Below are positions 1-64,000 of a DNA stretch of 64,000 nt, piece after piece. The notes beneath the pieces are model-generated. The model made no database searches, had not been told where the DNA came from, and saw nothing but the letters and a program-made list of their open reading frames with translations. The position numbers and the translations under genes are program-made. Every line of letters starts with the position of its first letter. The stretch's first letter is position 1. Origin of the DNA: Ophelia neglecta (Eukaryota); the NCBI GenBank assembly GCA_965285935.1, contig OZ260661.1, positions 103,354,001 through 103,418,000 on the forward strand. The letters are read 5' to 3'.

Positions 1-2853
1 TAATAAGTGGCAATATCGCAAGAATTATATACAACAAAATAGAACTTAAATGACTGGCAATATCGCACCAGTGATACAATATACAATAATTATTGCACTT
101 ATATTTATCTTCGAACTTGATAGACACATCTATCAATACCTATCCTTTACCCGAGTAAATCTAACAATGCCTATCCTTTACCTGAGTATCACCGTCAGAC
201 TGCTTTAACTTATTCAACAAGAATAACCTATTTTAACCAACACTCTGTAGTAGGTGAGGGTATCACATAATACCCTTATCCCAAAATGGCTGAGACAATT
301 GTATGCTTCTAACGGCTAGGAAATTAATATAGGTTGTAGTTTCACTCCTTAATTTTTAGCAAGAATTTAGGCACATAGCTACCGAGTGTATTGACACTCC
401 GTCTCACCAAACTGTTAGGAAGAGGGTGCCAAAAGGTATGATTTTCTAGATATTTTAGGACTTATACACCAGGATTTTCTTGGTGAACCCCCAGAGGCAC
501 ATAAAAAACTTCACCTTTACTAAGAAAGTTTTGATTATTTAAATTGATACCCGATTTGTTTCAAAAACACACTTATAATCGGGGTAAGGTTGATTTCGAG
601 ACTTTAAAGCGTGATGTTTTTTTTATGTTCCTTTGGGGATTTTTATTAAGCAGATTATCTACTTAGAATTTGTTCTAAGAATTTCATTGTCAAGTAAACT
701 TCTGCGGAGGTGGGAAAATTGCAAATTATTTCTATTATGGTTTGTTTCCATTGAATATGCGATTCACAGCTATGGTATTTGTCTAGTTTATAAATAATTC
801 CTACGTTTGTGATATGACTTATTTTTGCCCTCTCAACTTATATTAGTCTGTCATTGAGAATATATTAGCTATGTCTATTGAAAGAATCTCATTACTGGTA
901 ACAATTACTAAGAAAATACTAACTTGATGAATCAACTTGCACTTGATGATTTCATGATTGGTGATTCAATGTTTGCATGGTACAGCGGACCATTGTACAT
1001 GCGTAACTTTGTGAAAGTTGAGGACACCATCATTACACTTAAGCTAGCCGTTATGACCTATTTGTGCCACAGACCAGAGGTAAACCAGTTGTGCCAAGGA
1101 CCAGGGGTGAAGTGGGTACACACGCCTTTGAAAACCAGGGGGGGGGGGCTAAGTTGTGGAGTAATCTCCCGTCCCAAGTTAAAGTTATTGATCATTTGAA
1201 CCAATTCAAGCTGGCCTGTCAACAGTATTTGCTTGCCTCATAAATGTTATTATTTTTTGTTCTTATCATGAATTGTAATTTGAACAGGTGTGGTGTGTGG
1301 ATTGTAAAGCTCTGTGCGCCATCTGTCTCTTCAGGAAGGTGTCTATGCCATGTACTCTGGGCCACCATGGGAAAAATCTAGCCTTGTCTGACTTTTAGTG
1401 CATCCTTTTCGGAAAACGTGCAATAAGCGTAGTCCTTTGATAGTTTTAGGTATTTGAGTTCTTCTTGGCTAGACGCCGAACATTGAATTGTAAATTTTAA
1501 TTTACCGAATAAAAATAGATCAATCAATCAATATACAAAAGGAATATAATATTAAGTGCAGGACATTCATTCAGCCAAAATATTTTAAACATGATGTCAA
1601 ACGTTAGCTGAGTCCATAGGGTTGATCATTTGGGAAATGAAGCGTCAACTTAGGTTTCCTAGAAACATATCGTGAGTAATTTGATTTGAAAAACTAAAAC
1701 GATTTATACAAATAAAAAGAAAAATCAATTTGGATTCAGATACATTTATAAGTATATGGCATTAATTCAGTACCTATTGTTAGCAAACTCAATATACATG
1801 TACCCTCATTCACAATTGATCGGGGGCTATTACTCCGACAATGAAGCGGGCCGACTGCGTTGGAGGCCGACAATGATAGGGGACGAGTTGACTGGCAGTT
1901 GCGGCTCAAAAGTAGGCAAAACCTCACGTACCCCACACATAAAAATGTCCAGTATAGCAATCTCTTATGTATAGTATAAGGAACCTCTCACACAGCCTCT
2001 CAATCCTTTAAATAGACCATTGACATGTATGGCAGGTCGTCGTCACGAAAATAAATATGCTAATAGTACCATTTATTAGCATCAAACTATTTTAAATGAT
2101 TGGTCACTTATATGAGCTAGTGGCCATTGTACTAATGAATTAAGGATATACAAAGAAATAGTTTTCTTAATAGCAAGCCAATGATGAAATGAAGACTTCA
2201 ATTTAGGCCAATCTTTATCTGTAAACCTCGGCTGTAAACATGGTAAAATCAACTGGCCACTTTACAAGCTGTTTCAAATCAGAATATAGGGTATAGCAAA
2301 ATGTCTTTCAGATCAGACTTTGCATAAATGCTCTTCTGCCCAAGCAGGATGACGCCCACAATGTTCCGAGGGCTATGCCGAATTCCATTTAAAAAAATGC
2401 CAAATTGTGGGTACTGTGTTATCTACCAGGCCATGTAAGTCAATGACAAGTAAAGCTACAGACGATGGTGATAACATCAGTCTGATTGTAGCAGACTGAT
2501 GCAGAATGCTGTTCTATCGATTGGCTGAGAATATAGAAGGCTGTTGCATCTAGCAGCCACACTTGCCTTGATACATAATACTCGCTCAAAGCCGACGCAC
2601 AGAGCAGCTGACAGTAGTGTGTGAGGGTAGGTTGTTTTCATCAGTCATTTTGAGTACGTATAAATATGTGTTGCATTGGATGTACTTAAACTCCATGGAT
2701 ATGGCATTCATTTAGGTAAAGGTGTGTTACGTCTTTTCACTGTTTTATCCAGTTGATGCACTTGATTGCACAAAATAGAGGTGTATACACATATACGTTG
2801 TGCAACTGTTAGTGACCCACTTTTGCCTTTCATTGATTCACAGCATCTCTTAT

Positions 2854-3804
2854 AGGGAGTGTTCATAATTATCCGCGGGGGGGGGGGCATTTTGGATCCG
2901 ACTTGGCCGAAAAAAATTTCCCCGTCCCTCCGCCCCAATTAGGGTAGTCGAAACTCATGCTATACGCCCCCCCCCCCCCCCCCCTCCACCAGTTTTGTGA
3001 TCAGAACTATAATACCACCCACGGATTAGGCCTACGAAGAACGCTTCAGAATGAAAATGGCTGATGTTTCTTGCCTAGTTTAAACTATCCAGACGTCTTC
3101 GCGAAGGGGCTGCATCGCGATGCACGCCCAGGGGTCGCAGGTTAATGAATATCACAATATATGAATTGTGCATGGCAGTCCGCGCATAAAACAAATGAAA
3201 AGTGCGTATCAAGAAGTGAAGTATCAAGTAGTGAAGAATGCGTATCAACAAGAGAAGACGAGACGAGTTCGTATATAGCGAAAGGAAAATCGTGGGAGTT
3301 AGGGGCCTTGGCAGGGCCTGACATATCTTTTAAAAACCACTAGCCCAGAGACTTAAAAGTTTGGCCTTGTTGACATACGACATTTGTAAATGAAGCTAAA
3401 ATTCACTTGTCCGGCGTACATTTTTACTTGCCCCGGGCAGGTGGGCAATGGCTTATGTCAGACCCTGCTAGGGCGACTAAGAGACTAGTTAGTTAGCAAT
3501 TTTAATAACAGAGAAGCGAAAAGAACATACGGAAGCTGAAGTACGTCACTTACAGTCGTAGTATATAGAAAGAGACTGAAGATTGTTTGTATGAAATACG
3601 TTGCAAGAAGACATGATTTCGCCTGTGAGCATTACGGTGTGGGGATTGGGGATTCCCCCATTTTAAGGCGTCTGAGAAGATGCTAAAGTGAAAATATTGA
3701 ACACCCTACCCCTACCCCTCCTCCACTGTCTTCCTCTCAATCTTTTACACCACCCCCGTTTTCTAACCCCCCCCCCCCCCGGGACAATACTAATGAACAC
3801 TCTT
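2854..3804. mobile_element. Non-autonomous TIR element (MITE-like), composite, containing a nested MITE
   Basis: Imperfect terminal inverted repeats: left gggagtgttcataattatccgcgggggg, right cccccccgggacaatactaatgaacactctt. Both abut poly-G/C tracts; no coding capacity. Confidence 0.45.
3312..3467. mobile_element. MITE with CAGGG ends (hAT-like termini)
   Basis: 14-bp TIR with 1 mismatch: cagggcctgacata (3312-3325) and tatgtcagaccctg (3454-3467). No clean 8-bp TSD (flanks cttgg / ctagg). Confidence 0.6.
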
Positions 3805-4329
3805 TGATGTGTCGCACAGCACACTGAACATATTCGTGATGCGACCTTCGGTGACTAAGTGAATTCCACTGTTTATACAATATACATGTTGAATCTGATA
3901 GCAGGAATGAGAGGGATAAATGTTTGCAATTATTGGACCACAAACAAAATCACCTTAGTATATTCCAACTAGATATAGGCATCCCACATGAAATAGTTGT
4001 ATCAGGGGCATTTTGGTGAAGGGTTTGGTCGATAAATTTCCCTAAGTTGCCATGTTCGTGATCGGAATAATGTAAAACATACATTTCTATTAGAGGATCA
4101 ATATTTCATGTTTGTCGGTGTCAAACAAGCTGTACTGTAGTTTCATGTAGCTCTCTACGTGTGTTCTAGTTACACTTGGCATGATTATTATGGTGACAGA
4201 GAAACTAGGAGCTCGGTAGAATATACTGTTAGTCATTGGACGAGCCGGTGAAAATTTGTTTTCCATGGGGTCGATTAGGATGAGAGAGCTGTAGCCATTC
4301 CATTATAAACTTTAGTAAATAATTGAAAA

Positions 4330-4625
4330 CCACATACACTATAGCACCACCATGGGACAGTTATACTGCACGGAGGTCATGTATTATATAAATACCATAT
4401 TTACAGTGAACGATATGCAATGAGCTGAAATTTGATGCTGATATGACTTGATCTGACTTTCCATTTGATATCAACTCCTCCTTCTTAAATCAAATTTGAA
4501 GATATTACACATTATAATATGAAACTGTCTCGCTTTTATTATCAAAGAGTACAGACATTTAATACATATGATAATATTCAACAGGATAGCTCGCGGAGAG
4601 GTCCAACAAGGATCTCTAATGGGTG
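4330..4625 (+). mobile_element. Decayed LINE reverse transcriptase fragment
   Basis: Frameshifted translations in the expected order resemble non-LTR RT motifs: HYSTT (~HST), LDLT/FDIN..FL..I*RY (~DLSKAFDxV..LL.KL..Y) and GEVQQGSLMG (~GVPQGSxLG). Confidence 0.45.
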
Positions 4626-7600
4626 TATAATATGGATGGTCACCCGTAGCTAAGGCCGTAAATTGGTGACCTGCTTGCCAGTCATTTGTGATCCATATAA
4701 AAAGTGTATATGTGTGTTGAGAACTGCGGGATTCGCTCGCATGCATGTACATGTACTTGCATCAGATTGCAGTTAAAGAAAGAGTTCTATACCAAGTAAC
4801 CTGTGGCTTAGCTGGTAGTGAAAAGCGCCCACTACAGATCGTGGCTCTTGTGTTTATGCATGAACTCAGAACTGTGTCTGTAAGCATAATACAGTAGTGT
4901 ACTACATGTAAAGTGCTCCACCCAGCCACCAAGTGTTAGCCCAAGGGACGTACCATTTGGTAACTGGGGTCGGCGGTTGGGGGGGGGACTTGAAGAAGAA
5001 AATATCTTTCGGTAATTATTGTAGATAGAAAAGGTTTGTTTGATTAATTCTGAAGAAAAACGGTCACTTTGGGTCAAATTTTGTAAAACTATGTCTGATT
5101 ATTGTAAAAGAGAAAATGTTTGTAAAAAAAGTAATATTTAAGCATCCCCCCACGGGGAGGGGGGGGGGTCAATTATTTAATGGTGCGTTTGTAAGTGATG
5201 TATTCACCAGCCACTGTATTTAATCAGGCTGGTGTACTCGGCTGCTATGTGCGGTATTCTGTGTAGTTGAGCAGATTTAGTAATTGTTATTTCGACACAC
5301 ACCAGCGCTGTAGCGTCCTAGATCGATCGATGGCTAGATAGATGGAGTTTTAAACAGTGATATATACATGTTTAATGAACAACCGTGCAAAATAGAATAC
5401 AATTTCATTTTATATAGTGAAAAAAACATTCAGTGCATTTGCATAAAGCTACACATTCAGGAACATCTCTCTATATTCTTAACATATGATAGGCCTATAG
5501 GAACAGTTGTATATTCAATGAAATGTACACACATTGATTTTTCGACGTCAGATAAGGATATGCGTTACACTTGTAACGTTAATGTGACGGGTTAATTTAT
5601 CGGACGTCGAACAACAGAAACGGGAGTCGTTACCCGACAGAGAACTAAAATCATCTGTCAAGAGTGAGAATAATTCAATAAGGTGCCGGTCCGTGATCAT
5701 TAAGAGCCAGAAGTCACAGGCCGACATACATCAATCCTCTTCTCCCAAACAATAAACAGTCCTTTAATGCATCTAAAAAAAATTACATCAAATTTATATC
5801 TCTTGCAATGAGAAGTAGTCAACAGTTTAAAGCTCTAAGTTTAAGACGTCACAGAGGCGATACACTCATTGCTTACACTGTACTAGAGATAACTGTGAAC
5901 CTGTGTTTACAGCACCAGACGACACAAGATTACTATGTTCAAACTATAGCGAAGTAAAGCCTTAAAATCCGTTGATGAAATCAATAGATCCACATTCGAT
6001 CCGTTCATGGTCCAGTTGATACGAAGCCTTTCGTAAATCATGTGAGGCCTACAGCAAAACGCTTCTGATAAACATGGGAACTTGTTTCTACAGGTCGACA
6101 TGTTCTGGCATGTTTTAATTCGTATACCGAGTAAACACCCCAAAAAAATCTGTTTTCCTAGATATATTGCTTATGTAATCAAGGGGGGTTGTGAGTCAAC
6201 AAACGTCCATTGATACACAAAATGTTTATTAACAATCCAATCACACTCCTGGTACACCACATGACATGCAGACATAAAAAGTGGAGGAAGACGATTAACA
6301 AACTCCTATTTGAGAGAACAAAACCAATTACAAAAACCCTCATAAACAATCCTGTTCAAGTGACTTGTCCTGTCTAATAAATGACTATATAAACTGTTTC
6401 CCTTCAAATTACAATTTAAGGTTTCCTAATTGGCTGACAGAAATTGGTGTCACACAATTACCAAATTGGACAGTGGCTTACTTAGGCAGACCTTTGACAT
6501 ATACAAATTGTTCCCTGACCTAAATTGGGACTGACCACTTCCTTCGCACGGTTCCGTGATCCCAGCTGATTCAGGTCAAGACCACACAGGGCCAGCAGAA
6601 TGCCATACATACACATACACACACAGTGTCACTGTCAACTATTACAACAGAAATGTCACGCACATATAAGGAAATGACACATGGCTACACTTACTGTCAA
6701 CATAATAATAATTTAAACGTGTGCGGCTATTCAAAATGTGCGTCTTACTTGTAAATATTTACAAGTTAGCGCAGCTTATATAAATTAAGCTGCCTATTAT
6801 GTGATGTGGGCCTTAAACATATCCAATGACATGGCTGCAGGTGATACCATTTAATGTACAGCATTCCAGTGTACGCTTCATACTGGTATATATTAACGTT
6901 AGTATATAATATGTTAATAACTATATGAGGTAAATCTCTGGTACAATCCCGGTATATGCCCATGTGGTCCCGGGGGTTGGAGGGGGGGAGGGGGCAAAAA
7001 ATGACTAGTGCATTAGGTAAATAATGGTGGCATTTTATGTTTAAGGTATAACACAACCTTTGAGCACAATAAAAGTGCAATAAATAGCCATAAATGGTCA
7101 CAGTATGACAAGGATGGGCACCAATAAGGTAACAGATCCGTAACGAAACGGCATCCTTGTGAAAACTGACTACCAAATGCTAAGAAATCTGGCGTTCCAA
7201 ATGCAAAACAAGGGAATATATCCCGCTTGAAATTGAAACATTTGACCTGTTTTTAAATTATACAAGAAACAAGTATTCACATAAGGATTAAATTCAAAAT
7301 AGAAAATCGACATTTAACGACTCTAAAGAGAGGATATTGTTCTTCATGTGAATCCTATTCGATTCATTCGTAAGATGTTGGCAGTATAAGGCACTAACAA
7401 TACAACGTGATGTGATCGAGCGATTGAGTCACCTTTATAATTAACAGTGGTTTATATTTGTTTACATCCTAGTGTGTTGGTTTCTAAGAAGCGAATGTAA
7501 TACCGAACTGTAGGTTTTATATCTGTCAGGTGCACCAAACGCCCGCCGAGGTAACTTTTGTCAAAAATACAAAGAATAGTTAAATCTGCGAAGTAACACT

Positions 7601-10600
7601 AGTATATATAAGAGTTTTTGAAACAACATTTATTCTAAAAAAGGTCTGTTATTAATTTCCCAGCAAACTGACAGATATATCAACAGCCAGCGGAATATTT
7701 TGCTCCTCCCAAGCATAATATACAGTGCATATACAAATATATTTTGACAGTACGCGGGTATCCATCAGCATCAGAACGGATTTTCATCAGAACAGATCCG
7801 CTGGGTGACCGCGTCATGTAACAAGTCTATTCCAGTATCCATTACAATTATTAACCAGGAGAACAAATGAAATAGTTTTGTATTCATTAACCTCCTATTA
7901 TTATTGGTTCTCTTCTTTCTTAACTTGGCCAGAGTGGCTTAAGCTGACAGACAATACTGCCATTTCGTCATACCAATTATCTCTAGGGAGGGGGGCATTA
8001 TAATGACACGCTTTGTGGTGATACAGAGCAGAGAGGGCCTTGTGTTTCCTGGGTACATGTACGCTTTCACTGTCTGCCATTTTTCAGTACAAACCATTCA
8101 TTTACGTTAAGGTAGGCTACCTACGCAATAGCACGTTTTATTCATTGACTTCGACCAGACAGTCCATTTCTGAAACATATAATGGATAAAACCGCTACAC
8201 ATGGTGATAATTGATTTCAGAAAATACGAGGCCTGGAAAGAACGGCTTATTCGGAGACCCGTGTGCGCCCCTAGAATTGTGTACATTATATTTTGGTTGC
8301 GAACTATTCAAGTGTTGAAGCGTAGCGCAAACATTTCTGGTCCGATAGTCGTCTTGTAGTGAGTGCAAGGGACAATCTGTAGCTGCTGTCGGTAAGAAAA
8401 TTACAATGTTTTATCGTATTTGTAAGAATTTCACGTTAATTACATTGAAAGGCCTGTTCATGTATTAGGGACACTGATGTCCATTCATCGTACCAATCAC
8501 ATAAACTGTACATGTAAATGCTTGGTACTACTACCAGGAATTAGGTTAAAGCAACATCAAATCTGCCTCATAGTTAATGCTGTGTAATTTTCAAGCGTCG
8601 TACAAGCCTAAACGACGCTAGACAGTCTGACCTAGTTAATCACTAACGGTTAGGAACTATCATAGGATTTGGAAGGCCAGATTTTGTAGCATTTTGTAGT
8701 CAGTTTTCATATGCTTGTTGACATGGTTGATAGTATTTCAAAGATAGCGCATAAAAGGGCGTAGGATGAGTGACACAGGTGCGTGGTAATGATCCCCGTG
8801 ATAAACACCAGGTGAGCCGGAGGGCGCATGGCACGCCGCTTAAACATCCCTCTCCAGCATCAAAATTATACTATTGACGGTATCGAGAACGGTGATAGGT
8901 AAACTATTGTGTTATTAAGACAATCATCAGGCTAATTATCCACCTCCGTAGGCCTATATGCCTTATATACTTATTATAGATAGGCCTATATGCTAAAAAA
9001 TAAGCTCTTTACCCGATGAGCCTTCTCTCTTTGGAATATTGTGACCATAGTATGAGAATGGCGCCACAATTGTGATTAGCAAATAGTCGGAACGAAATGT
9101 CGACTTGTCTAAGTTCCATTTAAGGGTATATAAACTGAATGTTGTTTTAGAAATTCAAATTGAAATAGAGCAAAAACATTCTAACAGATACCAGAGTGGC
9201 CTAGGATCCGTTTTGGCAGCACGAATTCACTATGTAATTGTAATTGTTTATTAGAAACTATAGAAATAATATAAACAGGAACTACATGTAACAGCTGAGG
9301 ACCTCTTGCATGCCAAGCAAGCAATCAAACGAAAATATCTACTGCCTTTTCCACTGAACAAGTTAAGGTTGGAATAGCTCAGAAACTTATTGCCCATTGA
9401 GAGATTTATTTTTCAGTTCCAATGGTGACTTCAGATTAGAAAAGGCCTAAATCAGCCTTAAACATTTGAGAAGTGTAAATATATCAGGACATTTATGTGA
9501 CGTGTGACCCTGACATGTCAGTATGAGACATGTAAGCATACAATTGATCAGTTATAAATTTGGACGACTTACATGTTAAATGAATATGCCACCCACAACA
9601 CATAGAAAAGTGCTGGTTCCTCGATTAGCCGGAAGCCCCATTATAAGTGAATGGGACTTCCAGTAGTAGTAGTAATATTTTGCTATAAAATCATGTATTT
9701 TCTGTCAAATATTTGTTTTCCGAATATTGATAGTTGATTTTTGGGCAGTTCATTCATCTGGCCATCGAATGATGCCCTTCGTTACCCCAGCAAAATAGTG
9801 AGCTTGCCAGCCATTCAATTAGTGACTAAGGACCTGGGGGTATAAGGCAGAGTTTTCAATGTGCACAAGACGGTGCAATGAGAAACCTGTAGATATAAGA
9901 GAAACTGAAACAAGTTCCTCGTGCATGTTATGATGAAGGCAGTGCCGCAAATCGATCGCAGTAATGCCTGGAAATCTGTATAGTCGAGCTTTAGGATGCA
10001 AAATACCACTGCGCAGTCTTCATGTACTTGTGCGGTTCGTTGGTGGAGGTTACGGCGTTTAGTCCTATATTGTTCTATGTGCGGGAACCAGTATGGCCGC
10101 TGCGTTTTACAGATGGGGGAATGTTGATGGGTAGCACACGTATACAGCCCATTTCTTTTCATTCCTCCCATTCTGTTTACACTCATGTCATGGTCAGAGC
10201 CTCGTCTCACTAGACAGCTGTTTTGCGGCTGCCAAGCTGCCCTTGACATAAAAGGTGAAAAACACACCTAAAATCAAATACATGGCACAAACGGCATTAA
10301 AATGTTCCTCAACATCCCAGTCAAAAGATAGGTAGAAAATTGACCGATGGATCATAATAGGGCCGTTATTATAATGGTAATATAACCGTTCAAACTATTC
10401 ACTGGTTACTCGTGATTCGTCAATTGGCTATAGGACATACGGACACATCGACGGACATATGAAGGACGCCATTTTTAATCGATGCCTAAGCTGTGCTATA
10501 GAACGAGAGCAAACCGAGCTAAGTTCGCCTTGCAGTTACTGTATTTACTTAAGTACTCACTTGACGAGGGAGTGTCTTATTACTGAATCATTTATGTGTA

Positions 10601-13207
10601 CACACTAAACCAAGGTTTAAGGAAGGGGGGGGGGGGGGGAGGGTGCGTTCCAGAAAATTGTCTTTCAAAAATGGATACCTCTAGCCCTATGCGAAGAATT
10701 AGGTACCCACTTTCTTCACTGGTCAATTCACTGGAAAACTCTCGTAGTGCAGCTCTCTTGAACTGAATCTCCGAGTGGTCAAACAGGGGAATGTCCTTAA
10801 ACCTAAGTCTAAAATAAATCCGCAAAAGTTCTGTCGAGAAACCAGTGGTTTTAAGCCTAACAGGTGCATGCATAATCTTTAGCTTTCATGACTGCGTCGT
10901 GGTCTGTCGGCCTTGGTGAAAATACAATGGAGGCTCTAGACAGCTAGTATTCTTTTATATAATCGTTTGCCCCATTCAAAACCCGGCAAGGCCCCATATT
11001 AATAAAAAACCCATACTGTCGGGTCCTTTTTAGTTCCACTAAAACTACAATTAACTGTGTGGCACTCCGTTCAGCAGTTGTTATTTCCATAAAGGCGTAC
11101 ACAGTCGCCATGATGGCGGGATTCTGAAATTATTAGGCACTTGAGTGAGCCAGACTTGGCCTGGAAGCTAGCTACGACTTGAAACCAGGAAGCTTTGTGT
11201 TTACCAGTTCATGTGATTCACGCAGTGAGACGCCATGAATGTACTTCTATGAGCGCAAATATTATGCACCCAGATTTGACTACAGGCACATCACACAGGA
11301 ATATTTATCCAAGCGCTTTATTTGGGGATAAAGCGAAGGAGCCGTCTACATAGTAGACTATATAGGGATTGATAAATAAGTGATATTTCAGGTAGGCCAT
11401 CGGACTTAATTATTCATGAATTCGTCTGGCAGTATGTGCATTCTTCTGTTGCAGTCGTTGGGTTGGCATCTTCGATCGCCAATTGATATATTTCGATCAA
11501 ATTGCCTTCACGTTGTAACGTTGGTCTTTGAAACTACACGAATTCGTGTGCCTAATGATATGGTTTGACGCTGTGCACGTCAATATTCTCTAAATGGCGT
11601 CGTGTGGAAATGTCAGAGGCACATCGGCAAATTAAGGCTTAGTCATACAACGGAAGCTTAACATAGCACTCTTGCATTGATGTTTTCTATTTTTGTCCAC
11701 ATCGCTAAAAATTATTTCTAAATCCCATGTGTGTTCATATTATATTTATGATTGTACCAAAATGGTATGGCTTAAATAAAATATGGGCTTACTTTCTCCA
11801 TGCCTAGTTAATTTATGAAACACCCGCATCATGCATGCTAGGTTAGTGTACACTATACTTTAACTATTATTATCATAAAGTATCTCGATTGTATTTGTTT
11901 GGACAATGAGTCTTCGGCCATCCTCGTCTGTTCCTACACCTCATTAACTCTTGGCTTATACATATATTAGATAGATCTATGTACAGACATGTGACAGATG
12001 TCGTGTTGTTGTCTGCGGGCGCCGAAAGCGATGTGAGGACACACAAGTGTCCCTGTGGCCGCTCGAACTTCACAAAGACACAAAGAGGCCATAAGATTAT
12101 ATTGGTTTTGAAAAAGATAAAGCCATACTCGCCGAACTTTTCTGGCGTGTGTTGCGAAAAAGTCAACAGTCCATATGACAGAAGGTATTTACGCCCTTTG
12201 AAGGTTTAAACAACAGATTCTTTTGTAAGTCTATAGGTGACAGACATGAAGTTCATGTAAGAGTCAGAGGCTTTATCCAGCTAATATTTTGGCAGTACGA
12301 CAGATTTATTAGTTACATTTCTGGACTCATTGTTCTCGGACATAACATGCATGATATGGCGTTCGAAAAAAAGGTGACATTGGCATAGATTCAAGGCCAA
12401 AGAAGTGCGTATAAGACCAAGTATATAATCTGATAACTGATCAAATACCTTCAGTTTTACACTAATACAGGTGTTGTTCATGCGTTTAAAGACTTGCTCA
12501 AGAATATGGGAGATTTGCCTTCATTAAGTTCAGTAGAAAATTTCTTTAGTGTCCACATTTTTATAAAGAGATCAAGCCATAACTGCCCTGCATGTTCAAC
12601 ACAAGATACAAGATATAAGTTTATATGGCAGAATAAGCCATAAGACCCCCCCCCCCCCAATGAAATAAATACTTGTATTAAGAATTCAACAGTTCTTGAC
12701 TATACAATATACAAACAAGTATTAAGAATTTAGTGTCCATCCATACCTTGCCTCGATCACATATAGCGGATGGCATATTGCCAAAGCGCAATGGATTTCA
12801 GAGGTCAAAGTTTAATGCGAAACACTTTTCCCTATAGCTTACTGGCCTTGTTTAACATCTAAACGTCAATAATGACGGAGACAATGGGCAGACTATTATT
12901 GTACCTTGTTCAGTTCCATTTCACATGTAGGAATCATGGTCATCTGTACGCGAGGGATCTGCAATTTGACGTAAAAACATGAACAACCAAAACACTCAGA
13001 GGGGACAAGGTCGGTCCCCGCAGTCGTCCTTACCATAGTCAAAATATTGATTTTCCAATTATTTCATTTGATGCCTGTGTAATAATATGGGTGCTTTTTC
13101 CCTTTCTACACTAATTTCGTACTCTATGACTTGGTAGACGTCTTTCTCGGATTCGTTATTTCATTTGATGTGTTTTTCTTTTCCAGTTGATACAAATAAC
13201 TTAGACA

Positions 13208-13522
13208 ATGACTGAGAAACAGGCTTATCCCCCTGAAAACACCGGTGCCCCGCCTCCAGCATACCCAGGTGGACCAGGTGGCCAGCCCCCGGCCCAGGGA
13301 TACCCCCCGTCCCAGGGATACCCCCCGGCCCAGGGATACCCTCCACCTCAGGGACAGGGATACCCACAACCACAAGGGTACCCCCAGCCAGCTCAGGGGT
13401 ACCCCCAGGGGTATTCTCAGCCCCAGGGGTACGCTTCTCCTGGGCAGGTCACAGTACAACAACCGGCAGGAATCTCCACTACCACGGTGGTAGTTGCTGG
13501 AGGGAACTGTCCTAAATGCCAC
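13208..13522 (+). CDS. BRI3: BRI3 (brain protein I3)-like paralog A, first coding exon (Pro/Gln/Gly/Tyr-rich N-terminus, PPAY motif, first CxxC)
   Basis: Acceptor ttttcttttccag ends at 13186; ATG at 13208; 105 codons ending VVAGGNCPKCH; phase-0 donor gtaag at 13523. Joins in frame to 14221. Confidence 0.9.
13283..13432 (+). repeat. Coding tandem repeat (QGYP/PPAQGY units) within BRI3-like A
   Basis: Repeated cagggatacccc-like units of about 15-24 nt translating to PPAQGY PPSQGY PPAQGY PPPQGQGY PQPQGY PQPAQGY PQGY SQPQGY. Confidence 0.85.
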
Positions 13523-14220
13523 GTAAGATGCTCTTATTTGGATTATTATAGAATAGTTAACTTATAAATATAAGTTATCTGTCATTATCAAATTTTTATT
13601 GACATTTTAGTTGTTAGGTACACCTGAACACTATCAATCATGTCGAAATGCCTACCTTTAATTTTTGAATACGTTGAATTCTTCAGGATGTCTATCCCAT
13701 AATGAACATTTGTTGTTAACAAGAAAAATATAAATAAATTAGACACTTTGTTAATGAGGTAAAAAAGCCGAGGGAAGTTTAAACGATGATCAGCCTTGCT
13801 ATATATATTGAATTTCTGATTTATTTGGAGAAAGCAGTGGCGGATTCAGGGGGGGGGGAGCCCCCCCCCCCCCATGCCAAAAAGTGGGCCTGGACCAGGG
13901 CCTATTTTCGGGCCCACGCAAGGTGGTTTTAGAGGGTTGGTAACGGGGACAATCCAGACATTTGCCTTCTCAGCCTTATAAAATTTGATGTTTTACTGCA
14001 TTATACCTATGATTAATCATTAAAAAATACTGGCTAAGATATTAATATGGTATTCGTAGGTACATGTTTATTGGCCTATTTCTCTTCGAACCATGAAAGT
14101 TTAATTATACTACGGTTGTACTTTGCCAACTATGGTAAAATATTCATTCCTCACACAGTTTACCTTCGAAAGATGAAATTATTTAATGTGGGTGATAAAG
14201 TGTTTCCTTTTCCTTTTCAG

Positions 14221-14349
14221 AGCGGCGTTTTAGTTGAAGAATTTACCTGCTGTGGAATAGTGTTGGCCATTTTGTTTTTTCCCCTTGGAGTTTTGTGTTG
14301 TTTCTTGATGAGGGAGCGTCGCTGTAGTAGCTGCAACGCTTCATTCTAA
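14221..14349 (+). CDS. BRI3: BRI3-like paralog A, last coding exon (hydrophobic segment plus second CxxC)
   Basis: Acceptor ttccttttcag ends at 14220. Exon reads SGVLVEEFTCCGIVLAILFFPLGVLCCFLMRERRCSSCNASF*, matching the BRI3 C-terminal pattern CxxC.GVL...FT..GI.LAI..FP.G..CC...R.RRCxxC.A.F. Spliced product is 147 aa. Confidence 0.92.
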   Translation, partial: SGVLVEEFTCCGIVLAILFFPLGVLCCFLMRERRCSSCNASF

Positions 14350-14831
14350 GAGAGAATCTCGAAACGCATACGTTTGTGTATACTCTGTAGTCAGTACCAT
14401 GCCATTAGACATTTTAGTTGTTTTTCTTATGTGGAAATACTGCATTTATTACAAGGCTTGTTATGATGTATATACAAATTGTAAACTTGCCATTTTAGAA
14501 AATTTGTGTAGTATAAAAGTACAGGATTTGCATATAGGTACATTCTAACTGTGAGGGTCAGAAAGAGGCCATGGCTGTTGACATTAATACTAGGTACATG
14601 TCTGTTAAGAAGACACATGCGTTTTACTCGCTGTTGTGAGCATCCGTAAGGATAATATAGGTTACGATGACCATGTGATGGTTTTAAAAATATTATATTG
14701 TTGTCGACATATATTTTCAAGACTAAAATGCAAGATGCTTTCAAGATCGGCTTTCTTTATATGCCATATAGCCTTAGTATTATGTATTATTACTAACGCG
14801 GAACCTCCGCCAGATAAAAAAAAAAACTTTT

Positions 14832-14950
14832 TTTAGGTAGTGTATGTCGTCAATAAAATTAATACTTCAATTTTTTTTATCCAAAGACAAAATTGTTTCA
14901 GGTAGTGTTTATGTCAATAAAGTAAAAACATCGATTTTTTTATCCAAAAG
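14832..14950 (+). repeat. Two-copy tandem duplication of about 65 bp in the BRI3-A 3' region, each copy carrying AATAAA
   Basis: aggtagtgtatgtcgtcaataaaattaatacttcaattttttttatccaaa is followed by aggtagtgtttatgtcaataaaagtaaaaacatcgattttttttatccaaaa. Confidence 0.7.
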
Positions 14951-17900
14951 GCTTAATTTTATATAAACACAAAATTCTTATTAAATTAAGATAATGTCCA
15001 TTGAGGTGCTGATTTACCCGTTCCTCCTGTTCTAGGTCCATGCCGAGTTTACAATCGGTCAATTCTTTGAATCAATTGTTGTACTCGTCTTACGATCAGG
15101 TGATTATTATATTGTGTCTTAACGTGTATGACCAATGTTGGTTGTTCTGTGGATGTCTACACCAGTAGTGAAATCTCTATCTGTATACAAACTACAAATG
15201 CTGTGAAATGGTTAATAAATTGCATATATATAATTAGATTAATTTTTTACATCTGTTATAAGTAAAGGCAATGATACACTATACACCAGAAAACCGGTTT
15301 AAGAATTATAAATACCAATGTCTGATAAACGGTAGGGACTAATACCAGTTACCTTGAAACTGTTTGATAAATTTTTGCTTGGGAGCTATACAGTACCTAT
15401 ACAGTACATATTTTTCAATACATTTATGTATACAACAGATACATTCTTATTGATTTTAGTGTCTCTGCTGCTTTTTCTTCATTCCAGCTGTGTTGTGTGT
15501 TATTAATCCCTTTTGAGAGTGTACTGCATTACATACATGTGTAAAATATCTGTTTACTATTCTAGAAATATAAATTATCAATGATTCGCAATTGTACTCA
15601 TGTTCTATCCCCTATGTGTAAAGGCTGTCAAAACTATTACCCGTAGTCTTTTTAGTATGTGACGAGAGAGAGAGAGGGGGGGGGATTCATTTCTTAACGC
15701 CTTATTATATTGTGTGATTGCTTTGGGCTTTTTTAGGTTGTATGGTGAAGTTCTATAAAAGAATATTTTATGATCAACCCTTCCTTAATTTACTTCATAG
15801 ATCAATAAAAAATGAGGTGATCATATCACTAGTTCTCCCATAAAAGTGTAAAATGAAAATTGAGAAATTTATAAGCGTTTTGGAGAAAAGCAACTTAGTT
15901 TGAAGCTGCCAAAGGAAAAATCTTGTGAATTGTTAAGCTTTAGTGTAGTTTAGTTTAGTTTAGTGAAAAAAGTACATTAAACATAAAAGCCGATAAATAC
16001 AACGTCAATTTATAAATGAAGCTGGAGGGAAGAGACTATATGGTACATAATGCTATCGGCACGATTACAACACACACTCCTGTGAAAATAATGTTAACAA
16101 AACAGTTTAAAGCATAGCGCCATAAAGTCAAAATAATGACTTATTTTCATGGTGGTCAGTTACACATGGTCACTCGATACAAAACGACCAACACAGCACA
16201 TAACATATCTCTGCATTTAACTTGACTTTCAGAGTATATCAAAATAAGGAGCTTCGCATTGATAAATGTTTGCTTCCCACGGACTTGATCTAGTAAAATG
16301 CCCATACAGGAAACATTCACAAAATTCTTCATGCACAAATAGTTTGCACTTCCAAATATTCGGGCAACCTCGACAACAACCTAATTTGCGCAGTAACTAT
16401 AAATGAGTCGTGCTGTAAATGTTTGATAAAAGTCGCAAATTTATTCTGTTCTTTATTGATATATTTACCCCCGTGATTTAACAAATTCAATAGTATAATA
16501 CAGTCCCGTTTAAACAATTTTGAAGACGGAAGTTATGCCGGAAGCCGCATTCTTTCATGGTATATTTAAACTGAGACTCCATTTTGATTTTATAGACCAA
16601 TATAAAAACGAAGTTAAATCTAAAATTAAACAACGGGACAATATGCATAGCTAAATCAACAGTTTTAAAGGGTGGTTATCAAATTGAAATATTGTAATGT
16701 TGTCATGTTGAATAATTGAGTAATAAAAAGCCATTTAAAAAGACAGACGGCCTAGGAACTTGCTTTTCTAATCTATCGGACACGGCTTGAACAATCTCAT
16801 TCATGTAGCTTAAATGTAGGCTAATGTGGGTCATGAACGAACATCTGTGTCGGTGTATTAGGTCGTTTCAGTGTCATGTCAGGTCACCAGAGCACGAAAG
16901 ATAAAACACCTCTGCAGCTGATCCGGATTTGAAGACACGCGCTGGATAAGTATGCACACTGTAACCAATCGTTATAATTATATTAAGTTGCTGTCAAGTT
17001 CATTGAAAATACGTGTTACATTGACCATGTCTTGGCTGGTGAATGATATAAGGTTACAACATAGCATGAGTTTTGCCATAAGTGGTCATTATAGCCCCTA
17101 GCTGAGTAAAGACATAAAAACACTCTTTGGGATATCTCATTAATATGAAATTGTAGCTAATTATATTAGCAATTGGGTAAAAATTATTTAAACACACCTA
17201 CACCAGCTCGATTTTTCGGCATATGCACTTGAAAATGCATACTTATTTAATCAAGTAGTGCCTAAAAATTGTACTTTCACTAATTTATTATTGTCTCAAT
17301 TACAAACAGGATATAATAAACTATTTGATGATCATCTTCTATGATAATTACTAAAAGAAATGAGTGATTTATTTACACAGGAAGCGCCCTGACACTGTAT
17401 ATTTATTTCAGTTTGCACGCCATGCATCTGACTGGCTGAATCCGACTCATGTTATAGCCCTGACCTAATTCTTACCGTATGAGAAATTGATGTACAGCAT
17501 ATTTTAATTTAACACGTGCGATTAAACGCATAACTAAGCCTCGCACCGGACAATCACGCAGTCCTTTTCCTTGCATAGACGTATACTGCTTTATATTTAC
17601 TTGTATATATATGCTACTATAAAAAGTAGTAATAATATGATATTCAATACCAGGTGTCCATAATTATTTAATATACTGAATACAAAGTCCAATTCTCAGA
17701 CAAAGTCGTGGCCGTTAACATATGTGCAAATGATCATATATTCACAGGGTTAGTCATCAATATCAGAATAAACTGTTAGGCAACTGACAAATCCTCAAAT
17801 TTTGCATCATGTAAAGCCCCGCGGCTGTGAATGTTTTCTTCTCCATTGCATTCCATAAATATTATTACCATGTTTAATAGCAATATGTTTGGATGTTTCA

Positions 17901-18820
17901 TACTTCCTGATATGATTATCCTCTCATTTGAAATCGTAGCTACCCGTATAAACATAATCATACTCCTGCTAACACTGCTCAAGGGCATTGAGGGTATCTG
18001 AGCATGGTAGCTGTCCAGTACTTGTCTGAACAAGCTTCAATATAAAACCATAAGGAAACATTTTGTTACCTTCATAAATGTCCAAAAAAGATCCTCTGAA
18101 ATGTAAACAATGACAAGAAGATATCCGAGTGTGCCTGATCGTGTAGCTTCGACGGCTAGCAGGTTAATCAGACCGCACAGATCCTACCTTCCCTGCTTAG
18201 AGACGGTAACAAATTACTCATAAGATCACTCGCTATATCGATCTTACGTATTAAATGCCACTGCGAGCAGGGTTCGAGTCACCTTATCAATAAAACAATG
18301 AAAGAAATTAATTAAACCTCAAATTAAGTCTACCCAGAACCGTCCAACAATGATTCCTTGAAGCCTTTTATTAAAGTATGCAGCTCACCAAACAACAGAA
18401 CGTGACAAGGCACATGCAGTCTGGTCTTATATTATAATTTGAATGAATCCCAGATATTTTGGACTTGAAATGGAAACCCACGAAAGAGGTTTCTCAAATT
18501 CCCTTCTTGGCGTTGACTAGATTTGGTCCACAGTTTACAGTATATCAGTATACCGGAACTACAGTGTTTATTGTTATATACTGTAATACATCCGTGTCAG
18601 GAGTATACCCCTCACACCCCCTCCCCCTACCCAGACAACCGTCCACTTGTTATCTTATGGCCCGACCCTTGTCATCGTCCTATACATTGTACAGCTTAGT
18701 AGGTTCACCTTTAATATTAGGAGTCGACCGATGTCTAAACTGTTTATGTTGTGTATCTGTGTATAAAATATTTGGTAATACGCAGTTCTCGTGTTTATCG
18801 AAATGCTGTCAGATTTAAGT

Positions 18821-18858
18821 TATAAAGGTGTGAGATAAGAAACTAGGCGGAGATAAGA
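18821..18858 (+). promoter_or_regulatory. Candidate core promoter of BRI3-like paralog B (TATA-like element plus two GATA sites)
   Basis: TATAAAG at 18821 and AGATAAGA at 18833 and 18851, about 65-100 bp upstream of the inferred ATG at 18922. Confidence 0.4.
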
Positions 18859-18921
18859 TACGGTTATTTACAATGACCATCTATGACTGTACAAAGCGAA
18901 AACAAACGCAGTGGACCTAAA

Positions 18922-18940
18922 ATGGCCGACGGAAACAACG
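18922..18940 (+). CDS. BRI3: BRI3-like paralog B, start-codon exon (MADGNN + 1 nt)
   Basis: aaaATGG context; phase-1 donor gtatgt at 18941 matches the phase of the acceptor at 21780 (G+CG = Ala) and supplies the ATG that the 21798 ORF lacks. Confidence 0.7.
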
Positions 18941-21780
18941 GTATGTTTTTTCTACTAAAATGTCCTATTGTGTCAATGTTTTGTAAATTTTCACTTTGAA
19001 GTAATGTTGATATAAATCGTTAGTTGTTACTCGAGTGAAACGCCCGCTTGAACACTGAAGTGATCTAGAAGAAAGCATTATTTTTATTACTAATTTTTAT
19101 TACAGCAATATCTTTAATATATTGCAGTTGTTGATTCGCTTATATACCTACACAAGCGAGAACGAAATATCACTATAAGAGGAATATGTACCCTGTCTAT
19201 CTGGTGTACTAGTGCCAAAGCTTTACTCTACTGGCCGCATTACCCATATATATATGTAAAATTAAATCAGTAAACTAATGGCAAATACAGGAAACAAGTG
19301 TTAACACTAATTCTAAAACAGGTATAAACACTAATCCAATTCATGGAATAAAAACTAATTTCAGCTGACATTGTGCTTCTGATAGGAAAACAATGTCGAT
19401 GAAAAGAATCACCCACATTATACAGACAAATTTTGTACATCTTTCCACGCTGGAAACAGAACTTATATAAAATACACTCTTTTCTTTGTGCTTAAACAGC
19501 GTATAACACCATATTATAAGTGGCATAACATCAATTCCTTTTATATCCACAATGCACCTATTGACCATTTGTTTACGCCGATCGTAAGAACCAAACATAG
19601 TGACTCTTACACAAATCTCCGGTTTTCCAGACAGCTTTTTTTGCATGCAAAATTTGATTTACTCATGTAGTAAGCATCAATGTCCTGTCTGTTTAAATAA
19701 TAGTCAATCATACTTTTATCATTTTGATAATCGTGCCAATTTAGAAGGCATTAATTGCTGTTCTATTACGGATTGCAAGACCTCAATAAGCATATTTTGA
19801 GTGTGTTTCATTTTGAACAATCGTACCGAAAGCCAACCATTGATTTTGAAACTAAACTGAGGCTCGTATTTTAGATTTGAATTCATTGAATGAATCTATT
19901 AACCTTACCAAAGATTGTTATAGTCCCTACGAAAATTCCATTCAATGTCGATGAGCTATTTTTCAAAGTTTGTGTTGTACATATTATTGCACCGTTCTCT
20001 TGATAATTTTCATCTTACTCATACACATTTGGTTTAATCTTGCATGATGTTCTCATTGGTCTGTCTCTTCTAATTTAACTGCTTTTTAAAATTCATTCAT
20101 CTAATATAATGTGTGCAATATCTTTTAAACAGCTCAGTATAATAAATATGAATATACACTGTCTTTCTAGTATAATTATAAGGGACTGAAACATAGTTCT
20201 TTCAGTCAAACAGAAGCGTAGTTTTGATATGATTTACATTGTTGGGCTAGGGATATTAAGTTATGTGCCTCCTTTCAACTTTGGTTTATTTGACATGGTA
20301 TATATCTGCTGCAGTCATGATTTATGCCCAATATCTGTTAAAAAGATCTGATTCTTGAATATTTTTTTAATGAAGTACATGTATATGCATTATTGAGCAG
20401 AGAATGACCCTTATCTTAAATGCCCACTGACAAACAGGCCGATATAATTTTTAAAAATTACCTTAATTGTAGAAATAATTTTTTGTTCAAGTGGATTGGC
20501 TTTTTGCATAATTCATTACTTACAATTGTGCTATTATTTTTAAAAGAGGCATGGATAAAATGGACTTATATTATGAAAAGTAAAATTACAAATGATGTGC
20601 TATATTTAAAAGTGTCATAGACAGTCTAAAGATGGATAAAAAGTGAAAGAGGGCATTTTTGCTTTTCTTTAGTTTTCAAGCATGCTAAACATAGCCCACG
20701 ACCTTCTTAGATGAAGGACTTCCTTTCTTCGTGTGATTATTTTTTAAATCCCGAGAACATGTTTATTTAGCACTGCCTTTGAATTATATTGCACTTACAC
20801 TGTATTCTGGCTTTTCGGTGGGCATTTCACCCCCAATAAGAGCTGACAGGCGGGCATCCTCCAAATTTGAAGCCAATCCTCTTAGATCCGTGTAGGCTGC
20901 TGTGTCCTTCGCAATCTTGAGTTAGATTCTTACTCTGCTTTAAGGACTACTAGTCGTGTGGAAACTCACTCAAACCACGGTTGGGTGAAACAAATACCTG
21001 CGTAGTCTAGCATGGGAAATACGGATCAACACTCATCTCAACTTTGGCAGTGTTTATCTTATCAATCAGCCTGTTCTTTTAACTTACCTATCAACTACGG
21101 TTTCTAGACAACTTGCTCAACGACAAAAATTGACTGAAATAATTGTTACTAAAATTGAGATGAAATCAAGCACTGTGATGGCACGAGTATATATGAATGT
21201 AACCAGCATCATTCTGCTATAAATTCTTACCAAACACTTATTATCGACATATTAGACGGTGTGGCCTGATGGTGATATCACTTCTATGTTTTCCATTTTA
21301 CTAACTGCATTACAAATTTCTTTGCTGATTGGGAACTGGGGATTGATCTAATAATATGTCTAATAATATAATATATTTTTGCTGGTTCCTGGTTATTTTA
21401 GGCCGATACGATGGAATATTCTGGATTAACGATCTTGTTTTGTGCGCAAGATATCGACTCCCGTCTTTTAAAACACAGGCTAACCGGGGGCATATCGGAA
21501 TATTATGTTTTTCCATATGCAGAACTGCTTGATACCAATGACCAGTCAATTATTATTCAAAATACATAGAAACATAATAGTCAAACTAACCTCTATTGGT
21601 TTACAAGCTTACAGTTCCTATCAATGGAACACAATCTTTCAGTGCGAAATTTTGTTTTCAATGATTTACTCATTAGCCAAACTCGATACTGTGAATCCTT
21701 GGCTATTGTATTGTTTCCCATTGGTTTCCTTTTCATGGTGTCCTTACTTCAACTTAATTACAAATGTAATTTCTTTTAAG

Positions 21781-22085
21781 CGGGCAATGAGAACGAAGTG
21801 AAGACACAGTGGAATAACCAACAAAAGTATGATGGCCCACCTCCTCCATATCCGGGGACGGGTCATCCGCCGCCAGCAGATGGTCTCCCCCCGGGATATT
21901 CCCCGGCGCCGCCCGGGACGACCTACCAGTATCCTGTCCCGGGAGTGGGTATGCCACCCCCGCCCCACGGACAAGCCTCATCACCGGGATTTAACCGGTC
22001 AGCATACACTACTGTCCAGCCTGTTCTATCCATACCGACTATTTCTACAACAATAATAGTCAGAGGAAACTGCCCTGGCTGTGGG
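21781..22085 (+). CDS. BRI3: BRI3-like paralog B, Pro-rich exon (PPPY motif, first CxxC)
   Basis: Acceptor ttcttttaag ends at 21780. Reads GNENEVKTQW...DGPPPPYPG...TTIIVRGNCPGCG; phase-0 donor gtgag at 22086, the same position as in paralog A. Confidence 0.88.
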
Positions 22086-22274
22086 GTGAGATCATTTTAT
22101 AATTTACGTGGCAATACATATTGAATGACAAAAGATGAATTGCAAATGCAGGTGGTAACGCTTTTAGGATAAGATTAACATAAGACTAATCTGGATAAAT
22201 GATTTGTCTTTGTCTGCCGGGTATCCGCTCCCGTTTTGTGAAGTAAAGTTTTCATAATAACATTTGTTTTCTAG

Positions 22275-22403
22275 ATTGGAACTCTTCGTGATGAATTTAC
22301 TTGCTGCGGAATTGCTCTTGCTGTTATATTCTTTCCAATTGGTTTAGTTTGCTGTGTATTGCTACGAGACAGAAGGTGTACACACTGTGGAGCGTCTTTC
22401 TAA
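22275..22403 (+). CDS. BRI3: BRI3-like paralog B, last coding exon
   Basis: Acceptor ttgttttctag ends at 22274. Reads IGTLRDEFTCCGIALAVIFFPIGLVCCVLLRDRRCTHCGASF*; coding length 129 nt, identical to paralog A. Not in the ORF track. Confidence 0.92.
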   Translation: MGTLRDEFTCCGIALAVIFFPIGLVCCVLLRDRRCTHCGASF

Positions 22404-24427
22404 TATTCCTGCTACGACGTTTTCATCTGTTTGCTAATGGAAATATGGGGTACAAAGCATCGTCATAATATGAATGTCTTTCAACCACTGATTATAATTG
22501 ACGAGAGGGAAAGAAATCGATCAAAGTCATTGGAAATATATGAAAATCAATCGATATTTTACATTAAATTAAACATCATTACGATGCATGCAAAAGTATG
22601 TACCTTATTTTTTTTATTAATATGCTTATATTGGGAAGGAAAGTAATTATTAAGATTTGCTTATGACATCAATAAGATTGGTGAAAATCAATTATCAATT
22701 GCCTATTGTTTATATATATTATTGTTCTTATCGCCATCAATAGATATACTGCATACAGTCGTTTGAAATGGGTGTACATTCGGGTATTGCTAATGGAGAA
22801 TGTAGGCTATTGATGCAAAGTTAAGGCTTCCACCATTCGGAATAAATATCTATGGTAATGTATTCCATGATATAAAAACAATGTCAATTGCATCAAAAAT
22901 ATGTTTCTAATATTATACACAATTGATGAGATTGAATTAGAAGTAACCAAAACTCCAACAAGAATTGAGGCGTCGATGAACCCTGGTGAGAAAGATCATC
23001 GTAGAACAACTAGTGTTATCTTTTAACACCCACGGAATTATCATCAAAACACTGTTAACTGCTGGCTTCCTCTCACGGAAGAAAACGTAAAAGTTCCTAA
23101 AGATCCCTCAGGGAGCGAGTTTGTGAAATTAATAAATAATGATGACAATACATAAATGTCAACAGAGAAAAGCATGCATTATATATAGCACCTCCATGAC
23201 CCAAGCAACCAATATGATTATCCTAAAAATTATAATCTGTGGAAAATAGATTGCCTTGGATGACATGGGAAATTAAATGTAGAAACCATACAAAAGAAAA
23301 GAATGAATGTCAGCGCAAAGCTTATTATAACATATTGCTATTGGTACGGATACAATAAGGTCCAACGTACAATGAAGACATGCATAGGTAGAATACAGTT
23401 ACACGCTTATTATATTTGGGGACCTGCTGATTATCAAAGATTTAGAAGCTTCAATGGCAAGATCGGCAACTTCTAAGACATCATGGAGATATAGAGGCAA
23501 AAACAGAAGGATATTTTCGTGATGTCAATTCTTATAGACAGCTATGGAGTAAAAAAAAGCAATTGGTAGCGGGAGAAAGGAGACACGCAACTGGACTAGT
23601 GTACCGGAGAAAAAGGTCAGCTATCCTAAGCTTGGCGTGGGATATGTGTTTGCTTGCCAAAGACACGTCCGGTAGCTAAGCCACCAGACCCCCTGCGACC
23701 TCCAGGGCAAAGGAAAGAAGGCGACATATGCATATGTTCCAGACAAATATCATAGCGAATTCTGAAGAAACAAAAACAGGTGGTGGTTTTTGACCTGCAG
23801 ATCGAATTTACCGAGTCTCCGGACCCAAGGGCCGTCTAAAAACTGATTATTATCAGAACAGTCCTCTCCGACTGGAGGTAGGATTTTCTTTGTCTGGCGG
23901 GTGTCCTCTTCCGGGTTTTTTTCATAAGAGGTCTGAATAAAGCGGAATTCTTAAGCTGTGCTTGTATAGGACTTCCTTTCACGATCACTAATGCGCACTC
24001 CTTATATAAGAATCTAACGGACCGTAAATTATAGGACGGTTTCGAGGCCAGTAAGAAAATTTATATGATTTACTCCTCGTCCTTTTTTTATCATTTATGA
24101 GTAGAAGATGAGAAATACGCAATTTCATTAGCAACATGTACGGTAATGCCTTGTATGGTTGTGTCATTATTTAAATGTAAGTTTCATTTTTTCGGTACGT
24201 ACACAATAGACCTCAACGCGTGCGCGCGGTCTTTGCATTGAATTGATAACCAAATATTATACGATATCAGCAAATATAAACAGACATTTTGTAATGATCA
24301 AAAAAGAGGAGTAGTTTTTTTTAGTGTCTTAAACCCGTCTTTCCATCAAGACAAGCATTCATGCCAGTATTTAGTAGCATCATACAAGAAAAGGTATGAA
24401 TACATGTAAGCCCATACTATATAAATA

Positions 24428-24603
24428 CAGTAAAACCTGTCTAATCAGGTCAAGGGACTGGAAAAAAACTGACCACATTATGTAGGTGACCTTAATAGGC
24501 AGGTCAGTTAACACAAGCTTAAGTGGGGATCGGACTTTTATTTTGTGACCTTAGTGGGCAGGTGGCCTTATAACACAGGTGACCACAAACACAGGTTTCA
24601 CTG
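24428..24603. mobile_element. Tc1/mariner-type MITE
   Basis: TIR cagtaaaacctgt ... acaggtttcactg (13 bp, 1 mismatch) flanked by TA on both sides (24426-24427, 24604-24605); internal caggtgacc/caggtggcc subrepeats. Confidence 0.8.
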
Positions 24604-25279
24604 TACATCAATAGGCAACTACACGAGCCTGCAATAGTTTACGCTGTTCAATGAAACTAAAATCTAGCTTTTTATATTAAGTAACAAGATAATGGCAATG
24701 GTGATGACGTAATGGCGAAATTGGCCAAACAGGAAGATGGAATTGTTTCGACTTAATAATTGGGAAGCTCCTTTAGACCATATTTTTTAATGTTTCGGAG
24801 AAACGTCATTTTATGAATTAATGTAGATGTATTGTATATATAGTATATTTTTAATATAACAGTTATCCATAGTGATATGTTATTGGAAACTCCTTTCAGG
24901 CTCATTACATCGGAAGACACTTTAATAAAAAATATTTCTTGCAACAGGCTACCGACAAGCTTCTCTTCCGGCGAAATCAGTAGTATATATTTATGGAAGC
25001 AGGATAGCAAATAATTTCGTAGCGTGTTTTGTAAGTTTTCAATTGCGGCTTTAATAACAAATAATCCTCCAAACACGCCTAGAACGCTTGATGTTGATCA
25101 AGAAAGTATTCTTTCTCATAACTCGTTAGACTAAACATAATGTACACAGCACAATCAGTGGGCTTTGAATATACCTGCCAATCAAAATTTGGAGAAGAAA
25201 TGACGTTTGTCTTTGAAAAGCAGGGTCTAAGTATACGTGTACAAAAGATTAGAAGTTTAAGACAAAAGAAAGTGATTAA

Positions 25280-26212
25280 GTTTTCCTTGGCATCCAAAAA
25301 GACAGATGTGCCATGTCCCTACCGGGTAAAAAATTGACAATCTAATAAACCTGTTGCAATAAAGCAGCATGCGAGCAAAAAGCAATTTACTAGTGGGTAA
25401 GCAAATTTTGGCCAGGCAAGTGGTCAGGGGAGGGAGAAGTTTCCTCAGTCGTAGTTTTGACTCAGTCGATAGGCTAGCAAAACCCAAGCGCAAAATTAGG
25501 CTTGGTACTGATTTTCATCTAGACATACAGTGGTGGCTGATCTGTTTTCACCACTTTCAGGGCAGGCCTATCTCTACAGCGTGTTATAGACCTGAAGTAG
25601 CTATTGAGGTAGATGGCTGTATTGACGCATCGGGGATAGTTTTTGAAAGTGACTGGATCTATACCCATGGTATATGGACTTGACCTTTGTCAACAATTGG
25701 CATAATAACCTCAAGGAGGTCCTGTCTGTCTTATTATCAGACAGACGATAAGAACATCTTTGGCAGGGAAAGACCCATATGGTGTTTTGCTGGTCAGTCA
25801 GATTATCATTGTACTATCTAGGTGAGGCAAATATAATCGGTGACACAGTCGTCTTGGTTAAAACATGGAGGTAATAACTTGAAATTTTGGGTTTGCCTCA
25901 ACCAGATCCCACTTAATTAGGCCTCCTTCTCAAGATCCATTCATCGAAAGAATTCTTGTACCACATGTCCCCTCGGAGTGTGTTTTCTTTGCTTCCACGG
26001 ATCGCCAGCCTGGGAAGGGTGAGGACGAACTGGATCAAGAGGTGGCCTGGCACAGAGGTCAGGCCTTGGCTCTCACAACCCAGCGAGCTTATAGATCACA
26101 GGTCAAAATCGTCCTGCAGTTTTGTGTGTAATTCGGTTACAAGCCAGAGGCAGCCAGTGGTACTACACTGTGTTTAGATATGTAGCCATTCTAGATAGGA
26201 CAAGGAAGTACA
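25280..26212 (+). mobile_element. Decayed DIRS/Ngaro-type (tyrosine recombinase) retrotransposon: RT C-terminus, RNase H and start of the YR ORF
   Basis: In order, with frameshifts and stops: VFLGIQKDRCAMSLPGKKL; LVGKQILARQVVRGGRSFLSR...KIRLGTDFHLDIQWWL...EVDGC..SGIVFESDWIY; WHNNLKEVLSVLLS..HLWQGK (DIRS RT/RNase H pattern); then ELDQEVAWHRGQALALTTQRAYRSQVKIVLQFCV*FGYKP...LC/RYVAIL (YR N-terminal region). Confidence 0.8.
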
Positions 26213-26470
26213 GTTATGCATAACCAGATGTCAATTGGATGATAATTTTAATAAAAGAGATTTACATTTAAATGCGTGATTTGTGTCGTTGTGACTAATA
26301 GTATATATTATCGTACAAGTGCGATGACATTTGTACAATCAAATAGGCCTAGATCGATAAAAAGATGTAAGGCTTCCGAAACATTGATCAGGCATGAATG
26401 TGGGGGAGGCACAAACATATAAATATATATATTTATATGTATGTATTTGGTCAAATCACTTGTTTCGTTT

Positions 26471-26558
26471 TTTAAGACTAAAGACGTCACGAGAATATAC
26501 ACGAGGTTATTCCGTTGTGGAGCAAAATTATCTCACAACAGGGGATTCTTTACATGTA
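26471..26558 (+). repeat. 88-bp duplicate of an internal segment (27894-27981) of the 546-aa CDS
   Basis: Gap-free alignment with 9 nucleotide differences; translates to LRLKTSREYTRGYSVVEQNYLTTGDSLHV versus LRQKDSREYTRGYSIVEQNYLTTGESLHV. Confidence 0.9.
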
Positions 26559-27126
26559 AAATGTATGTAGGGCTATTCTACACTGCATTACCCTGCATTG
26601 GTAAATATCAATCAGAAATTAAGTGTTGTATAATAAACGTATAGTGACCGCATTATTATCAATAAATCTGTTTCTCTCTTTTGGTTCAGCTCCTTAGCTA
26701 TTTAATGGTTATAATATACATGGCGTATCTTTTGACGGTGTTGATGGGGGGCAACTACATAACCAGCTTGTATCCTAGGCCGATACGGTTATCAGGTCTA
26801 CAAGTATCCGTGTACCCCGTACGTGATCTCACATGGTCATATCAAATGGGGTCTGAACGAAAAGCCAACCTCACAATCAGTTTTGCAAACACTATTGTAT
26901 TTGCATTTGATCGATTGCAGTAATATAATAGATACCTATGAGTGAATGGTTGGTAGCTTTTGTTTTCATAATTTCAGTGAATAACTGACGGGAACAATTT
27001 GTTCACGGCTTTAAACTTGCCTTATATACTTGAGGATTTAAACTAGGCTCGACTATAATGTTGTAGTTAAATCATATTCAAAGCAGGCTAGAGAAACTCG
27101 ACATATTAGAATCACATTCCGCGATA

Positions 27127-28767
27127 ATGGATTCAAGAAGAATTATGCGCAAACACAACCATATACTGAGGCGTCAAAAGCATGAGGAAAATGAAAAAAA
27201 TAGATATCTGGACTTAATACAGAAAGGCCTCCAGCAACAGAAGCTAGATCGAGCACAACAACGTACTTATGAGAAGAAATTAAAAGAGTACAACCTGAAA
27301 ACAACTATTTCTGCCCTGGAGAAAGCAAATAGGCTTCATAATGATCAGCGAAGAGCGACCAAACGCCGAAAGAAGTCCGGGACAATCAAGAAGCGCAGGT
27401 CAAAGCCTTCTTTCGTTAGTTTAATGTCTGACAGTCCAATCGCTCCATCTGATTCCCCGAAATCAAACCTTGTGGAAAAGACAGCTAATATTGCAGGGAA
27501 CGCAAGAGACGAGTTTGTTATTCCAACGTCAGCTAGTAATGAATACACTACGCCAGCTAAGACAGACGGCACTGCTTCGTTAACTTCAAAACTCTCAATG
27601 CTGGAAATGGATTCTGGTGTTTCTACAGACGACACGGAGATCGCGCAAGAAGACTTTAAAGAAGAGAAAAACATTACGTCAGAGGAGGTCAAAGGGCATG
27701 TGCGCGCAGTTTCCGTCTGCTCAGTGTTTGATACAGCTGATTTGCGGTTGAGTTCAAACAACAAGGTCGATAGCGGCCGGAAAATGAAAAGCCGTGATCA
27801 ATCCCGTTACCACTTTGCAGAAGAGTATAAAACTGATCATAACGGAGGAAGAACACCTGCGTCAATACCAAGGAAAGTGAGAGCCAAGCGTCCTTTAAGA
27901 CAAAAGGACTCACGAGAATATACCCGAGGTTATTCCATTGTAGAGCAAAATTATCTCACAACTGGGGAGTCTTTACATGTACAAGGAATAAACCTTGGTC
28001 GGGCGCTAACGGTCCGCCGATGTTGGAATAATGAGCCGGAGGCCATTTCTTCCGTCAGGCGACCGATCCCTACTAAACAGGAAAGTCACCTAAAGAAAAT
28101 GGTAACTAAGTTATTTGATGAAAAACCTGTAAACTTTTCCGCATCTTCTCCTGCAATTGAGCACAAGCGCTTTATTCCACCGTACCCTGTCTACTTTAAG
28201 TCGGCAGGAAAAACATTACAATGGGTGAAAGGCACATCGCTATGTCTAGAACGTCAGGCATTATCTATGCACCAAGACAAGCGACCACACTCGGCGTACA
28301 CGAATACTAGTCAGACGACAGGAGCAGACACAGGGCGCGTATACCCGAATCTCACGCAGACGATACACAAACGACCGGTTAGCGCCCCCGCGAAAACCGC
28401 GGCCATTCCGCACATGCCAAGTCCTCCACCTGCGAGGGATTCTCCGTGCCCTCTCAAAGTGGACGTGTCTACGGAAAAACTCAGGTTAAGGGCCAGATCA
28501 GCTCCAGTGGTAAGACGGCGAGCGACCAGTGCAAAACCACGCCCCAGAACGATAAATGAGGACACTTCACCTAGAGATCTCTCATCGAGTTTAACCGACA
28601 CCAAACTACAAGAAACTACACACTCGAATCGTCCTTATGACGTCAAAAGAGCCGGGTTGCCGGAGCAGGGCTCTGATTCAGCGGAAGTTGTATTTTCAGA
28701 CTCATCCGCAAGCAGCGACGAAGAATTTGTTATGAGAGTAGTTGTTACAAAAAAAAAATCTGGGTAA
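27127..28767 (+). CDS. Uncharacterised 546-aa protein: N-terminal coiled coil and basic NLS-like patch, Ser/Thr/Arg-rich disordered remainder
   Basis: 1.64-kb uninterrupted ORF in AT-rich DNA with ataATGG context and raised GC. An upstream acceptor (ttttcataatttcag, ends 26977) suggests a 5' UTR intron. Confidence 0.8.
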   Translation: MDSRRIMRKHNHILRRQKHEENEKNRYLDLIQKGLQQQKLDRAQQRTYEKKLKEYNLKTTISALEKANRLHNDQRRATKRRKKSGTIKKRRSKPSFVSLMSDSPIAPSDSPKSNLVEKTANIAGNARDEFVIPTSASNEYTTPAKTDGTASLTSKLSMLEMDSGVSTDDTEIAQEDFKEEKNITSEEVKGHVRAVSVCSVFDTADLRLSSNNKVDSGRKMKSRDQSRYHFAEEYKTDHNGGRTPASIPRKVRAKRPLRQKDSREYTRGYSIVEQNYLTTGESLHVQGINLGRALTVRRCWNNEPEAISSVRRPIPTKQESHLKKMVTKLFDEKPVNFSASSPAIEHKRFIPPYPVYFKSAGKTLQWVKGTSLCLERQALSMHQDKRPHSAYTNTSQTTGADTGRVYPNLTQTIHKRPVSAPAKTAAIPHMPSPPPARDSPCPLKVDVSTEKLRLRARSAPVVRRRATSAKPRPRTINEDTSPRDLSSSLTDTKLQETTHSNRPYDVKRAGLPEQGSDSAEVVFSDSSASSDEEFVMRVVVTKKKSG

Positions 28768-29254
28768 AATATAGAGGATTTGATTGAATATAAGCGACAA
28801 ACGTAAACTGCCAAATGTTTTTGCAAGTTTCCCTGTACATGCATTTGTAATCGTTTCTATAGTGTGTCTGCGTTAATTATTAATTAATCATACGCACAAG
28901 GTTATATGTTGTAGGGCCTATATTTGCTTGGTCTTTTAGTCAGTCTAAAAATGCAAAAGTTTGTGTTTAAAATTTAACAGGCTCGGTACTATTAAGAAGA
29001 GAAAAAATTTATTGAAAACATACCAACATAGTACGAAACGTTGTAAAACCGTCCCTTATAATCCGAACATATAATAATGAAAGCATTGGGCAAATGTGTT
29101 GATAATATCTGTTAACCATTAATTAAGTGTAGCTCAAATTCTGTGGTGAATTAAATTTACAGCTGGTTGATTTCTACTAACAGTCTCACACTTTTATTTG
29201 ACAGTCATCCATGGCAGTATGAACCCTGAAATGGAAAACTTCAGGAGTAACCCA

Positions 29255-29416
29255 TCAGGTTGTTGTTGGATGGTCAGCCAGTACTTTTCTTTCTAGTCCT
29301 TCAGTCATTTTATTCATAATGAAATTGCACACGTGGTCCCACGATTCATCCACCTCCTCGGTGTAAATGTCTTTCAACTCAACATGGAGTACAGGTTTAA
29401 GCGCCGGCCAAAACGT
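29255..29416 (-). CDS. Globin, exon 3 (helices G7-H)
   Basis: Acceptor cacttgcag on - ends at 29417. Reads TFWPALKPVLHVELKDIYTEEVDESWDHVCNFIMNKMTEGLERKVLADHPTTT*, with the typical H-helix pattern YT.E...SW.....FI...M..G. Confidence 0.9.
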   Translation of the reverse strand, partial: TFWPALKPVLHVELKDIYTEEVDESWDHVCNFIMNKMTEGLERKVLADHPTTT

Positions 29417-29728
29417 CTGCAAGTGAATATAAACAGAGTCTGTAGAACTAAAATGTATATAAGGTAAATATACATTAATTTCTAAGTCGCTTTGGGCGGG
29501 TTGGATGATTGCCTTGCATGCATGATTCGATTATCTAAATAAATATAAATGGAACAATATTGGTTTTCAGACAAAAAACATGCAGTCTATTATTGATCAC
29601 ATGTACACATGACAAAACTGTGCCAATCTGATTTTTTTTTTAATATAGAAAATGGTAGATCTAAATCAAGTAATTATTTTTATTTGGTAAGAATGTAGCA
29701 AAAGTACATTGGAAGTTTTTTAAGCAAA

Positions 29729-29806
29729 AGAGAGAGACAGAGACAGAGACAAAGAGAGACAAAGAGAGACAGAGAGAAGACAGAGAGAGACAGAGAGAGA
29801 GACAGA
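29729..29806. repeat. (AG)n/(AGAC)n microsatellite in globin intron 2
   Basis: agagagagacagagacagagacaaagagagac... read directly. Confidence 0.9.
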
Positions 29807-32484
29807 GGCTGCCATGTAGAAATAAAAATCACAAAGAAAAATTAGTTAATCTCTTTTCCAAAATTTGTACAAGAAATATAAGGGTGCACAACATATACAC
29901 GAGAAGCGACTAATCTGTTTTGCGGTTATATTTCCTTTTGTATAAATACGGCATCGATGTCTCCTTTTTCCGTAATGTGATGAGGATATTTCATCAATAT
30001 TAATGCCGCAATCAAAAAAATCCCCCGGGCGCTCATATTAGCCTGCACGGTACTGGGAACTTTGCCATACCATTCACTGGGCTGCGCCATGGCAGATATG
30101 ATGAGTTATGATTTGATTGCAAGAAACTTATTCCACCAGAGCGTTATCAGCACCATTCACCAAACCCCTCTCTTGCTACAACTTGTATATACATGTAGGC
30201 CCCTACTGACTATCTGTAGGATTTTGTTATGATTTTCGATCTCTTCATTTAGTCCTATTACACATTTAACGTTCATATTCATTGCCAATCATTAACCCTA
30301 CCACCGAAGTCTTCAGGATGTTGTTACTGCTGATCAACATTCTAGTAAAGACGGTAACTTTCTAGGTCAAATTGGAACTGTCTTAAAAAGTATGCAAAAT
30401 TGGGAAGGGATCTTCGTACAATGCATTAAATAGATGTGATGTTAAAATAAAACACCTAGCCATCAAGTGAAACCTCTATCACCATATAGTTAATTCACTT
30501 AGTATGCTATATGGCAAGTACATTACCATTTTTTGTGCAGAATGAAAGCAGGGGTGACCGTTTGCAGTGGCCCGTTACTCCATGCGCGGTAGAAACACTG
30601 AGGAATTCGATTTTCAGTGTATAACTTGCCCATGTATCTATAGATTGCTCTAACTTTACCGATAATTTCAAAATAATAAACACAGGTATAACGCAATGAT
30701 GTAACCCTTAAATCCGAAGTGGACTCGATTCTGCGATCCATACAAAGCGTACATAATACAGGCATGTATTACGCAAAAAGAACATCTGGGTACTGTTTGA
30801 AATGGGGATATTTTCTGGTTATTTTTCTTGTAGCATAGCTTACTAACTGTTAAAATTAGAAATTTAATAAAGCCTATACTGAATAGCTGTGTTCATCATT
30901 TCACTTCCTGGCGACGCCTCGGGAAACAATAACTTCTCCATCAGCCGATCTTTTATTAGTTTCTCTCTGCCTATAAAACACAGACAACCAGCTTAGGCAG
31001 TGTGGCCTACTTCAGTCTCGATAACAAAGAAAAGTGGTGCAGTGTGCCAGATAGCCAGCAGCATTCTAGGGGGGGGGGGGGGGAGGGGGGGCAGTGAAAT
31101 GCGAAACGCGCTCTTCGACCAACATGCAATCGTTTGAAGGACACAGCTGCAGTTTTGTCTCAACAGAGACATAGTTTGTGTCGATATTAGATATCGGACT
31201 GCTACTTTCTGATAGCCCTTCTTGAATAAAACTTTCCTTGCACGGTATGTATTTCCACGCATGTCGAAACTTAGGAAAGTGCTCATCCAGTTGAACAAAA
31301 CTAGAACGTTCAGCATGTAATGGTGCTGGCTCTCATATTAACAGCTGTGCAAAACGACTTAATCTAAAACGACATCTTATTCTACCGAGAGCAAACAACG
31401 GAATTGTCTTTGTATAAAACTAACGTGATACATTTGCCAATTATTTTGCCAGTTATGGTGTATTGTATATTCATTGTTGAATATAATAAATATGGAAATG
31501 ATGCAGAAAAATTACTACTCCACTAGTAGGTAGTTTAAAGAACGTTTGGTCGCTACTGGAACCGACAATTTTGAGGCAATTTTCAATTAGATGCAATGTG
31601 GGTCTCACCAAAGTGAGAAAGTCTTATGTTATACTCACACTCTTGGCTTCCAAGTCCGTTCCTATTTGATACATAAAACGAGTCGCACTAATTATATTTT
31701 ACCCTTAAAAGTTGCTAAATATGTAACTCAAACATGAACAAAATATGTACACCGTAACTATGGTCACTGATTTACGGAAAATTCCTTTCCACTGATGATG
31801 CCCTCTATATCTCCACGGGGGTTTTATACAGTAATAACATGTCCTTGAAAGTCTCCACGGAAATCTTAATTATTGCTGGTTTCGTTCATACCAATTCGAC
31901 TCAATATAATGGCATTAAGTTCACATTGGTTTATCAATTTACACGACCATTTATACCTATCGAAATTCCATATAGTTTGCCGTCTCCCCCCTCTCCAAGC
32001 TCACTTGCATGTTAAAATATCGTATTTGCCCAAATCGCATTTATCCATAAATAATTGTAAGCTATACTTTCCATCTTATTTTTACAAAGACTGTGGTCGT
32101 CACTACAACGTTCAATTAACGCTTTTAGCAAATATCCCAGAGGCTATCGGGGCATTATTTATCGCATGAATAAATACATGGACAAAATGTCATGTACAAA
32201 TTGCGGCTCGATTGTTGCATATTGATCACCACGCCATTTTTATTACTGTTAATTTACACTGGCAGTCGTGTTGCTATCATTGGCACTCAATATTATGCTT
32301 ACATAGTAAACAGGCATTACATTTTATATTATCTTTTCATTATGGTCGCCAACTAAGTCCCTAGTGAAGTAAGAATGCCAGCGTTCAGTCATAGATGTGT
32401 CGGAAGAGTCTTGAGCATGCAAGTGCGGACAGGTCAGATTCGACCAAATATACACTAAATCGATTGTAGATTAACTTTTACTAC

Positions 32485-32737
32485 CTGAAACATGGACGTC
32501 TGGACACTGTATTTTTGATGGGCTTGACCGACTTGTCGAATGGTCTCCAAGTGTTCTTCAAGGTTGCTCTCGTTATCCAAACCTTCAACACATTCGCCAA
32601 ACAGTTGCATGACCATGTCAACATGAGGCCGGAACTTCCGCTCGTCAATATTTATACCCGCATTCTCCTCCTCGACATCGGTTGGCAAGGCGAACGGCAC
32701 AAACAACTGTTTCATCTCTTTGTCTATTTCAAACATT
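32485..32737 (-). CDS. Globin, exon 2 (B12-G6; CD1 Phe, distal E7 His, proximal F8 His)
   Basis: Acceptor tttgtttgcag on - ends at 32738, phase 2. Reads (R)MFEIDKEMKQLF...KFRPHVDMVMQLF...VGQAHQKYSVQTSMFQ; phase-0 donor gtagt at 32484. Confidence 0.92.
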
Positions 32738-33029
32738 CTGCAAACAAAAACAAAATAAACAAAGTTCAAATATTTTCCTAAATGAAGATAGGCCTTGTTT
32801 GGTAAATTCCTCCGATGAAAAAGAAACATATTTTTAAATGTATCTTTTAAGGCAACCTCTTATAGACATGGCTCGTTTTTCGATTCAACATCCAAACAGA
32901 AGACGACATAATGTTAATAATTTTTCATTAGATATCATTATGTACTTTTTTCTTTGTTGTTCAACAGTGTACTTAATTTCAAACGGCTTACCATTTGCCT
33001 AACCGTGGCCAATACTCACTTCTGCTACA

Positions 33030-33430
33030 GGCACACAATTCTGTTTGGAAAGGGCTTTGTCTCACCGATTTCAAAGACATCAAATAGAGCCCAACTTATA
33101 CCTAAACAGATCGTAGGCTATCTTAGGATAAGTCTATCATACTGCCCTGCCAAACTTTGCCTTTAACAAATCTTAGCAGCACTAACAGAATAACACATTT
33201 CTTGGAAGAAAAGGGAGATATAGTAGAAGAACAGCATGGTTTTTGAAAGAAACAAAGCTGCTTAGATCATATTCGGACTAAATGACAATAACCCACTTTT
33301 ATCGCTTTGATAGATTTCCAAAAAACTGCCGTTAGGGTCGATCGTTATTTTTATCGATTTCATGGATATCCAAAAAACTTCTGTTAGGTTTGATCGTAAA
33401 TTTTTGTTATTCAAACTACTTGTTAACCAG
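33030..33430 (+). mobile_element. Decayed LINE reverse transcriptase fragment in globin intron 1 (antisense to the globin)
   Basis: KGFVSPISK...YLRISLSYCPAKL; NRITHFLEEKGDIVEEQHGF*KKQSCLDHI; FIALIDFQK...VDR; FLLFKLL match consecutive non-LTR RT motifs. A small internal duplication lies at about 33317-33345 / 33369-33397. Confidence 0.8.
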
Positions 33431-35980
33431 ATATAGATGTTTATGTATTTAAATGTATTATGAATGCCTTAGCAATTTTCCCCAACTGTATTTTCTATCT
33501 TTCCAAACGATTAAGCCAAAAAGATCAATATATGGAACTTTGCAGCAGTGTGTGGTTCCTGGGATAAAAACATTATAATTATGGGAAGTATCTAGTTTTA
33601 TGATGACGGAAAAGCCTTAATTGTACCGTATGACAAAAAATACAAATCATGTCCCATCAAAATTTGGCCTAAATGCTTGGAGTTAATCAGGCTCAACATT
33701 TTTCATTTCTAACCATAAAGAACTGATGGCACTAACACTCTATTCAGGATTAGTTTATGCCTCACTGTAATGCAGACTTGTTCTCAAAAACCTCACACAG
33801 AGATCTCAGAACAGTTGTCTTCAATTTAAATCGACAGGTTTTGTGGTCTAGTTAACATGTGCAAAACTTTTAAAATATTGTGTTTGTGTTCAGGAATGGA
33901 TTTTGGTTCTAGTAGTAACATATAATTACAATGGCGCATTTTTTGGTTTGGTTGAACCCAATTTATTTAAGATCTAGTCAAGAAAAATGGGCATTATTCT
34001 GCATTTTGCTTTCTCAAAGAGACATTTTAATAATGTCTAAATTTCTGCTAATATTACTATGTCAACTTTATTTTTTCTACACTGTTCTCACTAGGACAAC
34101 TTCCATTTTTCCATTCGTTCCATTTTGAGCTTAGTTACGAATATTAAAAAAAGTATCGTAAAATGTGTTAAAAGCGGCTGAGGTTATTGAGTATAGGTTT
34201 CAATAAGCTGTGTTTTTGGACGTTCATTTTCAACTCTATGAAGTCGCAAAGGTATTGTGGGGCCCCAGTAATATACCCGCCATACCTCTTACACTACAAT
34301 CTTTACTTGTCTCCAGTTTGCATGCCACATCCGTTTTTAATACATTCAGGGACTGTTCGATAAGGTAAACCCAGGGCATATAGATACAGCCATCATTATG
34401 ATGGAAACCAAATATTACACTAGCCAAAAAAAAAGTCGCTTTGTCTATTCATGATGTTCTATTAGTTGGTCCAACAACCCCGTATTTGTCTTTGTCTTAA
34501 TTTCAAGGCCAAACCAGTGAAAATGGATTTTAACTTTATTTTAGTCCAAGCAAACTTGAACACACTTTCCTGCAAGCTATTAAGCTATCCAGATGAATGT
34601 AATTACAGCAAGGGAGATGCTTATCATATATATGTAAATGTTGATGATTTTGTCACACCCGTCACTCAGTGTCACATCCGTCTTTGTATAACTTCAGATC
34701 AATATGTTAATTTAAAAACTTATTGGTATTGCATCAATATTCAATTGTATTTCTTAAAGAAAGAAGTAGAAACACTTATTTTATATTACGTTTATTTTCC
34801 CAAATTCATGTAATATCATCCTTCCTCCAAACCTTTTAATAAAGATCATTCGTGTTCAAATAGTTTGAATTTTAAGAAAAATCAGTTTTTCCAGAGAACA
34901 ACGGCTAATTGACTACTCTTCATTACAGAATAGCTTTTAAAATAGGGGACTTAACTATAGCATTAAGGTGATGCTCAAATTATGTTGGGCAAACGTTCGA
35001 TTGTAAAGTAATTATAAATATTACAACATGGGCTTATTTTAACGATACAATCAACCACAAGCTGGGGGCGAGCGGGTTTGTAGGGCCCATAAGGGACTTG
35101 TCCCTGCGTTACTTGTTCACATATTAAATTAGTATGACGATGACCGGACCCAAAGAGTAATCCAATTAGATGTTATTAATGCTTAAGGGAATTTAATGAA
35201 CAGTTGGAAAAGCCATCTGCTAGCGTGCTCTAACTGAGAACCGGCCTTGATCGAATCGTCTTATATCAAGTCAGACACTATTGCAAGAAGCTAAAGATTG
35301 CCAGCTTATTTTATACCAGAATTAGATTTGATTGGGTCTGGGCTATTTTATGGCATAATATGGAAACGAAGGCATGATGGGTGTGTGCGTTTTTTTTTTT
35401 GGGGGGGGGCTATCATATGAATCAGGAGGCATGCAAAGCGACCCTACCTAGCGGATTATCAATTACTGATACCATATGATTAAGGGGGGGGGGGTCATGA
35501 CTGCCTCGCCCCGTTTTTCCCTACTCTGAGTCCGCAAATGAGTTCTCAGCCAATGTTTTCGCAGTATTCTAGTCACAGAAGTAGCCACCGGGGCGCATTT
35601 CCCTCATCGCTCATGCCGAATATTGTGAGCGTGACTTATTTACCTGAAGATCGAGCGGCACACGATAGCAAACATTCTTTCAAACGAGATGCACTTAAAT
35701 TCAATTAAGCCTATCACTCCATGCAATTGGAGTTGGTTTTCTAGCTGCTAAGTCGATATTCTACCAACTCCAGTGACACCGATATCGCCAATAACTAAAC
35801 ACATTTTTTCTAATTTTCCAGGTATTGAATAGCCTATGCCCAGCAAATGTCAATTAGGCCTATGTACTTGCATGATTTGACATGTTATCCATATAATATG
35901 ACCGGTATTTTTTATATACGATCATAGCTATAGATAAATTACCCCTGTCGAGCTTCCATAATGAATAAAGAATAGCTTAC

Positions 35981-36156
35981 CTGGTGAATATCTTCAAGCC
36001 ATTGCCGGCCCTATCTTCTGCTATGATGGCCCACGAATCTTTCACTATCTCTATCTCTCGGAGAGTAGGGGTGTCTCTGGTGGAGACAGGCACGGGGGAG
36101 TTAGACGAACTACAGCGGGTCGCTTCGGCAACACTATTGCTGGAAGAGCATCCCAT
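35981..36156 (-). CDS. Globin, exon 1 (MGC N-terminal acylation motif, Ser/Pro/Thr linker, helices A-B); globin X-like / membrane-anchored globin
   Basis: ATG at 36156 with an in-frame TAG just upstream. Reads MGCSSSNSVAEATRCSSSNSPVPVSTRDTPTLREIEIVKDSWAIIAEDRAGNGLKIFT(R); donor AG|gtaag at 35980 is phase 2 at B12. Exon lengths 176+253+162 = 591 nt give 196 aa. Confidence 0.9.
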
Positions 36157-39100
36157 AATGTCCGGCGTCTGCTATTCGGGGTCAATGGCTTGACCTTGAT
36201 GAGGATGGTAGGTGTCCGCTAGCGACCGGAGACATGCTGCATCAACGTTCGGTAGATTAAAATGCAATAATCGTCGGTGGGTGTTGTCTTGGGCGGTTTG
36301 ATACACACCGCTATCGATTCCTGTTGGCACTATGGTGATTTCCAAACAGCGGAGGCATATCGACTTCCAGCCTTGTCATACACAGAAAAGAAGCGTTTAG
36401 CGCGGCAGCTTCTGTATGTTCCCGTGACGCGAACTATCTATTTAAAGCATAGGCTACGGGTTGCATCAATGTAAGCTTTGTTGTCATAACCCTGATGGTT
36501 TGTTACTCAATGGCGTGTGGGTGGCTATTATAGTATAAAAAGTAGGCGTGCGACTGATGGCGGGTCATTGGGGTGACGATCGGGCAGGATAACCAAACCA
36601 AAGATGTATATGGCTGAGGAGAGACGCTCCATATACTGGACGCAATGCGTGTAACGCTCACCTTCTTCATATGTACATATCATAGTACAGAAGCCTATGA
36701 AATATTAATATTAAAGCATGCACCACTCATTCGCAGAAAGAGGTCATTATTATAATCAAGATTTTTTGTGTGGTTATAATTCACCAGCTAGCAGATTGTA
36801 TACATCAAGCGTGTGTGAAGGTCAGCAGAAATCATTGTTTGGTAATTCGAAATGAAAGATAAAACATATTCAAAGGGCATTTAATACTTAAACAATTAAG
36901 TAATTTCTGTCCACTCTGGTGGGGCTGGTGCATTCTTTGTGGAAAAGTTTAGCACCCACTTCCTGGACCCCGCAGAAATAGGTAGAAAGCTTGTGATAGG
37001 CCGTAAAAGGTTGATTCCATTGTATTGTAATATTGAACGTCTCGTCTAGGGCCTACAGTGTATAAGCTATTGTTATTTATCTAAAACCACCTTCTTTCAA
37101 TGCATGTTACTGAGAAACAAGCAGATCTTTGACCTAGTAAAATTCGGCTTATTTACATGCCTTAATTAGGCCCTTAAATACTATCATATAGAGATATACC
37201 TGCTTGCCAGCACGTGGGGTCTACGCTTCGCCACCGTCAATGCAACTTCCGGGTAATTTCCATTTCTTTATTAGAAAGCTTGTTTTTCACATTTTTATAA
37301 GCGTCCGACCGAAAATTCAGCATGAGCATCAGATGACAGGATGGCATATCAACAATCCAGGTAAAACAGCCAGAATGGAAAAAATAATCAAGCAATGTCG
37401 TAAACATTGTATCTTATTTAGTCTATAAGACTACCGACGTTTCCTGCGCAATGCTTTGGACGTTGGGCGAATAAATATCCGAGAGCTTCACTGTTCAAAT
37501 GCACGTGTAAAAGTTTTGAGACGGAGCTGTTAGCACGCTTTTTGGTGAAACTCAAGGGTTGGTGGTTGAGGCTGCCTCACCGCAAAATGAACGCCAAGGA
37601 TCATGCTTTATTATCAGATATGGAGCATGAAATAATGTTTAAAGAATCGAAGTACATATGACATGGTTATTTGCCTCATTGGACAATGTTTCGGAGACTA
37701 TATAATCCCAAAATCAGTCAAACTTATAATGATTTTTTTAATTCCAAACCTTATCATTTTATGATTGGAACTAATTTAGCCTATACGCTATCAATACCGT
37801 ATACTTAATAAGACTATTTCTGGAATGTACGGAATTCGATGTACGGAATATAAGTAGGAATTTAAGCATTTTCATGTTTCAAATTGATGTCACTTAATAA
37901 ATAATTGAGTTATGGCCATAAGTGTTTAACATTTGATATCGTGTAAGATGGTGTGCTTATATTCCTTTAAAAGTGGGAAAAAGGTTAATTACTATTTTAT
38001 GAAATCCGCTTAGAAGGATGCTTTTTACCTTAGCAGTGTTACTCCGACGACCAATGCTCGTAGAAGATACATCTCTTAATTGTATTGTGTAGATACAATC
38101 CTTGATAAATTTTTTTTTTATTACCAAACGACAAATTCATATACAAAGCGGGCCTCAAAAGAAAAAAAGTGCCCCTCAAAATTAATTACGACGATATTCA
38201 GAACCAACATGGAGCTAATTGGGAATTATGGCGCTCTGTATTTCACCTAGTATACATCGATGATGGATTGAATCTAGACCAAATATGTTATGTGACCTTG
38301 TTTCAAATGTTATTGATTAATTAATATACGTACTTAAATTGTTGTATTTTATAATTTAATACGATTCCATACTTGCAGAAAACAGTGGCTACTTAATACT
38401 TTCTAGAGCCGATGTCGGAGTAATGTACTTTTATGACTTACCAAAACAATACCAGGAGTTTATTTGTGCAACTGGAAACATTTATCGTCGTTTCACTTTG
38501 CAGATATATCAGCCCTTTTTTGGCAAGCGTTTACGACATGGCTGGTAACAGGTAGTTTGTTTGATTACCCGCCCTGCGTTTCACTGTCTTCGCACTGAGC
38601 GAGTGACACTGTGTGATCAGATGGAAAAGTCAAGGTTGGAAGGGCAGAAATGTACATGTCGTCTGCTGGCCAACTGGCTACGTAATCCGATACCAGAATG
38701 GTTTGTGCACGGACTAACGTTACATTCAGCTCCAAGTGCGGTAAATTATGTTGCCATTATAAAATTAACGCTCTATCTCTGCAGAGACAATATATTTCCA
38801 TACATTATCTGCCATCTAAGTAAAAAGGAAGCCCTGATGAACTGACGGCTGCCACTCTACCATCACTAAAATGGGAACAAACCGCGTATGGATAAAACAG
38901 TTTGATTTATGCATTCGAAAAAAAAGCATGTTGTCCATTTTCAACATAGCAGTCGACTTCAAAGTGGGCCAAATTCTTACTAATACACTCGACTTTTAAT
39001 GTGTGCTTTAAAATCCACCTACCCCCCCCCCCCCTCCTCCCCTTTTTCGAAGATTTGTTGATTGATTGACGGACTTAATGATGTTAATAATAAATTAATA

Positions 39101-42100
39101 ATACCAGGTAGCACACGAATGTGCGTAACTGCTTATCAAATAAGCACAAATTAGTTTCAAATGATATTTAAAATGTCCCCAAATTGAAAGATTATTTTTG
39201 TCCCGCCACTTGATTATCATAATACTTCGTACGGAAAACCAGATTTATTCGCCCATTAGTTATCTATTATTAATCTAAATAAAACATTATTGATGTATTA
39301 ATAATCTACCCAGGTCATTATTTATGTTTTAATAATCTACCCAGGACATTTTTAATGGATCATTAATGGATTATTAATCCATTATCGATATATTATTAGT
39401 ATATTATTATCCATTATTAATGTTAACAACATTCACGAGGATGAACATTGTTTATAATAATAATTATCAATTATTAATAATAAAAATGATAATGCATTAA
39501 CAGTATTTTCCCTTTTATGCGAGCATTGTTACTGATTTATTAATTTATTTTTGAACAATTTAATTTATTTTTTTTATACTTTTGCAGCATAGAAGAGGGG
39601 AAAGAAATTAAAGAAGCGCCAATTATGCCCAGATATTTCATACATTTTTATATATTAATAAGCATTATTAGGAACTTGTGCTGGCTTAAAACGAGTTGTA
39701 ATGGGTTAAACTCTTCTTGGTTAAGCAGAAGTAACATTCAAGTTTTTAAAAGAAGATGAGTGCTTCATCATTTCAGTTTTAGTAATTTACTCCTGGTGCA
39801 ACTTGTCAATTAATAATATATCTTTATAATCATTATAATAAACCTGTGTGGCCAGATTAATAATATTATTAAGGTATTTTAAGGACATTATTAGATTGAA
39901 ATAAATGCATTTATGGTATAATTACAGCATGTTTGTTCTGAAATAGGCCTATATATAAATGTTTTCATTCACTTTGCAACTTATAACAGTAGTATTTTTT
40001 AACCTTTAATGCAGGATGATACTTAATTAATAATATATTTATAAGGCTGTTTAATTGATTATTAATCGCTTCTGGTCTGTTTCCAAAAATAATTGATTGA
40101 AACATTACTAGTACATTATCAATACATAGTTCATCATTGATCATTCACAAACTGCAAACTTTCCTTATTTAAAAAAAACTGTTCAACAACTTTCTAGAAA
40201 TTATTAGAAAGGCATGTGGGATACACAAAGAAAAACCTCATAACACAAGAAAATTGGGTTTGTGCTGGTTTCCAAATAAAATTCACTGTGACACTAACCG
40301 AAGAACAGGCTTAGGCCTATATACCAAATTAATTCGACAAAATTTAATGCAGAACACTATTATTGGGACAAATTAATGGTGTTTACAGAATGTCCGTACT
40401 AGTCCAGCTGCGGGCAGAGGAGCTTCGATTTCCAATCGAGTGCCTTTTTTGTTAGAAAAGGAGGCCTAATGAATTACGACAATAAGCAACGGATGTCGTT
40501 CATTAAACATACCAGTAGTCCATTTTGTTAACTTGTCCTTACAAGCATTTGTCATATTATCGCCGATGACGTTCTTCAATAGCCTGTAAACTGAGGTGAG
40601 CTATAAGTAGTCTATAGAAACGAAAATGTGTGCTAGTCTGTTATGTTCTTCCCTTTAATACATGCGGGACATGGGCATAGTCTTCTTGACATTTTCGTGG
40701 GTCACAATTACCAAAATATTTGTGTCAAAGGTTTTTCATAGGCGAGTTTCCGGCTTGGCCGTCCTGTTGATTCGCCGCTTGGCCGGTTGAAAGTCAGGGC
40801 GCGTTCAGCGTTCCTGGAGACTTCATCTTTTATCCTTTCCACACTGTTAATACCGCATATAAAGGAGCCGGGTTTTTCGTTTTTGACCTTTTTTTTCTAT
40901 TTCCTTTGACCATATTTTTAATCTTCCCAGACTATACTTGATCAAAAGAAAGAATACTGCCTCCACTCACAGAATCCTACACAAGGGATCAACATAACGG
41001 GAATCGTACTTACACCGATCATGGCATGTGACGCACCTGGTTGAGCGAGACGCGAAGGAATAATTGTGTTCGCTGCGGGCCGGAAATTACTAGCGGTAGA
41101 GAAGTCACTTTGACCTTCACTCACGCCTTGTAATTCGTCTTCACCCCTTCTCGGCGTTAATAATAATATATCAATAAATGGTGGCCTATTTACAGACTTC
41201 TGAGATGGCTCGTCGCCAGACGAGTCGACTTCAGGTTGTTCATGTTCCATGATGAAATGGCTCTGTCGGAATCCCTGCGGGGCAGGATCTTCTGGACAGA
41301 TCCATTAGCCGCCTCTCAAGACTCACTGATGTGTCCGGGGCCGATCGCACCCTAATCTTGTCCAGTATTTTACTTCACCCCGTTGAAATCCGCCTAACTC
41401 ATTTCCCTTTACACCGGATTATCTGACTTTTCGTCATAGACATCGAATAATGTAAAAAAAAATCTTAACCTCACATTCTAAAGTTGCAGGGAAGGTTAAC
41501 TTTATTTTTGGTCACTATTTTAAGATAATTATATCTCGAAAGGAGAAATGAACGTGCCAGTGGGTGGTCCCTTGTTACCCTGTTGCTTAGCGTATAGGCC
41601 TATGTTGCCACTTTAGCATAAATCGAAGATACTAATACAAAGGATGTCATTTATTAACATGCTACGCCAAGTTGTATTTACTTAAGCTACCATCTTTGAC
41701 GATAAAATAACTGGCGGCAAATCATTTGGCATCAAATCGATCCCTGTTTTCATCCAACTCAATGAATTATTAATTTGCGAAATAGTGAGCATTGCAATAT
41801 CAATAAAGGTTTATTAACAGTAATTGTGCAGCCCTCTGATAAAGGCTGCCGAGCTTATAGAGAAATCGAAATATGTACCTATGCAGAAAAAAACACTTTA
41901 AGTTGAGTCATTTCTATTTTCAACTTCAGTGTTGATACTTCACAGACAAAATGACAGGTCGGGTAGTGAGTAGTCTCATTAAACCTTCTCAATATGGTGT
42001 GACAGCATAACGAGATGACTTATTTCTGCTGCGGGGTGGATGGGAGGGGGGGGGGATTGGGGTAGGACCTCCGTTTCTTTTTGCAAGCTCCTCCGCTGAG

Positions 42101-45100
42101 CCTCTAGAGAGTGTGCTATGTCTGCTCTCAAAACCCTGTTCTGGATGGAGGTAAGCCCCCCCCCCCCCCCCCGCAGCATACAACCCCGCCCCAACTCCCC
42201 CTTTTATCCACCACCAACCCCCAGCTACCCCAACCCCTTTGAAATCCAAGGTCATGTAGTGAAGAGTTCCTACGTTTGGAAATGAATGGTACTGGCATAA
42301 AACAGCGTTACAGACGGAAGCGGGTTGTCATGCAGCTATAGAACTGACTAGGTCTTATTGACTTAGATGCGCAGAGAACCCCGGCTCACCATGTGCATGA
42401 CCATTAAATTGTCGAGAACTTTATTAACTTCACCTTTTTACACACATTTTCTTTCAAATTGGATGAACAGGAAACACATGGAATATTCAGTGATCGCAGT
42501 CAGATATTTGCGGTAGTTCATTTACCAAAAATAGTGCTATGATCGACAGCAATTGAAAGCTACTTTTGTTTTATTCATACAAATGACAGGCATATTTCCT
42601 GTTTATCACAATAATGAACAATAGAAGCACATTTATAGACAGAATGCGAAATTATGTCCAAATTTCGTTTATAGTTTTTGGTTTAATTTAGTTATTTTGA
42701 AGGTCTCGTAACAGTTACAACACATAAATGTCAAGTTTGTTTGTCACTTGATTTAATATGATCATTATTTCATCAGTCTTTGAAATTATAAACTGTATTG
42801 ATGCCCGCATTAACATTTAAAACCAATAACAGAAATATAAAAAATAACGCATACTGTTGAACGAAAAGCTCTTATATTAATGCTAAGTTTTAAGACTAAA
42901 CACCTGAAAATTTAAAAAAAAAAGCCACCAACACAAAGAATTGCACGCCAGTATGATAATTGGAGTGATCACGATAAAATGTGTTAGCAATGTAATCCAC
43001 CGTTTTGTAAATACTTTTACGCCCTGTAATTATCCATAGTGAAGCTGCTCAGCTGTTCAAACGTACAAATAAGATATAAGTTAGAGTGAAATTTGGCACA
43101 CTTACAAAGAAGAGCTAATCAAAGCAAAACTTCGATAAGGAATTAAAGGGGTTTTTTTCTGGTTGTTATGGTAACTTGAATTGAAGTTTTAAACAGACTT
43201 AACTGCATGAACATGTTCCTTAACAAAAGTTGATGGCAAATTTTTATGGAGATATGAAATATTACCCGCATTTACACTTCAGGAGCCTATTATTGAAGGA
43301 TGTGTTACAATAGAAACCGATCCCTAGATCGTATTTGGAAGCAATTTCCTCTTGTAAATTTGAAAAACTTTTTTATTAATTTGTGAAATGTGATTGTTGC
43401 ACTGGTGTTGCTTGTCACATACATGGGTAGATCAATTCTACGCGCTTCCAACGGTGTGTAACTTGATCACATATAGGTCAAACCTTTGTTTGTGGTAGTA
43501 AAGCTATTTCACAGCTAACTAGGGAAAGCCACGAGGCTTTGCTTTAACATGCCATTTTTCTCACTTCCTCATTATTTTAAACAAAATAATTCAGAAAATA
43601 CTTCTACAGGATAATGCTTTTATAACTTGAACGTATTTTGCTCCGACAATGGCACCCTCACCAATGCCCCTTTCGCCGGTAAAGAATGTGCTTCCTCATA
43701 TCTTTTGTAGATTCGTCGATATCACAACATCAAAGATCTTAAGTTTGATATTTACTAATGGCATGTCTTCAAATGGCGACAGGACATGGTCATAAACAAA
43801 AAGTAACTTCTAGTCTTTCGATATTCGTTTTTACTTTAGATGTATGATGCCATGGCAAGGAAAAAACTTCTAGTTTGTGGGTAGTTCTTAAGAGCAACAA
43901 AACACGATTATTTAGTTTGTTACAAGGAAATATATCCTGATTCAACTAATCAACGATATTGCCCATTGCTCCGTCTTCCTACTTCCGCCCACACTAGGGA
44001 TATTATCGTTATCACACATTCTTAATTAACGAGATAATTAGATTAGTTACTGAGTTGTTCTTGCTCTGTCTTACACAATATATATGTCGGGGACTATTTT
44101 GTGACCAAAAGAACAGCAGACGACATGACTTTAAGGGTGAAAACCATACGCTTAGCACATAATAATTTACCAATTACTTAATATGATCATCCTATGTAAC
44201 CCTTATTGAAAAAAAAACCCTTAAGAATGATTTGACTAATTGTAACAGCGATAAGCTATGTTAATCATTGTCAATCAAATAGACAGTACACCTTTTTCAA
44301 CTGACAGGAAATAATATAAGGAAAGACAATTGATCTTGTAGCGATACCATACACGTACACTCTTTACTTGCCAGTGTAAAACAACTGATCTTGAAACGCT
44401 TAAATAGTAAATTTTAGTTGGCAGAAATATTATAAGAACACTGTTTAATTGGACACCAATATAAACAAAGTTTAACTTAGCTTTTCAAGAGTTTGACTAT
44501 CAAACAGGTTGCACGTGATCATATCCAAGGGAGACCTTTAACGTGTTCATTTATACTTTATAAGGCCTTAATGTGGGTTAAAATTAGGCTTCAGGGTTAC
44601 CAGTACTCTATGAAATAAAGTTAACTTTAAGTAATCATTATATGTTTTTACAGGAAATTACAAAAAACTAAAGTTAGTATTCTGCGGATAAAAAAAAGGC
44701 AGTGAGACACTGGAATCTTTGAGGTGCTATATTCACGGGCAAGTATCTTAGTTATACGTTAATATTTAACCTTACCCTCACCTTAATAGCTTTTTTTTTG
44801 TTCCCTGACATTAAGTCAACAATTATAAGAATTGTTTTGTTTCTTCCGATTAATGTCTTTTTGACTTTTTACGACAAGAGATGTTGATTCTAGACTTACC
44901 CTCTGCTGCATTTATTATGTTGTTGATGTATAACCAGTAATGCTTGATGCTCGCACGTTGATAAACTACTTGCGTTTATTAAGAACCATGTACAATAGTT
45001 TTATATTTAAATTCGCTTGACCTAGTTGGTCACACTTTGAGTATCTTTGTTTTCTTGCGTTCAGTATGGCAGATGGTAACGCCCCCAATTGTGTTTTCAG

Positions 45101-45469
45101 TATGTTTTGTTCCACTATAAATATAATATTGTTAGAGCAACGTTTCCAGTTTACCTCTACTGTTTTTTTCCGTTGGAAGAGTGCAAAAGCACTTCTCTTG
45201 TGTAGCTCGAGATTCTTTTTAAGCACACCAGTCTGCCTTAGACTCAATTTCCATCACTATCTCTTGCTCATTCATGGTAAGAAAAGCCGGAAACTGTTTG
45301 AGTTTTAGATAAAAGCCAAGCGTTGAAGTGGTAATTAGGCCAATGGTATAACTGCCTTTGTAAGGTTGACAATTCAATTTTTCCAAGTGGTGGTTTTGCG
45401 GTCTGAGATCTACCAGACTTCAACACCGGGTGAGGTACATGGAATTACCGATTCTGTCTCCCAAACTAC

Positions 45470-45700
45470 ACCAGGAAGGTTGAAATCGCATCCAATTATG
45501 ATAGTGACAATTATATGTTTGTTATGTTTCTCCCGACTGTCAGTCATCAGACATTTGTAAGGATTGTTTTAGGCTGCCGAAGGGCTCATATTAAGAACCA
45601 ACCCATATTAACTTACTATTGCTTCCTTGGATCACCTCCAATGGTAGCACACCGACTGGTACATCTATACTGTGTGCCTATAGCACTGAGAGTAAACCTT
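45470..45700 (-). mobile_element. Decayed LINE ORF2 C-terminal fragment
   Basis: Minus-strand VGVLPLEVIQG resembles the G.LPL.IE.GR motif of non-LTR ORF2 C-termini and is followed by a degraded Cys/His cluster. Confidence 0.35.
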
Positions 45701-46699
45701 CATTATAACCAAGACACGGCCAAGTCAATCTCATTAACCTGCTCACATCTTCCCCTCTATGGCGTGCAACTTTACCTGTGTTTGGATTCACCCCTAGCTA
45801 GGAGGAGAAAATAGACTTTATCTTGGAAAGGTTCCACAAGCAAGGTGGTGCAAATGCAAACAGCTTTAATAAACGGCGCTACCTGTATATTATAATTATT
45901 TAACAGTTGCTGTGGCTCTAACAATTTTGTGCAGTATGAATGAAAATGTTTTATGATAAGGTGTGATGTTTTATTTCAATTCACGGCACGATTTGATCTC
46001 AACAAAAATACTGATATCTGCCGATTACGGGTAGTTCTTATTATCACCGTGAGTGTACTCATTAAATGACAACTTGACTATGAGTTTGATATACATGCCC
46101 CATGCATCTTCGACTCTGTTCTTATTTTCGATTAACACTACATACCATTGAGATTGTATCTTGAAGCAAGGTAATCACACCAGTATACACTCTACTGTTT
46201 AACACATTGCCATGATTCAAAATGAGCAAGCAATAGGTTATTAATTCATCACTCAACTTTCAGTATTATAATCATCATATAATATGAGCACAGAGAAGCA
46301 GGCTATCCACTGAAAGTAAGTATTGTTCTGTGATAAATATTTATGAATGTGCTTCAAGCTATTCTTCAGATGTGCAGGCATTGTGTTACCAGGTTTTGGT
46401 ATGGTTGCTATGATAACCGATAGCTGAACACCACCACACCCCTAGTCAAAAACATCATAATGCTTATGTAGAATGGCCTGTAAGTTCTAAAGTATGCAAT
46501 ATGGAAAATTTCTAAGAGGAGTGGGTAATGCTATCACCTGCTATGCCGAAAACGGGATATAAAGAACCTGCCATTTTGAAAATAGTTTAAAAAACAATTC
46601 CTTAGGAGGAATCCTTCAGATTCTTTTCCATCAGTGTTGACCATTAAGAACTTTTTTAAATAGGTTATTAGCTAAAATATCCGGGACCTTTTCAATTTC

Positions 46700-47330
46700 T
46701 ACTTGGCTTGGGCAGGATTGGAAGCAGCCAAGTCTTCCATGACTATCCATTGTTTTCAAGATTAATATGGTTGATTTCTAAGCAAGCTAGAAAGATTGCC
46801 CGAGTCCGAGTCTAGTCTTTAATATTACACAATTTCAATTAGCCCACTGTGCCCTTCCCTAACATATGGTCTGAAAATCCTGCCGAAATATGATGAATGC
46901 GTTTGAAATGGAGCACAGACGCATGGTTAAAGCCATCCAGGCTCTCCTTCGCCATACTACAAACTCTGTTGTTGGTCTTGATTGGATGGTGGACCCTGGT
47001 GGCAGATAGATAAGGCACGAGCACCTGTGAGATGTGATCTCTCTGCCGTCTGATGCGGCATACGAGCATGTGGTCATAGGCACATTGACTGCTATCAGGT
47101 CAGGGCAATACGTACACCCAACCAGCCCAACCTATGTGATGTACGAGGCTGCAAAATGACAGAATCAACGGAAGGAATTCGAAAAGATTATTGAAACAGG
47201 TGTATACCCATCCAAGATACAGAAGGAAACAATAAAACACTTGGAAGTCATCAATGCTGAAGTACACAAAGCTGGGTGTTATGATGGACATCGCGTTTGA
47301 CATAACTGTAACTGAATGTTGGAAAACTGC
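46700..47330 (+). mobile_element. Decayed LINE reverse transcriptase fragment
   Basis: Degraded motifs in RT order: AGLEAAKSS (~QAGFR..KS), VDF, RMVKAIQALLRHTTNSV (~KM.KAIQSLY..T...V), and LEVIN/YTKLGVMMD (~LEVV..YKYLGV..D). Confidence 0.4.
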
Positions 47331-49471
47331 GGAAATTTTTAGGCTCAGGCCTATTGTAAGAAGATTAGATGCTCTCTGTATGAGCAACAATCTACAATAC
47401 AACACTTGGTTTTCTGTGCCCAGCGTTGGCCCGATGGCATTCTGATATGTATGAGAATGAACTACGAACTGATTTTACAAGAAATGTCTGCTATGGTTTC
47501 GGGCCGGCCTGGGGCCGCTGGCGTGGGTCACTGGATAATTTCGGGCACGCAGCAGGCTGGGGTTTGAGAACCTATAAGAATGGCATTTTGACATCTGTCT
47601 ATTGACATCAATTTAACCCCTGGACATGAAATAATTAGTTTAAATCTGTACACAGGTTAATTTATTACTTTTGCAGACAGTCAGTGATATAAATGGTATT
47701 AATGTTAATATGACTTGAAAAAAGTGAAGCATTTTCAGTTTTATTATTTTAGTACGCCCTTAAAATTGCTTCTTATGACAAAAATTGAAGCATTTCTTAC
47801 TTAATGGTCTGAACATAAATGGTCATATGACTGGGCGGTTTTCCACTATTTGCACCAAGTGTTTATACAAAGTTCTCATATTTACGGTGTTGGTGGTATC
47901 CTCACAATAGGTTGTTTTCATCCGCTTGCCAACAGAAATTGACATTATATCGATTTGTACTGAATATTCGCCATATGTCACCAAAAATACCGGTTGATTT
48001 TGTGCCTGTTCAAATCACCGAGGATGTCAAAACAGACAAGACTGGGGTGAGGCATAATATGTAAAAAATATGTATGGATAAACCCCCATGTCCTTCATTT
48101 TTCCTGTTATTTCCCCGGCTTTTTATAGAATGGAATTTTAAAATGAAAATATATTGCGCATTGCTTCTATCAATATGGAATTCCGTCTTCTGCCTAAAAA
48201 GTGTTTATTGGTTAATGGATAAATAATCAAATGGTTTATTGTTACAAATACATGTGATTTGTACCTGGCAAATCAAAAGTAATAAAACCTTATGATAGCA
48301 AGAGGTTTTAAGTTTACTCTGGCCATATTAGATAAGGAAATGTACTATTATTGGTTTGAAATGATAAGAAAGCCTTTAATTAAATGTGAAATTTCAGATA
48401 TAGGCCTAGTGGCTGTCTGCATGGTCGGTTAGAAAACAGTGATTTTATGTATATTCTGACGCATTTTTATAGAACTGACGCATCATTTGGTACAGCTGCT
48501 GATTGCACTGGATGACAATTGCAATTAAGCCGAAAAAGAAGGCATGAAATTTACATACACAACACTGCCAGTAGTATGGGTGGTTCTGAACCAACCGATC
48601 ATGATCTACAGGCCTACACACCCAGCTGTACCCAGGGTGTCGTCTTCCTTACATTGAAATATGTTTTCAGTGCATGTATAGAAATCATAGTCAGCACTAC
48701 TTCATATTTATTCTCCAAAACACTGTCCGTTAATCGCCGAATTTCAATTTCGTACTGATAACTTACAAACATCAAACTGGTAACTGAGACAATAAAAGGG
48801 TTCATATTTCAGGGAGTCAATATACAGCAGAACCAAGGTAAAATACTAGTGAAGCCTTTACTCCCGAAAAATTCTACGAAGAAATGTCTATTGATGATGC
48901 TCTCCAATAAATGCGATACTGCGAACAGATGAATAGTCTCCCCCCATACACAAGGGGGCGGATGAAGTATTTAGTTTAAGATCATTGCACTTTGAAGTCG
49001 AAATTATACTTTCTCTCGTCACTTTTATTAACAATTGACATTGGTAAAGGTGAGAATAGTTAAAATTTCGTCGAAGGGCAAGACTTAAGCAGAACAGGAA
49101 ATTTGAATTCGCCTATAAACTACCTCCTCAATCCCCAGCAAAAGGTATCATATGCCATATTGCCATGCACGCCACAGGACTCGGCCGATACGTACTAGTC
49201 ACTGAGTTTATGATTTCACTGTTCTTGGCAGTGGAATATTTCAATATTGCACCTGTTAAATGTGGTAATGATAATTACAGTTACCCCATCCAAAATGGCG
49301 TCTCCAGCAAGGGTCAGCAATGTTTTCCTGCTGCTTTCTATCTTTTATTCACCACATAATTAACATTAAATGATGCAGATATCTACCTTAGTGGTTAAAC
49401 AATACCAGGGTACATCTCATCATACAAGTAAAACAATGAAAAATGGCAACTCTTGTTTGCAGTAAAACGAT

Positions 49472-49545
49472 GGGTAACTGATTGTTTAAGAAGGGGTAAC
49501 TGGATTAAGACGGGGTAACTTATCATTTGGGCTGGCGTAACTGAG
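49472..49545. repeat. Degenerate tandem repeat with a GGGTAACT core
   Basis: Four gggtaact/gcgtaact cores spaced about 19-22 bp apart. Confidence 0.6.
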
Positions 49546-52500
49546 TATTAGAATGAAGAAACTCACGTAAATTATACTTCAACTATAAAAAAGTCTAAAT
49601 TTTCATTTTTCAATATCATAGTGCATTTTCATGCTATTACTGTCAAAAGGATGCTTTCAATAAACCAGGAAACTTCCAGCATTCTCATTAACCTTATTTT
49701 GATTAAAATTTAAGCATTAGAAAAAGGATGCTGATTCCTAAATCCGGCGTATTTGTAATTAAATCAATAGGCTTATTGGTTTCACCAGCTTCAATAATAA
49801 TAATGGGAAAATGTGGAGTAGACAAAATATCTTTCATATATACTCAGTTCAATCTCCTCAACATAAGAAGGCACCAAATTCACAAGCCAATATACAAGTT
49901 AAATGTGTGTGTAATTTTCCCCAAATCTTTGATAAAAGATCTTTGATAAAAGAATGATATTGTGCCTCTCCTTGAATCATTAGTTAATGACAAATTGCCA
50001 AAAAGATACCATGGCACTACACCACTTCCTATATAGCGGTCATTTTTTGCGTCAGAGTAGTGTATATGTCAATCGGTACAGTGATGAGAGTCTACAATTT
50101 TGGTTATCAACAGAGAGAATGATTGATAAGAGAGCTAGCCGATTCTTTTGAATGGATACAAAAGGGAGTGGAACATCAAAGACCAAAAATTCTTGTAAAT
50201 AAAAGATGACAGCTTCAATACATACATTTTGCACTACGTGGAGCATAATGATACAAATAACTGCTTTTTATGCAATTTTCGTTTCCTTAGGGGGGAAAAG
50301 GGCAGGCAATAAATAGAAATAATAGTATTTAGTGTTATATTTTTGGGATTTTGTGTCCTAATCAGAGATCGAATTGCTGAGTTTGATAGCACTAAGGAAC
50401 TGTTAGCATTAAAAACGTGTTAGCGATAAAGTCGATCACAAACACATTTCGCTAAGAAATTATACAAGCAAGCCCTTGTTGATAACGTTTCGAAGATATT
50501 TGCTTATGGATCCCTGACAAGTAAAAGCCCCAAAAGTTTGAAATGTTTAGTCAAGGAGAATAAAAAGCCAAGGCCAAAGGAAGCATTAAACATTGTATAT
50601 GCTACACAGGTACGTTCTTCGGTGACTCGTTCTATCGATGACCGTATTGACAGTCAAGGTCATTTGACGACAGGCGACCTCAGCCCACGACTATCTCTAC
50701 TAAAATTGAAGATCTAGCCCTTGTGTAGTTTCTTATTTTAAAATAGTTTACAATCAATGTAGCCCTCAATTACCATAAACCCCAGCTGACAGACACTAAC
50801 ACTATACTACTTACCACAACCCTTACCCTTCTCCTACCTGTATTCAGTGTGTCGAGATCTTTGTGTACAGAATGTACTGCACATACGAATTTACGAAAAA
50901 GTAAACATCCGACATAAAGAAAGCATGATAATTTGACGAACGAAAACAACGTCACAGACATCACAGACACAGGATACTGTGAGCAAAACAAAGTAAACTT
51001 CGACGGATACACCCAACAGACAAAAATATAACGGGCTTTATTAATAACATAGAATTCTCTGCAGACAAATACTTCAAATGGAATGTTTATTAGGTGTCCG
51101 TGGAAGCCATTAAAGGGCGGCGCTTTCGATGCCCTATGTTTATGCCTCTGGGCCATTCTTTTACCACGAGAAGACTATTCTACTGACTTAAGTTTGATCA
51201 AGAAAAAAATTGTTGCTACAGTATTAAAAGATGCCTATAGCTAAGTTTGCCCTTTTTGTCCTTGTGGAAATAATAAGTTTGACTGTATAGTTTAGGCCTA
51301 TGACAAGACAAGGCCAGCGGACCCCTGGCTTTGAGGAGTCCGGTCCTCCAACCATGGGAACAAACAAGTTACTGACACCGGATCTGATTTTACCTGAACA
51401 CACATGTCTTCAGCTGTTATATGTTACCATAATTATTAGCTTTGCTATTCACTAGACTTTCTTCTATGTGCGATTTATCCACTGACTTAAGAAAGAACAT
51501 GATTAGCTAAATTGGTTAATAAAAATATTTGAAGGGCACCAATTATGTTTATTCAACGATGAATATGATATAGAAACAAAGCCAATTTTCCTGGGCCTAT
51601 ATCGATTTGGAGATGGCCATAAGCACTTTTGTGTTATTACTATGCGAGGACCACACAATAATGTCGTTTGCTGTATTGACATCGCTCTGGCCGCACAATT
51701 ATGCATGCCTATTGCGTAGTGACCGCTGCACAACAGTGATAGACCTATTTATAAGTTACTACAAGGACACCAGTCATTGAACTCGCATATGGCTTCATTT
51801 GCTTTTCCTCTGTGTGGGCTTGATATAATGCTGTATATCCGGGGGCATTTTTTCATTATTTCATACTGACTAGAGAAACTAGTTTAACCTAGCAACTACA
51901 TACATCTCCTTTATCGACATGACTCTGCGACCGGAAGGGGGCATTGATTTTGTTCCTTAACATTGTCCTGCAAATCGATGGAGGCAACTGATTCGGGGCA
52001 CTTCCTGTCATGCGAAACTTCGGGTGCTCGGGCGATTCATACAGCGGAAATGGTCCATGCAACAGCATCCTTCCGTGTGCAAACAATTTGCTATTAGCAT
52101 CGGCCATTTTTATATATATACATGTATGTACGACTTTGTTGTCGATATTCTTATAAATTAGACATTAGCATAACAACTGCCATACGCAAGCCACACCATA
52201 ATCTCGTACGAGCATGCTTCGCTTCGTCGATATGAGGCAACTGTTGAATCGGCAAGCGTGTTTCTAGTGGCTGCCTAAAGCACTTCGATATAGGATTATC
52301 AAATACATATCAAATACACTTGCACGTTGCGACGAGGCATTCAAGCTGACAGACGAGCATATCCGCTGTATATGAGGCGCTCATAACTACTTTATAAATG
52401 ACGCCACACAGGAAGGCTTGATATTGAGAAGTAATCTCTCATGAAAGGTTAAGACTGATTGCGGACTGCTTAAGTATTTGATTGTCTACTACACCGTGCA

Positions 52501-52789
52501 CGTTTACGTTGTCATCGTCGCAGCCTTCATTAGAGAACCAAATCTTCTTATTGTTTGCTTTGTCCTCATCACAGATATAATGCAGAAATTTTATTAGATG
52601 ATAGCAAACCCGTCCAGCGACAGTTATCAATCACCACGAAAAGGCCTAACGCGTTCAGGACATAAATGAAATTGCTATTGATATGACATTTGTGTTGGGC
52701 ACCAGGAGCTCATCCATGGCGAATCGGTAACTACGCTATACATGGAGAAAAACAATGACATTTAGAAGTTGAAATCTAATCTAATAAGG

Positions 52790-54235
52790 ATGTCTTTCAT
52801 TGGCATCCAGTGCTGTGCATTTCTAGGGTGTCTCTTAATGATTCTAACGGCAGAACGACTGCCACTTTCAAGTGCCCATACACCAGCTCCCGTGGGCTGT
52901 TTGAGTACTTCAAAGAATGGGTCTGCGTCAGGAGATGCGATGTCGAGCAAAGCAAATATTACCTCGAAAAGGAGGTATTCCATGTCGAAATGCACAGAGA
53001 ACAATTCAGACATTGACTTTAAAACAAGAGAAGTTTTTCTCCATGAAGTGGATAATTATCATGTAAACTCTGACCGATCGCTTCAAAATGAATCGCTGGG
53101 GACTAACACGACAGGTAATCGCCAGTCAGGCTCAGTACCGCACATTTCGTGGCGACTTAAATTGAAAATTATCTGTGTTCCATTTTTCACTGTGGTTGGA
53201 CTTTTTGGAAACGGACTCTCTTTTATCGTCCTTTTTTCGCCTGTGTATCACAAGAAGTCATACACGTATTACCTTCGAGCTTTGGCCATCTTTGACACCT
53301 TTACATTAATTATCACTCTCATTCTGACGGTTAACGAGTTAATTTACCAGATGACAGGAACGGGCTTCATGGAAGGACATAATTGGATCTCGTGCAAAGT
53401 CACGGAATTCTTACGTCACGTGATATACCTGATGTCGTCGTGGCTGGTTGTTTTGTTTACGGTGGACCGTTATATTGCCGTCTGCCACCCTCTTCAACGC
53501 GCCAGAGTTTGCACTGCTAGTGGAGCCATCATAACAACCTTGGTATTATGTGGAATAGCAATGTTGAGCCAGGTTTACATTTTTAGTTTTATAGATCGAC
53601 TGGACCGGAATGGCGACCATCCCTGTCACGTTCCCATCTACTTCACCAGGAGCAATGAAACCGCGGAATGGGTGGAGAAAGACACCAGTCATCGACTGAG
53701 GTACTTCGCTCTCCAATATTTTTGGTTTAGTTTTATCCTTCGGTTCATGCTGCCTTTCGTCGTCATCGCCGTATGTAATGGTCTCATCATGTTCCACATC
53801 CGGCGTATGCGATACAACCAGAAATGTCCACACAACAACGTATGTATTCGTTCATGCTACAACCAAAATTCAAAGGAAGGGGAAAGGAAACGGAATGCCA
53901 ACATGGCTATCTACACATTGTTTCTCGTCTGCTCGGTCTTTGTGCTGACCCTCCTGCCGAACGCGATCATATCCATGATTCAATTTATTGGGTATTTTCT
54001 AAACAAAGAAAAATCGTACGATATGTACAAGAAGCTCCTGCTGATAAACACGCCTTTTCAAATGATACGCCTTGTCAATTACTCGATGAATTTTGTACTC
54101 TATGGTTTGACCGGAAGACAGTTCAGGAAAGAAGCCCGGAAGTTGCTCACGTGCCGCTTCAAAATGGGTAACTTGAATGGAAAAATGAGAGACTTTGTTT
54201 TGCAGCAGCGCCTTGTAGGTCATAGAAATGACTAA
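52790..54235 (+). CDS. Class A (rhodopsin-like) GPCR, FMRFamide/sex-peptide-receptor-like peptide receptor; single coding exon
   Basis: Seven hydrophobic segments with TM1 GLFGN, TM2 YLRALAIFD, TM3 C...SSWLVVLFTVDRYIAVCHPL, TM5 FMLPF and TM7 NYSMNFVLY followed by helix-8 GRQFR; N-terminal N-glycosylation sequons. The listed TTG start is not eukaryotic; the first ATG is 52790, with alternatives at 52940 and 52982. Confidence 0.92.
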   Translation: MSFIGIQCCAFLGCLLMILTAERLPLSSAHTPAPVGCLSTSKNGSASGDAMSSKANITSKRRYSMSKCTENNSDIDFKTREVFLHEVDNYHVNSDRSLQNESLGTNTTGNRQSGSVPHISWRLKLKIICVPFFTVVGLFGNGLSFIVLFSPVYHKKSYTYYLRALAIFDTFTLIITLILTVNELIYQMTGTGFMEGHNWISCKVTEFLRHVIYLMSSWLVVLFTVDRYIAVCHPLQRARVCTASGAIITTLVLCGIAMLSQVYIFSFIDRLDRNGDHPCHVPIYFTRSNETAEWVEKDTSHRLRYFALQYFWFSFILRFMLPFVVIAVCNGLIMFHIRRMRYNQKCPHNNVCIRSCYNQNSKEGERKRNANMAIYTLFLVCSVFVLTLLPNAIISMIQFIGYFLNKEKSYDMYKKLLLINTPFQMIRLVNYSMNFVLYGLTGRQFRKEARKLLTCRFKMGNLNGKMRDFVLQQRLVGHRND

Positions 54236-54841
54236 AATTCTAAATGGGTGAATGTTACATCAAAAATTACGTAAAAGGGAAAAACTTAAAAGGCCCGTGG
54301 ATGGGTAAAGGTTAGTTTGAGAAAAGCCCTAGTATTGAACCAGGAAACAATATAGGATGGTTGAACTTAACAGGCATCTATATAGAAGTCTGCCTGCTCT
54401 TTATGCACGAATTGTTTACGAGTATAATGAGAGATAAAATCATGCAAGAATGACATCTTTACGTGGACAATTGCTCGACGTCTAGCATTAACAATGCATT
54501 TATTGTCGTGAGTAGATAAGACCGTTATTAATAATTAAAGGACCATGCAGTTTCAACCAACATCCGCTAGAATTTTTTTTTAAAGGAGAAATCCGTATAA
54601 GTTCAACGATTTTTGCCCGCCCCTCGGCGGTATTGTTCGTCTGTTTATACCAAACTATCGCATGGTCAAAAGGTTATCTGGGAAAATGGAATTATGTTTG
54701 TGTTTCTCTAAATTACAAATTGCGCATTCCAAGGCGGAATTTTATAGCCACAACGGATACTTTTCTTTTCCTTGTGACGTAGTTGTTTACTGGAAATGGA
54801 AATAAAACTGTGCATCAATAAAGTTGCACGTCCTAACTTTC

Positions 54842-55085
54842 ACTAGGGTCAAATCTGACCACACTTTTTTCTAGGGTCAAATGCGACCCAACTGTAACCG
54901 GACAGGTAAGGGTTAAATCCGACCAAAACTTTCTCCCGACAATTAGAGGTCATCTCTATTCACAACTTTCACCGGACCAATTGGGGTTAACCCTGACTAT
55001 TACGTTCACCGGGCCAATATAGGGGTCAATTCTGACCACAACGTTCACTTCACATATATCGCCTAAGGGTCAACTCTGACCACAC
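54842..55085. repeat. Degenerate minisatellite, about 7 units of about 30-44 bp (core TAGGGTCAAWTCTGACCACA)
   Basis: Units begin tagggtcaaatctgacc, tagggtcaaatgcgacc, aagggttaaatccgacc, tagaggtcatctc, tggggttaaccctgact, aggggtcaattctgacc and aagggtcaactctgacc. Confidence 0.75.
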
Positions 55086-57410
55086 GTCAATCGGTTTTTA
55101 GAGAAAGCCCAGAATTTCTTCTATTTTGCATAACTTTGTCCACTGTGACAATTGGTTGTTTTCACATACAAAAACGTTGTAGACAGCCCTGTGCTCGTTA
55201 AGTTATTTCTTTGAAGTAGGGCCTGGTTGGGGTCAGAAAGGACGCGCGAAAATACAAGCAATACCAATACTAACAACATGTGACATTTATATGTGAATTC
55301 TGTTAATGGACATTCTAGCCACTTGCATAAAGTTGTAATCCATAATTTTATTCGTTACATGTACCCTGCCCCCCTCACCCCCCCCCCCCCCCCTCCATCC
55401 CATCTCCCCCCACCCTAACCCCCAGCTCCCCCCACCCCCCTACAAACATCTATTCTTTTTCCATATCGATTAGGTACATGATATATTTTATAACTTTCCA
55501 TATTGTATCGATCCATTAGTTGACTGACTAAGTTAAGAAGCAGTAGCGAGCGTTGGTCCGTTTAAGAGGACTTCTGATAACGGAGGACAGTGCCTTTTCA
55601 GTTGTCTAAATACTGCATGTCATATATATACGCATGTATAATTATTTATACACACACCATTTCAATGTATGGTTTTAACTTGTACTTTTTTCACTACATA
55701 CCTGCAGTATGACTGATCTTCATGGCCCGGGACTTAACGTCATGTCTCAGACAGACGATAGATAACCTGCTAGTGTATAAAATCAAATTGTGCCTGTTTT
55801 CATACACTGAGATCTTCTGCAGTTGCGATGATTGGTATGAAATTGCGTCAAATGATAAATAGTTGTTTTTCATATATATTTGCGCATATCTAATAATATT
55901 TGCCGCGCTTAGTATTGCTATGTGTTTGTTTCTTATTCATAAGTACGACACATCATCGTACAAAGTATTATGTAGTCCGTTCTTAAGTACATAATTTTAA
56001 TGACAGTTAGCTTCTTGTCCGTCCCAGCGCTATTTACTTTATTTCAAATGTCCCAATCGTTTATGAAACTGTTTTGATAAATTAAGGCAACATATGTAGC
56101 TTTTTAAATTAAATTTCATTTATTTTGATGAAGTTTAACCTCACGATTAAAATTCTTCAAAGTTCCCTGTTTTGTTACAGCTATGTATCAAAACATGTTG
56201 ACAATGTGACTGGGCAAAGATAAACATATCCGAACCGATACACATTTTATTTTTTGCACAATTATATTAGCCTATATGGGAATAGAGACACCCAAGTTTA
56301 ACTAGCGATGGCGAATATGTCTGGTCTATTGTATCTGCATGATAAATTGACAATTTTTCTGTTATATTGATGAATATTGTAGCTTTAAGCTAACACTTAT
56401 TTCATGATATCCCACGTTAGATAAATATGTAACTATACGGATTTTTAAGGAAAGATCGATTTTCATGTCGGTGTTTGTGGGGGGAGGGGGGAGGGGAGGG
56501 GGGTGGGCGTACTGAATCGGATATTTTGTACTGGTTTTCTCGAGTTTATGACTGAAGCACTGCCTAACATCGAAACATGCATATTGCTTATTTTTGTATA
56601 ACATTGAACATCGTTAACATATATATTTATAACCGGTTGTCAATATTTATTATAACATGTTTGTTTACTTTTAATACCACCAATGGTGTCCGCTGTGTCG
56701 GAGATCGTAGGGGATACGATATCGTTTTTATGCTGATCTAGATTCAAATAAATGCTAAAGTATTATGTCTGAAGTCTCTAAATGCAAGTTTGATAAGCAT
56801 GAAGGATAATTTATTTCAGAAAGCAGGTTGTCAGTAATAGAATCATTCTGTTAATTTCAATAGTTGAATGGCTAGTTCATTTTCAACATACAAGGGAATT
56901 TTACAAAACTCATTGTTATTCTCCCTGGTTTCTGGCATATTTATTAAAGTACTATTTTTTTCTTTGTGGTGCAATTGTTTACAATTGGATGTTCAGAAAT
57001 GATCTAAACAGTTTTATCGAAGTGCAAGCTGTAACACATAGATTATTGAGTAAATTTAATAGTGTTGGAATAAACACACGCGTAATGGTTTGCTTTTAAA
57101 CTTTTCAGAAACCTTGGATGATTTTGCTAAACTCCTGTTTTTAGCCATAGGAATAACGTTCAATGCTGTGAAATTATTAAAGTGTTTCGATTCATTCACA
57201 TTAACGTAGTCGGATGCATATTTGCAAATGCCTTTGATAATTGATAAACTATTAAATGCCTGAAACGTGTACAGAGACGTGATAAGAGTTTGCGCATGTG
57301 TTACCAATTAATTATTTAAATACAATGTTATAATATGCTAACGTGTATGTATTGTGTATCAAGCAAATAAAAGCTAATAGCAAAATGAGCGTTGTTGTCT
57401 GAAGGAAGTG

Positions 57411-57543
57411 GCAATTCTGTGAACGGGCAATGAACCATTCTCGCAGTATTCATATATTTACATTATCAAATCTTTTTCCATAACAAATATAATTGTTCTA
57501 AATATATCTTCCATAACTCGAACTTAACACTGTTATGAAGAAC
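57411..57543 (+). repeat. Dispersed repeat, copy 1 (copy 2 at 62723-62860)
   Basis: ggcaattctgtgaacgggcaatgaacc...tatttacattatcaaatc...taacaaatataattgt...actcgaacttaacactgttatgaagaac aligns along its length with 62723-62860. Confidence 0.85.
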
Positions 57544-58259
57544 TAAAATATTCTTTAAGCCTATTTATTTAACTAAATACTTTATGAACAGACTTATTAT
57601 TTGAGCTTCTTGAAAATATTCAAAAAGGATATAAATTCATTTTGAATTAATACTTTTGACATTTAAGATTATATATAGCGAATTTCATACTAAATAAATA
57701 CGCTCTACACTTTTTAACTCTAGACCAGTTGTTTTTAAATGTAAATAACACTCACTATTAGCAAAGAATGTGGCAATAATAATAATTTTATGTGAATGGA
57801 TACCTTCCATTGCTAGCGCACGGACATGTCTTCAATAAATATAAAACAGCATGTTTTAGACTATAGTACTGGGAGTGAAGGTAACTTAGAAATGGGAAAC
57901 AATAACTAATTTGCACTTTCAAAGATATAAGAACTGTGGTCTATATGGCGCTTTTTAATTCTTTACCAACACCAAAAGCACGTTCTTGACTGCGCAAACA
58001 TCAATCGATATACATTGTTTGTGGCTTTACCTAATTAAGTTGACACGTCCAGTTAAATTATCCATTATTTTCATTCTTTATAACTTGATTAAAATGTGCG
58101 ATTGACGAAAATCAAGTTGCTCTAGTAAAATAATTTCAACCTTACAACAATCTTTATGAATAAAATGCGCAATATTATGTAAAAAAAATCCATTGGAAAT
58201 TATATATGCTAATCTAAAGGTATTATTTTACCTAAATTACCCAATTGGAAACGTTCACT

Positions 58260-58927
58260 ACCCGTAGGCTAAATGCAGGTTTCGCGACAAATCATGAAAT
58301 ACTGTCAATATCTGCGAAAATCTATCCACGAATATCCGCCAGAGGTTCGTAGACTTACACTTTCATCGAAAACCCGGGAAGCATTTATTTATATTGAGCT
58401 TTTCTAATATTATGGTCTTTATCGCGGATATATGGTGATTTCCACATATATTTGTGGAAGTTCGCCATTTTATATCCACGAATGTATATTCTTTCGTGTT
58501 TCGCTGATATTCGCAGGAATTCGACCATTTATTGTCCATAAAATTGTCGAATTGTTATTCTTTATCGCTCGAGATATTAAGTGACTGTAGCCCTATGCGG
58601 TTTTGTTCGGATTTTAACAGAAATTGGCCGAATTTTGCGAATTTCCACGGAATCTCGCGGATTTTGGCACATTTATTTGTACAAAAGAGTTCATATTTTA
58701 ATAGGTAAAATATTTAATGTGAATGTGCATATTTACGCTAACACAAATGTTTGCCGCGGAGTATCTGCCAATTTCCGTGAAAATAAACTAGACCTAACAC
58801 AGACTTTTAATGTTCTGTTGATGATAGATGCCTGGTAAAATCCGCTATTTTCTAGAAAAATCGCAAACGTCCGCAATATAATTCATACTGAGCAATTTTA
58901 TGCCATTAATTTCCCGAATACGCTGGT
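58260..58927. repeat. Probable non-autonomous element built from short CG-containing subrepeats
   Basis: Recurring tccacgaat / tcgcgga / ttcgc / gaattt motifs in both orientations, with sharp CpG enrichment relative to the flanks; ends not firmly defined. Confidence 0.4.
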
Positions 58928-59772
58928 TTGTCATATAAATCACTTATTACCACATATTTTTATCATAACATCATGACTCTATTGTATGAAAAAATGCATG
59001 GTTTGTGTGATTTGTATTTGACAACACAACACTTGCCGTTTAAATCCCTCAGTAGCTCAGTAGACAATTATTTTTGGTGGCAATCACGTCACCTTTGTAC
59101 TTATTGGGATTTTATTAGAGTTCACATTTGTCCCTTACATCCCAAATTGGAGAGTTTATCAAAACAATTATACTATAGCCCACTTTATGGCTTAATCCCC
59201 ATCAATAAGCCAAATAGAAAAGGAAAAACCCCAGATCTTACACAAAACGTGTCTAATCAGATTTCTAGTCGGAGAACGTTAACAGAATGTGGCCATTGTG
59301 CTAAACGGTCCTTTTGTATTTCACAGTAAGTTGGGAAGTGAAAGTATCAATAACGTTACATAGGCCTATACTGGCTTTTATATGAATGACGTATCGTGTA
59401 AACATACAACAATACAAAGCATTCAATATGCGTCCTCATACTGCCGTTTTATTTATCGGGGCCAGATGTCTCTATGTAAACTAACAAACCAATGATCAAC
59501 ATAAATCCTATATTATTCCAAGAAACAAATCCACTCAGTTACAAGCATGTCATGTTTTCTTTCCATATAAAGGCACCCAATCGTTGGATTGTCAAAAACT
59601 TTGGGCTTTATAATAAACGTATAATGATCAATGTGTTTTCTGCCCGAGGCCGGTTTTTTGATATTTTTCCTCTTATGAACATATCCAGGCTGCCTGTACG
59701 TATGATGGTGGTCTGTCACTTCCTCCTTAAGACTGTTCTCCCTAGGTATCAGAATGCCTGGTCAGCGTGAAG

Positions 59773-59826
59773 TCAGATTCACATTCAGATTCACTTTCAC
59801 ATTTACATTCACATTCAGATTCACAT
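59773..59826. repeat. (CATTCA/GATTCA)n hexamer microsatellite
   Basis: tcagattcacattcagattcactttcacatttacattcacattcagattcaca. Confidence 0.8.
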
Positions 59827-62657
59827 GCATATAAAAAACACCATCCGGTTTAATTATTTTCGACTGTAACATGTTCAAAACATAAATTAAAATTAATTCC
59901 TTGTGGTTGATTTTTCCTCAAAACTGAGTCCAACTTCATAGATTCACAATCGGTCTTCTCTGATTAATAATCAATCTATGAGCTGCTCGTGTCCATTTCC
60001 ATTCAAGCTCTTGGTTTCGATGTTTTTTTTTATGTAATAGATATATGTTAGATCGCTGAACTCTCATATATAGACACTTAGCTAATGATGGTATAACCTC
60101 GATCTTTTTAACTCTAATGATTTCTCTAAAGAATCATGCAGGCTTGTCTGTTAGGTATATGCTGCTCTTTACTCTATTAGTGGACTTTTTTCCTAGCCTG
60201 CTTCAGTTGAAAATGACAATTAGGACGAGCTCGGAATAGTTTATTGGTTTATAATTTTTTTTAACGCTATTGCGCATTAGATTGATTGTTATATACAGTA
60301 ACATATTGGGTACTTACAGGAGATTAATTTTCATAATAATCCTGTATGCATATATTGTATTGTTTGTTATTATGATTTTCAGTTTTACCTATGACTGATT
60401 TGCTTCTAGTGATGTACGTCTTGTTACCATATTCCTTGATGTAATGCTGAGCCCCTTACAACAGTAGCGATAACAGAATTTCCCAATGTAAAGATTTAAA
60501 AAAAATAAGATAAAATAAAAATATCATTTGAGCCAGACTGATGACTCCCTGTAAATATTTGTGCATAACAGTGTAGTTCAGTTTGTTATATAACAATAGA
60601 GAGCTGAAATGGAATAATAAAATAAGCAGAAACAATCTATTTAAGCTTATTTTCATATGCCTAGCTTCAAAATACATGGGTCATTCCACGCTATCGAAAA
60701 TTTAATAAGAACAGATCGTTTGATTTAATCAGTGCAAAGTTGTGCATATTAGCTGACTTTCTTCCTAGAATTGTTCAGAAATGCTCTCTGTAGTCATTTG
60801 AATCGTTTTATTTGTGGCTGGGTTTTCGAATACAAACACAACGTGCTAATTGGCTAAAGATATAAGAAAGTTGAAACGTCACGGTAGACATAATCAAAAT
60901 TATGAATATTTTATTGGCGTAAACTTTCATGTGGCTAGTTAAGCCGTAAGCGCACTTTAAAAATTCACTTTCATTATTTATTCAAGATTTAAGAAGGACT
61001 AAGCTTTAAAAAGTGCAGAGTGACTTGCGCTAGCAAGAAAAGGCCCGATTGCAGTTAAATTGGCGCAGTATGGACTTCCTCGGTACAGTTAGGCCGAACT
61101 TGGTTTCGATGTAGCAAGGTTTGCTCTTGTCTCGGTTGTCCGTTTGCAGGAATTCATCTAATGCTAGTTTGATATTAGGAAGAGACAACTTTTATAACTT
61201 ATGCATAATTATGTTTATAATTACCCTATTGCCTCTAATAACCATTTAATTTTGGACAGGCCAAATACATGCATAGGCAGGCTTCCATGTATCATAATTA
61301 GACACCCATTCACTCATTTTTTGTCACGTAATGTATCTAAAAGTATCCCATTTTTTAATCAGGTGCTACACGTAGAGACTATTCAGGCACTAATGTTTAG
61401 TGCATACGCAAAATATGTTAGTTGCATAGATATACCTGGTATTAACACTAATTATACTTTAATACATTAATATAACATATTACATTATTACCGGTAGTAT
61501 TAATACAGAGTTGTCGGGGCCGCAAGTATTGTTAAAAAACACAGGATAAGGCGGTTATAAGCCGGCTCTGTTGTTAACTGTCTGATCGCAATTATCAGAT
61601 CAAAGAACTAGCTCCTGTGCAATCTTACCCTGATTTAGATTGATTCGGTATGCAAAGGTATTTCTGGGAAGGTAGCATGGAATTTTACAATACACAAGTA
61701 AGGGATCTGGCGTATTCAAAGTATCTAATATGATTGTACAGCAAGCAATATCTGGTATCAAATACTCTGGAGCACATGTGTGATCAATCATGGCATATTA
61801 ACCTCTGGCATGTTAGATATGTATATACCGTGAACCAGAACAAGCAAGTAAGTTAAAGTCGCAGACACTATTAGATTTACAATGGCCTGGAAAGTATACA
61901 TACAAGGAATAAGCAATTATGCATTTCGTCCTTGAAAAACAGGCTCTTCTAAGGCTTTCTTTGTATCTGGCACAAGGGAATGATTAGGCGTACCGCCTTG
62001 CAAGGCCGCATCATCAGCTATAAAAGACGAAAGAATGGCGTTACTTGGAAAAATCTATTCTTGTGTAATGTGTTTTAGAGGAATGAACAGTATGATAATC
62101 AAGTAAAAAAAAGAATTTAAGTTGTCTGTTATACGCAAGTCCGGCGAATAAAAGCAGATATTAGATGCAACTGTGTAACTTTTTATACTAAAAATGTAGA
62201 TAAGACCAATGTCTATTAGGCCTAAATGGGATTGGGAGACTTTAGTAAGTATACAGGTGTCTTGTTTCCATGGTAATCCTATACATTTAATATGAAATAA
62301 CAATAAACGGCTCGGGTACAAAAAAAAAACACAAAGTAGCATAGTTTGAATCAAAATATTGTTATGGACCTACTTGCACGCAATGGACCTACTTGGAATA
62401 ATGACATATGTTTATAATACAGTTAGGCTTCAATTCCTTATTTGTTGGCTTCGACGAAATGAGCATATATATCTGCAAAACACATCTCAAGCAAGCAAAG
62501 TGTTTCTAGAAACCACTTTTGTAGATTTTTACCGTCTTCTTGACTTTTAGTCTACATGTTTACACATGCATTGCAAAAATTTACAAAGTGGTTTCTAACG
62601 GGTAAGAAAGCCTAACACTGCAGAACTACAAAATTGGTTCCTATAGGAACAACAATA

Positions 62658-62700
62658 CAGTGAAACACGTGTAATCTGGTCACTGGACTGGAAAAAACTA
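62658..62700 (+). mobile_element. Truncated left end of the Tc1/mariner-type MITE family seen at 24428
   Basis: ta-cagtgaaacacgtgtaatctggtcactggactggaaaaaact aligns with ta-cagtaaaacctgtctaatcaggtcaagggactggaaaaaaact. Confidence 0.7.
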
Positions 62701-62722
62701 GGCGGTGATGTCTGACGAAATC

Positions 62723-62860
62723 GGCAATTCTGCGATCAGGCAATGACCCTATTCTGACAGTATATATATATATTTACATTACCAAATCCTTGTCCATAAC
62801 AAATATAATTGTCCTGAATATATTTTCCCAATACTCGAATTTAATGCTGCTATGAAGAAC
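62723..62860 (+). repeat. Dispersed repeat, copy 2 (copy 1 at 57411-57543)
   Basis: Direct alignment with copy 1. It is interrupted at 62861 by cagatccgccactg, the reverse complement of the cagtggcggat terminus seen at 13835. Confidence 0.85.
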
Positions 62861-62920
62861 CAGATCCGCCACTGTGAAGGTGAATAAAACATACAGCGCA
62901 TACTCTGTCACATTTGAGTC

Positions 62921-63170
62921 TTATTAACACATGTACAAGAAGAGCAATACTGTGTTACCTGGCAGTTTAATTATTAACACCTGTACCTAAAGAGGGAAAT
63001 TAACACTTGTACATATCGAGCACTACTGTGAGACCTGGGAGTCAAATTAACCTGGGACTAATATATATTAGTATATTAGTCCCAGAATTAACACCTGTAT
63101 ATAAAGAGCACTACTGTGTCACCTGTAGGTTTAAAGGGTTAAATTAACACCTGCACAAAAGAAGCACTAC
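62921..63170. repeat. Degenerate minisatellite (ATTAACACCTGTAC..AAGAGCACTACTGTG..ACCTG) containing a 34-bp foldback insertion
   Basis: About five units starting attaacac; palindromic insert at 63052-63085. Confidence 0.75.
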
Positions 63171-64000
63171 AGGGACTCTGTTAAAAAAAATACTACTTTT
63201 TATTCTATGTGAATGTTCTTCCCTTGGCTTTATGCGGTAGGGATAAGGAGGAAAAGTAAGATTTATCAAAACAAACAAGATGAGGCACTGATTGGTTTAA
63301 AATTGGTCGTCACCAAAACGAGTTGATCGGCCGCGTATAGGGTTATACTTTATGGCCGCGATCACTGAGCGTTGCACCAACCAAACGATGTGAATGTCCA
63401 TAGCGGTGGGAGAGAGAAGGTGAACACAATCTTATAAACCATAAGCACTAACCTCGCGGACTCATTTCGCAAAACTAAAATTTCAAAGTGCATTTTTCAG
63501 AGTGTCGCCTTACAATGGTTCTCCATTATACAAAAAAAATGTCCGCATGTAACGCGCAGCGGTGCTTTGGTTTCTGTCTAACAACCGTCACGGTGTGTCT
63601 TAAAATGGTCAGAATCTTTATAGAGGGCGCTTCAAAAACGACATACATTACATGTATATTTAGTACAGGAAGGGGTTCCTATATGCCCCCTAAGACTTCA
63701 ATAATAAGAGTTCATTTTTATTTGCACCCTGTTCGATGCGTTTATAGGGCATATAATTATATCATTCCGCATGCAGCGGTGATAGACGTGTGGCCATGAT
63801 ACACCCTTTTATAACTGAAAGTATCACTGCAGATAGCACAGACAGTGTTTGAAAGGTTTCTCTTTATCTACATGCCTTGTGTGCCAGTCAAATAGTCATG
63901 CTTTTTTTTACTTCGACTAACACCCTGCTCATTGTAAATGATAAGGTATTTTTTTCTATTTCGTTTCGAGTTTCAGTTTCAGTGGAAAATGAGCATGGTA

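Follow-up and report, generated by a model that had tools for sequence, protein, structure and literature searches.

The 64,000-nt stretch analysed here (the window, part of contig C1 in a genome of 762 Mb) carries on its minus strand a globin gene that, judged by its open frame and canonical splice sites, is real and intact. By sequence it groups with the spiralian-specific globin clade Sp-gb, as a diverged second copy beside the canonical Sp-gb gene of the same genome. We propose, with fair confidence, that this annelid copy encodes a protein with myristate on Gly2 and palmitate on Cys3, which performs haem redox chemistry on reactive oxygen species or NO at the membrane and is not an oxygen carrier.

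Gene structure, haem pocket and acylation motif

The features of the gene, in the direction of transcription, are:

36172..36174, minus strand: in-frame TAG six codons 5' of the ATG
36139..36156, minus strand: start codon and MGCSSS, predicted signal for N-myristoylation (Gly2, Ser6) and S-palmitoylation (Cys3), by pattern match
35981..36156, minus strand: exon 1 (coding, 176 nt), with acylation motif, Ser/Pro/Thr-rich linker, helix A and helix B to B12
32738..35980, minus strand: intron 1 (3243 nt, GT-AG, phase 2, position B12.2)
32485..32737, minus strand: exon 2 (253 nt), from the end of helix B to G6, with Phe71, His97, the EF insertion and His132
32638..32700, minus strand: extended acidic CD region (26 residues from CD1 to E7, 17-21 outside Sp-gb)
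32623..32625, minus strand: His97, distal E7, by alignment to paralogs
32518..32520, minus strand: His132, proximal F8 haem ligand, by alignment to paralogs
29417..32484, minus strand: intron 2 (3068 nt, GT-AG, phase 0, position G7.0)
29255..29416, minus strand: exon 3 (162 nt), with helices G and H, Trp146-Pro147 (G9-G10) and the stop codon TGA
29193..29198, minus strand: AATAAA, candidate polyadenylation signal, by sequence

As proposed in the initial annotation, the three exons join in frame to 591 nt (196 codons plus TGA, with splicing predicted from the DNA) free of internal stops. Intron 1 interrupts Arg59 (B12) and intron 2 lies between Gln143 (G6) and Thr144 (G7); alignment to paralogs confirmed both positions. 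Exon 1 pairs with exon 1 of the canonical Sp-gb paralog, and exon 2 reads through helix E with no central intron. Exon 2 is also the only one of the three to show up among open frames of at least 100 aa, as the initial annotation had remarked. This exon alone matches the Pfam Globin profile (PF00042) with 24.7 bits against a cut-off of 22 (E = 3.5e-5); exons 1 and 3, scanned singly against Pfam, gave no match. With this profile hit on exon 2, Phe at CD1 and His at F8, all three marks by which we recognised a 3/3 globin are present, and 30 of 30 Atlas matches are likewise Globin. The three sequencing runs considered are contigs of one sample that behave as genomic DNA and are uninformative on expression: they contain no joint at either predicted intron, and at least two of the 40 variants listed lie in coding exons, both synonymous (a weak indication from one sample).

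The pocket residues named earlier recur in the alignment to paralogs, with Trp42 at A12, Phe57 at B10, Phe71 at CD1, His97 at E7 and His132 at F8; E11 is Val101. AlphaFold gave a poor model of exon 2 alone (mean pLDDT 61.5, limited to helices E and F), and a model of the relative from Mya arenaria (pLDDT 83.6) served as a stand-in for the fold search. In the latter the globin fold is confident and the CD region, of low confidence in the predicted models, less so; the nearest structures are cytoglobin and neuroglobin at 20-29% identity. No solved Sp-gb structure was found among the structure matches, and a PDB sequence search with exon 2 gave a best E of 0.16.

The N-terminus is MGCSSS as claimed (Gly2, Cys3, Ser6) and conforms by pattern match to the MGxxxS/T with nearby Cys that marks acylated membrane globins. 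Among the 2684 ATGs of the window, the globin start is the only one followed by the remainder of MGC-x-x-S/T; the same MGC-type motif is seen in Sp-gb relatives. In proteins with such a motif, Met1 is removed, N-myristoyltransferase acylates Gly2 and a DHHC enzyme acylates Cys3, and the two lipids keep the protein on the cytoplasmic leaflet of the membrane. The protein is strongly acidic (net charge about -15, pI 4.75), the most acidic of the 25 globins computed (some of them partial). As a basic patch near the N-terminus is absent, membrane binding would depend on the lipids alone. Fish globin X has also been reported in red-cell cytoplasm (PMC7475203, a review, in excerpt), so the motif is no guarantee of a membrane location.

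The in-frame TAG six codons upstream makes an unspliced N-terminal extension impossible. A spliced upstream coding exon that buries the MGC motif could use an in-frame AG 13 nt 5' of the ATG, but this AG lacks a pyrimidine tract and the start context is good (A at -3, G at +4). The gene might also be a silent, decaying duplicate; against this stand its open frame and canonical splice sites, the retention of all haem residues and an exon 2 that is 58% identical in another animal. Taken together, we regard other splicing or decay as improbable.

The window holds further genes on the plus strand. Two tandem genes resembling BRI3 (brain protein I3), with Pro-rich N-termini (Pfam PF10164), lie at 13205-14349 and 21780-22400, and a single-exon rhodopsin-family GPCR (7tm_1, E = 7e-22) at 52766-54235. 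At 27067-28767 we found a basic low-complexity open frame of 566 aa with no Pfam match, which is convergent with the globin gene, their stop codons being about 490 nt apart.

Placement in the spiralian clade Sp-gb

Sp-gb was described as a spiralian-specific globin clade by Song et al. 2020 (PMC7771090). According to excerpts of that paper, its members include Capitella CAPTEDRAFT_192439, Platynereis Pdu_Sp_gb and Lottia Lgi_159879, three of the eleven published members are scored as dual-acylated, and Platynereis and Capitella have one Sp-gb apiece. Searched against the genome, exon 3 matches a single other place (C1:109634239, 42% identity, E = 2e-6), which belongs to the canonical Sp-gb paralog, and the same paralog ranks first for exon 1 (E = 0.002). 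The last exon of this paralog retrieves CAPTEDRAFT_192439 (our row P0011) at 78%, tabulated as Sp gb in the part of PMC7771090 supplement file 7 consulted. The Capitella protein in turn retrieves an MGC globin of Mya arenaria (XP_052814039.1), assigned to Sp-gb by the tree computed here. In BLASTP against 30 other globin rows the canonical Sp-gb paralog was the best match (35% identity, 113 bits), followed by P0001, a frame from another animal (107 bits), Mya (85.5 bits) and Capitella (71.6 bits); the best row outside Sp-gb, from clades I-IV, reached 68.6 bits.

The initial annotation had suspected a poorly characterised invertebrate clade and proposed a phylogeny, which we computed. In the 31-row tree the globin and P0001 join the canonical paralog, P0011 from Capitella and P0013 from Mya at 99/99, outside clade III/globin X, and the grouping persists at 97/95 after removal of the CD insert, the termini and three long rows. 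The end branch of the globin is short (0.18-0.21). Among the rows are three canonical Sp-gb sequences and zero from clade V (neuroglobin) or vertebrates, and one of the 11 published Sp-gb members entered as sequence; clade labels of paralogs were set by eye, according to their resemblance to Capitella and Platynereis sequences in the portions of PMC7771090 supplement files 6 and 7 used. The suspected clade is thus Sp-gb by the tree. Membership in globin X was ruled out: an approximately unbiased (AU) test rejected union with clade III/globin X (p = 0.020), clade III being two genome paralogs labelled by their likeness to Capitella Cte_188542, with no vertebrate GbX row. Union with clade IV was rejected as well (p = 0.017), and the clade IV mark, Phe at E11 (11/11 clade IV rows), is replaced by Val101 in our globin. 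The E10.2 intron of globin X is absent, a weak test in that the two clade III genes of this genome also lack it; the neuroglobin-type E11.0 intron is absent, too.

We further devised two sequence marks for Sp-gb that do not stem from PMC7771090, Trp-Pro at G9-G10 and a long CD region. Trp at G9 occurs in all four Sp-group rows having a G helix and in none of the 26 other rows, and Trp-Pro was seen by eye in 9/9 published Sp-gb sequences reaching helix G. The spacing from CD1 to E7 is 26-40 residues in five Sp-group rows versus 17-21 in 26 others. Our globin shares with Sp-gb its tree position, both of these marks, the two histidines at E7 and F8 and the MGC start, and its host is spiralian by gene content.

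It might instead be a fast-evolving gene of clade II (globin X-like) or clade V whose likeness to Sp-gb reflects convergence or long-branch effects. Union with clade II was not rejected (p = 0.065), globin X-like genes typically have an MGC start and no introns besides B12.2 and G7.0, and clade V is absent from the tree rows. On the other hand, the best trees place the globin on a branch separate from clade II, and it lacks the Glu-Glu-Pro type of G-helix start that the five clade II paralogs show. Such an origin, which we consider very improbable, is further countered by two trees that support Sp-gb and give a short end branch, by the Trp at G9 and long CD region common to Sp-gb alone, and by the genome-wide first rank of the Sp-gb paralog for both exon 1 and exon 3. 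By the combined sequence evidence the globin groups with Sp-gb.

A second Sp-gb copy among the globins of the genome

The canonical Sp-gb gene is located 6.2 Mb away on the same contig; its model has four exons and encodes an MGC globin of 189 aa. Its extra intron (phase 1) lies in a Gly nine residues after E7. The locus (L053, C1:109626183-109634406) thereby has a 221-nt intron in helix E, at about E16.1, that the Capitella orthologue lacks; an MGC globin of clade II begins 8 kb downstream (C1:109642404). We dismissed intron loss as a special event in the window gene: the Capitella genomic frame P0012 also reads through helix E without a central intron, and a gain in the canonical paralog accounts more simply for the one found there. 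To judge from these sequences, two introns are probably the default of Sp-gb.

Our gene differs from Sp-gb by its low identity to the canonical paralog, by an EF insertion, by an altered end of helix E and by higher acidity, and as a second copy it contrasts with the single Sp-gb of Platynereis and Capitella. The EF insertion comprises three residues (E7-F8 spacing of 35, compared with 32-34 in 29 other rows) and is otherwise found in P0001 alone; after E11 the sequence reads Gly-Glu-Cys-Val-Glu as opposed to Gly-Ala-Ala-Val-Glu in Sp-gb. P0001 was the best of five matches among 1.84 billion representatives (E = 1.2e-24, 58% identity). This frame of 96 aa spans exon 2 alone, so that the N-terminal anchor lies outside it, keeps both histidines and the EF insertion, and its likeness ends exactly at G7.0; by these features it is the same exon in another animal. 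Conservation of exon 2 at this level argues that the second copy is old and conserved. Of the remaining matches, P0002, P0003 and P0005 are multi-domain globins apart from our globin in the tree, and P0004, which is not a globin, was dropped. A word-index protein search with exon 2 confirmed none of 16 candidates, and a metagenome scan with the alignment of exon 2 and P0001 gave 596 pattern matches, of which none was confirmed, and no orthologue of exon 1.

All this identifies the gene, at the level of sequence, as a diverged second copy of Sp-gb beside the canonical one. The full tree places its branch as sister of annelid and mollusc Sp-gb together (98/94), the sole mollusc row being long-branched; the AU test did not reject a duplication confined to annelids (p = 0.138). 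It is a tentative idea, put forward with considerable doubt, that the gene founds a second Sp-gb subfamily, so far undescribed and dating back to the annelid-mollusc split, with the EF insertion and a highly acidic surface as its marks and a role in redox signalling switched by palmitoylation.

The genome contains at least 51 Pfam globin matches, from which 23 paralogs were modelled; the extracellular chains, one cluster of clade I genes and near-duplicates of other copies were set aside. Extracellular annelid-type haemoglobin chains are present and clustered on C9 (C9:13855105-13944673), with two erythrocruorin linker genes among them. Song et al. 2020 found linkers only in annelids with extracellular globins (PMC7771090, in excerpt); from chains and linkers together we infer that the host is almost certainly an annelid.

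The repertoire also shows how common the features of the gene are. Its two-intron structure is present as reported, yet it is no distinguishing mark: in each of the 11 clade I-III paralogs checked, the introns are GT-AG and confined to B12.2 and G7.0. Partial texts report the same structure for almost all arthropod globin X-like genes (PMC7457136) and agree with the initial annotation that central introns occur in globin X of vertebrates (E10.2; PMC7457136) and in neuroglobin (E11.0; PMC3087553). Nor is the MGC start, though present, a rarity, as it occurs in 15 of the 16 clade II, IV and Sp-gb paralogs with a modelled N-terminus (the remaining one has MGG), and 6 of 19 Platynereis globins are predicted to be acylated.

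Several other globin loci deserve mention. On C7 (3017595-3232721) we found a tandem array of about ten intronless MGC globins of clade IV (loci L007, L009, L011-L014, L016, L018, L020 and L036), some with short Pro/His/Gly/Asp repeats of variable number in the N-terminal linker; helices A to C are missing from one of the copies (L036). The clade III globin X-type genes at C12:10142499 (L025) and C8:79974937 (L029) are those without the usual E10.2 intron. At C2:80232942-80233283 (L037) lies a diverged, apparently intronless globin of the extracellular type with a signal-peptide-like start.

Proposed membrane redox function

The view of the initial annotation that the gene encodes a dually acylated, probably non-respiratory globin is supported, as a prediction, by motif and clade. 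Membrane anchoring and redox chemistry are likely by analogy with globin X and with GLB-12 and GLB-26 of C. elegans. In the available portions of PMC3176823, zebrafish globin X needs both Gly2 and Cys3 for membrane targeting and is hexacoordinate, and it forms a stable oxy complex with a P50 of 1.3-12.5 torr. Loss of the anchor weakens its protection against peroxide (PMC7475203, a review, in part). Acylated GLB-12, hexacoordinate as well, makes superoxide at the membrane (excerpts of PMC4686822), and myristoylated GLB-26 is oxidised almost instantly by oxygen (excerpts of PMC3520999). With zebrafish GbX our globin has in common the Gly2/Cys3 signal, His at E7 and F8 and an N-terminal extension, and by this analogy it probably works like globin X, from which it differs in clade and in lacking the typical E10.2 intron. 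The nematode proteins are functional analogues as acylated, membrane-bound redox globins, likened by description rather than by sequence, and belong to a nematode-specific radiation.

According to our proposal, removal of Met1 followed by myristoylation of Gly2 and palmitoylation of Cys3 would anchor the protein at the cytoplasmic leaflet, and a flexible linker of about 30 residues would place the haem domain at the membrane surface. His132 would bind the iron, and His97 would rather probably take its sixth site. With the help of a cellular reductase the iron could then alternate between its Fe2+ and Fe3+ states and in doing so use up NO or peroxides or make superoxide locally, and oxygen carriage would be left to other globins of the genome. 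Reversible palmitoylation of Cys3 may serve as a switch. Speculatively, a basic partner in redox chemistry or signalling would most likely dock on the long acidic CD region.

His at E7 occurs in pentacoordinate and hexacoordinate globins alike, so coordination is not readable from the sequence. An acylated Sp-gb could also be pentacoordinate and serve at the membrane as an oxygen buffer or sensor, with reversible O2 binding and no turnover chemistry. Phe B10, His E7 and Val E11 make up a myoglobin-type pocket, too, and globin X itself has its stable oxy complex. As a buffer, however, little protein would fit in the membrane layer, and the genome has dedicated respiratory globins, with extracellular haemoglobins, linkers and clade I globins as separate candidates for oxygen transport. 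Moreover, the characterised acylated globins considered here are hexacoordinate (globin X, GLB-12) or oxidised by oxygen almost at once (GLB-26). We therefore rate the buffer or sensor as unlikely and favour redox chemistry at the membrane.

Within the literature searched, which was short on subscription papers, the term Sp-gb appears in one paper alone (PMC7771090) and a functional study of the clade was not found among work on acylated annelid or spiralian globins; the excerpts of PMC7549130 and PMC8525914 contain nothing on Sp-gb. Sp-gb is thus a named clade that is functionally blank. The gene is, on the analogies drawn here, a new, diverged member of this known clade with a globin X-like action. 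The wider picture is unchanged by it, the majority of the host's non-respiratory globins being of the acylated two-intron type. It indicates that two Sp-gb genes of deep divergence persist in some annelids, and it supplies sequence marks for the clade. The second copy is a candidate for asking if acylated globins in general share the redox role that globin X has at the membrane.
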